This document shows positions 1 to 6,089 of a stretch of DNA of 6,089 bases, one piece after another. The notes beneath the pieces are model-generated. The model saw nothing but the letters and a program-made list of their open reading frames with translations, was not told the origin of the DNA and ran no database searches. Location of the stretch: the sequence record NC_001730.1, one strand, 5' to 3'. This DNA comes from Escherichia phage phiK. Both the position numbers and the translations under genes were made by a program. Numbering within the stretch: the stretch's first letter is position 1; each line of letters opens with the position of its first letter.

Positions 1-3
1 TTG

Positions 4-31
4 TTGACATTCCCCAATTCCTTATTAGACT
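4..31 (+). promoter_or_regulatory. Candidate sigma70-type promoter upstream of ORF1 (TTGACA N16 TAGACT)
   Basis: Perfect -35 hexamer TTGACA at 4-9, 16-nt spacer, -10-like TAGACT at 26-31 (4/6 to TATAAT). Lies about 30 nt upstream of the AGGAG/ATG of the 64..432 ORF. Motif match only. Confidence 0.25.
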
Positions 32-63
32 CTTGCTTCAACGAAACGAATCAGGAGTCTTTT

Positions 64-432
64 ATGAAGCCCGCTCACTGTCTTACTCATCCCGTACTTG
101 GTTCATGGTTTTTTAAGTGTCCCGTTTATATCCGTTATGAGCACCTTCATCACGGTCGTCTTATCAAGGTTCGCGCTGTTCGTGATTTGTCCCCGCGTCA
201 GCAGCTTATTGCTAACCCTAAAAATTGCTTTGACGTTGTTATTGCTGAGATTGATGTTACTTATGGCTCCATTACTTGGTTTGACTATGAGCATGAGGAG
301 TATGATGAGTTTGAGCCTGATGTTATAAATGGCCTCGTTAACTATATTGATATTCCTCACGTCATTCGTTCTGAGGAAGACCCTACTGTTTCTGTTGATG
401 ATATGGATTGGCTTTATGAAATTGCGGAGTAA
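64..432 (+). CDS. Hypothetical protein (about 122 aa), basic His/Cys-containing N-terminal half and strongly acidic C-terminal half; first ORF of the H-A spacer module
   Basis: ATG 64 preceded by AGGAG at 53-57 (6-nt spacing); stop TAA 430-432. Third codon positions are about 55-60% T by hand count, the same bias as canonical microvirus genes. No similarity to proteins A-H that I can recognise. Confidence 0.5.
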   Translation: MKPAHCLTHPVLGSWFFKCPVYIRYEHLHHGRLIKVRAVRDLSPRQQLIANPKNCFDVVIAEIDVTYGSITWFDYEHEEYDEFEPDVINGLVNYIDIPHVIRSEEDPTVSVDDMDWLYEIAE

Positions 433-435
433 ATT

Positions 436-525
436 ATGGAGACTGTTATCGGAAAATTTATTGCTCTGGCTGTTGTTGCTTTTATGCTGTATGGAATTAC
501 CCGCTTAATTTTGAGGTTCCCGTGA
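436..525 (+). CDS. Hypothetical 29-aa hydrophobic peptide (METVIGKFIALAVVAFMLYGITRLILRFP), predicted single transmembrane helix
   Basis: ATG 436 lies 3 nt after the ORF1 stop, with GGAG at 426-429 (6-nt spacing); stop TGA 523-525. Hydrophobic core FIALAVVAFMLYGI flanked by K7 and R23/R27. Same frame as ORF1. Too short for codon statistics to be decisive. Confidence 0.35.
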   Translation: METVIGKFIALAVVAFMLYGITRLILRFP

Positions 526-734
526 AGTATTTTAGTTTGGTTGATGAACATTATGCTTATTGCCCTGATACGAGGATTTTGCACATTACTCGCAGTCGTG
601 TTTCTGACCCTCGCTACGAGCGTTGCTTTCTTACTGATGAGGAGCATTTTGCGCTATTGGATTGGTTGAAAAACCGTCCAACTTGCGTTAATTCTTGGCA
701 ATCTTCTGAAATACCCTCTATATTGCCCTCATAG
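522..734 (+). CDS. Hypothetical protein (about 70 aa), GTG-initiated, translationally coupled to the upstream peptide ORF
   Basis: GTG 522-524 overlaps the TGA stop of the 29-aa ORF (GTGA); GAGG at 513-516 (5-nt spacing); stop TAG 732-734. No in-frame ATG exists, so the start must be non-ATG if the ORF is real. Third-position T about 50% by hand count. Confidence 0.4.
   Translation: MKYFSLVDEHYAYCPDTRILHITRSRVSDPRYERCFLTDEEHFALLDWLKNRPTCVNSWQSSEIPSILPS
695..724 (+). promoter_or_regulatory. Candidate gene A promoter (PA-like): TTGGCA N18 TATATT
   Basis: -35-like TTGGCA at 695-700 and -10-like TATATT at 719-724, 18-nt spacer. The predicted start site falls inside the downstream hairpin. phiX174 has its PA promoter in the equivalent H-A spacer. 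Motif match only. Confidence 0.3.
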
Positions 735-754
735 TTTCACTACGAGGGCTTTTT
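725..754 (+). terminator. Hairpin plus T5 run, intrinsic-terminator-like, at the end of the spacer module immediately upstream of gene A
   Basis: GCCCTC (725-730) pairs with GAGGGC (744-749); an inner 3-bp helix TAG(732-734)/CTA(740-742) leaves a 5-nt loop; followed by TTTTT 750-754. The 3' arm contains the GAGGG Shine-Dalgarno of gene A. Confidence 0.45.
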
Positions 755-757
755 CGC

Positions 758-2242
758 ATGGCTACCGAAATCTTTTCTGATGTTGTTAAATCTGTTTGGT
801 CGCACGCTACGGCTAAGCACGCCCATCTTCGTATGGCTGTTCAGGTTGATAATCGTAGTCGCCTTCTTTCTGATTTGGTTTACCAGTTGGAAAAACGCCT
901 CTCCGAAGAGACTCATCTGGATGATGAGACTTATGCCCTTTATGAATCTCAGACTGGCCTTTTGGAAGACCATATGGCACTGGTTCGGAAGTGTGCAGCC
1001 CAACTTGATAATAGTAACACTATAGACCACCGCACCCCGTTGGACCCTGAATGTGTTTTTCTTTTTGAGATGATTTGTCCAGGTGTCCGCTATGGTAAGA
1101 CGCTTAATTCGCTTTGGAGTAAGTATGCTGCCCAGTGGCCTGAGAAATTGATTCGTCAGGAGCTCGACATGGTCAAGCCTTTATCCTTTAAGGATGAGGT
1201 TGCCAAGTACATGGAAAAAATGCAGGAAAAAACACGCAAAAACCGCATGACTCAGAAAGTTATCAATGAGATGCGTATTGCTCACCAGAAAGGCTGGTTC
1301 TTTGTGTTTGACACGTTGACCCTTGCCGATGACCGTTTGCAGGCATTCAATGAAAACCCCAATGCTCTTCGTGATTATTTTAGGACTGTTGGTCGAGCTG
1401 TTCTGCGCGCTGAAGGTCGTTCGGTTAAGGATTCCTACAACGACTGCTATCGCTATCTTTGTGTGCCGGAGTTTGGAGGTCAGCACGGTCGTCTTCATTG
1501 GCACGTTGTGCATATGGTGCGGACTCTTCCTTTGGGAAGTCATGACCCTAACTTCGGTCGCCCGGTACGTAATTATCGCCAGATTAACTCGTTCCGTGGC
1601 ATGTGGCCCTATGGCTTTACGCAACCGATAGCCGTTCGTTATCAACATGACGCTTATTCTCGCAAAGGTTGGTTATGGCCTGTTGACAAATCAGGAAAAG
1701 CAATGCAGAGTAAGCCGTATCAGGCGGTCGCATGGTATGTGACCAAGTATGTAGCTAAGCAATCTGACCAGCGTCAGAAGGCTATTACCGAGAGACAAAA
1801 GAAATGCAAGAATCCATTAATGGCAATCTGTCTGAAGAAAGAATTTCGGGTGCGCAGCAGCCGGAAGCTTGGAATGGAGCTCCCGTCAATGGCTCACCTG
1901 AGCAACAAAGTGCTTCTGGAGCTGAGTCGAATCAGCTTCGATTCCAGTCCTCTTTATCAGATAGTGAAAGAGAACGCCAAAAAGCAACTGACCTTGAACA
2001 TCGGCGCGCTGCCTTTGCACGTCATTTTGGATGTGCGCCCGGAAGTGAGAAGCATGTTGAAAGCTATTCGTCGTTTGATGAAAAAGACACCAGAGTTCAA
2101 CTGGCAGAGTTCTATCGCTTCAATGACGGTCACCTTAAAAAATGGGGATATTTCTGATGAAGCACGTCAATACATTATTGATGCAGGAATTACGCCTACT
2201 GATTTGCGAGCTAAAGCGACTCAAACTTTCGGCGGTAAGTGA
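758..2242 (+). CDS. A: Gene A protein, rolling-circle replication initiator (HUH endonuclease), 494 aa
   Basis: ATG 758, stop TGA 2240-2242. Translation aligns with phiX174 A protein from ...DNSNTIDHR... onward: WFFVFDTLTLADDRL, HUH motif GRLHWHVVHM, paired catalytic tyrosines in YVTKYVAK, C-terminal ...ASMT...GGK. N-terminal 80 residues are divergent, as is usual for this family. Confidence 0.95.
   Translation: MATEIFSDVVKSVWSHATAKHAHLRMAVQVDNRSRLLSDLVYQLEKRLSEETHLDDETYALYESQTGLLEDHMALVRKCAAQLDNSNTIDHRTPLDPECVFLFEMICPGVRYGKTLNSLWSKYAAQWPEKLIRQELDMVKPLSFKDEVAKYMEKMQEKTRKNRMTQKVINEMRIAHQKGWFFVFDTLTLADDRLQAFNENPNALRDYFRTVGRAVLRAEGRSVKDSYNDCYRYLCVPEFGGQHGRLHWHVVHMVRTLPLGSHDPNFGRPVRNYRQINSFRGMWPYGFTQPIAVRYQHDAYSRKGWLWPVDKSGKAMQSKPYQAVAWYVTKYVAKQSDQRQKAITERQKKCKNPLMAICLKKEFRVRSSRKLGMELPSMAHLSNKVLLELSRISFDSSPLYQIVKENAKKQLTLNIGALPLHVILDVRPEVRSMLKAIRRLMKKTPEFNWQSSIASMTVTLKNGDISDEARQYIIDAGITPTDLRAKATQTFGGK
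1001..1030 (+). other. Viral (+) strand origin of rolling-circle replication (A-protein recognition and nick site)
   Basis: CAACTTGATAATAGTAACACTATAGACCAC matches the phiX174 origin 30-mer as I recall it (CAACTTGATATTAATAACACTATAGACCAC) at 28/30, both differences in the AT-rich spacer. Lies inside gene A at the homologous codon position (LDNSNTIDH). Expected nick between G1007 and A1008. Confidence 0.85.
1211..2242 (+). CDS. A*: A* protein, in-frame internal restart within gene A (candidate)
   Basis: In-frame ATGs at 1211 and 1220 (MEKMQEKTRKNRM...) align with the phiX174 A* start (MKSRRGFAIQRLMNAMRQAHADGWF versus MQEKTRKNRMTQKVINEMRIAHQKGWF); GGATGAGG-like SD at about 1193-1199. Inferred by homology; which ATG is used is unknown. 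Confidence 0.35.
   Translation: MEKMQEKTRKNRMTQKVINEMRIAHQKGWFFVFDTLTLADDRLQAFNENPNALRDYFRTVGRAVLRAEGRSVKDSYNDCYRYLCVPEFGGQHGRLHWHVVHMVRTLPLGSHDPNFGRPVRNYRQINSFRGMWPYGFTQPIAVRYQHDAYSRKGWLWPVDKSGKAMQSKPYQAVAWYVTKYVAKQSDQRQKAITERQKKCKNPLMAICLKKEFRVRSSRKLGMELPSMAHLSNKVLLELSRISFDSSPLYQIVKENAKKQLTLNIGALPLHVILDVRPEVRSMLKAIRRLMKKTPEFNWQSSIASMTVTLKNGDISDEARQYIIDAGITPTDLRAKATQTFGGK
1804..2157 (+). CDS. B: Gene B protein, internal scaffolding protein, 117 aa, overprinted within gene A in a different frame
   Basis: ATG 1804, stop TGA 2155-2157. C-terminus ...RVQLAEFYRFNDGHLKKWGYF matches phiX174 B ...RIQPAEFYRFHDAEVNTFGYF; acidic, low-complexity N-terminal region typical of B. Confidence 0.9.
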   Translation: MQESINGNLSEERISGAQQPEAWNGAPVNGSPEQQSASGAESNQLRFQSSLSDSERERQKATDLEHRRAAFARHFGCAPGSEKHVESYSSFDEKDTRVQLAEFYRFNDGHLKKWGYF

Positions 2243-2318
2243 CCCGGATTTTTCCCAGGAGAAAATTCATGCTGAGCTCGACTCGTTATTATGCAAGTTA
2301 TCGCGCCACTTTGACTAA
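2157..2318 (+). CDS. K: Gene K protein, 53 aa, overlapping the 3' end of A and the 5' end of C
   Basis: ATG 2157 overlaps the B stop (TGATG); stop TAA 2316-2318. Translation MKHVNTLLMQELRLLICELKRLKLSAVSDPDFSQEKIHAELDSLLCKLSRHFD resembles phiX174 K (..IKQELLLLVYELNRSGLL..KIRPILAQLEKLLLCDLS..). Below the length cutoff of the supplied ORF track. Confidence 0.75.
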   Translation: MKHVNTLLMQELRLLICELKRLKLSAVSDPDFSQEKIHAELDSLLCKLSRHFD

Positions 2319-2475
2319 GCAGTTGATGTTTCTTACAAAAGCTGATTTTACCAACGATGACGAGAAATGGCTTAATGCCTTTGGTAATCTTCTCCGTCAG
2401 TGGTTTCAGATTGAAGATTGGAAAGGCAATCATAAAAAATTGCTTGACGACTTGAAAAGACGTGATTATCTTTGA
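2269..2475 (+). CDS. C: Gene C protein (DNA maturation / switch to ssDNA synthesis), 68 aa from the ATG
   Basis: ATG 2269 with AGGAG at 2257-2261 (7-nt spacing); stop TGA 2473-2475. Matches phiX174 C (..KWLNMLGTFVKDWF.. versus ..KWLNAFGNLLRQWF..). An alternative GTG start at 2239 overlaps the A stop (GTGA), which is where the phiX174 C start sits. Confidence 0.8.
   Translation: MLSSTRYYASYRATLTKQLMFLTKADFTNDDEKWLNAFGNLLRQWFQIEDWKGNHKKLLDDLKRRDYL
2445..2472 (+). promoter_or_regulatory. Candidate PD-like promoter inside the 3' end of gene C (TTGACG N16 TATCTT)
   Basis: -35-like TTGACG 2445-2450, -10-like TATCTT 2467-2472, about 20 nt upstream of the D Shine-Dalgarno. phiX174 has PD at the equivalent position. 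Motif match only. Confidence 0.25.
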
Positions 2476-2501
2476 CTCGAATCTTACATAAGGAGTTACT
2501 C

Positions 2502-2954
2502 ATGAATATTGTTTCTGATGTTAATTACGCCACTTCTGTTGCTGCTCTTCGCATGTTACAGGCTAGTTCTGTTCTGGATATCACCGAGGAAGATTTTGAC
2601 TTCCTGACTGGTGATAAGATTTGGATTGCTACTGACCGCAACCGTGCGCGTCGCTGTGTAGAGGCTTGTGTTTATGGAACGCTGGACTTTGTCGGCTATC
2701 CTCGCTTTCCTGCTCCTGTTGAGTTTATTGCTGCCGTCATTGCTTATTATGTTCATCCCGTCAACATTCAGACAGCATGCCTCGTTATGGAAGGCGCGGA
2801 GTTTAGCGAAAACATTATTAATGGCGTCGAGCGCCCGGTTAACGCCGCTGAGCTCTTCGCGTACACCCTGCGTATTAAGGCAGGATTCAAAGAAACTGTA
2901 ATTGATGCCGAAGAGAATGCTCGTCAGAAATTACGCGCAAATGGGTTGAAATGA
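2502..2954 (+). CDS. D: Gene D protein, external scaffolding protein, 150 aa
   Basis: ATG 2502 with TAAGGAG at 2489-2495; stop TGA 2952-2954. Near-identical blocks to phiX174 D: WIATDR.RARRCVEACVYGTLDFVGYPRFPAPVEFIAAVIAYYVHPVNIQTAC, ENIINGVERPV. The ORF-track start at 2472 is a TTG extension. Confidence 0.95.
   Translation: MNIVSDVNYATSVAALRMLQASSVLDITEEDFDFLTGDKIWIATDRNRARRCVEACVYGTLDFVGYPRFPAPVEFIAAVIAYYVHPVNIQTACLVMEGAEFSENIINGVERPVNAAELFAYTLRIKAGFKETVIDAEENARQKLRANGLK
2674..2901 (+). CDS. E: Gene E lysis protein, 75 aa, overprinted in the +1 frame of gene D
   Basis: ATG 2674 (GAGG at 2661-2664); stop TAA 2899-2901. N-terminal TM domain MERWTLSAILAFLLLLSLLLPSLLIMFIPSTF is near-identical to phiX174 E (MVRWTLWDTLAFLLLLSLLLPSLLIMFIPSTF), including the proline at position 21. 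Confidence 0.85.
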   Translation: MERWTLSAILAFLLLLSLLLPSLLIMFIPSTFRQHASLWKARSLAKTLLMASSARLTPLSSSRTPCVLRQDSKKL

Positions 2955-2955
2955 T

Positions 2956-3030
2956 ATGAAAAAAGCACGTCGTTCTCCTAGTCGTCGTAAAGGTGCTCGC
3001 CTCTGGTATGTAGGCGGTTCTCAGTTTTAA
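2956..3030 (+). CDS. J: Gene J protein, small basic DNA-binding/packaging protein, 24 aa
   Basis: ATG 2956, stop TAA 3028-3030. MKKARRSPSRRKGARLWYVGGSQF shares the C-terminal KGARLWYVGG.QF with phiX174 J. The short 24-aa form is characteristic of the G4/alpha3 group. Absent from the ORF track only because of length. Confidence 0.9.
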   Translation: MKKARRSPSRRKGARLWYVGGSQF

Positions 3031-3032
3031 TT

Positions 3033-3062
3033 ATGGGCCTTCGGGCCCCTTAAGGATTATTA
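3033..3062 (+). promoter_or_regulatory. J-F intercistronic hairpin (GGGCC-TTCG-GGCCC) plus AAGGA ribosome-binding site for F
   Basis: GGGCC 3035-3039 pairs with GGCCC 3044-3048 across a TTCG tetraloop; AAGGA 3052-3056 sits 6 nt before the F ATG. phiX174 has a comparable GC hairpin in its J-F spacer (TJ terminator / mRNA-stabilising element). Confidence 0.5.
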
Positions 3063-4358
3063 ATGTCTAATGTACAAACTTCAGCTGAACGTGAAATTGT
3101 TGACCTCTCTCATCTTGCTTTTGACTGTGGCATGATTGGTCGCTTGAAAACTGTTTCATGGACTCCTGTTATCGCTGGCGATTCCTTTGAGCTTGATGCT
3201 GTTGGTGCTTTGCGTCTTTCTCCTCTGCGTCGTGGTTTAGCCATTGATTCTAAGGTTGACTTTTTCACTTTCTATATTCCGCATCGTCATGTTTATGGTG
3301 ATCAGTGGATTCAATTTATGCGTGATGGTGTTGATGCTTCGCCGCTTCCTTCCGTTACTACTACTAAGTATCCGGATGATGCTGGTTATGTTGGTACTAT
3401 TGTTCCTAAGAGCAACCGTATTCCTAAGTTTTTGCATCAGTCTTATCTGAATATTTATAATAACTATTTCCGTGCGCCGTGGATGCCTGAGCGTACTGAA
3501 GCTAATCCTTCAAACTTAGATCGTGATGATTCTCGTTATGGATTCCGTTGTTGCCATCTTAAAACTATTTGGTCTGCTCCTCTTCCTCCGGAAACTAAGC
3601 TCGCTGAGCAAATGGGCATTGAAAGCAATTCCATTGATATTATGGGTTTGCAGGCCGCTTATGCGCAGCTTCACACTGAGCAGGAGCGTACTTATTTTAT
3701 GCAGCGTTACCGTGATGTTATCTCCAGCTTTGGCGGTTCAACCTCCTATGATGCCGATAACCGACCGTTGCTTGTTATGCATACCGATTTTTGGGCTTCC
3801 GGTTACGACGTTGACGGTACCGACCAATCTTCCCTTGGACAGTTTTCGGGGCGAGTTCAACAGACGTTTAAACACTCAGTGCCGCGATTCTTCGTGCCTG
3901 AGCATGGTGTCATGATGACTTTGATGCTGGTTCGCTTCCCGCCTATCAGTCCTTTGGAGCATCATTATCTTGTTGGTCGTAATAATTTGACTTATACCGA
4001 CCTTGCTGGTGACCCGGCTTTGATTGGTAATTTGCCGCCGCGTGAGATTTCTTATCAGGACCTTTTCCGTGATGGTCGCCCGGGCATTAAGATTAAGGTT
4101 GCCGAGTCTATCTGGTATCGTACTCATCCGGATTATGTTAACTACAAGTATCAGTTACTTGAGGGTTTCCCGTTCCTTGATGATGCGCCCGGTACGACTA
4201 GTGGTGATGACCTTCAGAAGGCTATTCTCATTGACCATAATGACTATAATGCCTGTTTCCAGTCTCAGCAGTTGCTTCAGTGGAATAATCAGGCTCGTTA
4301 TAATGTTAATGTTTATCGCCATATTCCTACTGTTCGTGATTCTATTATGACCTCTTAA
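3063..4358 (+). CDS. F: Gene F protein, major capsid protein, 431 aa
   Basis: ATG 3063, stop TAA 4356-4358. Extensive identity to phiX174 F: MSN.QT.AER, TPVIAGDSFE.DAVGALRLSPLRRGLAIDS, YGFRCCHLK, IDIMGLQAAYA, SGYDVDGTDQ.SLGQFSGRVQQT, LPPREIS, QLLQWN, TRDSIMTS. Confidence 0.97.
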   Translation: MSNVQTSAEREIVDLSHLAFDCGMIGRLKTVSWTPVIAGDSFELDAVGALRLSPLRRGLAIDSKVDFFTFYIPHRHVYGDQWIQFMRDGVDASPLPSVTTTKYPDDAGYVGTIVPKSNRIPKFLHQSYLNIYNNYFRAPWMPERTEANPSNLDRDDSRYGFRCCHLKTIWSAPLPPETKLAEQMGIESNSIDIMGLQAAYAQLHTEQERTYFMQRYRDVISSFGGSTSYDADNRPLLVMHTDFWASGYDVDGTDQSSLGQFSGRVQQTFKHSVPRFFVPEHGVMMTLMLVRFPPISPLEHHYLVGRNNLTYTDLAGDPALIGNLPPREISYQDLFRDGRPGIKIKVAESIWYRTHPDYVNYKYQLLEGFPFLDDAPGTTSGDDLQKAILIDHNDYNACFQSQQLLQWNNQARYNVNVYRHIPTVRDSIMTS

Positions 4359-4361
4359 TTC

Positions 4362-4391
4362 ATGGGCCTTCGGGCCCATTAAGGATTTTTT
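4362..4391 (+). promoter_or_regulatory. F-G intercistronic hairpin (ATGGGCC-TTCG-GGCCCAT) plus AAGGA ribosome-binding site and T6 run
   Basis: 7-bp stem 4362-4368/4373-4379 with TTCG tetraloop; AAGGA 4381-4385; TTTTTT 4386-4391 directly before the G ATG. 27/30 identical to the J-F module at 3033-3062. Confidence 0.5.
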
Positions 4392-4955
4392 ATGTATCAA
4401 ATTTTTGTTACTAAGCATGATACCGCCATTCAGACCTCCCGTTTTTCTGTTACTGGCAGTATCACTCCTGTTGCGCCTACTGGTAATATCCCTGTTATCA
4501 ATACTGGTAATATTACTGCTGAGCATGCTGTTGTTAGTCTTTATGCTAATTTGACTGCTGGCACCTCTTCTGATGGTTCTTTTATTGTTGCTATGAAGGT
4601 TGACACTTCTCCTGCTGACCCCAATTGCGTTATCTCTGCTGGTGTTAACCTTAGTTTTGCTGGTACCTCATACCCGATTGTTGGCATTGTTCGTTTTGAG
4701 TCTGCTTCTGACCAGCCCACTTCTATTGCTGGTAGCCAGATTGAGCATTACCCAATTGAAATGTCTGTAGGTTCTGGTGGTGTTTGTTCTGCTCGCGATT
4801 GCGTTACTGTTGATATTCATCCTCGCGCTTTTGGCAATAATGTTTTTGTTGGCGTGATTTGTTCTAGTGCTAAATGGACCTCCGGTCGTGTGCTTGGTAC
4901 CATCGCTACGACTCAGGTTATTCGTGAGTATCAGGTCCTTCAGCCGCTTAAATAA
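4392..4955 (+). CDS. G: Gene G protein, major spike protein, 187 aa
   Basis: ATG 4392, stop TAA 4953-4955. Matches phiX174 G in conserved blocks: VRFES, KDCVT.D..PR..GNNV.VG and C-terminal L.QVI.E...LQPLK. Confidence 0.95.
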
Positions 4956-5090
4956 AAGGCCGCCGCACTCCTGGTTATGTGTCTGCCCAGTGTAGGGCGG
5001 ACCGAGCCATACGGAGATACCCGATAAACTAGGAACGTGGAAGGCGTTAGCCGCCTTCCCTCCTGCTAAGCCCAAAAAGGAGCTTACAAT
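4956..5090 (+). other. Structured GC-rich G-H intergenic region; candidate complementary (-) strand origin recognised by DnaG primase
   Basis: 135-nt non-coding spacer (I recall about 11 nt in phiX174) with two stable hairpins: 4981-5002 (GTCTGCCC/GGGCGGAC, 6-nt loop, one G-U pair) and 5039-5059 (GGAAGGCG/CGCCTTCC, 5-nt loop). Ends with the H SD AGGAG at 5078-5082. G4-type phages carry a primase-dependent origin in a hairpin-rich spacer between late genes. Assignment here is by analogy. Confidence 0.4.
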
Positions 5091-6089
5091 ATGCTTGGTA
5101 GTATCATTGGAGGCATTGGTTCATCGCTGCTCGGAGGAATTGCTTCCGGCGGTATCTCCAGCCTCCTTAATAAAATGTTCAGTAAAATGCCAGAACATGC
5201 CGCCTCTTCTGCTGGCCTTACTAATGGTCAAGGTACTATTGGTATGGATACTGATGCTGGTATTCAGTCTGCTATTCAGGGTTCTAATGTTCCTCCTGCT
5301 GGTCAATTGCCCGCTTCTAATACTTCTGGTGTTATGGCTGATGCTGGTAATATGATTCGTAATGCTGGTAGAGCTTTGCTTGATGGTACGATTCAGGCTG
5401 GCTCTGATAAGGTTAAAGAGGCTCTTATTGATAAGTTGGTTGGAGGTAATGATGCTAAAGACCGAGGAAAGGCAACCCGTGATTACTTGGCAGCGGCTTT
5501 CCCTGAGCTCAACCCGTGGGAGCGTGCTGGAGCTGGTGCTTCCACTGCCGGGTTAGAGTCTTCTGCTCAGAATCAACAAAAAGAGATGCTTAAAATGCAA
5601 CTGGATAACCAGAAGGATATTGCTAAGATGCAGATGAATAACAATTTGCAGATTGCTGGAATTCAGTCCGCTACATCTCGTCAAAATACGAAGGATTCTG
5701 TTTATGCCCAGAATGAAATGCTTCAGTATAATCAACGTGAGTCGCAGGCACGCGTTGCGTCTATCCTCGCCAACACTGACCTTACGACTAAGCAGGCCAC
5801 CCATGAAATTATGAGGATGGCTCTTACTCGTGCTCAGGAAACTGGTCAGCATTTGACTAACTCTCAGATTATGGCTTTGGAGAAAAAGGTTTATGCAGAA
5901 ATTGGAAAAATTCATCAAGATACTCAAAATTCTCGTTATGGTAGCTCTCAAGTTACTGCCGCAGCGAAAGACGTTACGAATATGATTACTGACGCCTCTT
6001 CAGGTCTTGCTGATTGGGCCTCCCAGCAGTGGGATTCGTTCTTTAAGGATGGCAAGTCTGATGGCATTCCTCTCAATACTAGAAAATAA
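5091..6089 (+). CDS. H: Gene H protein, minor spike / DNA pilot protein, 332 aa
   Basis: ATG 5091 (AGGAG 5078-5082), stop TAA 6087-6089. Matches phiX174 H: glycine-rich N-terminus, SAIQGSNVP, TRDYLAAAFPELN.WERAGA, KMQLDNQK, IAGIQSATSRQNTKD.VYAQNEML, ARVASI, QNSRYGSS, KDGK.DGI. Confidence 0.95.
   Translation: MLGSIIGGIGSSLLGGIASGGISSLLNKMFSKMPEHAASSAGLTNGQGTIGMDTDAGIQSAIQGSNVPPAGQLPASNTSGVMADAGNMIRNAGRALLDGTIQAGSDKVKEALIDKLVGGNDAKDRGKATRDYLAAAFPELNPWERAGAGASTAGLESSAQNQQKEMLKMQLDNQKDIAKMQMNNNLQIAGIQSATSRQNTKDSVYAQNEMLQYNQRESQARVASILANTDLTTKQATHEIMRMALTRAQETGQHLTNSQIMALEKKVYAEIGKIHQDTQNSRYGSSQVTAAAKDVTNMITDASSGLADWASQQWDSFFKDGKSDGIPLNTRK

What the first reader, a model, noticed from the sequence alone, without database searches (positions are those of the whole stretch)
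1..757. About 750-nt H-A spacer holds a compact three-ORF module with gene-like codon bias
Gene A starts at 758 and H ends at the last base of the window, so on the closed circle the H-A spacer is about 757 nt; I recall tens of nt for phiX174. It contains three consecutive same-strand ORFs (64..432, 436..525, 522..734), each with a Shine-Dalgarno at correct spacing and tightly coupled (3-nt gap, then a GTGA stop/start overlap). Third-position T content is roughly 57%, 41% and 50% by hand count, matching the bias of genes A-H, which argues for long-standing translation and against a recent acquisition. The module is bracketed by a perfect TTGACA -35 box (4-9) and a hairpin plus T5 (725-754). 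None of the three proteins resembles A-H or any family I can name. Because capsid volume tightly limits microvirus genome size, 750 nt of retained sequence suggests function, possibly an accessory or host-interaction module.
Basis: partly seen in the sequence, partly recalled or inferred. Interest (0 to 1): 0.75.

Follow-up and report, generated by a model that had tools for sequence, protein, structure and literature searches.

The report
Three unannotated genes in alpha3-like microviruses
The 757-base "spacer" between genes H and A of this alpha3-like microvirus holds three real protein-coding genes that are conserved across the genus, have no known relatives or function, and are missing from nearly all database records.

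Summary
Window 1-757 holds three same-strand ORFs with Shine-Dalgarno sites: 64-432, 436-525 and 522-734. They are tightly coupled and have T-rich third codon positions like the core genes.

The coding interpretation is strongly supported. The ORFs are intact in every alpha3-like (Alphatrevirus) genome examined, apart from a 1-nt deletion in lab phage St-1 and frameshifts in the 1992 alpha3 record. Substitutions are codon-periodic. pN/pS is 0.28 for ORF1, 0.38 for ORF2 and 0.12 for ORF3, against 0.10 for gene A. Synonymous divergence equals that of gene A, so the module is old.

The last ~65 nt (695-757) match the whole phiX174/G4 H-A spacer: the pA promoter overlapping the T_H hairpin. The alpha3-specific part is therefore promoter P1 (4-31) plus ORF1-3.

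ORF3 is 58 aa in all relatives. The 70-aa form comes from a window-only TGA>TGG change inside the second promoter's -35 box.

No homologue exists outside ~6-kb alpha3-like contigs, and no Pfam, PHROG, PADLOC or PDB match was found.

ORF1 has a strongly constrained N-terminal domain and a hypervariable surface helix. ORF2 is a 29-aa membrane peptide.

Function is undetermined. My best guess is an early accessory operon acting on the host or on competing phages.

The parts
4..31 (+). P1: sigma-70 promoter-like site (TTGACA, 16-nt spacer, TAGACT) directly after the H stop codon
   Evidence: Joint best match in the genome, 10 of 12 positions. TTGAC is present in all 16 aligned relatives; the sixth base is T in two. 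Pairwise divergence is 0.135, against synonymous divergence of 0.34-0.44. Promoter activity is not shown.
53..57 (+). Shine-Dalgarno sequence (AGGAG) of ORF1
   Evidence: Lies 6 nt before the ATG at 64. The 53-66 segment diverges by only 0.058.
64..432 (+). ORF1: 122-aa cytosolic protein with a basic, highly conserved N-terminal half (1-65), an acidic C-terminal half (net charge -16), a hypervariable helix at about residues 85-100, and a conserved acidic-hydrophobic C-terminal tail (DDMDWLYEIAE)
   Evidence: Intact in 16 of 17 distinct relatives. pN/pS is 0.28 overall, 0.02-0.18 in the N-terminal half and about 1 at residues 85-100. The AF2 model has pLDDT 85.9 and pTM 0.78. Homologues occur only in alpha3-like contigs.
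426..429 (+). Shine-Dalgarno sequence (GGAG) of ORF2, inside the end of ORF1
   Evidence: It is conserved in nearly all relatives.
436..525 (+). ORF2: 29-aa peptide with one hydrophobic helix and a basic C-terminus, predicted to be a single-pass inner-membrane peptide
   Evidence: Open in all 17 distinct sequences. Changes in the hydrophobic core are conservative. GRAVY is 1.44. Codon-position evidence is weak: 13/4/12 variable sites, p = 0.08.
513..516 (+). Shine-Dalgarno sequence (GAGG) of ORF3, inside the end of ORF2
   Evidence: ID32 and NC29 use a different junction with an ATG start and keep the close coupling.
522..698 (+). ORF3 conserved core: 58 codons (522-695) plus the position of the stop codon used by all relatives (TGA there, TGG here at 696-698)
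   Evidence: pN/pS is 0.12, similar to gene A at 0.10. It is 58 aa in all 18 relatives and in 9 metagenomic protein clusters. The AF2 model shows four strands followed by a helix, pLDDT 73.6.
699..734 (+). Window-specific 12-codon extension of ORF3, ending at TAG 732-734 inside the 5' arm of the hairpin
   Evidence: Absent from every relative. Predicted disordered, pLDDT below 50.
695..724 (+). P2: promoter-like site (TTGGCA, 18-nt spacer, TATATT), the counterpart of phiX174/G4 promoter pA. Relatives have a perfect TTGACA whose TGA is the ORF3 stop codon.
   Evidence: Same layout as phiX174 and G4.
725..754 (+). 10-bp hairpin (725-734 with 740-749) plus T5: the counterpart of terminator T_H. 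Its 3' arm contains gene A's Shine-Dalgarno sequence (GAGGG, 744-748).
   Evidence: 93% of cells paired across 13 sequences. Two pairs show compensatory changes. Slid controls give 33-55% pairing. RNA folding energy is -15.4 kcal/mol, z = -2.5.

Best explanation
SHOWN. The H-A 'spacer' of alpha3-like microviruses is a three-gene module, ORF1-ORF2-ORF3, kept under purifying selection throughout the genus.
- The genes are translationally coupled: a 3-nt gap, then a 4-nt overlap.
- A conserved near-consensus sigma-70 promoter-like site (P1) sits immediately after gene H.
- The module is followed by the same overlapping promoter/terminator element (pA/T_H) that makes up the whole H-A spacer of phiX174 and G4.

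INFERRED.
- Host RNA polymerase transcribes ORF1-3 from P1 as soon as double-stranded replicative form exists. Read-through of late transcripts past H also covers them.
- These transcripts contain the full hairpin and mostly stop before gene A.
- Transcripts from P2 start about 7 nt after the -10 box, near 731, inside the hairpin's 5' arm. They therefore lack the terminator and an occluded Shine-Dalgarno sequence, and they express gene A. The transcription start annotated in phiX174 lies in the equivalent place.

INFERRED, lower confidence. The three proteins are not virion or core replication parts, because phiX174 and G4 do without them. They form an accessory unit acting at the interface with the host or with competing phages, for example in anti-defence or superinfection exclusion.
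- ORF1 would be the specificity component, through its hypervariable surface helix and allele replacement.
- ORF2 would be an inner-membrane peptide.
- ORF3 would be the conserved partner.
For: Coding:
- There are no stops or indels in the three frames across 13-19 distinct genomes.
- pN/pS is 0.28, 0.38 and 0.12, against about 1 or higher in other frames and 0.10 for gene A.
- In the ORF1 N-terminal half, 40 of 58 variable codon columns vary only synonymously.
- An in-frame insertion of about 110 nt yields a 154-aa ORF1.
- The ORF3 start switches between GTG and ATG while the coupling is kept.
- A divergent lineage (L016) keeps all three ORFs.

Age: synonymous divergence equals that of gene A, and third-position T matches the core genes.

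Transcription layout:
- The two best promoter matches in the genome flank the ORFs.
- The non-coding flanks diverge by 0.10-0.135, against synonymous divergence of 0.34-0.44.
- The hairpin shows covariation.
- phiX174 and G4 have an identical -35/-10/hairpin/T-run/ATG layout, and the phiX174 RefSeq transcription start at 3962 lies inside the 5' arm.
- In phiX174, T_H is reported to overlap pA (bioRxiv 10.1101/2020.03.05.979765).

Accessory role:
- The module is absent from phiX174 and G4.
- ORF1 is disrupted in the viable lab phage St-1.
- ORF1 residues 85-100 have pN/pS of about 1 on a confidently folded helix.
- In L016, ORF1 is 38% identical to the window while H is 85%, A 81% and ORF3 90%.
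Against: - There is no expression data: no transcript, ribosome-profiling or mass-spectrometry evidence. P1, P2 and the terminator are consensus or homology calls only.
- ORF3 is as constrained as essential gene A. That fits a core function at least as well as an accessory one.
- pN/pS of about 1 in the ORF1 patch may be relaxed constraint rather than an arms race.
- ORF2's codon-position signal is weak (p = 0.08), and its low synonymous divergence (0.16) is unexplained.
- The St-1 frameshift could be a sequencing error.
- The primary alpha3 and comparative papers (Kodaira 1992, Rokyta 2006) could not be read.
Confidence: 0.7

Rival explanations
1. ORF1-3 are real genes, but they serve the phage's own DNA cycle or gene A control. 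Examples are single-stranded DNA binding, membrane attachment of the replicative form, or timing of the switch to strand packaging. In this reading they are lineage-specific core genes rather than a host or competitor interface.
For: - They sit immediately upstream of gene A and are co-oriented with it.
- In NC35, the P2 -10 box and the hairpin's 5' arm are deleted, so gene A must be co-transcribed with ORF1-3.
- ORF3's pN/pS of 0.12 is close to gene A's 0.10.
- ORF1 pairs a basic N-terminal domain with an acidic C-terminal tail, an arrangement recalled from SSB-type proteins (own knowledge).
- In phiX174 the H-A junction is implicated in conversion of single-stranded DNA to replicative form and in the 'reduction effect' (PMC3606162, PMC8310164).
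Against: - phiX174 and G4 replicate without these genes.
- St-1 is viable with a frameshifted ORF1.
- ORF1's hypervariable helix and 38%-identity allele are unusual for a housekeeping replication factor.
Confidence: 0.22
2. Only ORF1 and ORF3 are translated. The ORF2 frame is open because the 436-510 stretch is conserved at the nucleotide level for another reason, such as a cis-acting DNA or RNA element, or recombinational homogenisation.
For: - Positions 436-495 form the most conserved stretch of the spacer, at 96% pairwise identity.
- Synonymous divergence is 0.16, against 0.34-0.44 in the flanking ORFs.
- Codon-position counts of 13/4/12 are not significant, p = 0.08.
- At 29 aa, the ORF is too short for strong statistics.
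Against: - The ATG and the GGAG at correct spacing are conserved in all sequences.
- The frame is open in 17 distinct sequences despite three different 3' junctions, each of which keeps the start of ORF3 coupled.
- Amino-acid changes in the hydrophobic core are all conservative: V/I, F/L and M/I.
- No conserved secondary structure or covariation was found, and DNA folding is weaker than in shuffled sequences.
- There is no Rfam match.
Confidence: 0.12
3. The region is a non-coding spacer whose conservation reflects cis-acting functions only, such as the complementary-strand origin, a reduction sequence, or transcription signals. The ORFs would then be fortuitous.
For: - Nearly all GenBank and RefSeq records annotate nothing here.
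- A 2026 paper on an alpha3-like phage lists only the 11 canonical genes (PMC13029530).
- The H-A junction does have cis-acting roles in phiX174.
Against: - Substitutions are codon-periodic, and pN/pS is far below 1 only in the proposed frames.
- There are no frameshifts across the genus.
- The one large insertion is in frame.
- The complementary-strand origin lies in the G-H spacer at 4956-5090, which aligns with G4's annotated origin.
Confidence: 0.03
4. The module is a recently acquired moron, picked up horizontally from a host, plasmid or other phage.
For: It has a promoter-genes-terminator layout and sits between two core genes that are adjacent in sister genera.
Against: - No homologue was found in 50,697 phage records, 5,426 E. 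coli genomes, 185,579 species genomes, or protein libraries of 1.8 to 5.8 billion sequences.
- Composition and third-position T match the core genes.
- Synonymous divergence equals that of gene A.
- The module is present in every alpha3-like genome examined.
Confidence: 0.03

Closest known systems
phiX174/G4 H-A intergenic element (promoter pA overlapping terminator T_H)
   Same: Window 695-757 has the same order and spacing: a -35 box, 17-18 nt, a -10 box, a GC-rich hairpin directly after the -10 box, a T-run, and the gene A ATG within 3-4 nt. Gene A's Shine-Dalgarno sequence lies in the 3' arm.
   Different: In alpha3-like phages this element is only the last ~65 nt of the interval. About 690 nt upstream of it, P1 plus three ORFs, have no counterpart in phiX174 or G4. 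In this window the -35 box is TTGGCA, and ORF3 reads through it into the hairpin.
Phage morons (autonomous promoter-gene-terminator insertions between core genes, as in lambdoid phages; from own knowledge of Hendrix and colleagues' definition)
   Same: Extra genes sit between two genes that are adjacent in related phages. They are preceded by their own promoter-like site and followed by an intrinsic terminator-like hairpin.
   Different: Composition and codon bias are the same as the rest of the genome. The module is as old as the genus, occurs in a strictly lytic 6-kb ssDNA phage, and has no identifiable donor. Its terminator is the ancestral T_H, not an imported one.
Hypothetical proteins QBZ71502-QBZ71504 of Escherichia phage Lilleven (MK629527)
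   Same: These are orthologues of ORF1-3 at the same position, with lengths of 122, 29 and 58 aa. It is the only named database record found.
   Different: They are automatic annotations. The describing paper does not discuss them (PMC7552041), and no evidence of selection, expression or function is given.
Small phage inner-membrane superinfection-exclusion proteins (e.g. T4 Imm; own knowledge)
   Same: ORF2 is a small, predicted single-pass membrane peptide that is probably expressed early.
   Different: There is no sequence or structural similarity, and no functional test has been done.

Membership tests
phiX174-type pA/T_H overlapping promoter-terminator | -35 and -10 hexamers followed directly by a GC-rich hairpin and a T-run that abuts the gene A start | tested here: met
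   Window 695-760 aligns with the phiX174 and G4 H-A spacers in the same layout. The hairpin is conserved with compensatory changes.
phiX174-type pA/T_H overlapping promoter-terminator | The transcription start lies inside the 5' arm of the hairpin, so pA transcripts escape T_H | not testable with these tools
   phiX174's RefSeq transcription start at 3962 is in the 5' arm. For the window, a start near 731 is inferred from the -10 box ending at 724.
Moron (autonomous accessory transcription unit) | Inserted between genes that are adjacent in related phages | tested here: met
   The H-A interval is 757 nt here, against 63 nt in phiX174 and 58 nt in G4.
Moron (autonomous accessory transcription unit) | Own promoter and own terminator | tested here: inconclusive
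   P1 is a conserved 10-of-12 consensus match. The terminator-like hairpin is present, but it is the ancestral T_H. No activity data exist.
Moron (autonomous accessory transcription unit) | Composition differs from the surrounding genome, or a donor is identifiable (recent horizontal origin) | tested here: not met
   Third-position T and codon scores match the core genes. Synonymous divergence equals that of gene A. No homologue exists anywhere outside the genus.
G4-type primase-dependent complementary-strand origin located in the H-A spacer | Sequence homology to the G4 origin hairpins | tested here: not met
   The homologous sequence is in the G-H spacer, 4956-5090. No stable or conserved structure was found at 385-530.
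DNA-mimic anti-restriction proteins (Ocr/ArdA type) | Sequence or fold similarity, with a uniformly acidic DNA-like surface | tested here: not met
PUR/Whirly-like repeat of four strands and a helix (single-stranded nucleic-acid binding) | Four antiparallel strands followed by a helix, with significant structural or profile similarity | tested here: inconclusive
Known anti-phage-defence or phage protein families (PADLOC, PHROGs, Pfam, NCBIfam) | A profile match at or near the curated thresholds | tested here: not met
   The best hits have E = 0.047-0.2 and are far below the cut-offs.

The most novel reading that the evidence does not exclude
ORF1-3 are the first accessory, non-structural and non-replicative gene system recognised in the phiX174-type model microviruses. 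They would form a three-protein unit built from new folds that blocks superinfecting microviruses or neutralises a host defence. ORF1's hypervariable helix would set target specificity, and the 29-aa peptide would anchor or act at the inner membrane.
Probability: 0.3. Interest if true: 0.75.

Novelty: new member of a known kind. Interest (0 to 1): 0.5.

Why it matters
The phiX174-type microviruses are treated as fully annotated 11-gene genomes. They serve as reference systems for genome synthesis, experimental evolution and, recently, generative genome design.

Showing that one of the three classical clades carries three more genes under purifying selection changes the gene count for that clade. 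These genes take up about 11% of a genome whose size is limited by the capsid. They are absent from RefSeq annotation and from the papers I could search.

The finding also flags a systematic annotation gap. It offers three ORFan protein families that are easy to test, because the genomes are small and synthesizable and the hosts are E. coli K-12, B and C. Finally, it gives a concrete case of how the pA/T_H element was kept while a cassette was added upstream of it.

Tried and rejected
1. Profile libraries. Pfam, PHROGs, PADLOC and NCBIfam gave nothing for any of the three ORFs.
2. Protein homology searches.
   - Word-indexed searches with ORF1, with ORF3 and with an ORF1 profile that included the 38%-identity allele found only alpha3-like contigs.
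   - An exhaustive HMMER search of 1.84 billion cluster representatives found 3 representatives, all alpha3-like.
4. Internal duplication. hhalign of ORF1 against ORF3 was negative, as was BLASTP against the phage's own proteins.
5. A donor. DNA search of E. coli genomes, tblastn of phages, and scans of species genomes and metagenomes found none.
6. A structural explanation for the very high nucleotide conservation of ORF2. There was no covariation and no stable fold, and no Rfam hit.
7. The idea that the spacer holds the complementary-strand origin. Rejected, because the origin is in the G-H spacer.
8. Anti-restriction by DNA mimicry. There is no support, and the genome has no EcoKI or EcoBI sites.
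9. Literature. Seven searches found no paper describing these ORFs. Rokyta et al. 2006 and Bernal et al. 2003 are not held, and Kodaira et al. 1992 was not found. Earlier discussion in those papers therefore cannot be excluded. The alpha3 H-gene record M25640 already marks four ribosome-binding sites here.
10. A leucine-rich ORF in another frame (329-508) is open in the relatives, but all of its changes are non-synonymous in that frame. I rejected it as a gene.
Full report
WHAT THE WINDOW IS

The 6089-nt window is a complete alpha3-like microvirus genome (genus Alphatrevirus). It has the canonical genes: A at 758-2242, then B, K, C, D, E, J, F, G, and H at 5091-6089. The 1-757 stretch matches 25 phage records, all alpha3-like, at 80-89% identity. 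The best match is ID21 at 89%. From memory only, the length equals that of phiK, which is not in the collection.

THE OBSERVATION

- ORF1 is at 64-432 (122 aa), with AGGAG at 53-57.
- ORF2 is at 436-525 (29 aa), with GGAG at 426-429, and starts 3 nt after the ORF1 stop.
- ORF3 is at 522-734 (70 aa, GTG start), with GAGG at 513-516 and a GTGA overlap with the ORF2 stop.
- TTGACA is at 4-9.
- A hairpin (725-734 with 740-749) is followed by T5.

Third-position T is 0.59, 0.45 and 0.50. The core genes range from 0.37 to 0.66. The alternative frames of ORF1 and ORF3 give 0.20-0.33, though one alternative frame of ORF2 reaches 0.54. A 122-codon ORF occurs in 0.85% of dinucleotide shuffles. The three ORFs cover 88% of the interval.

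ARE THEY GENES?

I fetched the H-A interval from 14 database genomes and from several metagenomic and IMG/VR contigs.

All three frames are open in all of them, with two exceptions.
- St-1 has a single 1-nt deletion in ORF1.
- The 1992 alpha3 record X60322 has frameshifts that are absent from the resequenced alpha3 record DQ085810.2.

Pooled pairwise Nei-Gojobori estimates on codon alignments of 16-18 distinct sequences:

| Region | pN | pS | pN/pS |
|---|---|---|---|
| ORF1 | 0.123 | 0.436 | 0.28 |
| ORF2 | 0.059 | 0.157 | 0.38 |
| ORF3 | 0.040 | 0.335 | 0.12 |
| Gene A, first 130 codons, same genomes | 0.036 | 0.343 | 0.10 |

In the two alternative frames the ratio is about 1 to 4.5, and stops number from tens to hundreds.

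Variable sites by codon position are 49/37/98 for ORF1 (p = 4e-8), 16/11/33 for ORF3 (p = 0.001) and 13/4/12 for ORF2 (p = 0.08). In the N-terminal half of ORF1, 40 of 58 variable codon columns vary only synonymously.

Further support comes from structural changes that preserve the frames.
- An insertion of about 110 nt in one lineage is in frame, brings its own Shine-Dalgarno sequence and ATG, and gives a 154-aa ORF1.
- ID32, NC29 and the divergent contig L016 have different ORF2/ORF3 junctions. These use ATG instead of GTG and different ORF2 C-termini, and all keep the two genes closely coupled.
- Gene callers used on public assemblies predict all three ORFs.

Because synonymous divergence equals that of gene A, the module has diverged together with the rest of the genome. 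It is not a recent arrival.

I conclude that ORF1 and ORF3 are protein-coding beyond reasonable doubt. ORF2 probably is, but its evidence is weaker.

WHAT FLANKS THEM

The two best sigma-70 matches in the genome, each 10 of 12 positions, are 4-31 (P1) and 695-724 (P2).

The phiX174 H-A spacer (63 nt) and the G4 H-A spacer (58 nt) consist of a -35 box, a 17-nt spacer, a -10 box, a GC-rich hairpin directly after the -10 box, a T-run and the gene A ATG. Window 695-760 aligns with them in the same layout. The last ~65 nt of the alpha3-like interval are therefore the counterpart of the entire phiX174/G4 spacer, that is, promoter pA overlapping terminator T_H. That overlap is reported for phiX174 (bioRxiv 10.1101/2020.03.05.979765).

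The hairpin is paired in 93% of cells across 13 sequences. Two pairs show compensatory changes (UA to AU, and A.C to AU or GC). Slid controls give 33-55% pairing.

In phiX174 the annotated transcription start, 3962, lies inside the 5' arm of the hairpin. By analogy, P2 transcripts would begin near 731. They would lack the terminator and would leave gene A's Shine-Dalgarno sequence (GAGGG, 744-748, in the 3' arm) free. Transcripts arriving from upstream would carry the full hairpin.

The non-coding flanks diverge by 0.10-0.135, about one third of the synonymous rate, so they are constrained.

The alpha3-specific novelty is thus P1, a leader and ORF1-3, about 690 nt placed upstream of a retained pA/T_H element. 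The start of P1 (TTGACA followed by CCCAAT) resembles the phiX174 pA -35 region. This hints at a promoter duplication, but the match is too short to rely on.

FEATURES SPECIFIC TO THIS GENOME

In every relative, ORF3 is 58 aa and its TGA stop lies inside the perfect TTGACA -35 box of P2. Here the box reads TTGGCA (TGG at 696-698). ORF3 therefore runs 12 codons further, to TAG at 732-734 inside the hairpin's 5' arm.

The extension is predicted to be disordered. It is probably a by-product of the base change. A ribosome stopping there could hinder hairpin formation and couple gene A expression to ORF3, but this is speculation.

THE PROTEINS

ORF1
- The N-terminal half (1-65) is basic, with pI 9.3. 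The C-terminal half is very acidic, with net charge -16.
- AF2 gives a beta-rich two-subdomain model with pLDDT 85.9 and pTM 0.78. Only two of the five models are confident, and the alignment is shallow.
- The independent BFVD model of the Lilleven orthologue superposes at TM 0.96.
- Sliding-window pN/pS is 0.02-0.18 over residues 1-65 and rises to 0.8-1.1 over residues about 85-100. That patch is a confidently modelled helix plus the loop after it. The ratio falls again over the conserved C-terminal tail, DDMDWLYEIAE.
- In contig L016, ORF1 is only 38% identical to the window. On the same contig H is 85%, A 81%, ORF3 90% and ORF2 72% identical. ORF1 is therefore by far the fastest-evolving gene, or it is exchanged as alleles.

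ORF2 is a 29-aa peptide with one hydrophobic helix and a basic C-terminus. By the positive-inside rule the C-terminus would be cytoplasmic.

ORF3 is predicted as four strands followed by a helix (pLDDT 73.6).

MECHANISM

Shown: a conserved, coupled three-gene module lies between a conserved promoter-like site and the ancestral pA/T_H element.

Inferred: early, constitutive transcription from P1 plus late read-through, termination before gene A, and gene A expressed from P2.

Inferred with low confidence: an accessory role at the host or competitor interface. The reasons are:
- phiX174 and G4 lack the module;
- St-1 tolerates a broken ORF1;
- ORF1 combines a rigid core with a hypervariable surface helix and deep allelic divergence.

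The main rival is a lineage-specific role in the phage's own DNA cycle or in gene A control. Supporting it are ORF3's constraint, which equals that of gene A, the position next to A, the NC35 deletion that fuses the transcription units, and the weak resemblance to a PUR-type fold.

A purely non-coding reading is rejected. So is the idea that the complementary-strand origin lies here: that origin is in the G-H spacer, 4956-5090, which aligns with G4's annotated origin.

NOVELTY

The long H-A interval is visible in every alpha3-like record.
- The alpha3 H-gene record M25640 marks four ribosome-binding sites in it.
- Lilleven annotates three hypothetical proteins there.
- All other records annotate nothing.
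- A 2026 paper on an alpha3-like phage lists only the 11 canonical genes (PMC13029530).
- The Lilleven paper does not mention the three proteins (PMC7552041).
- I found no paper describing them.

I could not read Kodaira 1992 or Rokyta 2006. I therefore rate this as a new member of a known kind: unannotated ORFan accessory genes in a phage. The evidence for selection and the dissection of the layout appear to be new. The function remains open.

Noticed in passing
window 4956-5090 (G-H spacer): This spacer aligns along its length with phage G4's F-G spacer, which carries the annotated RNA primer and complementary-strand origin. The primase-type minus-strand origin therefore sits between G and H in this genome, at a different position from G4.
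   Followed up: partly
whole window: GATC occurs only twice (3300 and 3519), against about 23 expected from base composition. There are no EcoKI or EcoBI recognition sites and no Chi sites.
   Followed up: partly
window 436-495 (ORF2 body): This is the most conserved nucleotide stretch of the interval, at 96% pairwise identity. Synonymous divergence is 0.16, against 0.34-0.44 in the neighbouring ORFs. No conserved secondary structure, covariation or Rfam match explains it.
   Followed up: yes
L011 (St-1, GQ149088), near position 229: A single-base deletion frameshifts ORF1 in the lab phage St-1. Its closest wild relative, Lilleven, has an intact ORF1. This is either real loss in culture or a sequencing error.
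   Followed up: partly
L004 (alpha3, X60322) versus L012 (alpha3, DQ085810.2): The 1992 alpha3 sequence has frameshifts that split ORF1. They are absent from the resequenced alpha3 genome. This probably explains why the ORF was never annotated in the reference record.
   Followed up: partly
L029 1440-1600 (ERZ17996440, 6217-nt contig): An insertion of about 110 nt just downstream of P1 adds a new Shine-Dalgarno sequence and ATG and an in-frame 32-aa acidic N-terminal extension to ORF1 (154 aa). The same form occurs on several contigs of 6.2-6.3 kb.
   Followed up: partly
L015 (NC35), around 700-729: A 29-nt deletion removes the -10 box of P2 and the 5' arm of the hairpin. In NC35, gene A presumably depends on transcription through ORF1-3.
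   Followed up: no
L016 820-1209 (SRR20337160 contig): This ORF1 allele is only 38% identical to the window, in a genome whose H, A, ORF2 and ORF3 are 72-90% identical. It retains the motifs AHR.xHP, G.W.FK.PVY, ANPKNC, RSE and the C-terminal D.D..YE.
   Followed up: yes
window 329-508, another + frame: A leucine-rich ORF overlaps the end of ORF1 and all of ORF2. Its 3' part (393-510) is open in the relatives, but every substitution in it is non-synonymous in that frame, so it is not a gene.
   Followed up: yes

What the first reader, a model, noticed from the sequence alone, without database searches (positions are those of the whole stretch)
64..432. ORF1 has a bipartite charge: His/Cys-containing basic N-terminal half and hyper-acidic C-terminal half
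Residues 1-56 carry nine Lys/Arg, five His and three Cys (HCLTH..KCP..HLHHG..NCF), which could form a metal-binding or nucleic-acid-binding patch. The last 66 residues carry about 20 Asp/Glu against one Arg (EIDVTYGSITWFDYEHEEYDEFEPDV...EEDPTVSVDDMDWLYEIAE). An acidic, aromatic-studded tail of this kind recalls DNA-mimic anti-restriction proteins and acidic protein-interaction tails. The functional reading is speculative.
Basis: inference. Interest (0 to 1): 0.55.

Follow-up and report, generated by a model that had tools for sequence, protein, structure and literature searches.

The report
Unannotated dipolar accessory protein, alpha3-like microvirus
The charge-split ORF is a real, conserved gene found only in alpha3-like relatives of phiX174 and missing from the classical gene map; it has no known relatives and its function is still unknown.

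Summary
ORF1 (64-432, 122 aa) has a basic N-terminal half (+7) and a strongly acidic C-terminal half (-19). Only 5 of 20,000 shuffles segregate charge this well, and all 20 known homologue clusters keep the pattern.

The window is a complete alpha3-like microvirus (Bullavirinae, Alphatrevirus). ORF1 is the first of three tightly packed ORFs filling the 757-nt gap between genes H and A; phiX174 has 63 nt there and G4 has 58 nt.

It is a genuine gene. It is intact in 12 of 13 GenBank relatives, dN/dS is 0.19 (0.07 in the basic half) against more than 1.2 in shifted frames, its codon bias matches the capsid genes, and its Shine-Dalgarno site is conserved. The reference alpha3 sequence lacks one C, which breaks the ORF and probably explains why it was never annotated.

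- The His/Cys "metal site" is not conserved.
- The acidic half is folded, not a disordered tail.
- There is no relationship to Ocr or ArdA.

A polyanionic decoy or host-interaction role remains possible but unproven.

The parts
4..31 (+). Sigma-70-like promoter candidate (TTGACA, 16 nt, TAGACT) directly after the gene H stop codon and upstream of ORF1
   Evidence: Consensus scan, 10 of 12 matches. TTGAC of the -35 hexamer is invariant in all 14 aligned genomes, while the spacer varies. The -10 is weaker in relatives (GAGACT). Function not shown.
53..57 (+). Shine-Dalgarno sequence AGGAG, 6 nt upstream of the ORF1 ATG
   Evidence: AGGAG is kept in 13 of 14 aligned genomes, and GGAGTC is invariant in all 14. 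The 1989 alpha3 record M25640 already marked this position as a ribosome-binding site, without a CDS.
64..432 (+). ORF1: 122-aa protein (stop at 430-432), the subject of the finding; a real gene specific to Alphatrevirus
   Evidence: Intact at 122 codons in 12 of 13 GenBank relatives. dN/dS 0.19 in frame against 1.25 and 1.76 in shifted frames. Third-position T of 0.59, like genes F, G and H. AlphaFold pLDDT 85.9, pTM 0.78.
64..231 (+). Basic N-terminal half (residues 1-56): four-strand beta-meander, short helix and the invariant ANPKNC loop; the most constrained part
   Evidence: Net charge +7, pI about 10. dN/dS 0.066. Residues 31-60 are almost invariant while synonymous divergence is 0.3-0.57. 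Strands 3-9, 13-17, 21-28, 33-40 and helix 44-49.
232..429 (+). Acidic C-terminal half (residues 57-122): folded beta-beta-beta-alpha-beta unit carrying 20 Asp/Glu
   Evidence: Net charge -19. Strands 57-64, 69-73, 78-82, helix 85-95, strand 104-110. The acidic character is retained in all homologues, including P0020.
316..363 (+). Variable segment (residues 85-100): helix and following loop, where the allelic types differ most
   Evidence: Sliding-window dN/dS 0.62-0.86. Tree-based counting gives omega 0.52 with no site showing a significant excess of non-synonymous change.
394..429 (+). Conserved acidic/aromatic C-terminal tip (VDDMDWLYEIAE) with low model confidence
   Evidence: Block pLDDT of 67 and 51 for the last residues. 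D113, Y118 and E119 are invariant even in the 35%-identical P0020. dN/dS 0.13-0.31.
436..525 (+). ORF2: 29-aa hydrophobic single-span peptide, starting 3 nt after the ORF1 stop
   Evidence: Present in all relatives at 28-30 aa, and about 90% identical even in L015. No family match.
522..734 (+). ORF3: small conserved protein (58 aa in relatives, 70 aa here), overlapping the ORF2 stop by 4 nt
695..724 (+). Promoter candidate for gene A (TTGGCA, 18 nt, TATATT; TTGACA in relatives)
   Evidence: Consensus scan, 10 of 12. Conserved in relatives except NC35, which has a 29-nt deletion here.
725..754 (+). Hairpin (725-749) plus U-run (750-754), the first terminator-like structure downstream of gene H, just before the gene A start at 758
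   Evidence: RNA fold -14.2 kcal/mol, z = -5.0, no shuffle of 200 folds as well. Both stem arms are conserved in relatives.

Best explanation
SHOWN: ORF1 is a genuine protein-coding gene. It is the first gene of a three-gene accessory module (ORF1, ORF2, ORF3) that fills the gap between genes H and A in alpha3-like microviruses (Alphatrevirus) and is absent from phiX174-like and G4-like phages. It encodes a compact, beta-rich protein with a conserved, extreme charge dipole. The basic N-terminal half is nearly invariant. The acidic C-terminal half keeps its charge but tolerates sequence change.

INFERRED: ORF1 is an abundantly made, probably non-essential cytoplasmic factor that binds a host protein, possibly a defence protein. 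The invariant basic beta-sheet with the ANPKNC loop would give specific recognition. The acidic, aromatic-studded domain and tip would present a polyanionic, nucleic-acid-like surface that occupies the nucleic-acid-binding site of its target. In other words it would work as a decoy or inhibitor without being a member of any known DNA-mimic family.
For: That it is a gene:
- The ORF is intact in 12 of 13 relatives and all are 122 codons with no indels.
- dN/dS is 0.19 in frame against 1.25 and 1.76 out of frame.
- Codon bias matches the capsid genes, and the RBS is conserved.
- No Rfam RNA family matches, and synonymous sites diverge freely, so the conservation is not a DNA-level constraint.

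That it is an accessory gene:
- It is confined to ~6-kb alpha3-like phages. There is no hit in 185,579 bacterial and archaeal genomes, none in other phages by six-frame search, and only 3 clusters among 1.84 billion representatives.
- phiX174 and G4 have only 63 and 58 nt between H and A.
- The St-1 record carries a 1-nt deletion in codon 55.

That charge matters more than sequence in the acidic half:
- The dipole is kept in every homologue, including the 35%-identical P0020, while residues 85-100 evolve at omega of about 0.5-0.9.

Cassette-like behaviour:
- In contig L015 the neighbours H, ORF2, ORF3 and A are 81-90% identical to the window, but ORF1 is only 34% identical.
- The L024 allele looks like a recombinant of two allelic types (by inspection).

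Fold:
- The protein is folded rather than disordered (pLDDT 85.9), and the independent BFVD model of the Lilleven orthologue superposes at TM 0.96.
- The acidic half's charge density is comparable to that of Ocr (PMC3439906).
Against: - There is no experimental or homology-based evidence for any partner or activity.
- No positive selection was detected at any site, so an arms race is not demonstrated.
- The whole protein (net -12) is far less acidic than classical DNA mimics, and nearly half of it is basic.
- This genome has no EcoKI or EcoBI sites, so type I anti-restriction in K-12 or B hosts would be unnecessary.
- An ssDNA phage must form its double-stranded replicative form before any phage protein can be made, which makes early anti-restriction awkward (inference).
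- The extreme invariance of residues 31-60 would fit binding to a conserved phage component or nucleic acid equally well.
- Only 2 of the 5 AlphaFold models were confident.
Confidence: 0.3

Rival explanations
1. Nucleic-acid-binding regulator or replication accessory factor. The basic N-terminal beta-sheet binds phage DNA or RNA, for instance near the adjacent gene A promoter/attenuator or on single-stranded progeny DNA. The acidic half autoinhibits binding or recruits a partner, in the manner of proteins that combine a basic DNA-binding domain with an acidic tail.
Confidence: 0.2
2. Component of a membrane-associated module, together with the 29-aa transmembrane peptide ORF2 and ORF3, that mediates superinfection exclusion, competition between phages, or modulation of lysis timing.
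For: ORF1, ORF2 and ORF3 are packed as one unit (3-nt gap, then a 4-nt overlap) and always occur together in that order. ORF2 is a conserved single-span hydrophobic peptide. All three are confined to the same phage group. The gene behaves as an accessory gene.
Against: ORF1 has no hydrophobic segment or signal peptide (sequence). ORF2 and ORF3 are 88-90% conserved in L015 while ORF1 is replaced by a 34%-identical allele, which argues against tight co-adaptation between ORF1 and its neighbours. There is no similarity to any known exclusion or lysis protein.
Confidence: 0.15
3. Morphogenetic or packaging helper: an acidic chaperone for the very basic DNA-packaging protein J or for pilot protein H, needed because alpha3-like phages package a genome about 12% larger than phiX174's.
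For: The gene sits directly after gene H with no terminator-like structure in between, so it is probably on the late transcripts. Its codon bias is like that of the structural genes. The acidic surface could neutralise a polybasic partner (inference).
Against: No extra protein has been reported in alpha3 particles or procapsids (my own knowledge of the alpha3 structural literature, not checked here). An essential assembly factor would not tolerate the St-1 frameshift or a 34%-identical replacement while H stays 85% identical.
Confidence: 0.08
4. Metal-binding (zinc-ribbon-like) protein using the His and Cys residues of the N-terminal half.
For: This genome's protein has 5 His and 3 Cys in residues 1-56.
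Against: Only Cys55 is invariant. Cys6 is unique to this genome. Cys19 is Arg in P0020. His5 is Tyr in WA13 and WA45, His9 is Ile in P0018, and His27, 29 and 30 vary. The model shows a beta-meander, not a knuckle or ribbon. No zinc-finger Pfam hit.
Confidence: 0.03
5. Not a gene: a chance ORF in a non-coding H-A spacer that is conserved for DNA-level reasons such as a replication, incompatibility or transcription signal.
For: Most GenBank and RefSeq records, and a 2026 paper on an alpha3-like isolate, annotate nothing here.
Against: Substitutions concentrate at third codon positions (43, 34 and 96 variable columns at positions 1, 2 and 3). dN/dS is 0.19 in frame and above 1.2 in the other frames. 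There are no indels among 12 intact relatives. Synonymous sites are 30-57% diverged where the protein is invariant. The missing annotation traces to a one-base error in the original alpha3 sequence.
Confidence: 0.02

Closest known systems
Ocr (T7 gp0.3) and ArdA, the DNA-mimic anti-restriction proteins
   Same: Small, phage- or mobile-element-encoded and aspartate/glutamate-rich. The C-terminal 66 residues of ORF1 have a net charge per residue (-0.29) similar to Ocr (34 negative and 6 positive side chains in 116 residues, PMC3439906). Charge rather than exact sequence appears to be what is retained.
Other small acidic phage inhibitors that imitate nucleic acid (for example Ugi, SAUGI, T7 gp5.9, lambda Gam)
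   Same: Comparable size, acidic surface and accessory status. As a class they have no common sequence or fold (PMC3902945), so lack of homology is not disqualifying.
Non-essential accessory protein K of phiX174-type phages
   Same: A small protein of a bullavirus outside the essential replication, assembly and lysis set, with no established molecular mechanism.
   Different: K is a short hydrophobic protein encoded by an overlapping frame across the A/C junction and is present in all three genera. ORF1 is soluble, non-overlapping, lies between H and A, and is restricted to Alphatrevirus. ORF2 resembles K more than ORF1 does.
Proteins with a basic nucleic-acid-binding domain plus an acidic tail (HMGB1, bacterial SSB, T7 gp2.5)
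   Same: Basic and acidic parts are segregated along the chain, and there is a conserved acidic/aromatic C-terminal tip of low structural confidence.
   Different: The acidic part here is mostly a folded domain rather than a flexible tail. The tip ends in ...YEIAE rather than the hydrophobic C-terminal residue of SSB-type tips (sequence compared with my own knowledge of SSB). No OB or HMG fold is detected.

Membership tests
Genuine protein-coding gene (as opposed to a non-coding H-A spacer) | The open reading frame is preserved across diverged relatives without frame-breaking indels | tested here: met
   122 codons in 12 of 13 GenBank relatives and in all 19 full-length metagenomic clusters (120-154 aa). 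The exceptions are one-base lesions in the St-1 record and in the old alpha3 sequence.
Genuine protein-coding gene (as opposed to a non-coding H-A spacer) | Purifying selection specific to the reading frame | tested here: met
   dN/dS 0.19 in frame against 1.25 and 1.76 in shifted frames; variable columns 43, 34 and 96 at codon positions 1, 2 and 3. Tree-based counts agree.
Genuine protein-coding gene (as opposed to a non-coding H-A spacer) | Translation signals and codon usage like the phage's known genes | tested here: met
   Conserved AGGAG 6 nt before the ATG. Third-position T of 0.59 compared with F 0.56, G 0.66 and H 0.50. Actual expression was not measured.
Ocr family (T7 gp0.3) | Sequence or profile similarity to Ocr | tested here: not met
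   The only Pfam match at E <= 1 is a sub-threshold DUF3880 hit. hhalign of the family profile against T7 Ocr gives probability 0.2% over 3 aligned columns.
Ocr family (T7 gp0.3) | Strong acidity along the whole chain (34 negative and 6 positive side chains per 116 residues, PMC3439906) | tested here: not met
   The whole protein has 22 negative and 10 positive side chains. Only residues 57-122 reach Ocr-like density (20 negative, 1 positive).
ArdA family | Sequence similarity to the ArdA family, or fold similarity to a solved ArdA structure | tested here: not met
   [not shown]
DNA-mimic proteins (a functional class, not a homologous family) | Surface carboxylates arranged like DNA phosphates, and competitive binding to the DNA site of a DNA-binding protein | not testable with these tools
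   Model coordinates and electrostatics were not available, and no partner is known. The class has no shared sequence or fold (PMC3902945), so the negative homology results do not decide this.
Zinc ribbon or other Cys/His metal site | Three or four metal ligands conserved across the family | tested here: not met
   Only Cys55 is invariant. Cys6 is unique to the window. Cys19 is Arg in P0020. His5 is Tyr (WA13, WA45), His9 is Ile (P0018), and His27, 29 and 30 vary.
Canonical Bullavirinae gene set (A, A*, B, C, D, E, F, G, H, J, K) | Homology to, or positional equivalence with, one of the eleven classical genes | tested here: not met
   All classical genes are found elsewhere in the window. ORF1 matches no microvirus Pfam family. 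The corresponding gap is only 63 nt in phiX174 and 58 nt in G4.
Known anti-phage defence proteins (PADLOC) and PHROG phage families | Profile match | tested here: not met
   No PADLOC, PHROG or NCBIfam match at E <= 1 for ORF1, and none in PADLOC or NCBIfam for P0020. No dedicated anti-defence profile library was available.

The most novel reading that the evidence does not exclude
ORF1 is the first anti-defence or host-takeover protein identified in a phiX174-type ssDNA phage. It would be a new-fold, dipolar decoy whose acidic domain imitates nucleic acid to neutralise a host DNA- or RNA-binding defence or repair protein. It would be carried in a three-gene accessory module that helps account for the distinct host range reported for alpha3-like phages.
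Probability: 0.2. Interest if true: 0.75.

Novelty: new variant of a known kind. Interest (0 to 1): 0.5.

Why it matters
phiX174-type phages are among the most completely annotated genomes in biology, and textbooks give them eleven genes.

This analysis shows that one of the three genera carries a conserved, selected three-gene module that is missing from the reference annotation. The reason appears to be a one-base error in the original alpha3 sequence, followed by annotation transfer.

ORF1 has no sequence relatives outside this small phage group and no structural neighbour in the PDB or the BFVD viral library, and it has an unusual conserved charge dipole.

If it proves to be a host-interaction or anti-defence factor, it would open the largely unexplored question of how tiny ssDNA phages deal with host immunity. 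With only 6 kb of genome and easy synthesis, it would also be a very tractable test system.

If it has no phenotype, the result is still a useful correction to the Alphatrevirus gene map.

Tried and rejected
- **Profile libraries.** Pfam, PHROGs, NCBIfam and PADLOC scans of ORF1, ORF2 and ORF3 (P0020 also in NCBIfam and PADLOC) gave nothing above noise.
- **PDB by sequence.** A profile search found nothing; the best hit was E = 0.73 to a xylanase.
- **Large protein searches.** The word-indexed search of 5.8 billion clusters and the exhaustive HMM search of 1.84 billion representatives returned only alpha3-like phage proteins. Adding the divergent P0020 to the profile found no new members.
- **Contig scans.** IMG/VR, metagenome and GTDB genome scans gave only ~6-kb microviruses and no bacterial copy. 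A six-frame search of 50,697 phage genomes returned only the same 25 records.
- **Ocr.** hhalign against T7 Ocr was negative.
- **Positive selection in the variable helix.** Not found. Omega was about 0.5 and no site was significant, so I dropped arms-race wording as a demonstrated fact.
- **Restriction-site avoidance.** As a test of anti-restriction this was uninformative. EcoKI and EcoBI sites number 0 against about 0.7-0.8 expected in a 6-kb genome.
- **Structured RNA.** No Rfam match in the window.
- **Literature.** Eight full-text searches found no paper describing the ORF. Rokyta et al. 2006 (the source of most relatives) could not be read, and Kodaira et al. 1992 was not looked up.

Full report
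**What the window is.** The 6089-nt window is a complete genome of an alpha3-like microvirus (Microviridae, Bullavirinae, Alphatrevirus). It carries the classical genes in the classical order: A (758-2242) with B nested inside it, K and C, D with E nested, J, F (3063-4358), G (4392-4955) and H (5091-6089). Over positions 1-760 its nearest GenBank relative is coliphage ID21 at 89% identity. Twenty-four further records match at 81-87%: WA13, WA45, ID32, NC28, ID62, NC3, alpha3, St-1, NC29, NC35, Lilleven and a dog-faeces genome. The finding lies in the 757 nt between the stop of H (6089) and the start of A (758). In phiX174 that gap is 63 nt and in G4 it is 58 nt, so the region is an addition specific to this genus.

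**The observation.**
- Residues 1-56 hold 4 Lys, 5 Arg, 5 His and 3 Cys, with only 1 Asp and 1 Glu.
- Residues 57-122 hold 10 Asp and 10 Glu, with one Arg and no Lys.
- With the best split after residue 53 the halves carry +7 and -19.
- Only 5 of 20,000 shuffles of the same residues segregate charge this strongly.

The pattern is inherited rather than accidental. All 19 aligned family members show about +8 / -17, and a homologue only 35% identical (P0020) shows +6 / -14.

**It is a real gene.**
- Thirteen distinct relatives were fetched. In twelve the ORF is intact at exactly 122 codons with no indels.
- Substitutions pile up at third codon positions (43, 34 and 96 variable columns). Pooled pairwise dN/dS is 0.19 in the ORF1 frame, against 1.25 and 1.76 in the two shifted frames.
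- Third-position T content (0.59) matches the structural genes F, G and H (0.50-0.66).
- AGGAG lies 6 nt before the ATG and is conserved.
- No Rfam family matches. Synonymous sites are 30-57% diverged exactly where the protein is invariant, so the conservation is not at the DNA level.

**Why it is not on the gene map.** The original alpha3 sequence (M25640, carried into X60322 and RefSeq NC_001330) lacks one C in a TTTCCCCGCG run at codons 43-44, which breaks the frame. The re-sequenced alpha3 (DQ085810.2) is intact. The 1989 record marked ribosome-binding sites here but no CDS. The 2005-2006 coliphage genomes annotate only the classical genes, and a 2026 paper on an alpha3-like isolate still lists only those. 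Only Lilleven (three "hypothetical proteins") and an unverified metagenomic record annotate the region. The St-1 record has a one-base deletion in codon 55. By eye, the differences from Lilleven downstream of it look mostly silent, so it is either a very recent lesion or an error.

**Context.** ORF1 is followed 3 nt later by ORF2, a 29-aa hydrophobic peptide (436-525). ORF3 (522-734; 58 aa in relatives) overlaps the ORF2 stop by 4 nt. The order H, ORF1, ORF2, ORF3, A holds in every contig examined. ORF3 homologues are likewise confined to these phages.

A promoter-like site with a conserved -35 element (TTGACA in most genomes) sits at 4-31, and a second one sits at 695-724 in front of gene A. 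The first terminator-like structure after gene H is a strong hairpin with a U-run at 725-754. I infer that ORF1-3 are transcribed with, or just after, the late genes. This is not shown.

**How far the family reaches.** A search of 5.8 billion protein clusters returned 19 proteins, all at least 70% identical and mostly on contigs of about 6 kb. An exhaustive profile search of 1.84 billion representatives found three clusters, including one truly divergent member, P0020 (E = 1e-15). Re-searching with P0020 in the profile added nothing. IMG/VR gave 12 loci and the metagenome scan gave 4, all alpha3-like. A scan of 185,579 bacterial and archaeal genomes gave none, and a six-frame search of 50,697 phage genomes gave only the same 25 records. 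Pfam, PHROGs, NCBIfam, PADLOC and PDB sequences gave nothing significant.

**The divergent allele.** P0020 sits on a 1962-nt contig (L015) whose H, ORF2, ORF3 and A are 85, 90, 88 and 81% identical in protein to the window's, while ORF1 is 34% identical. Nucleotide similarity vanishes between about codon 22 and codon 114 of ORF1. Another allele (L024) looks, by inspection, like a recombinant between two common types. ORF1 therefore behaves as an exchangeable cassette inside a conserved backbone.

**Pattern of constraint.**
- Residues 1-65 evolve at dN/dS of 0.14 or less, and residues 31-60 (GRLIKVRAVRDLSPRQQLIANPKNCFDVVI) are almost invariant.
- Helix 85-95 and the loop after it run at 0.6-0.9.
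- The tail returns to 0.13-0.31.
- Counting changes on a tree gives 0.07, 0.22, 0.52 and 0.22 for residues 1-65, 66-84, 85-100 and 101-122. No site has a significant excess of amino-acid change.

So the acidic domain is under relaxed, composition-preserving constraint. Positive selection is not demonstrated. Residues conserved even in P0020 include H5, P10, G13, W15, F17, K18, P20-V21-Y22, R40-D41-L42, R45, A50-N51-P52-K53-N54-C55, D74, R102-S103, D113 and Y118-E119.

- *Metal site.* Only Cys55 is invariant. Cys6 is unique to this genome, Cys19 is Arg in P0020, and the histidines vary. Not supported.
- *Acidic tail.* It is mostly a folded domain.
- *Ocr or ArdA membership.* Tested and not met.
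- *DNA mimicry as a mode of action.* Cannot be decided here. The class has no common sequence or fold (PMC3902945). The acidic half matches Ocr's charge density (PMC3439906), but the protein as a whole does not. The genome has no EcoKI or EcoBI sites, though only about 0.7-0.8 are expected by chance.

**Most likely mechanism.**
- *Shown:* a real, lineage-restricted, cassette-like gene encoding a folded dipolar protein. That it is dispensable rests only on the St-1 lesion.
- *Inferred, at roughly 30% confidence:* it is a cytoplasmic binder or inhibitor of a host protein. The invariant basic sheet and ANPKNC loop would give specificity, and the acidic domain and tip would act as a polyanionic decoy.
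- *Rivals:* a nucleic-acid-binding regulator (about 20%), part of a membrane-linked exclusion or lysis-timing module with ORF2 and ORF3 (about 15%), or an assembly or packaging helper (about 8%).
- The metal-site and "not a gene" readings are effectively excluded. The remaining probability belongs to functions not listed.

**Novelty and score.** The ORF already exists in databases as an unnamed hypothetical protein (Lilleven QBZ71502.1; UniProt A0A4D6DYX2). Its reality, its restriction to one genus, its charge dipole, its orphan fold and the reason for its omission have not been described in any text I could search. I file it as a new variant of a known kind: a small acidic phage accessory protein, here in a microvirus, with a novel architecture. 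The family and fold have no known relatives, and the function is open. Interest is 0.5.

Noticed in passing
window 436-525 and 522-734: Two further conserved, unannotated ORFs follow ORF1: a 29-aa single-span hydrophobic peptide, and a 58-aa protein (70 aa here) modelled as four strands plus a helix. Both are confined to alpha3-like phages and have no family match. All three ORFs together fill the H-A gap.
   Followed up: partly
window 695-700: In relatives the ORF3 stop codon TGA (696-698) lies inside the -35 hexamer TTGACA of the promoter-like site before gene A. This genome has G instead of A at 698. That single change turns TGA into TGG, lengthening ORF3 by 12 residues that are modelled as disordered, and turns TTGACA into TTGGCA.
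   Followed up: partly
L003 (M25640) 1266-1630 compared with L011 (DQ085810.2) 66-434; also X60322 and NC_001330: The original alpha3 sequence, still the RefSeq record, lacks one C in a C-run at ORF1 codons 43-44, which breaks the ORF. The re-sequenced alpha3 is intact. This is a likely reason the gene never entered the Alphatrevirus gene map.
   Followed up: yes
L012 (St-1, GQ149088), ORF1 codon 55: A single-base deletion (TGC to TG-) disrupts ORF1 in the St-1 record. The sequence after it still looks coding, with differences from Lilleven that appear mostly silent by eye. It is either a recent laboratory lesion, which would imply the gene is dispensable, or a sequencing error.
   Followed up: partly
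L015 820-1209 (Logan SRR20337160): An alpha3-like contig whose H, ORF2, ORF3 and A are 81-90% identical to the window's but whose ORF1 is only 34% identical. Nucleotide similarity is lost between about codons 22 and 114. This is a cassette-like replacement from an unsampled lineage.
   Followed up: partly
L032 2811-3275, L033, L034 (P0007; also P0015): Some 6.2-6.3-kb relatives encode a 154-aa ORF1 with a 32-residue acidic N-terminal extension that also begins MKP. The usual Met1 is replaced by Phe or Ser, which suggests an insertion or duplication at the 5' end of the gene.
   Followed up: no
L014 (NC35), region aligned to window 702-730: NC35 has a 29-nt deletion that removes the -10 element of the gene A promoter-like site and the left arm of the hairpin before gene A. 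This implies that gene A there is transcribed through ORF1-3 from upstream.
   Followed up: no
window 3026-3066 and 4355-4395: A 41-nt direct repeat (85% identical) follows gene J and gene F. Each copy contains the hairpin GGGCC-TTCG-GGCCC followed by TTAAGGATT and the next gene's ATG. These are probably the J and F terminators combined with ribosome-binding sites.
   Followed up: no
window 4956-5090: The G-H intergenic region is GC-rich and folds as single-stranded DNA better than any of 200 shuffles (-24.9 kcal/mol, z = -3.0). It may be the complementary-strand origin, which in G4 lies between F and G. That assignment rests on my memory of the alpha3 literature and was not checked.
   Followed up: partly
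whole window: GATC is strongly depleted (2 sites against about 23 expected) and CCWGG is also low (3 against 8), while CAGCAG is enriched (10 against 2.5). There are no EcoKI or EcoBI sites.
   Followed up: no
[not shown]
   Followed up: partly
P0019 (211 aa, on a 706-nt ENA contig): The first 85 or so residues match ORF1, followed by about 125 unrelated residues. It is probably an assembly chimera or a frameshifted read-through.
   Followed up: no

What the first reader, a model, noticed from the sequence alone, without database searches (positions are those of the whole stretch)
522..734. GTG-initiated third ORF overlapping the upstream stop (GTGA), ending inside the terminator hairpin
The 70-aa ORF has no in-frame ATG; the only plausible start is GTG 522, which overlaps the TGA of the 29-aa ORF and sits 5 nt after GAGG. 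This is the same stop/start coupling geometry the canonical genes use (B/K TGATG; phiX174 A/C ATGA). Third-position T is about 50%. Its stop (732-734) lies in the loop of the 725-749 hairpin, so translation and hairpin formation could interfere with each other.
Basis: seen in the sequence. Interest (0 to 1): 0.4.

Follow-up and report, generated by a model that had tools for sequence, protein, structure and literature searches.

The report
Conserved small gene, privately extended tail
The GTG-started ORF is a real, strongly conserved small gene found only in alpha3-like microviruses and left unannotated in most reference genomes. Its run into the terminator hairpin is a one-base peculiarity of this genome, which lost the normal stop codon lying inside the gene A promoter.

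Summary
The window is an alpha3-like microvirus (Alphatrevirus; 94% identical to St-1). ORF 522-734 is exactly as described: GTG start, GTGA overlap with the 29-aa ORF's stop, GAGG 5 nt upstream, third-position T 0.50.

Length alone is not significant, since 33% of shuffles give such an ORF. Comparison is decisive. The first 58 codons are open in all 27 distinct relatives. dN/dS is 0.08-0.14, like gene A, against at least 1 in the other two frames. The start position alternates GTG/ATG, and 26 of 27 relatives keep a 4-nt stop/start overlap.

In 26 of 27 relatives the protein is 58 aa and stops at a TGA inside TTGACA, the -35 box of a conserved promoter-plus-terminator unit before gene A. This window has TTGGCA (A698G), so TGA becomes TGG and 12 residues are added up to TAG 732-734. 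That stop lies in the upper stem of the conserved hairpin, not its loop. The tail is unique to this genome, shows no codon signal and is predicted disordered.

The protein (four strands plus a helix, with an arginine-rich hairpin) has no sequence or fold relatives outside alphatreviruses. Its function is unknown.

Verdict: a real accessory gene that is probably translationally coupled; the hairpin interference idea is unsupported.

The parts
64..432 (+). ORF1, 122 aa, the first gene of the three-ORF cassette between genes H and A
436..525 (+). ORF2, a 29-aa hydrophobic (single transmembrane-like) peptide whose TGA stop (523-525) overlaps the ORF3 start
   Evidence: It is conserved as METV[IV]GK[FL]IAL...LYG in all relatives. 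Two different C-terminal junction types both keep the 4-nt overlap. dN/dS is ambiguous for so short a hydrophobic ORF (0.38-0.41).
513..516 (+). Shine-Dalgarno-like GAGG, 5 nt before GTG 522
   Evidence: Relatives with GTG have GGAGG at the same place; relatives with ATG have AGGA 7 nt upstream. GenBank M25640 (alpha3) annotates a ribosome binding site at the equivalent position.
522..695 (+). ORF3 conserved core: GTG start plus 58 codons, the canonical alphatrevirus 58-aa protein
   Evidence: Open in all 27 distinct relatives. Variable sites by codon position are 12/7/30 (chi-square p = 1.3e-4). dN/dS is 0.079 with 14 genomes and 0.137 with 26 unique sequences, against 1.0-1.9 in the other frames and 0.077 for the 5' end of gene A. 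33 of 58 residues are invariant. The AF2 model has four strands and a helix.
695..724 (+). Promoter-like element for gene A (pA-like): -35 TTGGCA at 695-700 (TTGACA in all relatives), an 18-nt spacer, and -10 TATATT at 719-724
   Evidence: scores it 10 of 12. In one search both hexamers are invariant or nearly so across 18 sequences while the spacer varies. This is analogous to phiX174, where pA overlaps the terminator T_H.
696..698 (+). TGG (Trp59) where relatives have the TGA stop; G698 is the private A-to-G change, at position 4 of the -35 hexamer
   Evidence: 26 of 27 relatives have TCTTGACA used as the stop. The closest segment, NC28, differs from window 693-760 only at this base and at one loop base.
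696..734 (+). Private 12-codon extension (WQSSEIPSILPS) plus TAG stop 732-734
   Evidence: No codon-position pattern, with 5/5/6 variable sites. T3 is 0.25. pLDDT is below 50 for residues 55-69. No other genome found has it.
725..754 (+). Conserved hairpin (GCCCTC-A-TAGT / TTC / ACTA-C-GAGGGC) followed by TTTTT: a terminator-like element (T_H-like). Its 3' arm carries GAGGG, 9 nt before the gene A ATG
   Evidence: Fold. In one search, 90% of cells are paired across 18 sequences against 36-52% for slid controls, with two pairs changed on both sides. NC35 lacks the 5' arm because of a 29-nt deletion.
758..2242 (+). Gene A (replication initiator), the downstream neighbour
   Evidence: Annotated as gpA at the same position in all relatives.

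Best explanation
What it is. ORF3 is a genuine protein-coding gene and the last of three small genes: a 122-aa protein, a 29-aa membrane-like peptide and a 58-aa protein. These fill the roughly 757-nt H-A interval in alpha3-like microviruses, whereas phiX174 has only 64 nt there.

How it is probably made (inferred).
- It is transcribed on mRNAs that come through gene H and end at the hairpin plus U-tract at 725-754. A conserved TTGACA just after H may add transcripts of its own.
- It is translated from GTG 522 with help from the GAGG, and from ribosomes that terminate ORF2 at the overlapping TGA and restart.

The product. The canonical protein is a 58-aa domain of four beta strands and a C-terminal amphipathic helix. 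A beta-hairpin carries five invariant arginines (R18, R24, R26, R31, R34).

Function (my best guess, low certainty). It is a dispensable accessory protein, possibly nucleic-acid-binding. It probably acts with its two cassette partners on the host or on competing phages, not in core replication or assembly.

The extension. The normal stop is a TGA that doubles as part of the -35 box (TTGACA) of the gene A promoter. In this genome one A-to-G change at 698 weakens that -35 to TTGGCA and turns TGA into TGG. A non-conserved, disordered 12-residue tail is added and the stop moves to TAG 732-734, in the upper stem of the hairpin. I read the tail as a neutral or slightly deleterious by-product, or a sequencing error, not a regulatory device.

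What is shown: conservation, purifying selection, the start position, the conserved overlap, the private stop loss, hairpin and promoter conservation, and the absence of homologs. What is inferred: the transcript structure, actual coupling and the protein's function.

The confidence of 0.8 applies to 'real conserved gene with a private, non-functional extension'. The functional guess alone would rate about 0.3.
For: Coding and selection:
- The ORF is open in every relative.
- dN/dS is 0.079 and 0.137 in the ORF3 frame, against 1.0-1.9 in the other two frames. It equals the 5' end of gene A at 0.077. Variable sites by codon position are 12/7/30.
- Third-position T is 0.55 in the core, like genes F, G and H.

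Start and coupling:
- GTG and ATG alternate at the same codon. GGAGG or AGGA lies upstream. The 4-nt overlap is kept in 26 of 27 relatives across two unrelated junction sequences.
- Independent gene callers predict the H / 122 aa / 29-30 aa / 58 aa / A layout on metagenome contigs.
- Lilleven annotates all three ORFs, and M25640 annotates the ribosome binding sites.

Stop and extension:
- The stop TGA sits inside an invariant TCTTGACA, and only the window has TTGGCA.
- No microvirus in IMG/VR carries the TGG variant.
- The tail is disordered and shows no codon signal.

Context:
- The hairpin is conserved with compensatory changes.
- In phiX174, pA overlaps T_H in a 64-nt H-A region.
- The family is restricted to alphatreviruses: one 50%-identity cluster among 1.8 billion representatives, none in 185,579 prokaryotic species genomes, and only alphatreviruses among 50,697 phage records.
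Against: - There is no expression evidence of any kind (protein, ribosome footprint or mutant phenotype).
- ORF2's own coding status is not settled by dN/dS (0.38-0.41, against 0.15-0.28 in its +1 frame), and coupling presupposes that ORF2 is translated.
- All relatives are within about 80-90% nucleotide identity, so the independent evolutionary depth is modest.
- The extension could still matter in this particular phage.
Confidence: 0.8

Rival explanations
1. The extension is functional. By reading into the terminator hairpin, ribosomes on ORF3 keep the hairpin from forming, as in the pyrBI leader. They also expose the GAGGG in its 3' arm. Both effects would raise read-through transcription and translation of gene A, compensating for the weakened -35 (TTGGCA) in this genome.
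For: - TAG 732-734 lies in the upper stem of the hairpin, so a ribosome terminating there would cover the whole 5' arm.
- The same base change that removes the stop also weakens the -35 box.
- GAGGG at 744-748 lies 9 nt before the gene A ATG, inside the 3' arm.
- In relatives the stop is 27 nt upstream of the hairpin, too far to interfere.
Against: - It is unique to one genome out of 28.
- The extension shows no sign of coding constraint and is predicted disordered.
- Neither termination nor read-through was measured.
- The change may be a sequencing error or a laboratory mutation.
Confidence: 0.1
2. Position 698 is a sequencing error or a laboratory-acquired mutation. The phage really encodes the ordinary 58-aa protein ending at TGA inside TTGACA.
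For: - All 27 relatives have A at this position, within an otherwise invariant TCTTGACA.
- The old alpha3 record X60322 carries frameshifts in ORF1 that the resequenced DQ085810 lacks. Errors in this region of early records are therefore documented.
Against: - A transition in a -35 box is a perfectly ordinary natural or laboratory variant.
- The window cannot be checked against reads.
- Other private differences nearby (Y55C, I56V, GAGG instead of GGAGG) show that this lineage is simply diverged.
Confidence: 0.25
3. The conservation of 522-695 reflects a cis-acting DNA or RNA element (for example part of the microvirus 'reduction sequence', or a replication signal), or a gene in another frame (the hydrophobic 42-aa ORF 541-669, or the minus-strand ORF 414-647). 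On this view there is no ORF3 protein.
For: - In phiX174 the H-A region is implicated in the reduction effect and in second-strand synthesis.
- The 541-669 frame is open in all relatives.
Against: - Substitutions show a three-base periodicity centred on ORF3's third positions, with pS 0.31-0.34, as high as in gene A.
- The alternative frames have dN/dS of 1.0-1.9.
- There is no Rfam match.
- The alternative frame is open because T-rich third positions become second positions, giving Leu, Phe, Val and Ile and few stops.
- Microvirus genes are all read from one strand (established knowledge).
Confidence: 0.04
4. In relatives the leaky UGA-C stop is naturally read through as Trp, giving a minor 70-aa form. 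The window has simply fixed that form.
For: - The stop context in all relatives is TGA-C, which I recall as the weakest termination context in E. coli.
- The frame stays open for at least the next 11 codons in the relatives whose sequence I read by eye. Most stop at the same TAG, some run further, and this was not tallied across all 27.
- TGG encodes the residue that read-through would insert.
Against: - Eleven stop-free codons are expected by chance about 59% of the time.
- The downstream sequence is constrained by the -10 box and the hairpin, not by coding (5/5/6 variable sites).
- In L028-type genomes a 1-nt insertion shifts the frame.
Confidence: 0.05

Closest known systems
Escherichia phage Lilleven hypothetical protein QBZ71504.1 (UniProt A0A4D6DYU6), and the unannotated equivalents in alpha3, St-1, WA13, ID21, NC28 and others
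   Same: Orthologous. Identity is 88-95% over 58 aa, in the same position between the 29-aa ORF and gene A, with the same GTG/GTGA start.
   Different: Those proteins are 58 aa and stop at the TGA inside TTGACA. The window's copy has TGG there and 12 extra residues.
The phiX174 H-A intergenic region, with the overlapping pA promoter and T_H terminator
   Same: A sigma-70-type promoter is directly followed by, and overlaps, a hairpin plus U-tract just upstream of gene A. The terminator ends the late transcripts.
   Different: The phiX174 region is 64 nt and holds no genes. Here about 700 nt and three ORFs lie between H and this unit, and the last ORF's stop codon is built into the -35 box.
Stop/start-overlapping, translationally coupled gene pairs (B/K TGATG in microviruses; ATGA and GTGA overlaps in bacterial operons such as trpE/trpD)
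   Same: There is a 4-nt overlap of stop and start with a Shine-Dalgarno sequence inside the upstream ORF. The window's own B/K junction is TGATG at 2155-2159. The overlap is conserved across relatives.
   Different: Coupling has not been demonstrated here. The upstream partner is a 29-aa peptide whose own translation is unproven.
Leader-peptide attenuators in which a ribosome reading into the terminator hairpin blocks termination (E. coli pyrBI leader; recalled from established knowledge)
   Same: In this window only, an ORF ends inside a terminator-like hairpin that precedes an essential gene.
   Different: The arrangement is not conserved, being present in 1 of 28 genomes. The ORF is a conserved 58-aa protein gene, not a leader. 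No sensing logic is evident.

Membership tests
Alphatrevirus 58-aa H-A cassette protein (Lilleven QBZ71504-like ORFan family) | Significant sequence similarity over the whole 58-aa core | tested here: met
   E-values of 1e-23 to 1e-31 and 79-95% identity. tblastn gives 88-93% identity to all alphatrevirus genomes.
Alphatrevirus 58-aa H-A cassette protein (Lilleven QBZ71504-like ORFan family) | Synteny: H, then the 122-aa ORF, the 29-30-aa ORF, this ORF, and gene A | tested here: met
Alphatrevirus 58-aa H-A cassette protein (Lilleven QBZ71504-like ORFan family) | Length of 58 aa, with the TGA stop embedded in the -35 TTGACA | tested here: not met
   The window has TGG at 696-698 and a 70-aa product. 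26 of 27 relatives have the TGA. This is a variant of the family, not a non-member.
Protein-coding gene (as opposed to a chance ORF) | Purifying selection in this frame and not in the others | tested here: met
   dN/dS is 0.08-0.14 against 1.0-1.9. Variable sites by codon position are 12/7/30.
Protein-coding gene (as opposed to a chance ORF) | The product is detected or a mutant phenotype exists | not testable with these tools
   No proteomic, ribosome-profiling or genetic data were found (literature searches).
Translationally coupled overlapping gene pair | Stop of the upstream ORF overlaps or abuts the start of the downstream ORF, and this is conserved | tested here: met
   GTGA in the window. 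GTGA or ATGA in 26 of 27 relatives, across two different junction sequences. ID32 has a 1-nt gap.
Translationally coupled overlapping gene pair | Downstream translation depends on upstream translation | not testable with these tools
   This needs reporter fusions with and without a premature stop in ORF2.
Intrinsic (rho-independent) terminator | A G+C-rich hairpin immediately followed by a U-tract | tested here: met
   A 6 + 4 bp stem at 725-749 and TTTTT at 750-754. The simple scanner missed it because of the internal mismatch.
Intrinsic (rho-independent) terminator | The structure is conserved, with compensatory changes | tested here: met
   90.4% of cells are paired against 36-52% when the partners are slid. 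Two pairs changed on both sides. The covariation score was reached by 1 of 500 shuffles. The signal is modest because the sequences are close.
Intrinsic (rho-independent) terminator | Termination activity | not testable with these tools
   By analogy only: the phiX174 T_H blocks about 70% of transcription.
Sigma-70 promoter (pA-like) | -35 and -10 hexamers with 16-18 nt spacing, conserved while the spacer varies | tested here: met
   TTGGCA-18-TATATT scores 10 of 12. Relatives have TTGACA. The hexamers are invariant or nearly so and the spacer is variable. No transcription start site has been mapped.
Ribosome-controlled attenuator (pyrBI type) | An ORF reading into the terminator hairpin, conserved among relatives | tested here: not met
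   Present in the window only. Relatives stop 27 nt before the hairpin.

The most novel reading that the evidence does not exclude
The three-ORF H-A cassette (122-aa protein, 29-aa membrane peptide, 58-aa arginine-rich protein) is a functional module of a kind not yet described. It may serve superinfection exclusion, host takeover or anti-defence, and it is carried by one whole genus of the smallest model phages. If so, alphatreviruses have 14 genes, not 11. In this genome there may be a further twist: the A698G change couples ORF3 translation to read-through of the terminator before gene A.
Probability: 0.3. Interest if true: 0.6.

Novelty: new member of a known kind. Interest (0 to 1): 0.33.

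Why it matters
Bullavirinae are textbook minimal genomes, and phiX174's 11-gene annotation has been argued experimentally to be complete (PMC6883844). The alpha3 genus carries about 700 extra bases between H and A that most GenBank and RefSeq records leave blank: only 1 of the 12 annotated relatives marks this ORF, namely Lilleven. Showing that the last ORF there is under selection as strong as gene A's means these reference genomes lack at least one real gene, and probably three.

It also gives a clean, tiny system for asking what accessory genes do in a 6-kb phage. The built-in overlap of a stop codon with a -35 box is a neat example of dual coding constraint. It explains how one base change alters a protein's C-terminus and a promoter at the same time. 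For this particular finding the practical message is more modest: the gene is ordinary and real, and its end in the hairpin is an idiosyncrasy.

Tried and rejected
- Distant homologs. A profile search of 1.8 billion representatives found only the family's own cluster, plus three multi-stretch noise hits at E of about 4e-4. There was no relative in 185,579 prokaryotic species genomes.
- ORF3 as a paralogue of ORF1. hhalign probability was 6%, and a Smith-Waterman score of 30 was reached by 16% of shuffles. Rejected.
- ORF1 structure as a clue to the cassette's function. The model is confident (pLDDT 87.7) but has no fold match.
- The alternative-frame ORF 541-669 and the minus-strand ORF 414-647. 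Rejected by dN/dS of at least 1 and by strand logic.
- An RNA family in 1-900. None found.
- A structured start region. The fold of 480-560 is no more stable than shuffles, z +0.49.
- Other genomes with the TGG variant. The 35 IMG/VR pattern hits were all chance matches in unrelated contigs.
- Literature. The Rokyta 2006 paper was not held, and I did not try to retrieve Kodaira 1992. No held paper discusses these ORFs.
- ORF length as evidence. Not significant.

Full report
**Identity of the window.** The 6089-nt window is a complete alpha3-like microvirus genome (Bullavirinae, Alphatrevirus), written so that base 1 follows the stop of gene H. Gene A is at 758-2242. Over the whole genome the closest records are St-1 (94.0%) and Lilleven (93.4%). 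No identical record is in the phage collection. Bases 1-757 are the 'H-A intergenic region', which is 64 nt in phiX174. Here the region holds three tandem + strand ORFs:
- ORF1, 64-432, 122 aa.
- ORF2, 436-525, 29 aa, hydrophobic.
- ORF3, 522-734, 70 aa, the ORF of the finding.

**The observation.**
- GTG 522 forms GTGA with ORF2's TGA.
- GAGG 513-516 lies 5 nt upstream.
- There is no internal Met.
- Third-position T is 0.50.
- The stop TAG is at 732-734, within the hairpin 725-749, which is followed by TTTTT.

The only correction concerns the stop. TAG pairs as part of the upper stem (732-735 with 739-742), and the loop is 736-738. An ORF of this length is not remarkable on its own: 33% of shuffles of bases 1-757 contain a + strand ORF of at least 70 aa.

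**Is it a gene?** I collected the same region from 14 GenBank alphatreviruses and from IMG/VR, JGI, ENA and Logan contigs. This gave 27 distinct relatives.
- The first 58 codons are open in every one.
- Across the 14 GenBank genomes, variable sites fall 12/7/30 on codon positions 1/2/3 (chi-square p = 1.3e-4).
- Pooled Nei-Gojobori dN/dS is 0.079. That is indistinguishable from the 5' end of gene A (0.077). The other two frames give 1.0 and 1.9.
- With 26 unique sequences the values are 0.137 against 1.1 and 1.9, and 33 of 58 residues are invariant.
- Synonymous divergence (pS 0.31-0.34) is as high as in gene A. The conservation therefore acts on the protein, not on a nucleotide element.
- Third-position T in the core (0.55) matches genes F, G and H.

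The hydrophobic alternative-frame ORF 541-669 is open in all relatives, but only because T-rich third positions become second positions. It shows no constraint.

**Start and coupling.**
- The homologous start codon is GTG in 16 relatives and ATG in 11.
- Residues just after it (K2, F4, S5, V7, D8) are invariant.
- Upstream there are two unrelated junction types. One is ...RRFP* with cGGAGGttyccGTGA. The other is ...R[TI]L[KR]* with AGGA and ATGA.
- Both types keep a 4-nt overlap with ORF2's stop. This holds in 26 of 27 relatives, and ID32 has TGA-a-ATG.
- GenBank M25640 (alpha3) already marks ribosome binding sites before all three ORFs.
- Lilleven annotates all three as hypothetical proteins.
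- Metagenome gene callers predict the same layout.

Coupling itself is untested. ORF2's coding status is only suggestive (dN/dS 0.38-0.41, typical of a short transmembrane peptide but ambiguous).

**The end of the ORF.** This is where the interpretation changes.
- In 26 of 27 relatives the protein is 58 aa and stops at a TGA inside an invariant TCTTGACA. L033 stops two codons earlier.
- That TTGACA is the -35 hexamer of a promoter-like unit, TTGACA-18 nt-TATATT. Its hexamers are conserved while the spacer varies.
- The unit runs straight into a conserved hairpin plus U-tract. Across 18 sequences 90% of cells are paired, against 36-52% for slid controls, and two pairs have changes on both sides.
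- Gene A's ATG follows at 758. This mirrors phiX174, where pA overlaps the T_H terminator.
- The window alone has TTGGCA. G698 converts TGA to TGG and lets the frame run 12 more codons (WQSSEIPSILPS) to TAG 732-734.
- The nearest sequence for this segment, NC28, differs from window 693-760 only at this base and at one loop base.
- The tail shows no codon-position pattern (5/5/6 variable sites) and has T3 of 0.25. It is predicted disordered, with pLDDT below 50.
- No other genome carries the variant.

'Ending inside the terminator hairpin' is therefore a private consequence of one transition, or a record error. Early records of this region do contain errors: alpha3 X60322 has ORF1 frameshifts that the resequenced DQ085810 lacks.

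**What the protein is.** AlphaFold2 on ten homologs gives four antiparallel strands (residues 2-6, 9-14, 19-24, 31-36) and a helix (39-50). pLDDT is 74-90 in the core. Strands 3-4 carry five invariant arginines, and the helix is acidic and amphipathic.
- No family matches it in Pfam, PHROGs, NCBIfam or PDB sequences.
- BFVD returns only the Lilleven orthologue.
- A full HMM scan of 1.8 billion representatives finds only its own cluster.
- There is no copy in 185,579 prokaryotic species genomes, nor in any non-alphatrevirus among 50,697 phage records.
- ORF1 also folds confidently (pLDDT 87.7) without a known fold, and it is not detectably related to ORF3.

phiX174- and G4-like phages complete the life cycle without this cassette. 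I therefore infer an accessory role, such as host or competitor interaction or regulation. The arginine-rich hairpin is a weak pointer to nucleic-acid binding. This step is inference only.

**How it most likely works.**
- The cassette lies upstream of the only strong terminator-like element before gene A. It should therefore be transcribed as the tail of late mRNAs that pass through H (inferred from phiX174).
- A conserved TTGACA at 4-9 and a hairpin at 27-59 that sequesters ORF1's AGGAG may modulate this.
- ORF3 is then translated from GTG 522 by ribosomes recruited at GAGG and/or handed over from ORF2.
- A pA transcript would start near 731, inside the hairpin's 5' arm, and so would escape the terminator (inference).
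- In relatives a ribosome stopping at 696-698 is too far from 725 to disturb the hairpin. In this window a ribosome reaching 732-734 would cover it. That could raise read-through and expose GAGGG 744-748 for gene A. This pyrBI-like reading is possible, but it rests on one genome. I give it about 0.1.

**Novelty and verdict.** The gene is real, conserved and almost certainly expressed. It is unannotated in 11 of the 12 annotated relatives examined, and only Lilleven marks it. It exists in databases as a 'hypothetical protein' and belongs to ordinary categories: a small phage accessory ORFan in an overlapping, coupled gene pair. The feature that made it look special, the stop in the hairpin, is not conserved. 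Interest is modest (0.33). It would rise if the three-gene cassette proved to have a defined function.

Noticed in passing
window 1-63: Right after the stop of gene H there is an invariant TTGTTGACA (TTGACA at 4-9). It is followed by a conserved 9-bp hairpin at 27-59 (-16 kcal/mol, z -2.4) whose 3' arm contains ORF1's AGGAG Shine-Dalgarno sequence, then UUUU and ATG 64. This could be a weak terminator after H, a Shine-Dalgarno-sequestering hairpin, and/or a dedicated promoter whose transcripts start inside the hairpin and so free the Shine-Dalgarno sequence.
   Followed up: partly
[not shown]
   Followed up: partly
window 436-525: ORF2 is a conserved 29-30-aa single-helix hydrophobic peptide (METVIGKFIALAVVA.MLYGI...). 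Substitutions fall on codon positions 1 and 3 but almost never on position 2 (13/2/10). This fits a transmembrane peptide but leaves dN/dS ambiguous.
   Followed up: partly
L078:285-400 (ENA ERZ13405072, 761-nt contig, coverage about 2): A natural 26-nt deletion removes the ORF2/ORF3 junction and fuses ORF2's transmembrane segment in frame to ORF3 (78-aa product, P0005). It may be a low-coverage artefact or a viable fusion variant.
   Followed up: partly
L013 (NC35) 694-732: NC35 has a 29-nt deletion that removes the -10 TATATT and the 5' arm of the hairpin before gene A. It keeps the TGA/TTGACA and the U-tract. The promoter/terminator unit is therefore not indispensable in that isolate.
   Followed up: no
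window 744-760: The only Shine-Dalgarno-like sequence for gene A (GAGGG at 744-748, 9 nt before ATG 758) is the 3' arm of the terminator hairpin. On read-through transcripts, initiation of gene A translation would therefore be masked by the hairpin.
   Followed up: no
window 1-800 versus the whole window: The genome is mosaic. Overall it is closest to St-1 (94.0%) and Lilleven (93.4%). The H-A cassette is only 83.7% identical to St-1, and it is closest to ID21 (89.4%). The promoter/hairpin segment is nearly identical to NC28. This suggests recombination or faster evolution of the cassette.
   Followed up: partly
L011 (alpha3 X60322), L007 (St-1 GQ149088), L008 (alpha3 DQ085810): ORF1 is split by frameshifts in the original alpha3 record and in St-1, but it is intact in the resequenced alpha3. 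These are likely sequencing errors in the older records, or a genuine disruption in St-1.
   Followed up: no
window 138-509 equivalent in L002, L003 and L004: In WA13, WA45 and MG945254 a 123-aa hydrophobic alternative-frame ORF overlaps ORF1 and ORF2, and MG945254 annotates it as 'similar to hypothetical protein'. It is broken in other genomes and has dN/dS above 1, so it is a by-product of T-rich third positions.
   Followed up: yes

What the first reader, a model, noticed from the sequence alone, without database searches (positions are those of the whole stretch)
695..757. Promoter, terminator hairpin and gene A ribosome-binding site are interleaved
The PA-like promoter (TTGGCA 695-700, TATATT 719-724) would start transcription at about 731-733, inside the loop of the GCCCTC/GAGGGC hairpin. 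The hairpin's 3' arm (744-749) is the GAGGG Shine-Dalgarno of gene A (ATG 758). Read-through transcripts from upstream would then fold the hairpin, terminate at the T5 run and/or occlude the A ribosome-binding site, while promoter-initiated transcripts lack the 5' arm and leave it free. That would uncouple A expression from late-gene read-through on a circular template.
Basis: inference. Interest (0 to 1): 0.45.

Follow-up and report, generated by a model that had tools for sequence, protein, structure and literature searches.

The report
Overlapping gene A promoter, terminator, ribosome site
The overlapping promoter, terminator hairpin and ribosome-binding site in front of replication gene A are real and conserved. 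They are this phage's copy of the combined pA-TH element long known from phage phiX174, so the finding is correct but not new.

Summary
The window is a complete alpha3-group microvirus genome, probably phage phiK.
- TTGGCA at 695-700, then an 18-nt spacer
- TATATT at 719-724
- hairpin GCCCTC 725-730 paired with GAGGGC 744-749
- T5 at 750-754
- gene A ATG at 758

In the 16 aligned relatives the two hexamers, both arms and the T-run are almost invariant. The spacer and loop vary freely.

The same layout occurs in phiX174, G4 and more distant Bullavirinae: the -10 abuts the 5' arm, the 3' arm is gene A's Shine-Dalgarno, and a T-run and the ATG follow. The stem shows compensatory changes between clades. 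In phiX174 the annotated transcription start (3962) is the first base after the 6-nt arm, which corresponds to A731 here. Published RNA-seq describes the phiX174 site as a combined pA-TH promoter-terminator.

Calculated cost of opening the Shine-Dalgarno is about 10-12 kcal/mol in read-through RNA and about 3 kcal/mol in promoter-initiated RNA.

Side observations:
- This genome alone has G in the -35. That change removes the stop codon of a conserved upstream ORF.
- A second hairpin/Shine-Dalgarno/T-run module, with a conserved -35-like TTGACA, lies at 4-66.
- Phage NC35 has lost the -10 and the 5' arm together.

The parts
695..700 (+). -35 hexamer TTGGCA of the gene A promoter (pA homologue). 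All relatives have TTGACA.
   Evidence: All 16 relatives have TTGACA, as do 4 more alpha3-like metagenome loci. 0/6 variable columns without the window.
701..718 (+). 18-nt spacer; sequence variable, length constant
   Evidence: 13/18 columns variable, no length change except the NC35 deletion
719..724 (+). -10 hexamer TATATT, directly abutting the hairpin
   Evidence: 1/6 variable (ID32 has TATAGT). The gap from the -10 to the 5' arm is 0 in alpha3-, phiX174- and G4-type genomes.
725..730 (+). 5' arm GCCCTC of the terminator hairpin (outer stem)
   Evidence: Fold. The only changes in relatives are C->T, which keep G.U pairs. Compensatory with the 3' arm between clades.
731..731 (+). Predicted transcription start (+1) of pA: A, 7 nt after the -10. 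Inferred, not mapped.
   Evidence: Same offset as the annotated phiX174 start site 3962
732..742 (+). Inner 4-bp stem (732-735 with 739-742) and 3-nt loop
   Evidence: The T732-A742 pair becomes A-T in ID32 and mgL023. The 731/743 mismatch becomes a pair by three routes (ID62, ID32 lineage, St-1).
744..749 (+). 3' arm GAGGGC, which is the Shine-Dalgarno sequence of gene A
   Evidence: Invariant in relatives that keep the hairpin. Opening cost about 10-12 kcal/mol in read-through RNA and about 3 from the predicted start.
750..754 (+). T5 run of the intrinsic terminator
   Evidence: T4-T6 in relatives.
758..2242 (+). Gene A (replication initiator), ATG at 758
   Evidence: Annotated as gpA in all relatives.
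522..734 (+). ORF3 (GTG start). In relatives it stops at TGA 696-698, inside the -35. In the window TGA is TGG, and the ORF runs on to TAG 732-734 in the hairpin loop.
   Evidence: translations; variable columns by codon position 21/16/40. Annotated as a hypothetical protein in phage Lilleven.
4..66 (+). Second module of the same design, just after gene H: TTGACA 4-9, TAGACT 26-31, hairpin 27-60 whose 3' arm holds AGGAG 53-57, T-run 60-63, ORF1 ATG 64-66
   Evidence: 10/12 promoter match. (-15.3 kcal/mol, z -3.34). (the alpha3 copy is scored terminator-like). The hairpin and TTGACA are conserved in relatives, but their -10 is weaker, GAGACT.

Best explanation
Positions 695-757 are this phage's orthologue of the phiX174 combined pA-TH element. 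A sigma-70 promoter has its -10 hexamer directly against the 5' arm of an intrinsic terminator. The terminator's 3' arm is the Shine-Dalgarno sequence of replication gene A.

Proposed mechanism:
- RNA polymerase arriving from upstream transcribes both arms. Such transcripts are late-gene read-through, or any transcript of the three ORFs in 1-734.
- On that RNA the hairpin forms. Most polymerases release at the T-run 750-754, just before the A start codon.
- In transcripts that escape, the Shine-Dalgarno stays locked in the stem.
- Polymerase starting at pA begins at about A731, after the 5' arm. Its RNA cannot form the outer stem, so it is neither terminated nor blocked for translation.
- The element therefore resets transcription on the circular template. 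Expression of A then depends mainly on a weak dedicated promoter.

Shown: the motifs, the fold, the conservation footprint, the stem covariation and the identical geometry across Bullavirinae. For phiX174 only: the annotated start site and the measured net termination.

Inferred for this genome: the start site, termination at T5, and Shine-Dalgarno occlusion.
For: 1. Motifs and fold are at the stated coordinates.

2. The phylogenetic footprint in the aligned alpha3-group relatives shows conserved hexamers, arms and T-run. The spacer and loop are variable, and the spacer keeps a fixed 18-nt length. Four further metagenomic relatives agree.

3. Same architecture across the subfamily. This covers phiX174, G4, G4-like L032, L033, L106 and L127, and divergent L036 (52% A identity):
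- -10-to-arm gap of 0-1 nt
- predicted +1 at the 6th-7th nt from the arm start
- SD in the 3' arm
- T3-T6, then the ATG 5-8 nt after the arm

4. Stem pairing:
- The outer 6 pairs are 100% paired in 13 distinct sequences.
- Two pairs change on both sides (C-G to U-A and U-A to C-G) between the alpha3 clade and the phiX/G4 clades.
- 0 of 500 shuffles reach the observed covariation score.
- Within the alpha3 group there is one double change, and three independent gains of the 731/743 pair.

5. The phiX174 record annotates the start site at 3962, the first nt after GCCTCC 3956-3961.

6. Literature:
- The TH 3' stem overlaps the gene A ribosome-binding site (10.64898/2026.07.25.740675).

7. SD opening energy is 9-16 kcal/mol in read-through RNA and 1.7-6 from the predicted start, in 14 genomes.

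8. Natural deletion in NC35. One 29-nt deletion removes the -10 and the 5' arm together and leaves the SD open (3.8 kcal/mol). This is the combination the model predicts to be tolerable.
Against: - No transcript mapping exists for this phage or its clade in anything I could reach.
- The promoter motif alone is not above chance in the window.
- This genome's -35 is TTGGCA with an 18-nt spacer, so pA may be weak here.
- The hairpin fails the simple terminator pattern, and T5 followed by CGC is a modest U-tract.
- In phiX174 saturation mutagenesis only 3 of 23 5'-stem mutations are detrimental, against 17 of 27 in the 3' stem. Pairing as such therefore contributes little to laboratory fitness. 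Conservation of the 3' arm could be explained by the SD alone.
- Most covariation reduces to one clade split, so it represents few independent events. Covariation within the alpha3 group is weak (covariation score reached by 18/500 shuffles).
- NC35 shows that the promoter plus arm is dispensable.
- In this genome, ribosomes on the extended ORF3 would stop inside the loop and could melt the hairpin.
Confidence: 0.65

Rival explanations
1. The hairpin is only the last late-transcript terminator and 3'-end stabiliser. Its overlap with the promoter and the Shine-Dalgarno is a by-product of genome compaction. It does not discriminate between read-through and promoter-initiated RNA at the level of translation.
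For: - phiX174 5'-stem mutations are mostly neutral, while 3'-stem/RBS mutations are detrimental.
- phiX174 terminators are leaky, and read-through RNA reaches gene A.
- NC35 is viable without the arm.
Against: - The exact geometry is kept in every lineage examined, down to 52% A identity. That geometry is: -10 abutting the arm, +1 just after the arm, SD inside the 3' arm.
- When the SD changed from GGAGG to GAGGG, the 5' arm changed with it.
- The computed 7-10 kcal/mol difference in SD accessibility follows from the structure whether or not it was selected for.
Confidence: 0.2
2. The conserved stem-loop acts mainly in the single-stranded viral DNA. It would be part of the H-A region signal implicated in complementary-strand synthesis or incompatibility (the phiX174 'reduction sequence'). 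Its promoter, terminator and SD appearance would be secondary.
For: - The phiX174 reduction effect maps to a 495-nt fragment spanning the end of H, the H-A spacer and the start of A.
- Parallel substitutions arise in that 64-nt spacer in chemostats. The authors could not decide between a replication and a termination effect.
- The hairpin also folds as DNA: -7.7 kcal/mol, z -3.54.
Against: - The two 5'-arm substitutions in relatives are both C->T opposite G. That keeps an RNA G.U pair but weakens a DNA stem.
- The T-run, the fixed 18-nt spacer, both hexamers and the distance to the ATG are conserved, and a DNA hairpin function does not explain these.
- NC35 lacks the stem.
Confidence: 0.08
3. 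In this particular genome pA is crippled (TTGGCA). Gene A is then expressed chiefly from upstream transcripts. Ribosomes translating the extended ORF3 terminate at TAG 732-734 in the loop, hold the hairpin open, suppress termination and expose the SD. Gene A would thus be translationally coupled to ORF3.
For: - G698 is unique among the 21 alpha3-group sequences compared.
- It converts the conserved ORF3 stop TGA 696-698 to TGG and extends the ORF to the loop.
- The ORF3 stop is 24 nt before the A start codon.
- NC35 shows that A can be expressed without the -10.
Against: - TTGGCA still matches 5 of 6, and the -10 and spacer are intact.
- G698 may be a sequencing error or a laboratory variant. 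The 1992 alpha3 record differs from the re-sequenced alpha3 at 3 positions in 770 nt of this region, including an indel that breaks ORF1.
- No exact match to the variant exists in the viral contig collection.
- Translation of ORF3 itself is unproven.
Confidence: 0.07

Closest known systems
phiX174 combined pA-TH element (H-A intergenic region, nt 3927-3980)
   Same: - The order of parts is identical: TTGACA-type -35, a -10 directly abutting a GC-rich 6-8 bp stem, a 3' arm containing gene A's Shine-Dalgarno, a T-run, then the A ATG.
- The annotated start site is just after the 5' arm.
- It lies in the same position relative to gene A, in the same virus subfamily.
   Different: - The arm sequence is GCCCTC/GAGGGC instead of GCCTCC(AA)/(TT)GGAGGC, which is a compensated swap.
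- The stem has an interior mismatch plus an inner 4-bp helix, rather than a 4-nt loop.
- The spacer is 18 nt against 17, the run is T5 against T6, and 3 extra nt (CGC) precede the ATG.
- The element lies 694 nt after gene H, not 10 nt after it, because three ORFs intervene.
- A second similar module sits directly after H.
G4 and G4-like H-A elements
   Same: TTGACT/TTGACA, an 18-nt spacer in G4, TAATAT directly abutting GCCTCC, an 8-nt loop, GGAGGC, a T-run, ATG.
   Different: Simple 6-bp stem, shorter T-runs (3-4), and a short H-A spacer with no inserted ORFs.
IS10/Tn10 'fold-back inhibition' of transposase translation on externally initiated transcripts (recalled from memory; Davis, Simons and Kleckner 1985; not checked here)
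   Same: Same logic. Read-through RNA contains an upstream segment that pairs with the ribosome-binding site. RNA from the element's own promoter starts downstream of that segment and is translatable.
   Different: An unrelated element with no terminator function in the pairing. The resemblance is one of mechanism only and rests on recall.

Membership tests
phiX174-type pA-TH combined promoter-terminator (Bullavirinae) | Sigma-70-type -35 and -10 upstream of gene A with a 16-18 nt spacer | tested here: met
   TTGGCA, 18 nt, TATATT, 10/12 match. 11/12 in alpha3. Hexamers conserved and spacer variable.
phiX174-type pA-TH combined promoter-terminator (Bullavirinae) | The end of the promoter is immediately followed by the terminator stem | tested here: met
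   The gap from the -10 to the 5' arm is 0 nt here and in phiX174, G4, L032 and L033, and 1 nt in L036. Described in these words for phiX174.
phiX174-type pA-TH combined promoter-terminator (Bullavirinae) | The 3' stem contains the gene A ribosome-binding site | tested here: met
   GAGGG 744-748 is the only SD-like sequence before ATG 758. phiX174 has GGAGG in the 3' stem.
phiX174-type pA-TH combined promoter-terminator (Bullavirinae) | Transcription start lies inside the hairpin, after the 5' arm | not testable with these tools
   Only predicted (A731, which is the -10 end plus 7). The phiX174 annotation at 3962 has the same offset.
phiX174-type pA-TH combined promoter-terminator (Bullavirinae) | Net termination of upstream transcription across the element | not testable with these tools
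   Measured only for phiX174: 0.29-fold by RNA-seq and 0.7-fold by qPCR.
phiX174-type pA-TH combined promoter-terminator (Bullavirinae) | Orthologous position, directly upstream of gene A in a Bullavirinae genome | tested here: met
   The genome is alpha3-group: 94% identical to St-1 and 90.5% to alpha3. The element is conserved in front of gpA in all relatives except NC35, which carries a deletion.
Intrinsic (Rho-independent) terminator | GC-rich stem, short loop, U-tract immediately 3' of the stem | tested here: inconclusive
   Stem -13 to -14 kcal/mol with 5 G-C pairs, then T5. The simple consensus scan does not report it, because of the interior mismatch and 13-nt 'loop'.

The most novel reading that the evidence does not exclude
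In this genome a single A-to-G change inside the -35 hexamer (position 698) both weakens pA and deletes the stop codon of the conserved upstream ORF3. Ribosomes would then run through the promoter and terminate in the loop of the terminator. Gene A control would switch from 'own promoter, insulated by a terminator' to translation-coupled anti-termination and Shine-Dalgarno unmasking.

More broadly, alpha3-group phages would carry two tandem pA-TH-type insulator modules, at 4-63 and 695-757. These would bracket a three-gene accessory cassette that is still treated as an 'intergenic region' in most records.
Probability: 0.1. Interest if true: 0.45.

Novelty: already known. Interest (0 to 1): 0.18.

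Why it matters
The element shows how a tiny circular genome with no dedicated regulators keeps its replication initiator at a low level, set by its own promoter, despite strong late transcription running round the circle. One roughly 60-nt stretch serves as promoter, terminator and ribosome-binding site.

This has been understood for phiX174 for decades, so finding it in an alpha3-group genome mainly confirms deep conservation across Bullavirinae. The useful additions are comparative:
- the compensated arm swap between clades
- the natural NC35 deletion, which removes the promoter -10 and the occluding arm together
- a clean, testable prediction that Shine-Dalgarno accessibility differs by 7-10 kcal/mol between the two transcript classes

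Tried and rejected
- **Rfam.** A permissive-threshold search of the whole window gave no match.
- **Upstream ORFs.** PHROGs, Pfam and PDB-sequence searches of ORF1-3 gave nothing significant.
- **Which module is the phiX174 orthologue.** I tried to decide between 4-66 and 692-760 by pairwise alignment against shuffles. Module 1 against phiX gave z 3.2 and module 2 against G4 gave z 4.7. The sequences are too short and motif-driven to decide.
- **Covariation within the alpha3 group.** Weak on its own (18/500 shuffles). Only the cross-clade alignment is clear.
- **Exact-match search for the window's TTGGCA variant** in viral contigs: no hit.
- **Metagenome scan.** It returned mostly phiX174 spike-in copies and only 4 new alpha3-like loci.
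- **Very divergent A homologues** (L057, L058; 35-36% identity). The gene start could not be placed, so they were left out.
- **Papers not held** in the library: Rokyta 2006 and van der Avoort 1984. No paper describing alpha3 or phiK promoters was found. I could not check what Kodaira et al. 1992 said about this element.
- **Rejected idea:** that NC35 creates a new promoter at the deletion junction. No promoter-like site is found in its first 800 nt.

Full report
**What the window is.**
The 6089-nt window has the gene order of a complete Bullavirinae genome:
- A, 758-2242
- F, 3063-4358
- G, 4392-4955
- H, 5091-6089, with the smaller genes lying between A and F

Over its full length it is 94.0% identical to phage St-1, 93.4% to Lilleven and 90.5% to alpha3. 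No record in the phage collection is identical. Phage phiK (X60323) is listed in the literature at exactly 6089 bp, and St-1 is described as most similar to phiK and alpha3. The window is therefore very probably phiK, though I could not compare it with that record.

**Checking the observation.**
- TTGGCA 695-700, then an 18-nt spacer
- TATATT 719-724
- GCCCTC 725-730 and GAGGGC 744-749
- TTTTT 750-754
- ATG 758

As RNA, 715-765 folds into the 6-bp outer stem, an A731/C743 mismatch, an inner 4-bp stem and a 3-nt loop. The energy is -14.2 kcal/mol, z = -3.19.

The motifs by themselves are not statistically remarkable. The window holds 10 promoter-like sites against 9.4 expected, although this site is one of the two best on the + strand at 10/12. 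The simple terminator pattern does not pick up the hairpin because of its interior mismatch. A looser scan lists it among 8 hairpin-plus-T-run sites on the + strand.

**Conservation within the alpha3 group.**
I aligned the H-A interval of 16 relatives. The footprint is that of a functional promoter-terminator:
- -35: 0/6 variable columns among relatives
- spacer: 13/18 variable, but always 18 nt long
- -10: 1/6
- 5' arm: 2/6
- inner stem and loop: 9/13
- 3' arm: 0/6
- T-run: 0/5
- the three bases before the ATG: 3/3

Both 5'-arm substitutions are C->T opposite G, which keeps an RNA wobble pair.

In the inner stem, T732-A742 becomes A-T in the ID32 lineage. The 731/743 mismatch is converted to a pair three different ways, in ID62, the ID32 lineage and St-1. 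Taken alone this covariation is weak (18/500 shuffles).

Four more alpha3-like metagenomic loci show the same pattern, all with TTGACA.

**Conservation across the subfamily.**
The same design is present in:
- phiX174: TTGACA, 17 nt, TTTCAT, GCCTCCAA atct TTGGAGGC, T6, ATG
- G4: TTGACT, 18 nt, TAATAT, GCCTCC, 8-nt loop, GGAGGC, T4, c, ATG
- G4-like genomes L032, L033, L106 and L127
- a divergent genome, L036, with only 52% A-protein identity

In all of them the -10 abuts the 5' arm with a gap of 0-1 nt. The position 7 nt after the -10 is then the first base beyond the 6-nt arm. The Shine-Dalgarno lies in the 3' arm, and a T-run and the ATG follow within 5-8 nt.

In a 13-sequence cross-clade alignment the six outer pairs are paired in 100% of cells. 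Two pairs change on both sides between the alpha3 clade (C-G, U-A) and the phiX/G4 clades (U-A, C-G). No shuffle out of 500 reaches the observed covariation score, and slid registers drop to 31-67% paired. This is essentially one clade split, so it counts as few events. It does show that when the Shine-Dalgarno changed from GGAGG to GAGGG, the opposite arm changed with it.

**What is already known.**
- The phiX174 RefSeq record annotates a transcription start at 3962. That is the first base after the arm GCCTCC 3956-3961.
[quoted passage not shown] They report a net 0.29-fold change in transcription across the combined element, which 'resets' transcription before gene A (10.1101/2020.03.05.979765).
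- A 2026 saturation-mutagenesis preprint notes that the TH 3' stem overlaps the gene A ribosome-binding site. It finds 17 of 27 mutations detrimental in the 3' stem against 3 of 23 in the 5' stem (10.64898/2026.07.25.740675).
- From memory, not checked here: the original phiX174 sequence papers already placed the in vitro A mRNA start (pppAAAUCUUGG) inside this hairpin.

**Mechanism and how far it is supported here.**
I computed the free energy needed to unpair the six Shine-Dalgarno-arm bases.
- In read-through RNA it is 10-12 kcal/mol.
- In RNA starting at 729-733 it is 3.0-3.5 kcal/mol.
- Across 14 genomes the values are 9-16 and 1.7-6 kcal/mol respectively.

The model is thus thermodynamically sound. 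By homology its transcriptional half (start site and termination) has experimental backing in phiX174. The translational half (occlusion) remains an inference. The tolerance of phiX174 to 5'-stem mutations shows that pairing contributes little to fitness under laboratory conditions.

A natural experiment points the same way as the model. Phage NC35 carries one 29-nt deletion that removes the -10 and the 5' arm together. It leaves the -35, the Shine-Dalgarno (3.8 kcal/mol to open) and the T-run. No promoter-like site remains in its first 800 nt. Its gene A must therefore be expressed from upstream transcripts, which is feasible only because the occluding and terminating arm is gone too.

1. The 757-nt 'H-A intergenic region' holds three conserved ORFs:
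   - ORF1, 64-432
   - ORF2, 436-525, a 29-residue hydrophobic peptide
   - ORF3, GTG at 522, overlapping the ORF2 stop in GTGA

   Variable columns are in excess at third codon positions in ORF1 (46/34/99) and ORF3 (21/16/40). They are annotated as hypothetical proteins in Lilleven and mentioned as putative genes for St-1. They match no Pfam, PHROG or PDB family.
2. In every relative ORF3 ends at a TGA that lies inside the -35 hexamer (TTGACA). The window alone has TTGGCA, so TGA becomes TGG. ORF3 then continues for 12 codons to TAG 732-734, in the hairpin loop. This may be real or an old sequencing error. The 1992 alpha3 record differs from the re-sequenced alpha3 at 3 of 770 positions here, one of which breaks ORF1.
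3. Directly after gene H there is a second module of the same design:
   - TTGACA 4-9 and TAGACT 26-31
   - hairpin 27-60 (-15.3 kcal/mol, z -3.34), whose 3' arm carries the ORF1 Shine-Dalgarno AGGAG
   - a T-run, then ATG 64

   In alpha3 this hairpin is scored as terminator-like, while the -10 is weaker. One pair (G35-C52) changes to A-T in NC28 and MG945254.

   Late transcripts would therefore meet two such elements before reaching gene A.

**Rivals.**
- The hairpin could be a plain terminator whose overlaps are only compaction.
- It could act in the single-stranded DNA, as part of the H-A 'reduction sequence' region.
- In this genome, gene A could be coupled to ORF3 translation.

None of these explains the conserved -10/arm/+1 geometry and the compensated arm change as well as the pA-TH model does. 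None is excluded by experiment.

**Verdict.**
The element is the orthologue of an already described system, so interest is low. The side observations are modestly interesting and cheap to test: the stop codon within the -35, the second module, and the NC35 deletion.

Noticed in passing
window 695-700 and 522-734: In all 16 aligned relatives the stop codon of conserved ORF3 is the TGA inside the -35 hexamer TTGACA. The window alone has TTGGCA, so ORF3 reads on for 12 codons to TAG 732-734 in the terminator loop. This could be a real variant or an old sequencing error.
   Followed up: partly
window 64-432, 436-525, 522-698: The 'H-A intergenic region' contains three conserved ORFs: a 122-aa protein, a 29-aa hydrophobic peptide and a 58-aa protein. 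Third-codon-position variation is in excess in ORF1 and ORF3, ORF2 and ORF3 overlap in GTGA, and Shine-Dalgarno sequences are conserved. There is no Pfam, PHROG or PDB match. Most GenBank records leave them unannotated.
   Followed up: partly
window 4-66: A second module sits directly after gene H, with hairpin, Shine-Dalgarno, T-run and ATG in the same layout as the gene A element, preceded by promoter-like hexamers. It comprises TTGACA 4-9, TAGACT 26-31, hairpin 27-60, AGGAG 53-57, T 60-63 and the ORF1 ATG at 64. The 63-nt distance from the H stop to ORF1 equals the phiX174 H-A spacer length.
   Followed up: partly
L014 (phage NC35), about 695-729; corresponds to window 702-730: A 29-nt deletion removes the promoter spacer, the -10 and the hairpin 5' arm in one event. 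The 3' arm is also changed to GAGGAC. No promoter-like site is left in the first 800 nt.
   Followed up: partly
window 3033-3059 and 4362-4388: The J-F and F-G spacers carry an almost identical 26-nt unit, ATGGGCCTTCGGGCCC(C/A)TTAAGGATT. It is a GGGCC/GGCCC hairpin followed by the next gene's Shine-Dalgarno. The F-G copy is followed by T6.
   Followed up: no
L001 versus L134 (alpha3 X60322 versus DQ085810), positions 192, 335, 338; L011 (St-1) ORF1: The 1992 alpha3 record has a 1-nt gap that breaks ORF1, and the re-sequenced alpha3 restores it. St-1 has a different 1-nt gap in ORF1, so ORF1 is either dispensable there or mis-sequenced.
   Followed up: partly
window 1-1000 versus the whole window: The first 1000 nt are closest to ID21 (90%) and NC28-like in the promoter spacer. 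The whole genome is closest to St-1 (94%). This suggests a recombinant H-A region.
   Followed up: no
window 2444-2472: The promoter-like site TTGACG, 17 nt, TATCTT lies just upstream of gene D (ATG 2502). This is where the phiX174 pD homologue would be expected.
   Followed up: no
window 4956-5090: The G-H spacer is long (135 nt) and rich in GC palindromes. From memory, it is the primase-dependent complementary-strand origin of St-1, phiK and alpha3. Not examined.
   Followed up: no
L062-L131 (metagenome contig FUFK010037421.1, 327,964 nt): One metagenome contig consists of dozens of tandem phiX174 genome copies. It is presumably a sequencing spike-in assembly artefact. One copy (L089) has a 1-nt insertion in the TH loop.
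   Followed up: no

What the first reader, a model, noticed from the sequence alone, without database searches (positions are those of the whole stretch)
2239..2271. A/K/C junction: about 30-nt segment uncouples the C start from the A stop and supplies a strong SD
In phiX174 the C ATG overlaps the A stop (ATGA). Here the equivalent position is GTGA (GTG 2239-2241, TGA 2240-2242), followed by about 30 nt (CCCGGATTTTTCCCAGGAGAAAATTC) before ATG 2269 with a near-consensus AGGAG. Either C starts at GTG 2239 (78 aa, triple overlap of the A, K and C frames) or at ATG 2269 (68 aa, independent initiation). K's frame reads through the whole segment, so it encodes part of K (..SDPDFSQEKIH..) while providing C's SD. 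C also ends 26 nt before D instead of overlapping it.
Basis: partly seen in the sequence, partly recalled or inferred. Interest (0 to 1): 0.35.

Follow-up and report, generated by a model that had tools for sequence, protein, structure and literature searches.

The report
Known start site of phage phiK gene C
The window is the small coliphage phiK, and the flagged spot is the already-annotated start of its DNA-maturation gene C, which in the alpha3 group has its own ribosome-binding site 26 bases after gene A ends, whereas in phiX174 the C start overlaps A's stop codon.

Summary
The window is phage phiK: its 68-aa C and 53-aa K match the phiK database entries exactly. All annotated alpha3-like relatives place C at the downstream ATG (68 aa). 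In 35 distinct related junction sequences, GTGA, CAGGAG and ATG 2269 never vary.

The 26-base spacer between them is the most variable stretch in the region. Its changes fall on third positions of the K frame, so K's DPDFSQEKI is kept (crude dN/dS about 0.08). They scramble the putative 10-codon C extension: 7 of 9 codons change amino acid (crude dN/dS about 1.4). Purifying selection in the C frame therefore begins at ATG 2269. AGGAG lies 7 nt upstream and is the third-strongest Shine-Dalgarno site in the genome. GTG 2239 has no usable one.

Compared with phiX174 and G4, which both have ATGA, the clade-specific difference is an 18-nt in-frame indel just after A's stop, not 30 nt. The next 8 bases, GAAAATTC, match phiX174 C codons 2-4.

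C most likely starts at ATG 2269 by independent initiation. A minor GTG-coupled 78-aa form is not excluded but has no support. The arrangement is already known and ordinary.

The parts
758..2242 (+). Gene A (replication initiation protein, 494 aa). Its stop is TGA 2240-2242 and the last residues are ..TFGGK.
   Evidence: ORF list. Same coordinates annotated in St-1. The C-terminus aligns without gaps to phiX174 and G4 A, all three ending in GGK*.
2157..2318 (+). Gene K (53 aa from ATG 2157, which overlaps the B stop as TGATG; an in-frame ATG at 2142 would give 58 aa). K reads through the whole spacer and the C start.
   Evidence: The exact 53-aa sequence is 'K [Escherichia phage phiK]' NP_043944.1. 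It matches PHROG 8511 over its full length. Translation.
2239..2241 (+). GTG overlapping the A stop (GTGA), positionally homologous to the phiX174/G4 C start ATG. It is a candidate but unsupported alternative C start (78 aa).
   Evidence: Invariant in 35/35 sequences, but only 5 of 28 A-frame third positions vary in the A/K overlap, so the invariance is uninformative. Its only anti-SD pairing is GGCGGUAA, 1 nt from the GTG.
2243..2260 (+). 18-nt in-frame indel relative to phiX174 and G4 (CCCGGATTTTTCCCAGGA). It adds 6 codons to K and supplies AGGA of the Shine-Dalgarno site. Its placement is ambiguous by 2-3 nt.
   Evidence: Protein and DNA alignments. tblastn aligns residue 8 of the 78-aa form with phiX174 position 136. 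PHROG 1465 profile positions 5-72 match C68 residues 1-68. No second copy exists in the genome.
2243..2268 (+). 26-nt A-stop-to-C-start spacer. This is the only stretch of K not overlapped by another gene.
   Evidence: 11 of 26 sites are variable, the highest density in the region. K-frame third positions vary at 6 of 9 codons while K's amino acids are kept.
2257..2261 (+). Shine-Dalgarno sequence AGGAG for gene C, lying inside K codons CAG GAG.
   Evidence: Predicted duplex with the 16S 3' end is -7.4 kcal/mol at spacing 6-7. Only D (-8.8) and H (-7.9) are stronger in this genome. It is invariant in 35/35 sequences, including the two K-synonymous sites 2258 and 2261. The surrounding RNA is no more structured than shuffled sequence (z +1.1).
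2269..2475 (+). Gene C (68 aa, DNA maturation / ssDNA synthesis protein). ATG 2269-2271, stop TGA 2473-2475.
   Evidence: The exact sequence is 'C [Escherichia phage phiK]' NP_043945.1 / Q38037. Pfam PF12025 Phage_C scores 38.4 bits against a cut-off of 25. PHROG 1465 match. The homologous ATG is annotated in 12 relatives. 98% mean column identity.
2444..2472 (+). Promoter-like site (TTGACG, 17 nt, TATCTT) at the 3' end of C. It is a candidate equivalent of phiX174 promoter pD.
   Evidence: Consensus scan only. In phiX174, pD maps within C codons 63-75 (bioRxiv 10.64898/2026.07.25.740675). Function here is inferred.
2476..2501 (+). 26-nt C/D intergenic spacer carrying D's Shine-Dalgarno site TAAGGAG (2489-2495). 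D starts at ATG 2502.
   Evidence: The spacer length ranges from 26 to 233 nt among relatives.

Best explanation
The window is coliphage phiK (genus Alphatrevirus, the alpha3 group). The flagged segment is the ordinary, already-annotated translation initiation region of gene C.

Ribosomes load on AGGAG (2257-2261) and start at ATG 2269, giving the 68-aa C protein. This happens independently of termination of gene A, 26 nt upstream. The initiation region lies inside the K reading frame, and the 26-nt spacer is the one stretch where K is the only coding frame.

Relative to phiX174 and G4, where C starts at an ATG overlapping A's stop (ATGA), alpha3-like genomes differ in three ways:
- an 18-nt in-frame indel directly after the A stop;
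- GTG instead of ATG at the old start position;
- a start codon four codons further in, so that ATG 2269 aligns with phiX174 C residue 5.

Bases homologous to phiX174 C codons 2-4 (GAAAATTC) now serve as the last base of the Shine-Dalgarno site and the spacer to the ATG.

Shown here: the sequence anatomy, its conservation, the frame-specific substitution pattern, the predicted SD strength, and the annotation. Inferred: that ribosomes really initiate at ATG 2269 and not at GTG 2239, and that initiation is uncoupled from A.
For: Identity and annotation:
- The exact C68 and K53 sequences are the phiK entries, on a 6089-nt contig. The 78-aa form is absent from about 15 billion proteins, and all listed cluster members are 68 aa.
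- All 12 annotated alpha3-like relatives start C at the homologous ATG. Gene callers do the same on 31 metagenomic contigs.

Conservation:
- In 35 distinct junction sequences, GTGA, CAGGAG 2256-2261 and ATG 2269 are invariant.

Frame-specific substitution pattern:
- In the spacer, 6 of 9 C-frame second positions vary, against 3 of 67 in C proper (Fisher p = 3e-5).
- 7 of 9 extension codons change amino acid, against 12 of 67 in C proper (p = 6e-4). One extension codon encodes P, L, V, H or R in different sequences.
- Variant codons are 3 synonymous to 13 non-synonymous in the extension frame, against 57 to 19 in C (p = 4e-5) and 11 to 4 in the K frame. Crude dN/dS is 1.4 for the extension and 0.08 for K.
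- Downstream of the ATG, 10 of 12 variable sites in the K/C overlap are C third positions.

Initiation signals:
- The SD duplex is -7.4 kcal/mol at optimal spacing. GTG 2239 has only GGCGGUAA at spacing 1.
- The region folds no better than shuffled sequence.
- The two K-synonymous sites inside the SD (2258, 2261) never vary, while 6 of the other 7 K third positions do.

Coupling:
- In E. coli, intergenic distances of about 20 nt almost abolish termination-reinitiation coupling (PMC10666635).

Homology with phiX174/G4:
- MAFFT alignment, tblastn and PHROG 1465 profile positions 5-72 of 84 agree.
Against: - There is no direct protein or ribosome evidence for the N-terminus in any alpha3-like phage, and I found none in the searchable literature.
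- GTGA is invariant, and 4-nt overlaps are the classic context for termination-reinitiation, so some initiation at GTG 2239 cannot be ruled out.
- The last four codons of the extension (R R K/R F) show only conservative or synonymous changes, apart from rare F to C or S. They match the RKF N-terminus shared by phiX174 and G4 C. In that sub-segment the frames cannot be told apart, because SD and K constraints predict the same pattern.
- SD invariance at K-synonymous sites is only weakly significant on its own (about 0.08 by a simple combinatorial count).
- Substitution counts are distinct states, not events placed on a tree, and these phages recombine.
Confidence: 0.85

Rival explanations
1. 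Dual initiation. Most C is made as the 68-aa form from AGGAG/ATG 2269. A minority of ribosomes terminating on A's TGA reinitiate at the overlapping GTG 2239 and make a 78-aa isoform, whose amount is tied to A, C's presumed partner.
For: - GTGA is invariant in 35/35 sequences and no stop occurs in the extension.
- It is positionally homologous to the functional ATGA of phiX174 and G4.
- The 78-aa form would restore the M..RKF N-terminus seen in phiX174/G4.
- Four-nt overlaps support tight coupling in E. coli (PMC10666635).
- A second GTGA ORF junction (522-525) is annotated as a 4-nt overlap in relative Lilleven.
Against: - Residues 2-6 of the extension evolve without constraint: T/I, R/Q/L, I/T, F/L, P/L/V/H/R.
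- The absence of stops is uninformative, because every single-base change that makes a stop in that frame also alters K or the SD (my own check of the nine codons).
- G2239 invariance is expected by chance, since 23 of 28 A third positions in the A/K overlap are invariant.
- There is no usable SD at GTG 2239.
- No database entry has the 78-aa form.
Confidence: 0.1
2. C starts only at GTG 2239 (78 aa), coupled to A as in phiX174. AGGAG and ATG 2269 are then just K codons (Q-E ... H-A) and an internal methionine.
For: Positional homology of GTGA with the ATGA of phiX174 and G4. AGGAG falls in K codons CAG GAG, and K is conserved there.
Against: - The substitution pattern shows no protein-level constraint on the extension.
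- ATG and SD are invariant even at K-silent sites.
- The SD at ATG 2269 is strong and well spaced, and none exists at GTG.
- All annotations and gene calls use the ATG.
- The Pfam and PHROG profiles align from the ATG onward.
Confidence: 0.03

Closest known systems
Gene C start of alpha3, St-1, WA13 and the other Alphatrevirus phages, including the phiK reference entry NP_043945.1
   Same: Identical architecture: A stop within GTGA, a 26-nt spacer, AGGAG, an ATG, a 68-aa C, K reading through, and a non-overlapping C/D gap. C is 93-99% identical across these phages.
   Different: Only point differences. This genome has TCC where most relatives have TCT at 2253-2255, which is silent in K, and K64R in C.
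phiX174 (Sinsheimervirus) and G4 (Gequatrovirus) A/K/C junction, with an ATGA overlap of the A stop and C start
   Same: Same gene order, with K spanning the junction. The A C-termini are colinear (GGK*). The bases after the stop are homologous (GAAAATTC or GGAAATTC). C is homologous at about 43-48% identity over the core.
   Different: - The phiX174 and G4 C proteins start on the overlapping ATG and are 86 and 84 aa.
- They lack the 18-nt segment and the AGGAG.
- C runs into or abuts D: ATGA in phiX174, a 1-nt gap in G4.
- In the window, the start is 4 codons further in, C lacks the last ~14 residues, and both ends are free of overlap with A and D.
Termination-reinitiation coupling at 4-nt overlaps in E. 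coli (Huber et al. 2023, PMC10666635)
   Same: The GTGA motif at 2239-2242 has the canonical -4 geometry.
   Different: The conserved, selected start lies 26 nt downstream. That distance almost abolishes coupling in the paper's reporter assays. The codons between the two starts are not under protein-level selection.

Membership tests
Microvirus protein C (Pfam PF12025 Phage_C; PHROG 1465) | Profile match above the curated threshold | tested here: met
   PF12025 scores 38.4 bits against a cut-off of 25, residues 8-66 to profile 8-66. PHROG 1465 gives E = 1.6e-31, residues 1-68 to profile 5-72 of 84.
Microvirus protein C (Pfam PF12025 Phage_C; PHROG 1465) | Small ORF located between gene A and gene D and overlapped at its 5' end by K | tested here: met
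   A 758-2242, K 2157-2318, C 2269-2475, D 2502-2954.
Microvirus protein C (Pfam PF12025 Phage_C; PHROG 1465) | Function: switch from dsDNA replication to ssDNA synthesis and packaging | not testable with these tools
   Function is known from phiX174 work, as cited in bioRxiv 10.64898/2026.07.25.740675. Here it is inferred by homology only.
Alphatrevirus (alpha3-like) genome; specifically phage phiK | Exact identity of encoded proteins to the phiK reference entries, and matching genome length | tested here: met
   C68 equals NP_043945.1 / Q38037 and K53 equals NP_043944.1, both on a 6089-nt contig; the window is 6089 nt. The nearest records in the phage collection are St-1 at 94% and alpha3 at 90.5%.
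SD-led independent translation start | Anti-SD-complementary motif 5-9 nt upstream of a conserved AUG | tested here: met
   AGGAG 2257-2261, 7 nt from ATG 2269, at -7.4 kcal/mol. Both are invariant in 35/35 sequences.
SD-led independent translation start | Protein-level purifying selection begins at this start codon | tested here: met
   C-frame second positions vary at 6 of 9 sites upstream and 3 of 67 downstream (p = 3e-5). Synonymous to non-synonymous variant codons are 3:13 upstream and 57:19 downstream (p = 4e-5).
SD-led independent translation start | Observed N-terminus or ribosome initiation peak | not testable with these tools
   No proteomic or ribosome-profiling data for alpha3-like phages turned up in the literature searches.
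Termination-reinitiation coupled pair with a 4-nt overlap (as phiX174 A/C) | Stop of the upstream gene overlaps the start codon of the downstream ORF | tested here: met
   GTGA at 2239-2242, with GTG in frame with C.
Termination-reinitiation coupled pair with a 4-nt overlap (as phiX174 A/C) | Codons from the overlapping start onward are part of the functional protein and so under purifying selection | tested here: not met
   The extension has 7 of 9 aa-variable codons and a crude dN/dS of about 1.4.
Termination-reinitiation coupled pair with a 4-nt overlap (as phiX174 A/C) | Downstream translation depends on upstream translation | not testable with these tools
   This needs reporter fusions with an upstream premature stop.

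The most novel reading that the evidence does not exclude
The invariant GTGA may be a working relic. A small fraction of ribosomes finishing A would reinitiate at GTG 2239 and make a 78-aa C isoform in fixed proportion to A, alongside the bulk SD-driven 68-aa C. That would give alpha3-like phages two differently regulated pools of the protein that switches replication to packaging.

Separately, and with better support: the 26-nt spacer is the only non-overlapped piece of gene K in any Bullavirinae clade. Its strongly synonymous substitution pattern is clean evidence that K, which is non-essential in phiX174, is under purifying selection as a protein.
Probability: 0.1. Interest if true: 0.35.

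Novelty: already known. Interest (0 to 1): 0.1.

Why it matters
It matters little for discovery. The junction is how gene C has been annotated in phiK, alpha3, St-1 and all later alpha3-like genomes.

The modest value is comparative. It is a tidy natural example of a "decompressed" overlap, with the same three genes meeting in one clade with, and in two clades without, a stop/start overlap. It also shows that former coding bases can end up as part of a ribosome-binding region, or the reverse.

It could serve as a natural control for engineered de-overlapping of phiX174. The 26-nt spacer also gives a small clean window on selection acting on the enigmatic K protein.

Tried and rejected
- **Source of the 18-nt segment.** I looked for a second copy in the genome, which would indicate a duplication origin. 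None exists within 3 mismatches.
- **Intermediate junction types to polarise the indel.**
  - The phage collection holds only the three known clades: 24 alpha3-like records, and all others below 60% identity.
  - IMG/VR gave 12 loci, mostly the same RefSeq genomes.
  - The metagenome scan gave 2 useful loci.
  - The genome scan gave none.
  - The 5.8-billion-protein search gave a single 68-aa cluster.
  - Polarity (insertion in alpha3-likes versus deletion in the phiX174/G4 ancestor) therefore stays open.
- **RNA structure.** I tested for a structure that might hide or expose the starts and found nothing beyond shuffled-sequence level (z +1.1).
- **Solved structure of C.** None is available.
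- **Literature.** Rokyta et al. 2006, which sequenced most of the relatives, is not held in the library. The Kodaira papers describing alpha3 and phiK could not be read. No proteomics or ribosome profiling for alpha3-like phages was found.
- **Arguments considered and dropped.**
  - GTG 2239 invariance as evidence for use: most A third positions nearby are equally invariant.
  - Absence of stop codons in the extension as evidence for coding: any stop-creating single change also damages K or the SD.
Full report
**1. What the window is**

The 6089-nt window is a complete alpha3-like microvirus genome (Bullavirinae, genus Alphatrevirus). Its closest records in the phage collection are St-1 (94%), Lilleven (93.4%) and alpha3 (90.5%). 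An exact-sequence look-up shows that the 68-aa protein from 2269-2475 is 'C [Escherichia phage phiK]' (NP_043945.1, UniProt Q38037). The 53-aa protein from 2157-2318 is 'K [Escherichia phage phiK]' (NP_043944.1). Each is on a single 6089-nt contig. The window is therefore phiK.

**2. Checking the observation**

All coordinates are right:
- A ends with TGA 2240-2242.
- GTG 2239-2241 overlaps it as GTGA and is preceded, in the C frame, by TAA 2236-2238.
- The spacer 2243-2268 is CCCGGATTTTTCCCAGGAGAAAATTC.
- AGGAG is at 2257-2261 and ATG at 2269-2271.
- The ORF is 78 aa from the GTG and 68 aa from the ATG.
- K reads ..AVSDPDFSQEKIHAELDS.. across the spacer.
- C stops at 2473-2475 and D starts at 2502, a 26-nt gap carrying TAAGGAG.

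A ends at 136 and C starts at 133 (ATGA), and C/D overlap as ATGA at 390-393. G4 has the same ATGA at 1720-1723. So do phiX-like NC11 and ID45 and G4-like ID2, NC10 and ID52. A G4-like Salmonella phage, PJNS002, has ATGATGA.

**3. How relatives are annotated**

Every annotated alpha3-like genome starts C at the ATG homologous to 2269, giving 68 aa. This holds for St-1, alpha3, Lilleven, WA13, WA45, NC29, ID21, ID32, NC28, NC3, NC35 and ID62.

Automatic gene calls on 31 metagenomic contigs do the same, with A ending 26 nt before C. The 78-aa form does not exist in a collection of about 15 billion proteins. The only cluster found with the 78-aa query is 68 aa long.

**4. Relationship to the phiX174/G4 junction**

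The A C-termini align without gaps and all end in GGK*, so the A stop is positionally homologous. The GTGA here corresponds to ATGA in phiX174 and G4.

Directly after the stop, phiX174 reads GAAAATTCGACC and G4 reads GGAAATTCAATC. The window reads CCCGGATTTTTCCCAGGA followed by GAAAATTCATGC. Three independent comparisons agree on what this means:
- MAFFT aligns the 78-aa form as M-[TRIFPR]-RKF against MRKF, and K shows a matching 6-residue gap.
- tblastn aligns residue 8 of the 78-aa form with phiX174 nucleotide 136, the second C codon.
- The cross-clade PHROG 1465 profile aligns C68 residues 1-68 to profile positions 5-72 of 84.

The clade-specific difference is therefore an 18-nt in-frame indel (2243-2260, placement ambiguous by 2-3 nt), not about 30 nt. 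ATG 2269 aligns with phiX174 C residue 5 (Asp; Asn in G4). The bases that encode R-K-F in phiX174 and G4 form, here, the last base of the SD and the SD-to-ATG spacer.

At the other end, C68 stops about 14 residues before phiX174 C. In phiX174 that tail overlaps promoter pD and the D ribosome-binding site (bioRxiv 10.64898/2026.07.25.740675).

No second copy of the 18-mer exists in the genome. No intermediate lineage was found. Whether this is an insertion in alpha3-likes or a deletion in the phiX174/G4 lineage is undetermined.

**5. Which start is under selection**

I collected 58 alpha3-like loci, which give 35 distinct, gap-free sequences over window positions 2100-2475. They are 91-97% identical to the window.

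*Variability by segment.* GTGA, ATG 2269 and CAGGAG 2256-2261 are invariant. The spacer is the most variable segment:

| Segment | Variable sites |
|---|---|
| Spacer 2243-2268 | 11 of 26 (42%) |
| C-only region | 53 of 154 (34%) |
| K/C overlap | 12 of 47 (26%) |
| A/K overlap | 13 of 82 (16%) |

This fits a single, lightly constrained reading frame, not two.

*Where the changes fall.* In the spacer, variation sits at K-frame third positions (6 of 9). K's peptide DPDFSQEKI is kept in 34-35 of 35 sequences. The Ser codon at 2253 appears as TCT, TCC, TCA, TCG and AGT.

Those same sites are second positions of the putative C extension. Its residues vary as T/I, R/Q/L, I/T, F/L, P/L/V/H/R, K/R and F/Y/C/S.

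*Tests.*

| Measure | Extension (2242-2268) | C proper (2272-2472) | Fisher p |
|---|---|---|---|
| C-frame second positions variable | 6 of 9 | 3 of 67 | 3e-5 |
| Codons with amino-acid variation | 7 of 9 | 12 of 67 | 6e-4 |
| Variant codons, synonymous : non-synonymous | 3 : 13 | 57 : 19 | 4e-5 |

In the K frame of the spacer, variant codons are 11 synonymous to 4 non-synonymous. Crude dN/dS is about 1.4 for the extension frame and about 0.08 for K.

Immediately downstream of the ATG the phase flips: 10 of 12 variable sites in the K/C overlap are C third positions and none are C second positions. C68 itself has 98% mean column identity, and its first 28 residues are invariant among the 13 annotated genomes. 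Protein-level selection in the C frame thus begins at ATG 2269.

*Caveats.* The counts are distinct states rather than events on a tree, and these phages recombine. Within the last four extension codons (R R K/R F) the K, SD and C-extension hypotheses predict the same pattern and cannot be separated.

**6. Initiation signals**

The predicted duplex of the 20 nt upstream of ATG 2269 with the 16S 3' end is -7.4 kcal/mol, with the paired block 6 nt from the ATG. Only D (-8.8) and H (-7.9) are stronger in this genome.

GTG 2239 pairs only through GGCGGUAA, 1 nt from the start codon, which is not a functional geometry. The region 2215-2305 folds no better than shuffled sequence (z +1.1), so the site should be accessible.

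The two K-silent sites inside the SD (2258, 2261) never vary, while six of the other seven K third positions in the spacer do. This suggests selection on the SD itself, but weakly (about 0.08 by simple combinatorics).

Reporter work in E. coli shows that termination-reinitiation coupling is almost lost at intergenic distances of about 20 nt (PMC10666635). Initiation at ATG 2269 is therefore very probably independent of A termination. This step is inferred, not shown.

**7. Could GTG 2239 still be used?**

It keeps the canonical -4 overlap and is invariant. However, only 5 of 28 A-frame third positions vary in the A/K overlap, so invariance is expected anyway.

The lack of stop codons in the extension is also uninformative. 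Every single-base change that creates one also changes K or the SD.

A minor 78-aa isoform made by reinitiation is therefore not excluded, but nothing supports it. I give it about 0.1, and a GTG-only start about 0.03.

**8. Verdict**

The 'about 30-nt insert' is really an 18-nt indel plus re-used ancestral bases.

The arrangement is the standard, long-annotated organisation of phiK and all alpha3-like phages, so it is already known and of low interest.

The small points worth keeping are:
- the natural contrast between overlapped (phiX174, G4) and non-overlapped (alpha3-like) versions of the same junction;
- the use of the 26-nt K-only stretch as clean evidence that K is under purifying selection.

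Noticed in passing
window 2243-2268: This is the only part of gene K not overlapped by A or C in any of the three Bullavirinae clades. Across 35 distinct sequences K's peptide DPDFSQEKI is essentially invariant, while third positions are saturated (Ser codon seen as TCT/TCC/TCA/TCG/AGT). Crude dN/dS is about 0.08. This is clean evidence that K, reported non-essential in phiX174, is under purifying selection.
   Followed up: partly
window 2142-2159: The K start is ambiguous. ATG 2142 gives 58 aa and is used in the St-1 record. ATG 2157 gives 53 aa, overlaps the B stop as TGATG, and is used in the alpha3, WA13 and phiK records. The phiX174/G4 alignment favours 2157, and neither has a good SD.
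   Followed up: partly
window 1-757 (H-to-A 'intergenic' region): There are three tandem plus-strand ORFs. The first runs 64-432 (122 aa from ATG 64, with AGGAG at 53-57). The second runs 436-525 (29 aa, hydrophobic). The third runs 522-734 (70 aa, GTG start overlapping the previous stop as GTGA). Lilleven annotates the homologues as hypothetical proteins; the other alpha3-like records examined (11 of 12) annotate nothing in this region. None matches any PHROG.
   Followed up: partly
window 2476-2501 and homologous spacers in L006-L014, L037-L067: The C/D intergenic spacer is highly length-variable among alpha3-like phages: 26, 28 and 40-43 nt in most, 51 and 73 nt in single genomes, and 233 nt in NC29. 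NC3 carries tandem copies of GCTCTCTACATTTGA there.
   Followed up: no
window 2444-2472: A sigma-70-like site (TTGACG, 17 nt, TATCTT) lies in the last codons of C. This is the position homologous to where phiX174 promoter pD maps within C. C's stop follows immediately, so the D transcript leader would lie in the C/D spacer.
   Followed up: no
window 3033-3065 and 4362-4394: A near-identical ~30-nt element, ATGGGCCTTCGGGCCC(C/A)TTAAGGATT.., occurs twice. One copy follows J and precedes F; the other follows F and precedes G. Each has a GC-rich hairpin (GGGCC-TTCG-GGCCC) followed by the SD AAGGA for the next gene.
   Followed up: no
L035 (Salmonella phage PJNS002) 2728-2740: This G4-like phage has ATGATGA at the A/C junction. 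The record annotates C from the second ATG (a 1-nt overlap with A), and its C N-terminus is M(M)NFNL rather than MRKFNL. The first residues of C therefore vary outside the alpha3 group as well.
   Followed up: no

What the first reader, a model, noticed from the sequence alone, without database searches (positions are those of the whole stretch)
1190..1225. Two closely spaced in-frame ATGs for A* initiation
ATG 1211 and ATG 1220 (M-E-K-M) follow a GGATGAGG purine tract and align with the phiX174 A* N-terminus. A* would share frame and C-terminus with A and is not separable by ORF finding. Whether this phage makes A*, and from which ATG, cannot be read from sequence alone.
Basis: partly seen in the sequence, partly recalled or inferred. 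Interest (0 to 1): 0.2.

Follow-up and report, generated by a model that had tools for sequence, protein, structure and literature searches.

The report
Candidate A* start in phage phiK
Two in-frame ATGs inside the replication gene A of coliphage phiK are the most plausible place for a shorter "A*" protein to start, but the ribosome-binding module that makes A* in phiX174 and G4 is not conserved here, so it remains unproven whether this phage makes A* at all.

Summary
The window is the complete 6089-nt genome of microvirus phiK (alpha3 group). ATG 1211 and ATG 1220 exist as described and are in frame with gene A (758-2242), as codons 152 and 155. They lie 5 and 2 codons upstream of the codon homologous to the phiX174/G4 A* initiator.

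That homologous codon is GAA (E157) in phiK. The phiX/G4 Shine-Dalgarno GGAGG corresponds to GGAAA here, so the ancestral initiation module is gone.

Three more in-frame ATGs lie nearby: 1169, 1247 and 1271. Only the St-1 record annotates A* in this clade, at 1271 and by homology alone. That is the worst candidate.

A crude ribosome-binding model applied across 17 clade members ranks 1220 and 1211 best, in the same range as the proven phiX and G4 sites. 1220 has no SD but lies in open, A-rich mRNA. 1211 has GAGGT 10 nt upstream.

Across about 18 bullavirus-like lineages, internal SD+ATG pairs occur at different codons or not at all.

Verdict: a real but ordinary feature. It is a plausible, unverified, non-homologous A*-type internal start. 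Low interest.

The parts
758..2242 (+). Gene A: replication initiation protein, 494 aa, HUH nuclease. It exactly matches phiK protein A (CAA42884 / P25244).
1001..1030 (+). Viral-strand origin 30-mer CAACTTGATAATAGTAACACTATAGACCAC (28 of 30 identical to the phiX174 origin by inspection). It lies about 180 nt upstream of the candidate starts, as in phiX174.
   Evidence: Synonymous diversity is almost zero here (pi 0.011 against a gene mean of 0.155).
1196..1200 (+). SD-like GAGGT formed by codons E147 and V148, 10 nt upstream of ATG 1211. Pairing to the 16S 3' end is about -6.3 kcal/mol.
   Evidence: GAG is present in 15 of 16 unique clade sequences and GTT in 15 of 16. One natural variant has GAA and one protein variant has E147D (P0007).
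1211..1213 (+). In-frame ATG, codon 152 (codon -28 relative to W180). Candidate A* start giving 343 aa, 39.8 kDa.
1213..1217 (+). GGAAA, the positional homologue of the phiX174/G4 A* Shine-Dalgarno GGAGG. It is degraded in phiK. Most clade relatives read GGAGA, but that is only 3 nt from ATG 1220.
1220..1222 (+). In-frame ATG, codon 155 (codon -25). Candidate A* start giving 340 aa, 39.4 kDa. It has no usable SD but lies in open, A-rich mRNA.
1226..1228 (+). GAA (E157), the codon positionally homologous to the phiX174 (4497) and G4 (698) A* initiator ATG. It is not a start codon in phiK or in any alpha3-group relative.
1208..1270 (+). A-rich stretch (22 A in the 40 nt from 1211 to 1250) with very little predicted structure. 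60-nt windows starting at 1186-1187 and 1208-1210 are among the 10 least structured in gene A, together with windows just upstream of the gene B start.
1158..1171 (+). It is the best-spaced SD in phiK, but the AGGAG is present in only 10 of 16 clade sequences and the surrounding mRNA is strongly structured (5th percentile).
1247..1249 (+). In-frame ATG, codon 164. It has no SD and a poor model score.
1271..1273 (+). In-frame ATG, codon 172, the position annotated as the A* start in the St-1 records. M172 is also conserved in phiX174 and G4, where it is not the A* start. It has no SD and the worst model score, it is TTG (Leu) in one natural relative, and starting here would remove almost all of helix 147-177.

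Best explanation
Gene A of phiK probably supports low-level internal, in-frame translation initiation at ATG 1211 and/or ATG 1220. The product would be an N-terminally truncated A*-like protein of 343 or 340 aa. It would lack the first 151-154 residues but keep most of helix 147-177 and the whole HUH nuclease core.

The site is not the phiX174/G4 A* site. That module (GGAGG + 8 nt + ATG) has decayed here to GGAAA ... GAA.

Initiation would instead depend on one of two things:
- a short SD (GAGGT) 10 nt upstream of ATG 1211, the same SD type and long spacing as gene A's own start in this phage; or
- SD-independent 30S loading on the unusually unstructured, A-rich mRNA around ATG 1220.

Shown here: the sequence anatomy, its conservation within the clade, the model ranking and the structural compatibility. 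Inferred: that ribosomes actually start here, and that the product behaves like phiX174 A* (inhibition of DNA replication, packaging fidelity).
For: - Position: the two ATGs are 2 and 5 codons from the codon homologous to the proven A* start. The products are 340 and 343 aa, against 341 aa in phiX174 and G4.
- RBS model: across 17 alpha3-group sequences, codons 155 and 152 have the best median scores (2.3 and 3.9). Codons 138, 164 and 172 score 6.1, 8.3 and 8.5. phiX A* scores 4.6 and G4 A* 2.6. The model places the highly expressed genes F, D, C, B, G and H at ranks 1-14 of 164 ATGs.
- SD: GAGGT is present in 15 of 16 unique clade sequences. Gene A's own start uses GAGG + 10 nt.
- mRNA openness: windows at 1186-1270 are among the 10 least structured in gene A, alongside the region before the proven internal start of gene B.
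- Structure: the AF2 model (pLDDT 85, pTM 0.81) puts M152 and M155 near the N-terminal end of helix 147-177, which leads into beta1 of the core. The truncated product would therefore resemble phiX A* in architecture. Pfam PF23343 starts at residue 184, and HWHVVH (247) and YVTKY (327) are retained.
- Other lineages: some carry an SD+ATG near this position (P0098: GAGGTG + 6 nt + ATG at codon -29, dG -1.0) or elsewhere in the helix (P0080: AGGAGGT + 8 nt + ATG at -15, dG -7.8). This suggests recurrent selection for a truncated product.
- Literature: the Fane lab describes microvirus A* proteins as 'strongly conserved, unessential'. I could see only the title, in the reference list of PMC13386984.
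Against: - The ancestral SD and ATG are both substituted.
- SD pairing is weak: -6.3 kcal/mol at aligned spacing 9-10 for ATG 1211, and essentially none for ATG 1220. phiX174 and G4 have -9.3 at spacing 7.
- There is no detectable suppression of synonymous variation in 1190-1222 (pi 0.189, 55th percentile). The same test also fails on the known gene B RBS, so it has little power.
- Natural variants destroy GAGG: GAA in L008, E147D in P0007.
- The four other lineages with Met at codon -25 have no SD before it.
- The depositors of phiK and alpha3, and Rokyta et al. for all their alpha3-like genomes, did not annotate A*. Rokyta et al. did annotate it in phiX-like and G4-like genomes.
- At least one bullavirus-like lineage (P0069) has no ATG, GTG or TTG anywhere in the zone, so A* is not universal.
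- The RBS model is crude (roughly +/-2-3 kcal/mol) and ignores the effect of ribosomes translating through the site.
Confidence: 0.5

Rival explanations
1. No A* is made in the alpha3 group. The phiX/G4-type initiation module was lost, or was never present in this lineage. The nearby Mets are ordinary residues of helix 147-177, and the GAGGT is a by-product of the conserved K-D-E-V codons.
For: - The homologous SD and ATG are both replaced (GGAAA, GAA).
- A* is not annotated in phiK, alpha3 or any Rokyta-series alpha3-like genome, although the same series annotates it in phiX-like and G4-like genomes.
- The phiX-type Met is absent from about 15 other bullavirus-like lineages, and P0069 has no start codon at all in the zone.
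- A* is described as unessential in phiX174 (reference titles seen). The phiX174 saturation-mutagenesis preprint does not list its RBS among the detrimental synonymous sites.
Against: - Two ATGs with model scores as good as the proven phiX and G4 sites lie within 5 codons of the homologous position, in unusually open mRNA.
- All five Mets are invariant in the clade members examined, except M172.
- The Fane-lab title describes A* as strongly conserved among microviruses.
Confidence: 0.33
2. In phiK specifically, internal initiation occurs at ATG 1169 (codon 138), driven by AGGAG 6 nt upstream. The product would be 357 aa (41.5 kDa) and would start in the loop before helix 147-177.
For: - This is the best canonical SD and spacing of all the candidates in phiK (hyb -6.6, aligned spacing 4).
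- M138 is invariant in the clade.
- It lies in a predicted loop (136-146), which is a natural domain boundary.
Against: - The AGGAG is present in only 10 of 16 clade sequences. The others read AAGAG or ATGAG, and one reads AAGGAG.
- The site lies in one of the most structured parts of the mRNA (60-nt MFE -17.5, 5th percentile), and the clade median model score is 6.1.
- It is 19 codons from the phiX-homologous position.
Confidence: 0.1
3. A* starts at ATG 1271 (codon 172), as annotated in the St-1 records, giving a 323-aa, 37.3-kDa protein.
For: - It is the only A* annotation in the clade (NC_012868 / GQ149088).
- M172 is conserved across phiX, G4 and alpha3.
Against: - The annotation was made by homology only (PMC3324380).
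- M172 aligns with an internal Met of phiX and G4 A*, not with their start.
- It has no SD and the worst model score (9.3 in phiK, clade median 8.5, rank 112 of 164).
- It is replaced by TTG (Leu) in the natural relative L037.
- Starting here would remove 25 of the 31 residues of helix 147-177.
Confidence: 0.05

Closest known systems
phiX174 A* protein (internal in-frame initiation at nt 4497 of gene A)
   Same: The candidate lies in the same gene and frame, and would share the C-terminus. It is at the same place in the protein, the helix preceding beta1 of the HUH core and about 200 nt downstream of the origin. Product size is nearly identical (340-343 aa against 341 aa).
   Different: The start codon is not homologous (2 or 5 codons upstream). 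The GGAGG + 8 nt SD module is absent. Expression and function are proven for phiX174 and unknown for phiK.
G4 A* protein (start at nt 698)
   Same: As for phiX174. G4 shares the GGAGG + 8 nt + ATG module and the MKSRRGF N-terminus with phiX174.
   Different: phiK has KMQEKTRK where G4 has ESTMKSRR, and it lacks the strong SD.
St-1 'protein A*' annotation (NC_012868, 1271-2242)
   Same: Same clade, about 94% nucleotide identity, and identical coordinates for gene A.
   Different: It uses ATG 1271 (M172), not 1211 or 1220. It was assigned by homology without experiment, and it is the least plausible candidate by every test made here.
In-frame internal initiation in other rolling-circle replication genes (filamentous phage f1/M13 gene II giving gene X protein, from my own knowledge; plasmid pIGRK with two in-frame Rep proteins, PMC6854812, title seen)
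   Same: A full-length initiator nuclease and an N-terminally truncated in-frame product come from one ORF, and the short form modulates replication.
   Different: These are unrelated protein families. The resemblance is recalled from memory or from a title and was not tested here.

Membership tests
Bullavirinae replication protein A (Phage_GPA, HUH nuclease) | Matches Pfam PF05840 and PF23343 above their curated cut-offs; HUH motif and paired catalytic tyrosines present | tested here: met
   PF05840 scores 203.5 bits (cut-off 31.4) and PF23343 37.4 bits (cut-off 27.8). phrog_713 E = 1.6e-192. HWHVVH is at residue 247 and YVTKY at 327. The protein exactly matches phiK protein A.
Microvirus A* (phiX174-type internal initiation product of gene A) | In-frame start codon inside gene A, downstream of the origin and upstream of the nuclease core, so that the product shares the C-terminus of A | tested here: met
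   ATG 1211 and ATG 1220 are in frame. They lie 181-190 nt after the origin 30-mer and before beta1 (residue 181) and PF23343 (residue 184).
Microvirus A* (phiX174-type internal initiation product of gene A) | Start codon positionally homologous to phiX174 ATG 4497 and G4 ATG 698 | tested here: not met
   The homologous codon is GAA (E157, 1226-1228) in phiK and GAA or GAG in all 16 unique clade sequences.
Microvirus A* (phiX174-type internal initiation product of gene A) | Strong Shine-Dalgarno (GGAGG) 7-8 nt upstream of the internal ATG | tested here: not met
   The homologous bases read GGAAA. The substitute GAGGT lies 10 nt before ATG 1211 (-6.3 against -9.3 kcal/mol). ATG 1220 has none.
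Microvirus A* (phiX174-type internal initiation product of gene A) | Overall initiation potential comparable with the proven A* sites | tested here: inconclusive
   The simplified model gives 1.7 (1220) and 3.9 (1211), against 4.6 (phiX) and 2.6 (G4). The model is crude, and gene A's own start scores 9.6.
Microvirus A* (phiX174-type internal initiation product of gene A) | A shorter A-related polypeptide is actually made in infected cells | not testable with these tools
   No proteomic or gel data for phiK, alpha3 or St-1 were found in the accessible literature.
Microvirus A* (phiX174-type internal initiation product of gene A) | Function: inhibits host or viral DNA replication and supports packaging fidelity | not testable with these tools
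   Described for phiX174 in PMC13386984. Nothing is available for the alpha3 group.

The most novel reading that the evidence does not exclude
The A* initiation module is evolutionarily labile rather than 'strongly conserved'. Across bullavirus-like phages the internal SD+ATG has been lost and rebuilt at different codons of the same helix:
- codon -23 in phiX174, G4 and L034;
- codon -15, with AGG AGG arginine codons forming AGGAGGT, in the P0080 lineage;
- codon -29 or -28 in P0098 and the alpha3 group;
- no start codon at all in P0069.

This would mean either that selection acts on having a truncated replication protein rather than on a particular site, or that whole clades, possibly including alpha3 and phiK, do without A*.
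Probability: 0.3. Interest if true: 0.4.

Novelty: new member of a known kind. Interest (0 to 1): 0.2.

Why it matters
A* is a classic example of one gene yielding two proteins by internal initiation. Recent phiX174 work gives it a role in keeping DNA synthesis and packaging in step. Alpha3-group phages package the largest genomes in the subfamily into a capsid of similar size, so whether they make A*, and from where, bears on how general that role is.

In practical terms, the one existing A* annotation in this clade (St-1, 1271) is probably wrong and should not be propagated. If an A* feature is added to phiK or alpha3 records, 1211 or 1220 is the better-supported coordinate, and it should be marked as putative.

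Tried and rejected
1. Literature. Rokyta 2006 (PMC1347346), Doore 2014 (MBE), Roznowski 2020 (PMC6955274) and Love 2024 (PMC10949513) are not held. Eight full-text searches found no statement on A* in alpha3, phiK or St-1. Four further search attempts were rejected for term syntax.
2. Exact look-up of the five possible truncated products. None is in the 15-billion-protein collection.
3. Synonymous-constraint scan in 16 unique clade sequences. It detects the origin but not the known gene B RBS, so its null result for the A* zone is uninformative.
4. Met clustering at 138-172. It is nominally enriched (P = 0.007) but not significant as a scan statistic (P = 0.21).
5. The idea that Met at codon -25 (phiK M155) is a conserved alternative start, because four other lineages share it. 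Rejected: none of them has an SD upstream.
6. Metagenome and IMG/VR scans for intermediate lineages. The alpha3 group forms one 90% cluster and the next relatives are at or below 48% identity, so the decay of the site cannot be traced stepwise.
7. Other readings of 1190-1225.
   - No other + strand ORF of 30 aa or more overlaps it. The minus-strand ORFs 1156-1248 and 1181-1648 are mechanical, since all annotated microvirus genes in the related records lie on the + strand.
   - The A6 runs do not form an in-frame X_XXY_YYZ slippery heptamer and are not conserved in relatives (GAG AAG) (by inspection).
   - The minus-strand terminator-like hit at 1249-1233 is within chance expectation.
Full report
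**Identity of the window.** The 6089-nt window is a complete microvirus genome with the gene order A, B, K, C, D, E, J, F, G, H. Its gene A (758-2242, 494 aa) is about 94% identical in DNA to alpha3 and St-1. The protein exactly matches protein A of phage phiK (CAA42884 / NP_043942 / P25244), which sits on a 6089-nt contig. The viral-strand origin 30-mer lies at 1001-1030.

**The observation.** ATG 1211 and ATG 1220 exist and are in frame with A, as codons 152 and 155 (M-E-K-M). The 'GGATGAGG tract' (1192-1199) is the codon string AAG GAT GAG GTT. K-D-E is also conserved in phiX174 and G4, so the tract is primarily coding sequence. Its only SD-like core is GAGGT (1196-1200), 10 nt before ATG 1211 and 19 nt before ATG 1220.

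- 1169 (M138), preceded by AGGAG at 6 nt;
- 1247 (M164);
- 1271 (M172).

Chance expectation is not negligible:
- P(at least 2 Met within +/-5 codons of the homologous site) = 0.053.
- The five-Met cluster has a scan-statistic P of 0.21.
- SD-like 4-mers precede 14.6% of all ATGs.

**Relation to the proven A* sites.** phiX174 (ATG 4497) and G4 (ATG 698) share a clear module, GGAGG + 8 nt + ATG, which encodes L-E-A/E-S-T-M. The alignment between D146 and W180 is ungapped and anchored by invariant residues. It places that Met on phiK E157 (GAA, 1226-1228) and the GGAGG on phiK GGAAA (1213-1217). The phiX/G4 module is therefore not conserved in phiK. M155 and M152 are 2 and 5 codons upstream of the homologous position. 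All 16 unique alpha3-group sequences have GAA or GAG at codon 157.

**How others annotated it.**
- The original alpha3 record has 10 CDS and no A*.
- phiK has no A* entry.
- The Rokyta-series records annotate gpA* in phiX-like and G4-like genomes but in none of the alpha3-like ones.
- Only St-1 carries an A* feature, at 1271 (M172). It was assigned because 'homologues to all phiX174 genes were found' (PMC3324380).

M172 aligns with an internal Met of phiX and G4 A*, not with their start.

**Initiation potential.** I wrote a simplified thermodynamic RBS score: in-register SD:anti-SD pairing, plus a spacing penalty, plus a start-codon term, plus the cost of unfolding a 71-nt context. It ranks F, D, C, B, G and H at positions 1-14 of the 164 + strand ATGs. 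The weakly expressed or coupled genes A, K, E and J fall mid-table.

| Site | Score (kcal/mol) | Note |
|---|---|---|
| ATG 1220 | 1.7 | rank 18 of 164; essentially no SD, low unfolding cost |
| ATG 1211 | 3.9 | rank 46; pairing -6.3, aligned spacing 9 |
| ATG 1169 | 4.8 | |
| ATG 1247 | 7.7 | |
| ATG 1271 | 9.3 | rank 112 |
| phiX174 A* | 4.6 | pairing -9.3, spacing 7 |
| G4 A* | 2.6 | pairing -9.3, spacing 7 |

The order holds over 17 clade members. Medians are 2.3 (codon 155), 3.9 (152), 6.1 (138), 8.3 (164) and 8.5 (172). Gene A's own start in phiK uses GAGG + 10 nt, the same style as the putative 1211 site.

60-nt windows starting at 1186-1187 and 1208-1210 are among the ten least structured in gene A. 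The top-ten list also includes windows just upstream of the proven internal start of gene B. The phiX and G4 A* sites are not open (23rd percentile) and rely on their strong SD.

**Variation within the clade.**
- The origin shows near-zero synonymous diversity (pi 0.011, against a gene mean of 0.155).
- The 1190-1222 zone is average (0.189, 55th percentile). The known gene B RBS is also average (0.20), so this test lacks the power to detect RBS-level constraint.
- GAG147 and GTT148 are each present in 15 of 16 sequences.
- The AGGAG before ATG 1169 is present in only 10 of 16.
- Codon 172 is TTG (Leu) in L037.
- One protein variant has E147D, which destroys GAGG.

**Comparison across the wider group.** One large protein search returned the alpha3 group as a single 90% cluster (214 members). 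Nothing lies between it and relatives at or below 48% identity, so intermediates are lacking. About 18 bullavirus-like lineages could be codon-aligned:
- GGAGG + 8 nt + ATG at codon -23 is confined to phiX174, G4 and L034/P0057.
- Met at -25 (phiK M155) recurs in P0064, P0066, P0075 and P0098, but without an SD.
- P0098 has GAGGTG + 6 nt + ATG at -29 (score -1.0), next to phiK's -28.
- P0080 has AGGAGGT, made from two AGG arginine codons, + 8 nt + ATG at -15 (score -7.8).
- P0069 has no ATG, GTG or TTG anywhere from -45 to -5.

Internal initiation modules in this helix therefore look lineage-specific and movable, and they are not universal.

**Structure.** An AlphaFold2 model of phiK A (pLDDT 85, pTM 0.81) shows a loop at 136-146, one long helix at 147-177, then beta1 (181-189) of the nuclease core. 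PF23343 starts at residue 184.
- Starts at 152 or 155 keep 26 or 23 of the 31 helix residues, similar to the phiX-equivalent position 157.
- A start at 172 would remove almost the whole helix.
- A start at 138 would fall in the loop.
- All candidate products retain HWHVVH (247) and YVTKY (327).

**Conclusion.** ATG 1211 and ATG 1220 are the best candidates for an A*-type start in phiK and its clade, and both are clearly better than the published St-1 coordinate. They do not continue the phiX/G4 site, their ribosome-binding signals are weak or unconventional, and no annotation or experiment I could access shows that an A* protein exists in this clade.

My probability estimates:

| Hypothesis | Probability |
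|---|---|
| Internal initiation at 1211 and/or 1220 | about 0.5 |
| No A* made | about 0.33 |
| Initiation at 1169 | about 0.1 |
| Initiation at 1271 | about 0.05 |

This is an ordinary, low-interest feature. Its modest added value is the St-1 annotation problem and the lineage-to-lineage mobility of the internal start.

Noticed in passing
L001 (St-1, NC_012868) 1271-2242, equivalent to window 1271-2242: The only A* annotation in the alpha3 group starts at M172. That position has no SD and the worst RBS score, it is Leu (TTG) in a natural relative, and it aligns with an internal Met of phiX and G4 A*. It is probably a mis-annotation that could spread by homology transfer.
   Followed up: yes
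window 64-432, 436-525, 522-734: The long H-A intergenic region holds three tandem + strand ORFs. The middle one is a 29-aa hydrophobic peptide (METVIGKFIALAVVAFMLYGITRLILRFP) preceded by GGAG. Its TGA stop overlaps the GTG start of the next ORF (GTGA), which looks like translational coupling. PMC3324380 mentions putative genes in this region for St-1.
   Followed up: no
window 3035-3048 and 4364-4377: An identical GC hairpin, GGGCCTTCGGGCCC, follows gene J and gene F. Each copy is immediately followed by TAAGGAT and the ATG of the next gene (F at 3063, G at 4392). The repeated unit therefore contains both a hairpin and an RBS. The terminator scan did not flag it because there is no T-run.
   Followed up: no
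window 4956-5090: A 135-nt GC-rich intergenic region lies between G and H and has obvious stem-loop potential. From my own knowledge of G4, alpha3 and St-1, it is probably the primase-dependent complementary-strand origin. I did not analyse it.
   Followed up: no
L050 (P0080 lineage, Logan SRR25948540 contig, 5950 nt), codons -20 to -15 before the GW..FDTLT anchor: Two consecutive AGG arginine codons create AGGAGGT 8 nt before an in-frame ATG inside gene A. This is by far the strongest predicted internal RBS of any lineage examined (model score -7.8), and it lies 8 codons downstream of the phiX A* position.
   Followed up: partly
L046 (P0069 lineage, Logan SRR22420307 contig, 5491 nt): A bullavirus-like gene A has no ATG, GTG or TTG in the 41 codons from -45 to -5 upstream of the nuclease core. 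This lineage cannot make a phiX-type A* from a canonical start codon.
   Followed up: partly
L041 (Pectobacterium phage Mimer, ON872163) 2389-4022, minus strand of the record: Gene A is annotated in three pieces (3069-4022, 2829-3059 labelled gpA*, 2389-3021). tblastn shows one A homologue split between frames near residue 262-291. This suggests a frameshift or a sequencing or annotation artefact, and the 'gpA*' label there is not a phiX-type A*.
   Followed up: partly
one search hit list (for example P0026, P0029, P0035, P0059, P0102, P0122): Many 'homologues' are phiX174 sequences embedded in eukaryotic and bacterial assemblies (Zygosaccharomyces, Colletotrichum, Xanthomonas and others). They are often predicted as fusions with protein H or other phiX genes, which points to sequencing spike-in contamination.
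   Followed up: no
L038 (SKEJ01013411.1), around codons 175-178 of gene A: This alpha3-like metagenome contig has a frame break just before GWFFVFDT. tblastn splits the match into two frames. It is likely an assembly or indel error rather than biology.
   Followed up: no

What the first reader, a model, noticed from the sequence alone, without database searches (positions are those of the whole stretch)
3028..3062. Near-identical 30-nt hairpin/RBS cassette precedes both F and G (copy 1, J-F)
ATGGGCCTTCGGGCCCCTTAAGGATTATTA (3033-3062) and ATGGGCCTTCGGGCCCATTAAGGATTTTTT (4362-4391) are 27/30 identical. Each begins immediately after a TAATT stop context and ends at the next ATG, and each has a GC stem with a TTCG tetraloop followed by AAGGA. 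Such identity in two non-coding spacers of a fast-evolving ssDNA phage points to strong selection or gene conversion. The hairpins probably act as mRNA 3'-stabilisers or partial terminators that set the stoichiometry of J, F and G transcripts.
Basis: seen in the sequence. Interest (0 to 1): 0.45.

Follow-up and report, generated by a model that had tools for sequence, protein, structure and literature searches.

The report
Duplicated terminator-like hairpin plus ribosome site
Two almost identical 30-base spacers before the coat gene F and spike gene G of this small phiX174-like phage each hold a very stable RNA hairpin and the next gene's ribosome-binding site; the first is the counterpart of the known leaky terminator and mRNA stabiliser TJ of phiX174, so the feature is real but ordinary.

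Summary
The repeat is real. Bases 3033-3062 and 4362-4391 match at 27 of 30 positions, the best 30-mer repeat in the genome; no shuffle reached 27.

The window is a complete Alphatrevirus genome. Its G protein is identical to that of phage phiK.

Each spacer runs: stop codon, a 5-bp GC stem capped by C(UUCG)G, 2-3 bases, TAAGGA, 6 bases, ATG.

Every alphatrevirus examined has this cassette at both J-F and F-G. The J-F hairpin is positionally and sequence-orthologous to phiX174 TJ, an experimentally shown weak rho-independent terminator and mRNA stabiliser.

Compensatory changes support the helix: 92% of cells are paired and no shuffle matched. Between clades the spacers are 75-83% identical, against 53% at third codon positions of F.

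Gene conversion is not supported. Same-genome copies are no more alike than cross-clade copies, and all four combinations of stem variants occur.

The U-tracts are poor, so termination should be leaky. The function is inferred by orthology and was not tested in this phage.

Verdict: a known kind of element, low novelty.

The parts
3028..3030 (+). Stop codon (TAA) of gene J (J = 2956-3030, 24 aa)
   Evidence: Translation. Same coordinates as J in the St-1 record.
3035..3048 (+). J-F hairpin: GGGCC-TTCG-GGCCC, a 5-bp GC stem with a C(UUCG)G tetraloop. Ortholog of phiX174 TJ.
   Evidence: Sequence. RNA fold -10.4 kcal/mol, 96% of the ensemble. Covariation. Orthology to phiX174 GGGGCTTCGGCCCC.
3051..3056 (+). 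Shine-Dalgarno site TAAGGA of gene F, 6 nt before the ATG
   Evidence: Sequence. TAAGGA is conserved before F in nearly all the alphatrevirus genomes compared; two third-clade contigs have TAGGAG instead.
3063..4358 (+). Gene F (major capsid protein, 431 aa). Its stop TAA is at 4356-4358.
   Evidence: ORF. Pfam Phage_F, E = 1.2e-167.
4362..4379 (+). F-G hairpin: core GGGCC-TTCG-GGCCC at 4364-4377, extended to 7 bp by AU/AU. A paralogous copy of the J-F hairpin.
   Evidence: Sequence. RNA fold -12.6 kcal/mol, 0 of 200 shuffles as stable. Present in every alphatrevirus examined.
4380..4385 (+). Shine-Dalgarno site TAAGGA of gene G, 6 nt before the ATG
   Evidence: Sequence. Conservation.
4392..4955 (+). 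Gene G (major spike protein, 187 aa)
   Evidence: ORF. Pfam Phage_G. 100% identical to the phiK G protein (P0010).

Best explanation
The two elements are paralogous copies of one compact intercistronic module of phiX174-like phages (Bullavirinae). The module consists of a stop codon, a short GC hairpin capped by the very stable C(UUCG)G RNA tetraloop, a short U/A stretch, the TAAGGA ribosome-binding site of the next gene, a 6-nt AU spacer and the ATG.

All genes are transcribed rightwards on the + strand. In the mRNA the hairpin most likely acts as phiX174 TJ does. It would stop a minority of RNA polymerases, and it would cap the 3' end of the resulting transcripts against 3'-exonucleases. Nested mRNAs ending after J and after F would then accumulate, and mRNA dosage would fall stepwise from D/J to F to G to H. 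Polymerases that read through deliver the TAAGGA site, from which F or G is translated.

The F-G copy is specific to the alpha3/phiK genus. There the F-G spacer has been reduced to this cassette alone, and the G4-type complementary-strand origin lies between G and H instead.

The 27/30 identity reflects common origin plus tight constraint on almost every base (stem, loop, SD, spacing). It does not reflect ongoing gene conversion.

What is shown: the repeat, its conservation, the helix covariation, the orthology to TJ, purifying selection, and the absence of general homogenisation. What is inferred: termination and mRNA stabilisation in this particular phage.
For: - The repeat is real and beyond chance.
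- The window is a complete alphatrevirus, 94% identical to St-1. Its G protein is identical to that of phiK.
- Every alphatrevirus genome or contig examined has exactly these two [GC]n-TTCG-[GC]n hairpins, at J-F and F-G wherever the region was available.
- The phiX174, SP14, PJNS002 and FL76 J-F spacers carry GGGGCTTCGGCCCC, identical to the WA13-clade hairpin. NC10 has GGGGGC-TACG-GCCCCC and G4 has GTGGGAC-CGCG-GTCCCAC at the same place.
- Covariation over 28 distinct hairpins: 92.3% of cells paired against 75.5% in shuffles (0/500), covariation score 0.394 against 0.122 (0/500), and the register is sharply best at slide 0. The pair next to the closing pair is G-C in 14, C-G in 13 and A-U in 1. 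The C-G closing pair is invariant.
- Between-clade identity is 0.75 for the J-F spacer and 0.83 for the F-G spacer, against 0.53 at third codon positions of F.
- Literature on phiX174: TJ, TF, TG and TH lie in the J-F, F-G, G-H and H-A spacers. TJ, TF and TG each block only 20-40% of transcription (bioRxiv 10.1101/2020.03.05.979765). Transcripts ending at TJ are the most stable, and disrupting the TJ structure speeds mRNA decay (PMC3335065, citing Hayashi, Hayashi and Muller 1983). PMC3606162 agrees.
- The G-H spacer aligns along its whole length with the G4 F-G origin region. This explains why F-G can be minimal here.
Against: - No transcript mapping exists for this phage in anything I could read, so the function rests on orthology.
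- Neither copy has a canonical U-tract. The 8 nt after the 5-bp stem are CUUAAGGA and AUUAAGGA, 2 U each. The consensus terminator scan did not call them.
- A rough d'Aubenton-Carafa-type score, with the formula recalled from memory, is about -30 for both copies. It is -10 to -22 for phiX174 TJ and +30 for a canonical control terminator. Termination may therefore be weaker here than in phiX174, and in this phage the hairpins might act mainly as stabilisers or pause sites.
- Covariation cannot by itself separate an RNA hairpin from a hairpin in the single-stranded viral DNA.
- One metagenomic relative (L042) has a UUUG loop.
Confidence: 0.72

Rival explanations
1. Concerted evolution. The two copies are kept alike by intragenomic gene conversion or template switching between the hairpins during rolling-circle replication, rather than by independent selection.
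For: - In most genomes the stem variant is the same at both loci. The pair next to the closing pair is G-C at both in WA13-type phages and C-G at both in the alpha3/phiK clade and the NC28 group.
- Three metagenomic genomes (L018, L019, L028) have an identical 25-nt run, CATGGGCCTTCGGGCCCTTTAAGGA, at both loci.
- The window has the highest same-genome identity of all genomes compared, 0.88.
Against: - Over whole cassettes, same-genome paralogs (0.77-0.78) are no more alike than cross-clade paralogs (0.71-0.78) or cross-clade orthologs (0.73-0.76).
- Flanks are locus-specific, not genome-specific.
- All four J-F/F-G stem combinations exist: G-C/G-C, C-G/C-G, G-C/C-G (MG945254, L036) and C-G/G-C (L045).
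- Where NC28-type phages match, the J-F spacer was imported as a patch of about 45 nt or less from an alpha3-like phage. That is inter-phage recombination, not intragenomic conversion.
Confidence: 0.12
2. DNA-level element. The hairpins function in the single-stranded viral DNA, for example in packaging or condensation with protein J, as a replication pause, or as a secondary cleavage or binding site for protein A/A*, rather than in mRNA.
For: - The same stems fold in ssDNA, at -5.8 and -8.6 kcal/mol in the + strand.
- Covariation is equally compatible with DNA pairing.
Against: - The invariant C-G closing pair and the near-invariant UUCG loop (UACG in NC10) form the UNCG motif. Its exceptional stability is a property of RNA, not of the DNA analogue (established knowledge: Tuerk et al. 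1988; James and Tinoco 1993; from memory).
- Both copies sit exactly between a stop codon and the next SD, which is a transcript-level logic.
- The replication signals are elsewhere: the viral-strand origin at 1001-1030 and a G4-type complementary-strand origin in G-H.
- The DNA folds of the copy-1 region are not significant against shuffles (z = -1.4).
Confidence: 0.08
3. Primarily translational device. The hairpin insulates or regulates the adjacent ribosome-binding site. For example, the F-G stem could extend to pair the last F codons with the G Shine-Dalgarno site, so that G translation is coupled to termination of F.
For: - The hairpin ends 2-3 nt before TAAGGA in both copies.
- In partition-function folds the first three SD bases of G pair with the UCUU of the last F codon and stop region, with probability 0.31-0.74 in all seven alpha3-clade and WA13-clade genomes tested; in L036 it was only about 0.15. 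The MFE of the F-G region shows the same extension.
Against: - Shuffling the 60 nt upstream gives as much SD pairing in 22-46% of shuffles for F-G. The J-F copy shows less pairing than shuffles. The prediction is therefore not above background.
- All pairs in the proposed extension are invariant or change on one side only, so there is no covariation support.
- It does not explain conservation of the same hairpin in phiX174 TJ, where mRNA stabilisation was shown.
Confidence: 0.12

Closest known systems
phiX174 TJ (J-F intercistronic rho-independent terminator and mRNA-stabilising hairpin; Hayashi, Hayashi and Muller 1983; Logel and Jaschke 2020)
   Same: Same position (J stop to F start). Same architecture: GC stem, TTCG loop, short U/A stretch, purine-rich SD, ATG. 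The sequence is nearly the same: GGGGCTTCGGCCCC in phiX174 against GGGCCTTCGGGCCC here, which is one compensated pair swap. It is identical in WA13-clade alphatreviruses.
   Different: The U-tract is poorer here: CUUAAGGA against UUACUUGA in phiX174. No transcript data exist for this phage. This genus carries a second copy at F-G.
phiX174 TF (F-G terminator)
   Same: Same functional position, after the capsid gene F and before G. In phiX174 it is a weak terminator that blocks 20-40% of transcription.
   Different: There is no sequence relationship. The phiX174 F-G spacer is 110 nt, with a different hairpin scored as weak (-2.6, against -9.5 for TJ) and a primosome site. Here F-G is 33 nt and holds a TJ-type hairpin.
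C(UUCG)G hairpins in phage T4 intercistronic regions (Tuerk et al. 1988; recalled from memory, not read here)
   Same: An extra-stable UNCG tetraloop hairpin placed between cistrons of a phage polycistronic mRNA.
   Different: An unrelated phage with no sequence homology beyond the motif. This is a resemblance in design only.
Canonical intrinsic (rho-independent) terminators of E. coli
   Same: A GC-rich hairpin of 5-7 bp with a 4-nt loop.
   Different: It lacks the run of U directly after the stem. The consensus scan does not detect it. At best it would be a very leaky terminator.

Membership tests
Bullavirinae J-F intercistronic hairpin (phiX174 TJ type) | Lies between the stop codon of J and the start codon of F on the coding strand | tested here: met
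   J stop at 3028-3030, hairpin at 3035-3048, F ATG at 3063.
Bullavirinae J-F intercistronic hairpin (phiX174 TJ type) | GC-rich stem-loop whose pairing is conserved across the subfamily | tested here: met
   92.3% of cells paired, 0 of 500 shuffles as high, 4 of 6 pairs with changes on both sides. Hairpins occur at the same place in the phiX174, G4, NC10, FL76, SP14 and PJNS002 genomes.
Bullavirinae J-F intercistronic hairpin (phiX174 TJ type) | Sequence homology to the phiX174 TJ hairpin | tested here: met
   phiX174 has GGGGCTTCGGCCCC and the window has GGGCCTTCGGGCCC. WA13-clade genomes are identical to phiX174.
Bullavirinae J-F intercistronic hairpin (phiX174 TJ type) | Transcript 3' ends or partial termination at the site, and stabilisation of the upstream mRNA | not testable with these tools
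   Shown for phiX174 only (papers read). No RNA data for phiK or alpha3 could be found.
Canonical rho-independent terminator | GC-rich hairpin | tested here: met
   Hairpin free energy of -10.4 and -12.6 kcal/mol.
Canonical rho-independent terminator | U-rich tract immediately after the stem (at least 5 T in 8) | tested here: not met
   Only 2 T in the 8 nt after the 5-bp stem in both copies (3 of 8 after the 7-bp F-G stem). The sites are not called by the terminator scan. Tail scores are 1.1-1.2, against 4.7 for a control terminator.
phiX174 TF (F-G terminator) | Sequence homology to the phiX174 F-G spacer or hairpin | tested here: not met
   The phiX174 F-G spacer is 110 nt with an unrelated hairpin. 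The alphatrevirus F-G spacer is 26-49 nt in the genomes compared and resembles J-F instead.
UNCG-tetraloop RNA hairpin | UNCG loop closed by a C-G pair | tested here: met
   C(UUCG)G in both copies. The closing C-G pair is invariant in 28 of 28 hairpins. The loop is TTCG in 25, TACG in 1, CGCG in 1 and TTTG in 1.
Any curated Rfam family | Match to a covariance model | tested here: not met
   No match in the whole window at E <= 1.

The most novel reading that the evidence does not exclude
The roughly 35-nt stop-hairpin-SD spacers may behave as exchangeable regulatory modules in ssDNA phages. Under this reading the F-G cassette arose by duplication of the J-F (TJ) cassette when the complementary-strand origin came to lie in G-H. 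Since then the hairpins have been reshuffled, both by micro-recombination between phages (patches of about 45 nt or less, as in NC28-type genomes) and occasionally by copy-to-copy template switching within a genome. That would explain why stem variants usually, though not always, match at the two loci.
Probability: 0.2. Interest if true: 0.4.

Novelty: new member of a known kind. Interest (0 to 1): 0.2.

Why it matters
The result explains how this group of microviruses probably grades capsid (F), spike (G) and pilot (H) mRNA levels without any regulatory protein.

It also makes a testable prediction. Unlike phiX174, whose TF hairpin is weak, phiK/alpha3-type phages carry a TJ-strength hairpin after F as well. 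F-terminated transcripts should therefore be as stable as J-terminated ones.

For genome engineering of microviruses, the 33-nt cassette is a ready-made, compact insulator plus RBS part.

None of this changes the current understanding of these phages.

Tried and rejected
- **Chance repeat: rejected.** No shuffle reached 27/30 (0 of 60).
- **General concerted evolution or gene conversion: tested and not supported.** I compared same-genome paralogs with cross-clade paralogs and orthologs and catalogued stem-state combinations in 30 or so genomes and contigs.
- **SD sequestration and F-to-G translational coupling through an extended F-G helix.** It is predicted by folding but is not above an upstream-shuffle control.
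- **A d'Aubenton-Carafa-type terminator score.** The formula was recalled from memory, and my first control was mis-parsed. After the fix I use it only qualitatively.
- **Rfam scan: no family**.
- **Similarity of the cassette to the viral-strand origin.** The origin is a single site at 1001-1030. I did not find a convincing match in the spacers.
- **Papers not held.** Hayashi et al. 1983 (PMC255335) and Rokyta et al. 2006 could not be read. Searches for alpha3/phiK intercistronic literature found nothing usable. I could therefore not check whether the original alpha3/phiK genome papers already describe the duplicated hairpin.
- In one search the two 'hairpin' sub-ranges were set one base too far 3' (3036-3049 and 4365-4378). 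Only the whole-spacer figures from that call are used.

Full report
**What the window is.** The 6089-nt window is a complete genome of an alpha3-like microvirus (Microviridae, Bullavirinae, Alphatrevirus).
- It is 94% identical to phage St-1 and 90.5% identical to alpha3 over its full length.
- Its G protein is 100% identical to the database entry 'G [Escherichia phage phiK]', which comes from a 6089-nt record (P0010). The window is therefore phiK or something indistinguishable from it.
- Gene order on the + strand is A (758-2242), D (2502-2954), J (2956-3030), F (3063-4358), G (4392-4955) and H (5091-6089).

**The observation.** The two 30-mers are as quoted and match at 27 of 30 positions.
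- This is the best 30-mer direct repeat in the genome. In 60 dinucleotide-preserving shuffles the best match was 21-25 and never reached 27.
- The degenerate motif GGSCTTCGGSCCNNTTAAGGA, with up to three mismatches, occurs only at these two sites, with 0 expected.
- One detail is slightly off in the finding: copy 2 has an extra C between TAATT and ATGGG. With that 1-nt gap the similarity spans from the stop codon of the upstream gene into the start codon of the next, 37 of 41 columns.
- Each copy contains a 5-bp GC stem, GGGCC/GGCCC, closed on a TTCG loop (3035-3048; 4364-4377, extendable to 7 bp at 4362-4379). TAAGGA follows 2-3 nt later, then exactly 6 nt, then the ATG.
- As RNA the isolated hairpins fold at -10.4 and -12.6 kcal/mol and dominate the ensemble.

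**Distribution in relatives.** I extracted the J-F and F-G spacers from 14 database alphatreviruses, 4 further IMG/VR or metagenome genomes and 13 further Logan/ENA/NCBI contigs.
- Every one has a [GC]n-TTCG-[GC]n hairpin followed by (T)AAGGA or TAGGA at both J-F and F-G, wherever the region was present. No genome has a third copy.
- Outside the genus, the J-F spacer of phiX174, Salmonella phages SP14 and PJNS002, and the G4-like phage FL76 carries GGGGCTTCGGCCCC. This is identical to the WA13-clade alphatrevirus hairpin.
- NC10 has GGGGGC-TACG-GCCCCC and G4/ID8 have GTGGGAC-CGCG-GTCCCAC at the same place.
- The F-G spacers of phiX174-like and G4-like phages are instead about 100-140 nt long and unrelated. 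They hold the primosome site or the G4 complementary-strand origin.
- The J-F hairpin is therefore ancient and orthologous to phiX174 TJ. The F-G copy is a genus-specific paralog.
- In this window the 135-nt G-H spacer aligns end to end with the G4 F-G origin region. This fits an F-G spacer that has been reduced to the bare cassette.

**Evidence for selection on structure.** I analysed 28 distinct hairpin sequences aligned on the loop.
- For the 6-bp helix, 92.3% of cells are paired, against 75.5% in shuffles (0 of 500 reach it).
- The covariation score is 0.394, against 0.122 in shuffles (0 of 500).
- The true register is far better than any slid register.
- The pair next to the closing pair is G-C in 14, C-G in 13 and A-U in 1. 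The third pair flips in 3. The closing C-G pair is invariant (the smaller set agrees).
- Between the alpha3/phiK clade and the WA13 clade, the J-F and F-G spacers are 75% and 83% identical. Third codon positions of F are 53% identical. Both spacers are thus under purifying selection.
- The loop is TTCG in 25 of 28, with TACG, CGCG and TTTG once each. C(UNCG)G is the classic extra-stable RNA tetraloop (established knowledge). This favours an RNA-level role over a role in viral ssDNA, although covariation alone cannot separate the two.

**Most likely function.** The argument rests on what is known for phiX174.
- Four leaky rho-independent terminators, TJ, TF, TG and TH, lie in the J-F, F-G, G-H and H-A spacers. 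TJ, TF and TG each remove only 20-40% of the transcriptional current. Together they produce the graded D>F>G>H mRNA levels (bioRxiv 10.1101/2020.03.05.979765).
- Transcripts ending at TJ are the most stable, and disrupting the TJ structure accelerates their decay (PMC3335065, citing Hayashi, Hayashi and Muller 1983; also PMC3606162).
- The J-F hairpin here is the positional and sequence ortholog of TJ, and the F-G copy is nearly the same sequence. The best-supported mechanism is therefore a leaky terminator and 3' exonuclease barrier, followed by the ribosome-binding site of the next gene.
- This step is inferred, not shown.
- Neither copy has a real U-tract (CUUAAGGA and AUUAAGGA after the stem). 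The consensus scan does not call them. A rough terminator score puts them below phiX174 TJ and far below a canonical control.
- Relatives often have UUU(U)AAGGA instead. I therefore expect very leaky termination in this phage, with mRNA stabilisation possibly the larger effect.

**Selection or gene conversion?** The stem variant (G-C or C-G at the pair next to the closing pair) is usually the same at both loci of a genome. That looks like concerted evolution, but it does not hold up.
- Over whole cassettes, same-genome J-F/F-G identity (0.77-0.78) equals cross-clade paralog identity (0.71-0.78) and cross-clade ortholog identity (0.73-0.76). All cassettes sit at a similar distance from a common constrained consensus.
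- Flanks are locus-specific.
- With more genomes, all four combinations appear: G-C/G-C (WA13 group, L035, L038), C-G/C-G (alpha3/phiK clade, NC28 group), G-C/C-G (MG945254, L036/L037) and C-G/G-C (L045).
- In NC28-type phages the matching J-F spacer is an alpha3-like patch of about 45 nt or less, bounded by WA13-like J and F coding sequence. That is recombination between phages, not conversion within a genome.
- The window happens to have the highest same-genome identity of the set (0.88; range 0.69-0.88).

**Other rivals.**
- DNA-level role: not excluded but disfavoured. Both replication origins are elsewhere, the RNA-specific tetraloop motif is what is conserved, and the DNA fold of the copy-1 region is not significant.
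- Translational-coupling role through an extended F-G helix that pairs the end of F with the G Shine-Dalgarno site: predicted by folding but no better than upstream-shuffled controls.
- No Rfam family matches anywhere in the window.

**Verdict.** It amounts to recognising the TJ/TF-type intercistronic hairpins that are textbook features of phiX174-like phages.
- The only mildly new points are two. In the alpha3/phiK genus the F-G element is a near-duplicate of TJ rather than a TF-like weak hairpin. The roughly 35-nt spacers also appear to move between phages as small recombination patches.
- I could not read the original alpha3/phiK genome papers to see whether the duplication was already noted.
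- Interest is low.

Noticed in passing
window 4956-5090 (G-H spacer): The 135-nt spacer aligns along its whole length with the G4 F-G spacer that carries the primase-dependent complementary-strand origin (annotated RNA primer and rep_origin in the G4 record). In this genus a G4-type origin therefore appears to lie between G and H, while F-G is minimal.
   Followed up: partly
window 695-751: A promoter-like site, TTGGCA-18 nt-TATATT (695-724), is followed immediately by a hairpin plus T5 (CCCTCATAGTTTCACTACGAGGGCTTTTT, 725-751), just before the gene A ATG at 758. This is the same promoter/terminator overlap layout described for pA-TH of phiX174.
   Followed up: partly
L009 (NC28) about 3040-3090; also L043-L048 and L045: WA13-type genomes carry an alpha3-clade-type J-F spacer as a patch of about 45 nt or less, bounded by WA13-like J and F coding sequence. 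The spacer seems to be exchanged between phages as a small recombination module. L045 has this J-F type together with the WA13-type F-G stem.
   Followed up: partly
L035 1561-1598 and L038 2166-2203 (third clade; G about 55% identical to the window's): The F-G spacer is only 26 nt. The F stop codon TAA forms part of the 5' arm of the hairpin (TAAGGGC-TTCG-GCCCTT), and the Shine-Dalgarno site is TAGGA instead of TAAGGA. This is an even more compressed version of the cassette.
   Followed up: no
L042 about 835-870 (J-F spacer): This is the only hairpin seen with a TTTG loop instead of TTCG (GGGCC-TTTG-GGCCC). It could be a real variant or an assembly error in a single Logan contig.
   Followed up: no
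window 1-757 (H-A region): The roughly 750-nt region between H and A holds several ORFs, for example ORF 1-432, inside which an ATG at 64 gives the 122-aa product, and ORFs 329-508 and 522-734. Gene calls of about 122, 29-30 and 58 aa recur at the same place in related contigs. They have no Pfam hit, and the Lilleven record annotates them as hypothetical proteins.
   Followed up: no
window 1001-1030: The viral-strand replication origin 30-mer lies inside gene A, CAACTTGATAATAGTAACACTATAGACCAC, with 2 mismatches to the phiX174 origin.
   Followed up: yes
window 3048-3055: CCTTAAGG, which overlaps the F Shine-Dalgarno site, is an 8-nt perfect palindrome. The UUAA of the stop-codon context (3027-3030) is complementary to the UUAA at 3050-3053. 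No significance could be shown.
   Followed up: partly

Follow-up and report, generated by a model that had tools for sequence, protein, structure and literature searches.

The hairpin between the coat protein gene F and the spike gene G (positions 4359 to 4391) of the 6,089-nt stretch of DNA analyzed here, hereafter the window, is an ordinary feature and an element of a long-known kind. It is probably a leaky terminator and mRNA 3′-end stabilizer of the T_J type known from phiX174, present as the second copy of a cassette whose other copy lies between genes J and F. Position and sequence alike identify the J-F element as the homologue of phiX174 T_J, for which weak Rho-independent termination has been documented. 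The intercistronic cassette of about 33 nt comprises a stop codon, 3 to 4 nt, a G+C hairpin capped by C(UUCG)G, the Shine-Dalgarno (SD) sequence UAAGGA, a 6-nt A/U spacer, and AUG. It would act in the mRNA as the alpha3-group counterpart of the T_J hairpin, on the one hand as a weak, read-through-prone intrinsic terminator and on the other hand as a shield of the upstream message against exonuclease attack at its 3′ end. The two copies, after J and after F, would step transcript levels down while most polymerases go on, and the ribosome-binding site of the next gene would come after the hairpin. Termination, mRNA stabilization, and their magnitudes are carried over from phiX174, for the F-G copy indirectly.

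The window represents all or nearly all of the genome of an alpha3/St-1-type microvirus (Bullavirinae, Alphatrevirus), with full-length identities of 94.0% to St-1, 93.4% to Lilleven, and 90.5% to alpha3. It has the microvirus gene order A-C-D-J-F-G-H, with coordinates that match those of annotated relatives. Only the plus strand is coding, and the viral strand has the same sense as the mRNA. Open reading frames and the annotation of relatives place the genes as follows.

758 to 2242, plus strand: gene A
end at 2954, plus strand: gene D
2956 to 3030, plus strand: gene J
3063 to 4358, plus strand: gene F, coat protein (position as in the St-1 and alpha3 annotations)
4392 to 4955, plus strand: gene G, spike (in agreement with the G annotation in relatives)
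5091 to 6089, plus strand: gene H

Divergence from St-1 is greatest in the long spacer between H and A (1 to 757), where identity drops to 83%, compared with 94 to 98% elsewhere. This spacer contains mechanical open reading frames, e.g., 1 to 432 (143 amino acids), and hypothetical proteins are annotated in the equivalent region of Lilleven. A near-consensus promoter-like sequence, TTGACA-16-TAGACT, is located at 4 to 31, right behind the H stop codon. Promoter-like matches near the F-G site (4213 to 4241) are at chance level, with 10 found versus 9.4 expected. The G-H spacer (4956 to 5090) can be aligned column for column with the F-G spacer of G4, where the primer RNA and the origin of complementary-strand synthesis are annotated; by this alignment, the origin module of the alpha3 group therefore sits between G and H, and the F-G slot of the group holds the second J-F-type cassette.

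The F-G spacer reads TTC-ATGGGCC-TTCG-GGCCCAT-TAAGGA-TTTTTT and is followed by the G start, ATG(G). It is composed of the elements listed here together with the flanking codons.

4356 to 4358, plus strand: F stop codon TAA, 3 nt upstream of the hairpin, at the end of the F reading frame
4362 to 4379, plus strand: hairpin of 7 Watson-Crick pairs, ATGGGCC/GGCCCAT, with a TTCG loop closed by C-G
4362 to 4368, plus strand: 5′ arm of the hairpin, ATGGGCC
4369 to 4372, plus strand: loop of the hairpin, TTCG
4373 to 4379, plus strand: 3′ arm of the hairpin, GGCCCAT
4364 to 4377, plus strand: conserved core, GGGCC-TTCG-GGCCC, with 5 G-C pairs and the C(UUCG)G tetraloop
4380 to 4385, plus strand: SD sequence TAAGGA of gene G (AAGGA is present in both spacers of 17/17 alpha3-group genomes)
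4386 to 4391, plus strand: T6 run, the whole spacer between the SD sequence and the ATG of gene G
4392 to 4394, plus strand: start codon of gene G

The J-F spacer (3031 to 3062) reads TTAT GGGCC TTCG GGCCC C TTAAGGA TTATTA and leads directly to the F start codon.

3028 to 3030, plus strand: J stop codon TAA
3035 to 3048, plus strand: hairpin core GGGCC-TTCG-GGCCC of 5 pairs, the positional homologue of the phiX174 T_J hairpin GGGGCTTCGGCCCC
3035 to 3039 and 3044 to 3048, plus strand: arms GGGCC and GGCCC, with the loop TTCG at 3040 to 3043
3051 to 3056, plus strand: SD sequence TAAGGA, followed by the spacer TTATTA (3057 to 3062) and the F ATG at 3063
3026 to 3066, plus strand: first copy of a 41-nt direct repeat (repeat family D5, 85% identity to its partner)
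4355 to 4395, plus strand: second copy of this repeat

The preliminary description of this DNA had listed a 7-bp stem followed by AAGGA and TTTTTT for the F-G copy and a 5-bp stem with an ATTATTA tail for the J-F copy, all of which is borne out by the sequence. It had also placed the T run 6 nt before the ATG of G; the run is in fact 6 nt long and abuts the ATG, and it is parted from the stem by the 6-nt TAAGGA. The gap between AAGGA and ATG amounts to 6 to 8 nt in both spacers of the alpha3-group genomes. Measured against a stem criterion of at least 5 G+C-rich pairs and a loop of 3 to 8 nt, the F-G hairpin has 7 pairs, 5 of them G-C, and the J-F hairpin 5, all G-C, with a loop of 4 nt in both cases; a T3034/C3049 mismatch follows beyond the J-F stem. 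The minimum free energy (MFE) of the 33-nt F-G spacer is −12.9 kcal/mol as RNA (z = −2.55, 7 pairs) and −7.8 kcal/mol as DNA, and the values for the J-F spacer are −10.4 kcal/mol (z = −0.89, i.e., dinucleotide shuffles fold almost as well as the native sequence) and −5.8 kcal/mol, respectively. The window contains exactly two occurrences of the 14-mer GGGCCTTCGGGCCC, with an expectation of 0.24 even if up to 3 mismatches are allowed. Positions 3639 to 3661 (repeat family D3, 23 nt, 78%, ATTATGGGTTTGCAGGCCGCTTA) were rejected as a third member and regarded as a chance match because they are part of the coding sequence of F and their arms (GGGTT/GGCCG) are unable to pair into the stem.

The conservation of the cassette was investigated in the J-F and F-G spacers of 17 alpha3-group genomes, i.e., the window, 13 GenBank records, and 3 IMG/VR contigs, and the spacers of phiX174 and G4 were extracted for comparison. 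Both spacers carry the hairpin in 17/17 alpha3-group genomes, always with a G+C stem of 4 to 6 bp capped by C(UUCG)G. In phiX174, the hairpin is present in J-F only, where it represents the terminator T_J; the J-F hairpin of G4 is a different one, and no homologue of the F-G hairpin was found in the F-G spacers of these two phages. All 35 copies, which represent 16 distinct cores, share without variation the hexamer CTTCGG, comprising the UUCG loop and the C-G pair that closes it. Base pairs were counted in a loop-anchored ungapped alignment of the 16 distinct cores, which replaced a MAFFT alignment of the whole spacers that had misplaced the variants with 6-bp stems. Pairing is complete in 16/16 distinct cores at the four positions nearest the loop. 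Compensatory changes occur at pair 8-15 (C-G in 10, G-C in 6) and at pair 7-16 (G-C in 13, C-G in 3), and these C-G/G-C swaps support the stem. The covariation score of 0.292 compares with 0.128 in shuffles, with 0/500 shuffles reaching 0.292, and it has its maximum at slide 0, the proposed register. Beyond the fifth pair, pairing is seen in just about half of the cores, and the selected unit would therefore be the 4- to 6-bp G+C stem with its cUUCGg cap. The J-F hairpins of the WA13 group are identical to the T_J hairpin of phiX174 at 14/14 positions; the window matches the latter (GGGGC-TTCG-GCCCC) at 12/14 positions, and both differences belong to one compensatory pair. A search with the Rfam covariance models returned no match at an E value of ≤1 anywhere in the window.

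The special stability of the C(UUCG)G tetraloop is a property of RNA. In both window copies, as in all 35 copies examined, the UUCG loop closed by C-G lies on the mRNA-sense strand, and the reverse strand would give a CGAA loop. This RNA-specific stability and the location of the loop on the mRNA-sense strand make RNA the most likely level of action of the element. A role of the hairpin as a DNA element of the single-stranded viral genome, be it in replication, gene A protein cleavage, or packaging, is highly improbable. The hairpins fold as DNA too, and other microvirus spacers carry DNA origins, the G-H spacer of the window being homologous to the complementary-strand origin of G4. But the invariant part is precisely cUUCGg, the placement is tied to stop codons and ribosome-binding sites, and the complementary-strand origin has already been located in the G-H spacer.

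The two copies within a genome tend to resemble each other, since the stem variant next to the loop (GGGCC or GGGGC) is alike in both copies in 16/17 genomes. This match could be a consequence of shared ancestry, recombination, or gene conversion, and gene conversion that keeps the two cassette copies alike is a secondary possibility. Its signal is confounded by phylogeny, and the two informative genomes disagree: NC28 is concordant, with GGGCC in both copies despite WA13-like F-G flanks, whereas the stem variants of MG945254 from dog feces are discordant. The 1992 record of alpha3 (X60322, 4363 to 4395) lacks one C in the 3′ arm of its F-G hairpin (GGGCCTTCGGGCC-TTT), which is present in the resequenced alpha3 genome DQ085810 (4364 to 4397) and in three IMG/VR relatives; the missing C is probably a sequencing error of the old record.

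With respect to termination, a U-tract was expected to start 0 to 2 nt after the stem and to contain at least 5 U in 8 nt. The 8 nt behind the 7-bp F-G stem, UAAGGAUU, contain 3 U, and those behind the J-F stem, CUUAAGGA, contain 2 U. A tail with 6 U in 8 (AUUUUUUA) is found only for F-G and only in a weak extended fold that is predicted for this spacer.

4353 to 4384, plus strand: predicted extended fold, in which UCUUA (4353 to 4357) would pair with UAAGG of the SD sequence (4380 to 4384) around the hairpin core (MFE prediction)

In a consensus terminator scan of the window, neither cassette copy was called. The same scan recovered only T_H among the four named terminators of phiX174, and the negative result therefore speaks against a strong canonical terminator but not against a function. 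A score of the d'Aubenton-Carafa type (modern energy parameters from ViennaRNA, threshold d > 0) was calibrated on five sequences only; among the calibrators, phiX174 T_H reached +39.8, lambda tR2 +38.2, the trp attenuator +42.8, and phiX174 T_J +0.2. On this scale, the hairpin cores of F-G and J-F score −5.6 and −6.6 and the extended folds −4.8 and −32.3, all below the threshold. By the d scores of their cores, both cassette copies belong to the weak T_J class and are effectively equal.

The most terminator-like of the gene boundary sites scored in the window is located before gene A. A hairpin with the arms GCCCTC (725 to 730) and GAGGGC (744 to 749) is directly followed by TTTTT (750 to 754), CGC, and the ATG of gene A (758). 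This site has the layout of phiX174 T_H, with an MFE of −14.2 kcal/mol, a z score of −3.2, and a d score of +17.4, and a promoter-like sequence, TTGGCA-18-TATATT, is found just upstream of it (695 to 724).

The preliminary description regarded the F-G copy, with its longer stem and its T6 run, as a materially stronger terminator than the J-F copy that would cause a bigger drop in transcript levels after F. This is conceivable, though on balance doubtful. The fuller terminator layout claimed for F-G holds insofar as the hairpin is more stable (−12.9 versus −10.4 kcal/mol as RNA) and the downstream 6 nt are all T, but it fails in that the T run is too far from the 7-bp stem, so that the actual tail is UAAGGAUU and the core scores hardly differ. 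In the predicted extended fold, U6 would begin one base beyond the stem; scored in this form, F-G comes out far ahead of J-F (−4.8 versus −32.3) but stays below the threshold. The outer helix of this fold consists of 4 to 5 A/U-rich pairs interrupted by a 4-nt bulge and contributes no more than about 1.6 kcal/mol; its base, the part in which a terminator has to be strong, is rich in A/U. T_J, T_F, and T_G of phiX174 block only 20 to 40% of transcription and T_H, the sole efficient one among the four named terminators, about 70% (10.1101/2020.03.05.979765). T_H shows that a hairpin with T6 and ATG can terminate efficiently, but the predicted folding energies of the phiX174 terminators are uncorrelated with their measured efficiencies (10.1101/2020.03.05.979765). 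In addition, 3 nt (F-G) or 4 nt (J-F) separate the stop codon from the hairpin, a distance at which termination is repressed by a ribosome positioned on the stop codon; the efficiency of lambda tR2 falls from about 90% to <10% with a stop codon 5 bp upstream because the terminating ribosome blocks folding of the hairpin (PMC4824070). The late-transcript gradient, which had been thought to fit a stronger F-G terminator, needs only successive partial terminators.

The features on which a stronger F-G terminator would be based are not conserved, each being one base away from the state of close relatives. Among the 17 alpha3-group genomes, the 7-bp F-G stem is found only in the window, St-1, and Lilleven, where a single T-to-A difference from the alpha3 state at 4378 (CATGGGCC...GGCCCTTT) adds two pairs. 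The T6 run is restricted to the window, with T at 4391 in place of the C of St-1. The spacer between SD sequence and ATG of G is TTTTTC in St-1 and Lilleven, TTTATCT in alpha3, and TTTGATT, TATTGATT, and similar in the WA13 group, and NC29, ID32, NC35, and the dog feces genome MG945254 have a T5 run in the J-F spacer instead. In the 8 nt after AAGG, F-G has more T than J-F in 11 of the 17 genomes, an equal number in 5, and fewer in 1. This T excess of F-G, which would favor the stronger terminator, is a tendency mainly of the St-1/alpha3 clade, with its A-rich J-F spacers, and no rule. By sequence comparison, the 7-bp stem and T6 appear to be recent single-base variants at the strain level and do not represent a conserved design for stronger termination after F. 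For this particular strain, stronger F-G termination is plausible, if only tentatively so; it depends on two single-base, nonconserved differences and a weak predicted helix. T6 is first of all the spacer between the SD sequence and the AUG of gene G; to serve as a U-tract, it would need the weak outer helix between the F end and the SD sequence to form.

The same predicted helix raises the question of translational coupling, in which the ribosome that finishes F would open the helix and free the SD sequence of G, thereby tying the synthesis of G to that of F; the GC hairpin would nucleate and insulate the fold that masks the SD sequence. The 5′ arm of this fold consists of the last Ser codon of F and the UA of the stop codon. 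The helix 4353-4357/4380-4384 is part of the MFE structure in contexts of 56, 71, and 131 nt, followed by A and U6, and the mean probability of being unpaired is 0.28 for the SD sequence in F-G and 0.38 for that in J-F. It is also present in the spacer MFE of F-G in 17/17 genomes, and the variation of the F stop codon between TAA and TGA retains the pair as A-U or G-U. A phiX174 particle contains 60 copies of each of the proteins J, F, and G (PMC3003669). Coupling is nevertheless unlikely. The complementarity of a U-rich gene end and UAA/UGA with UAAGG is nearly automatic because UUAA is self-complementary, and covariation cannot test the outer helix because one arm is coding and the other one is the SD sequence, both being fixed by other constraints. 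Moreover, the helix is weak, and its J-F counterpart occurs in the MFE of just 1/17 genomes. A broader version, in which the repeated cassette would be a translational-coupling module that ties together the 60-copy virion proteins J, F, and G, with U6 as a ribosome landing site and back-up U-tract, is distinctly unlikely.

A further alternative, which overlaps with the preferred reading of a leaky terminator and stabilizer, is a pure 3′-end stabilizer or processing barrier essentially without termination. The hairpin would then block 3′-to-5′ exonucleases after cleavage or termination further downstream, a role for which a GC stem capped by cUUCGg is well suited, and J-proximal and F messages would outlive the distal ones. 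The subthreshold terminator scores of the cassette are consistent with such a role. So are two observations on phiX174 T_J, i.e., the near-zero termination that was fitted to RNA-seq data in a modeling study (PMC11527146) and the faster mRNA decay, namely of the shorter transcripts, upon disruption of T_J (PMC3335065). However, the step-downs at T_J in quantitative PCR (qPCR) and RNA-seq are usually read as 20 to 40% termination (PMC3335065, 10.1101/2020.03.05.979765), with a transcript read-through of 68% at 37°C by qPCR (PMC3335065), and steady-state data do not separate stabilization from termination. Stabilization alone is somewhat unlikely. The substitution C987T, which adds a T next to the phiX174 T_J stem, recurs in chemostat evolution (PMC3606162), and tail composition can therefore matter. 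In a 2026 preprint on saturation mutagenesis of phiX174, 14.6% of terminator mutations are given as detrimental.

The current analysis exemplifies that the alpha3/St-1 group uses a T_J-type hairpin twice, after J and after F, and has its complementary-strand origin module between G and H. The cassette and the origin module are a tidy example of the reshuffling of intergenic modules in microviruses. Mildly new, in a descriptive sense, are the perhaps previously undescribed duplication of the T_J-type cassette into F-G across the alpha3 group, the compensatory stem variants, and the strain-level nature of the 7-bp stem and T6. If the two copies really differ in read-through, the natural single-base variants (4378 A/T, 4391 T/C) would provide a minimal in vivo system in which the effects of stem length and of the distance between stem and U-tract on a weak terminator beside a stop codon could be measured. 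For annotation, the lesson is that a T run beyond the SD sequence should not count as the U-tract of a terminator.

In comparison with known systems, the F-G element shares with canonical Rho-independent terminators such as lambda tR2 and the trp attenuator a G+C-rich hairpin past the gene and a T run nearby, but its U-tract lies away from the strong stem, its score is far lower, and the hairpin begins 3 nt after the stop codon, in the zone of ribosome repression. C(UUCG)G hairpins from intercistronic regions and terminators of phages and bacteria, reportedly described by Tuerk et al. in 1988 (PNAS) and d'Aubenton-Carafa et al. in 1990 (J Mol Biol), have the same short G+C stem and C-G-closed UUCG loop as the window; they constitute a structural motif class and no functional family, and membership is uninformative on termination efficiency. 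In phiX174 T_H, as in the F-G spacer, T6 is both the spacer between SD sequence and ATG and a possible U-tract. The contiguous 8-bp stem of T_H directly abuts T6, and its 3′ arm contains the SD sequence, whereas in the window T6 is 6 nt away from the strong stem, adjoins only the weak, bulge-interrupted helix (−4.8 versus +39.8 for T_H), and the SD sequence would be part of a 3′ arm only under the predicted extended fold. The true T_H-like site of the window is the one at 725 to 754 before gene A. The likeness to phiX174 T_J is that of a homologue for the J-F copy, which likewise lies 4 to 5 nt past the stop codon of J, immediately ahead of the ribosome-binding site of F. The F-G copy is a paralogue at another junction, where phiX174 has a nonhomologous 110-nt spacer with T_F and the minus-strand origin, and the SD sequence is UAAGGA in the window and GAGGA in phiX174. 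T_J and the window cassette have in common the CTTCGG loop with its closing pair on a G+C stem of 5 to 6 bp, the absence of an adjacent U-tract, and d scores in the same range (+0.2 versus −5.6 and −6.6).

What the first reader, a model, noticed from the sequence alone, without database searches (positions are those of the whole stretch)
4956..5090. 135-nt hairpin-rich G-H spacer, likely primase-dependent minus-strand origin
Other intercistronic gaps among genes A-H are 33 nt or less, but G-H is 135 nt, GC-rich and non-coding, with two stable stem-loops (4981-5002 and 5039-5059) and CTG triplets at 4971-4973 and 4983-4985, the type of triplet DnaG initiates opposite. G4-group phages start complementary-strand synthesis with DnaG primase at a hairpin-containing origin in a late-gene spacer, whereas phiX174 uses a PriA primosome site. 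I believe the alpha3/St-1 origins were mapped to this spacer, but I cannot confirm that from memory.
Basis: partly seen in the sequence, partly recalled or inferred. Interest (0 to 1): 0.5.

Follow-up and report, generated by a model that had tools for sequence, protein, structure and literature searches.

The report
Primase-dependent complementary-strand origin, G4 type

Summary
The window is a complete alpha3-like microvirus genome (Alphatrevirus), 94% identical to St-1 and probably phiK. The G-H spacer (4956-5090) is real: 135 nt, 56% G+C against 45% for the genome, and closed in all three + strand frames. Every other gap from C to H is 33 nt or less.

The spacer is 77-81% identical over its whole length to the F-G spacer of G4-group phages. 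The G4 reference record annotates the 28-nt RNA primer and the complementary-strand origin in that spacer.

Hairpin I (5039-5059) is kept in all 21 phages compared. The predicted primer is pppAGGAGGGAAGGCGGCUAACGCCUUCCAC.

It shares its 3' arm with a longer stem (4958-4964 with 4996-5003), which matches the long 5' hairpin predicted for G4, and only that stem shows compensatory changes.

Among alpha3-like phages the module is 94.5% conserved. Third codon positions of the flanking genes are 68-73% conserved.

Verdict: a G4-type, DnaG-plus-SSB origin, described for St-1, phiK and alpha3 in 1979. Interpretation supported, two details corrected, novelty nil.

The parts
4956..5090 (+). G-H intercistronic spacer on the viral (+) strand. 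It holds the origin module (about 4956-5075) and then the ribosome-binding site of H.
   Evidence: ORFs, Pfam for G and H, homology to the G4 F-G spacer.
4958..5003 (+). 5' domain, matching the long 5' hairpin predicted for G4 (stem-loop III in my recollection of the G4 numbering). The outer stem pairs 4958-4964 with 4996-5000 and 5002-5003, with A5001 bulged.
   Evidence: The seven outer pairs are formed in 146 of 147 cells in the fixed register (the one exception is WA45) across 21 phages. Two pairs show exact compensatory changes: 4961/4999 C-G to T-A in 5 phages, and 4962/4998 G-C to A-T in 2 phages. The stem is also kept in two plasmid copies.
4981..5002 (+). It is an alternative fold that uses the same 3' arm as the outer stem.
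   Evidence: -6.8 kcal/mol in the window. All but one of its changes are one-sided, and only six of its eight pairs are well kept; the second pair forms in 4 of 21 phages. The exception is one both-sided change in WA45 (T-A to C-G). Its 5' arm is changed in plasmid NZ_CP062859.
5010..5024 (+). Central block TACGGAGATACCCGA, nearly invariant across both genera. A 3-bp CGG/CCG hairpin (5012-5014 with 5021-5023) is possible. The 6-bp G4 stem-loop II is absent here.
   Evidence: Alignment A2. At the G4 hairpin II columns only 46.8% of cells are paired. RNAalifold picks the 3-bp stem.
5039..5059 (+). Hairpin I: GGAAGGCG-TTAGC-CGCCTTCC. It contains the mini-hairpin motif GCGTTAGC at 5044-5051.
   Evidence: 100% paired in 21 phages, with one compensatory pair (5042/5056, A-T here and C-G in G4-like phages). 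The loop varies only at the N positions of GCG(N1-2)AGC. PMC13037366.
5037..5064 (+). Predicted template of the 28-nt RNA primer, read 3' to 5'. The primer would be pppAGGAGGGAAGGCGGCUAACGCCUUCCAC.
   Evidence: Aligned position by position with the G4 feature 'RNA primer of replication' 3970-3997.
5063..5065 (+). CTG start triplet. Primer synthesis is predicted to begin opposite T5064.
   Evidence: Aligns with G4 CTG 3996-3998 and is invariant in 21 phages and 2 plasmids. The rule that synthesis starts at the T of CTG, 3' of the stem-loops, is from PMC6783573.
5066..5072 (+). Conserved 3' flank C(T/A)AAGCC. It probably lies in the SSB-free stretch where primase binds.
   Evidence: Conserved in both genera and in the plasmid copies. 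The SSB-free flanks are described for G4 in PMC6783573. The binding role here is inferred.
5077..5082 (+). AAGGAG Shine-Dalgarno sequence of gene H, 8 nt before ATG 5091. It is not part of the origin.
   Evidence: Read from the sequence. An RBS is annotated at the matching place in alpha3 record M25640. This 3' end follows the lineage of the H gene, not that of the module.

Best explanation
The spacer is the origin of complementary (minus) strand synthesis of the G4 type. The steps below are shown for G4 in the literature and inferred here from homology.
1. After injection the circular viral + strand is coated with host SSB.
2. The folded module (hairpin I at 5039-5059, the long 5' stem-loop at 4958-5003 and the conserved block between them) keeps SSB off and phases it, which leaves short naked stretches.
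3. DnaG primase binds there without PriA, DnaB or RNA polymerase.
4. Primase starts opposite T5064 of 5'-CTG-3' (5063-5065) and copies hairpin I into an RNA of up to about 28 nt (pppAGGAGGGAAGGCGGCUAACGCCUUCCAC).
5. DNA polymerase III holoenzyme extends the primer around the circle to give the replicative form.

The last 15 nt or so of the spacer are the ribosome-binding site of H.
For: Shown here:
- Full-length homology to the F-G spacer of G4-group phages: 81% to NC6 and ID52, E = 9e-23; 77% to G4.
- The G4 reference annotates the primer at 3970-3997 and the complementary-strand origin at 3998 inside the aligned block.
- The CTG, hairpin I and the flank TCCCT(C/A)CTGC(T/A)AAGCC are kept in nearly all 21 phages (NC35 has one substitution in the TCCCT).
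- Three pairs carry compensatory changes, and the structure beats all slid registers.
- Pairwise identity of the module is 0.945. Gene G is 0.730, gene H 0.844, and third codon positions 0.68-0.73.
- The same module sits in a different gene context in the two genera (F-[ori]-G-H in G4, F-G-[ori]-H here). Its function therefore does not depend on the neighbouring genes.
- It lies on the packaged strand.

From the literature:
- G4ori needs only primase and SSB, starts at the T of the CTG 3' of three stem-loops, and gives a primer of up to 28 nt (PMC6783573).
- St-1 and alpha3 have the same hairpin I, with GCGTTAGC, at their origin. The origins of St-1, phiK and alpha3 were sequenced as dnaG-dependent origins by Sims, Capon & Dressler 1979 (cited in PMC13037366).
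- The window is probably phiK. PhiK is the only Alphatrevirus species missing from the hits, and St-1 is reported as most similar to phiK and alpha3.
Against: - No priming experiment can be run here, and the 1979 primary paper is not held. The experimental link to this exact sequence therefore rests on homology and a secondary citation.
- G4 stem-loop II is not conserved in alpha3-like phages.
- The 5' domain is not energetically distinctive (z = -0.85) and has competing folds.
- Compensatory changes would equally fit hairpins acting in the mRNA.
Confidence: 0.93

Rival explanations
1. The hairpins act mainly in the polycistronic mRNA, as a partial terminator or stabiliser after gene G, or as a damper of H translation. 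H is needed in far fewer copies than G. On this reading the DNA origin lies elsewhere.
For: - The spacer is transcribed in the same sense.
- It ends in the RBS of H.
- The J-F and F-G gaps carry clearly RNA-style GGGCC-UUCG-GGCCC hairpins.
- Covariation cannot tell DNA pairing from RNA pairing.
Against: - No T-run follows either hairpin, and the terminator scan finds nothing in 4956-5090.
- No Rfam family matches.
- The same module lies upstream of a different gene (G) in G4, where it is the mapped origin.
- Conservation covers the CTG and its single-stranded flank, which an RNA hairpin role does not explain.
- A secondary RNA-level effect is not excluded.
Confidence: 0.04
2. The complementary strand starts at a phiX174-type PriA primosome assembly site, or at an RNA-polymerase-dependent origin as in M13. 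That site would lie elsewhere in the genome, for instance in the 757-nt H-A region, and the G-H module would be a relic.
For: - The H-A region (1-757) is long, and I did not examine it closely.
- The H-A region of phiX174 has been linked to second-strand synthesis (PMC3606162).
Against: - Nothing in the window resembles the phiX174 F-G primosome site. The best matches are 8-9 nt with E of 1.9 or more.
- The F-G gap here is only 33 nt.
- A relic would not be held at 94.5% identity, with compensatory changes, between two fast-evolving genes.
- No promoter-like site falls in the spacer.
Confidence: 0.02
3. The spacer is coding. The candidates are the 135-aa ORF on the minus strand (4668-5075) and the 42-aa + strand ORF (4867-4995).
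For: One minus-strand frame has no stop across most of the spacer in most relatives.
Against: - Neither ORF has a Pfam match.
- All annotated genes of these phages are on the + strand.
- Spacer length varies (134, 135 or 136 nt) through single-base indels in the A-run.
- All + strand frames are closed.
- The substitution pattern is that of paired stems, not codons.
Confidence: 0.01

Closest known systems
Bacteriophage G4 origin of complementary-strand synthesis (G4 oric, F-G spacer, G4 nt 3884-4019)
   Same: - Homologous over the whole length (77-81% identity).
- Same order of elements: long 5' stem-loop, the conserved TACGGAGATAC block, an 8-bp hairpin I with a GCG(N)NAGC loop, then CCCT(C/A)CTGC(T/A)AAGCC with the CTG start, then the RBS of the next gene.
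- On the viral strand.
   Different: - It lies between G and H, not between F and G.
- The hairpin I loop is TTAGC rather than AAAGC, and one stem pair is A-T rather than C-G.
- The 6-bp stem-loop II of G4 is missing: the 14 or so nt between the central block and hairpin I are unrelated.
- The two innermost pairs of the G4 stem III are mismatches here.
Negative-strand origins of St-1, phiK and alpha3 (Sims, Capon & Dressler 1979, J Biol Chem 254:12615, as cited in PMC13037366)
   Same: - The spacer is 98% identical to that of St-1 and 95% to that of alpha3.
- Hairpin I and the CTG context are identical.
- The window is probably phiK itself.
   Different: Nothing of substance. Against St-1 there are two substitutions (4972 and 5008) and one fewer A in the A-run. 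I could not read the 1979 paper to compare the mapped start.
phiX174 primosome assembly site (PriA/n' site, F-G spacer)
   Same: It does the same job, starting the complementary strand on SSB-coated viral DNA from a structured late-gene spacer (PMC3606162).
   Different: There is no sequence similarity. Going by the G4 literature, the mechanism also differs: primase alone rather than a PriA-DnaB-DnaC-DnaT primosome (PMC6783573).

Membership tests
G4-type primase-dependent complementary-strand origin | Sequence homology to the mapped G4 oric | tested here: met
   81% over 139 nt to NC6 and ID52, E = 9e-23; 77% to G4; alignments.
G4-type primase-dependent complementary-strand origin | A stable hairpin I that forms the primer template, just 5' of the start site | tested here: met
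   5039-5059: 8 bp, 100% paired in 21 phages, one compensatory pair; z = -3.25; the only perfect hairpin of 8 bp or more in the genome.
G4-type primase-dependent complementary-strand origin | A 5'-CTG-3' start triplet 3' of the stem-loops | tested here: met
   CTG 5063-5065 aligns with G4 3996-3998, next to the annotated primer and origin. It is invariant. The rule comes from PMC6783573.
G4-type primase-dependent complementary-strand origin | Two further upstream stem-loops (II and III) that phase SSB | tested here: inconclusive
   Stem III outer helix is conserved with two compensatory pairs. The G4 stem II columns are paired in only 46.8% of cells, and in alpha3-like phages the stem is absent. 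Only a 3-bp CGG/CCG stem remains.
G4-type primase-dependent complementary-strand origin | Located on the packaged (+) strand in non-coding DNA | tested here: met
   All genes are on the + strand, and the + frames of the spacer are closed.
G4-type primase-dependent complementary-strand origin | Priming by DnaG plus SSB alone, rifampicin-resistant and independent of PriA | not testable with these tools
   Reported for G4 (PMC6783573). For St-1, phiK and alpha3 it is known to me only through the title of Sims et al. 1979 as cited in PMC13037366.
phiX174-type PriA primosome assembly site | Similarity to the phiX174 F-G spacer site | tested here: not met
   Only 8-9 nt chance matches, E of 1.9 or more.
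Intrinsic (rho-independent) terminator | A G+C-rich hairpin followed by a T-run | tested here: not met
   No site within 4956-5090 in the scan. Hairpin I is followed by CTCCTGCTAAGCCC.
Any curated RNA family (Rfam 15) | A covariance-model match | tested here: not met
   Best E-values are 0.68-0.84, to unrelated eukaryotic families. Nothing reaches gathering score.

The most novel reading that the evidence does not exclude
The roughly 120-nt G4-type origin may be a self-contained, horizontally mobile priming cassette.
- It occupies different intergenic slots in two microvirus genera.
- It is replaced by an unrelated hairpin element in ID2-type G4 relatives.
- It also occurs, at 72-78% identity and antisense to all genes, in 8-10 kb satellite-like E. 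coli plasmids that encode an AlpA-like regulator, a small-terminase-like protein and a resolvase.

If those plasmid copies work, small replicons would be borrowing a phage primase-recruiting signal. A second, weaker idea is that the 5' domain switches between two mutually exclusive hairpins that share one arm.
Probability: 0.3. Interest if true: 0.35.

Novelty: already known. Interest (0 to 1): 0.1.

Why it matters
The finding matters little as a discovery. The G4-type origin is a textbook model of primase recruitment, and its alpha3, St-1 and phiK versions were sequenced in 1979.

The check still has three uses:
- It gives exact coordinates in this genome for the start triplet (5063-5065), the predicted primer template (5037-5064) and the conserved stems.
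- Comparison of 21 phages shows which 5' stem is under selection, and that stem-loop II is dispensable in evolutionary terms.
- It turns up related copies in small E. coli plasmids, which could be tested as single-strand initiation signals.

Tried and rejected
- **Primary papers not held.** Sims et al. 1979, Fiddes et al. 1978 and Rokyta et al. 2006 could not be read. A search for open papers placing the alpha3 origin between genes G and H found none.
- **Genome-contig scan.** TCCCTNCTGCNAAGCC has only 14 specified bases, too few for 596 Gb.
- **IMG/VR scans.** They returned known microviruses, three new alpha3-like contigs (L023, L027, L033), and one hit in a 48-kb G+C-rich contig with none of the flanking module motifs, which I treat as chance (L037).
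- **Search with the G4 spacer.** It returned only G4-group records, mostly replicate ID11 genomes, and added no diversity.
- **Rfam.** Nothing.
- **Terminator reading.** Rejected, because there is no T-run.
- **PriA-site reading.** Rejected, because there is no similarity.
- **Coding reading.** Rejected.
- **Energy alone.** It cannot settle the 5' fold. The MFE, the centroid, RNAalifold and the covariation-supported stem all differ.
- **Plasmid copies.** They fold no better than shuffles, so I do not claim that they function.

Full report
**What the window is.** The 6089 bases are a complete microvirus genome with the gene order A(B,K)-C-D(E)-J-F-G-H, all on the + strand.
- It is 94% identical to St-1, 93% to Lilleven and 90.5% to alpha3.
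- Every species of the genus Alphatrevirus except phiK appears among the hits. St-1 is reported to be most similar to phiK and alpha3 (PMC3324380).
- The window is therefore probably phiK or a very close relative. I recall that phiK is 6089 nt long, but I could not check this.

**The observation.**
- G (Pfam Phage_G) ends at 4955 and H (Pfam Microvir_H) starts at 5091, so the spacer is 135 nt.
- The gaps C-D, D-J, J-F and F-G are 26, 1, 32 and 33 nt.
- All alpha3-like phages I fetched have a G-H spacer of 134-136 nt.
- The spacer has 56.3% G+C against 44.9% for the genome, and it lies in the G+C-richest stretch of the genome.
- All three + strand frames are closed within it in 12 phages.
- GGAAGGCG-TTAGC-CGCCTTCC at 5039-5059 is the only perfect hairpin of 8 bp or more in the genome, where 0.46 would be expected (in mononucleotide shuffles).
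- As single-stranded DNA, 5030-5075 folds with z = -3.25 and the whole spacer with z = -2.76.
However, the 5' domain 4956-5010 is no more stable than shuffled sequence (z = -0.85).
- CTG occurs at 4971, 4983 and 5063.

**Homology.**
- A sensitive search with the spacer finds all alpha3-like phages at 90-98% identity. It also finds four records of G4-group phages (NC6, ID52 twice, Shigella phage vB_1081) at 81% over 139 nt, E = 9e-23.
- In those phages the match is exactly the F-G spacer: F ends at 3835 and G starts at 3972 in NC6.
- The G4 reference record annotates 'RNA primer of replication' at 3970-3997 and 'origin of compl. strand synthesis' at 3998 in that spacer.
- In the alignment G4 hairpin I (GGACGGCG-AAAGC-CGCCGTCC) lies over window 5039-5059, and G4 CTG 3996-3998 lies over window 5063-5065.
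- The G4 primer read off the annotation is pppAGUAGGGACGGCGGCUUUCGCCGUCCAU. This fits the published description: 28 nt, first C at position 9, followed by an 18-nt stretch free of A (PMC6783573).
- The homologous template in the window is 5037-5064, which predicts the primer pppAGGAGGGAAGGCGGCUAACGCCUUCCAC.

**Comparative structure.** I aligned 21 distinct modules: 16 alpha3-like, including three from IMG/VR metagenomes, and 5 G4-like.
- *Hairpin I.* It is paired in every sequence. It carries one compensatory pair (5042/5056, A-T in alpha3-like and C-G in G4-like phages). Its loop has six variants (TT, CA, TA, AA, T, A before AGC), and all of them keep GCG(N1-2)AGC. That is the very stable 'mini-hairpin' motif discussed for G4, St-1 and alpha3 in PMC13037366.
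- *Outer stem of the 5' domain.* The helix pairs 4958-4964 with 4996-5000 and 5002-5003, with A5001 bulged. It has two exact compensatory pairs. C-G becomes T-A at 4961/4999 in alpha3, ID32, WA13, WA45 and L023. G-C becomes A-T at 4962/4998 in Lilleven and NC28, which differ in the interior of the domain, so this change probably arose twice. By my reading of the alignment, WA45 keeps the stem by shifting the bulge by one base.
On that fold all changes but one are one-sided, T.G to T-A or G-C to G.T. The exception is a both-sided change in WA45 (T-A to C-G). In plasmid NZ_CP062859 its 5' arm is altered while the outer stem stays intact.
- *Which fold.* The comparative evidence favours the outer stem, which matches the long 5' hairpin predicted for G4. 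I recall this as stem-loop III in the G4 numbering, but I could not check that. Energy alone does not decide: the MFE, the centroid and RNAalifold each give a different 5' fold.
- *Stem-loop II.* The 6-bp stem-loop II of G4 is not conserved. The aligned columns pair in 46.8% of cells, and the 14 or so nt between the invariant TACGGAGATAC block and hairpin I are unrelated in the two genera.

**Selection.**
- Across 12 collinear alpha3-like genomes, mean pairwise identity of 4956-5075 is 0.945.
- Gene G is 0.730, gene H 0.844, and third codon positions of F, G and H are 0.68-0.73.
- The module is thus an island of constraint in the most variable part of the genome.
- Between genera it is the most similar stretch longer than 100 nt: 77-81% against 68-72% for coding regions.
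- Its position relative to gene G is swapped: F-G-[ori]-H here and F-[ori]-G-H in G4.
- ID2-type G4 relatives and phiX174 lack the module.

**Rival readings.**
- No terminator-like site and no promoter-like site falls in the spacer.
- No Rfam family matches.
- Nothing in the window resembles the phiX174 F-G primosome site (the role of that site is from PMC3606162).
- The stop-free frame on the minus strand has no Pfam match, and single-base indels in the A-run cross it.
- I cannot exclude a secondary role of the hairpins in the mRNA. It would not explain the conserved CTG and flank, nor the presence of the same module upstream of a different gene in G4.

**Mechanism.** This is inferred from homology, and the G4 steps are taken from PMC6783573.
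1. SSB coats the injected + strand.
2. The folded module excludes and phases SSB.
3. DnaG binds the naked flanks.
4. DnaG starts at T5064 of CTG 5063-5065 and transcribes hairpin I.
5. Polymerase III holoenzyme then takes over.

The last 15 nt or so of the spacer (AAGGAG at 5077-5082) are the RBS of H.

**Novelty.** None. The dnaG-dependent negative-strand origins of St-1, phiK and alpha3 were sequenced by Sims, Capon & Dressler in 1979 (cited in PMC13037366). I could not read that paper.

**Side observation.** The module occurs at 72-78% identity in two families of 8-10 kb E. coli plasmids, antisense to all their genes. The TCCCTCCTGCTAAGCC priming context and a GCGAAGC motif are kept. One of these plasmids encodes an AlpA-like regulator, an Sf6-like small terminase and a resolvase. 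These copies fold no better than shuffles, so whether they function is open.

Noticed in passing
window 3031-3062 and 4359-4391: The J-F and F-G gaps carry nearly identical elements: a GGGCC-TTCG-GGCCC hairpin (3035-3048 and 4364-4377) followed by TTAAGGATT and the start codon of the next gene. In RNA this would be a C(UUCG)G tetraloop hairpin. They may be transcript-level terminators or stabilisers duplicated in front of F and G.
   Followed up: partly
window 1001-1030: A 30-nt block inside gene A (CAACTTGATAATAGTAACACTATAGACCAC) is 92-93% identical to G4 500-529 and to phiX174 4297-4334. The phiX174 stretch contains that record's annotated origin of viral-strand synthesis at 4306. This is the separate + strand origin.
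   Followed up: partly
L020 (phage ID2) 3830-3928: ID2-type Gequatrovirus phages have an unrelated 99-nt F-G spacer. It holds a long hairpin (TGACAGGGGG...CCCCCTGTCA, z = -4.4), then GCGCAAGC and GCGTTAGC motifs and a CTG. It may be a different or minimal primase origin.
   Followed up: partly
L040 (CP057337) 1083-1201 minus strand; L039 (NZ_CP062859) 867-985: Copies of the G4-type origin module, 72-78% identical, sit in 8-10 kb non-mobilizable E. coli plasmids, antisense to all annotated genes. The plasmid encodes an AlpA-like HTH protein, an Sf6-like small terminase and a resolvase, so it resembles a phage satellite. Whether the module works there is unknown.
   Followed up: partly
window 5047-5048 (alignment A2 columns 99-100): Across 21 phages the loop of hairpin I varies only at the N positions of GCG(N1-2)AGC, in six variants. 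This fits selection on the 'mini-hairpin' motif described in PMC13037366.
   Followed up: partly
window 1-757: The long H-A region contains small + strand ORFs that are annotated as hypothetical proteins in phage Lilleven. Among alpha3-like phages it is about 85% conserved. I did not examine its function.
   Followed up: no
window 5076-5090 (alignment A2 columns 128-143): The 3' end of the spacer comes in three discrete types (GGAGCTTACAAT, GGAGTTACAGCG, GGAGACTTTCAGCT), each going with a matching start of gene H and not with the variants of the 5' domain. This suggests recombination breakpoints at or next to the origin module.
   Followed up: no
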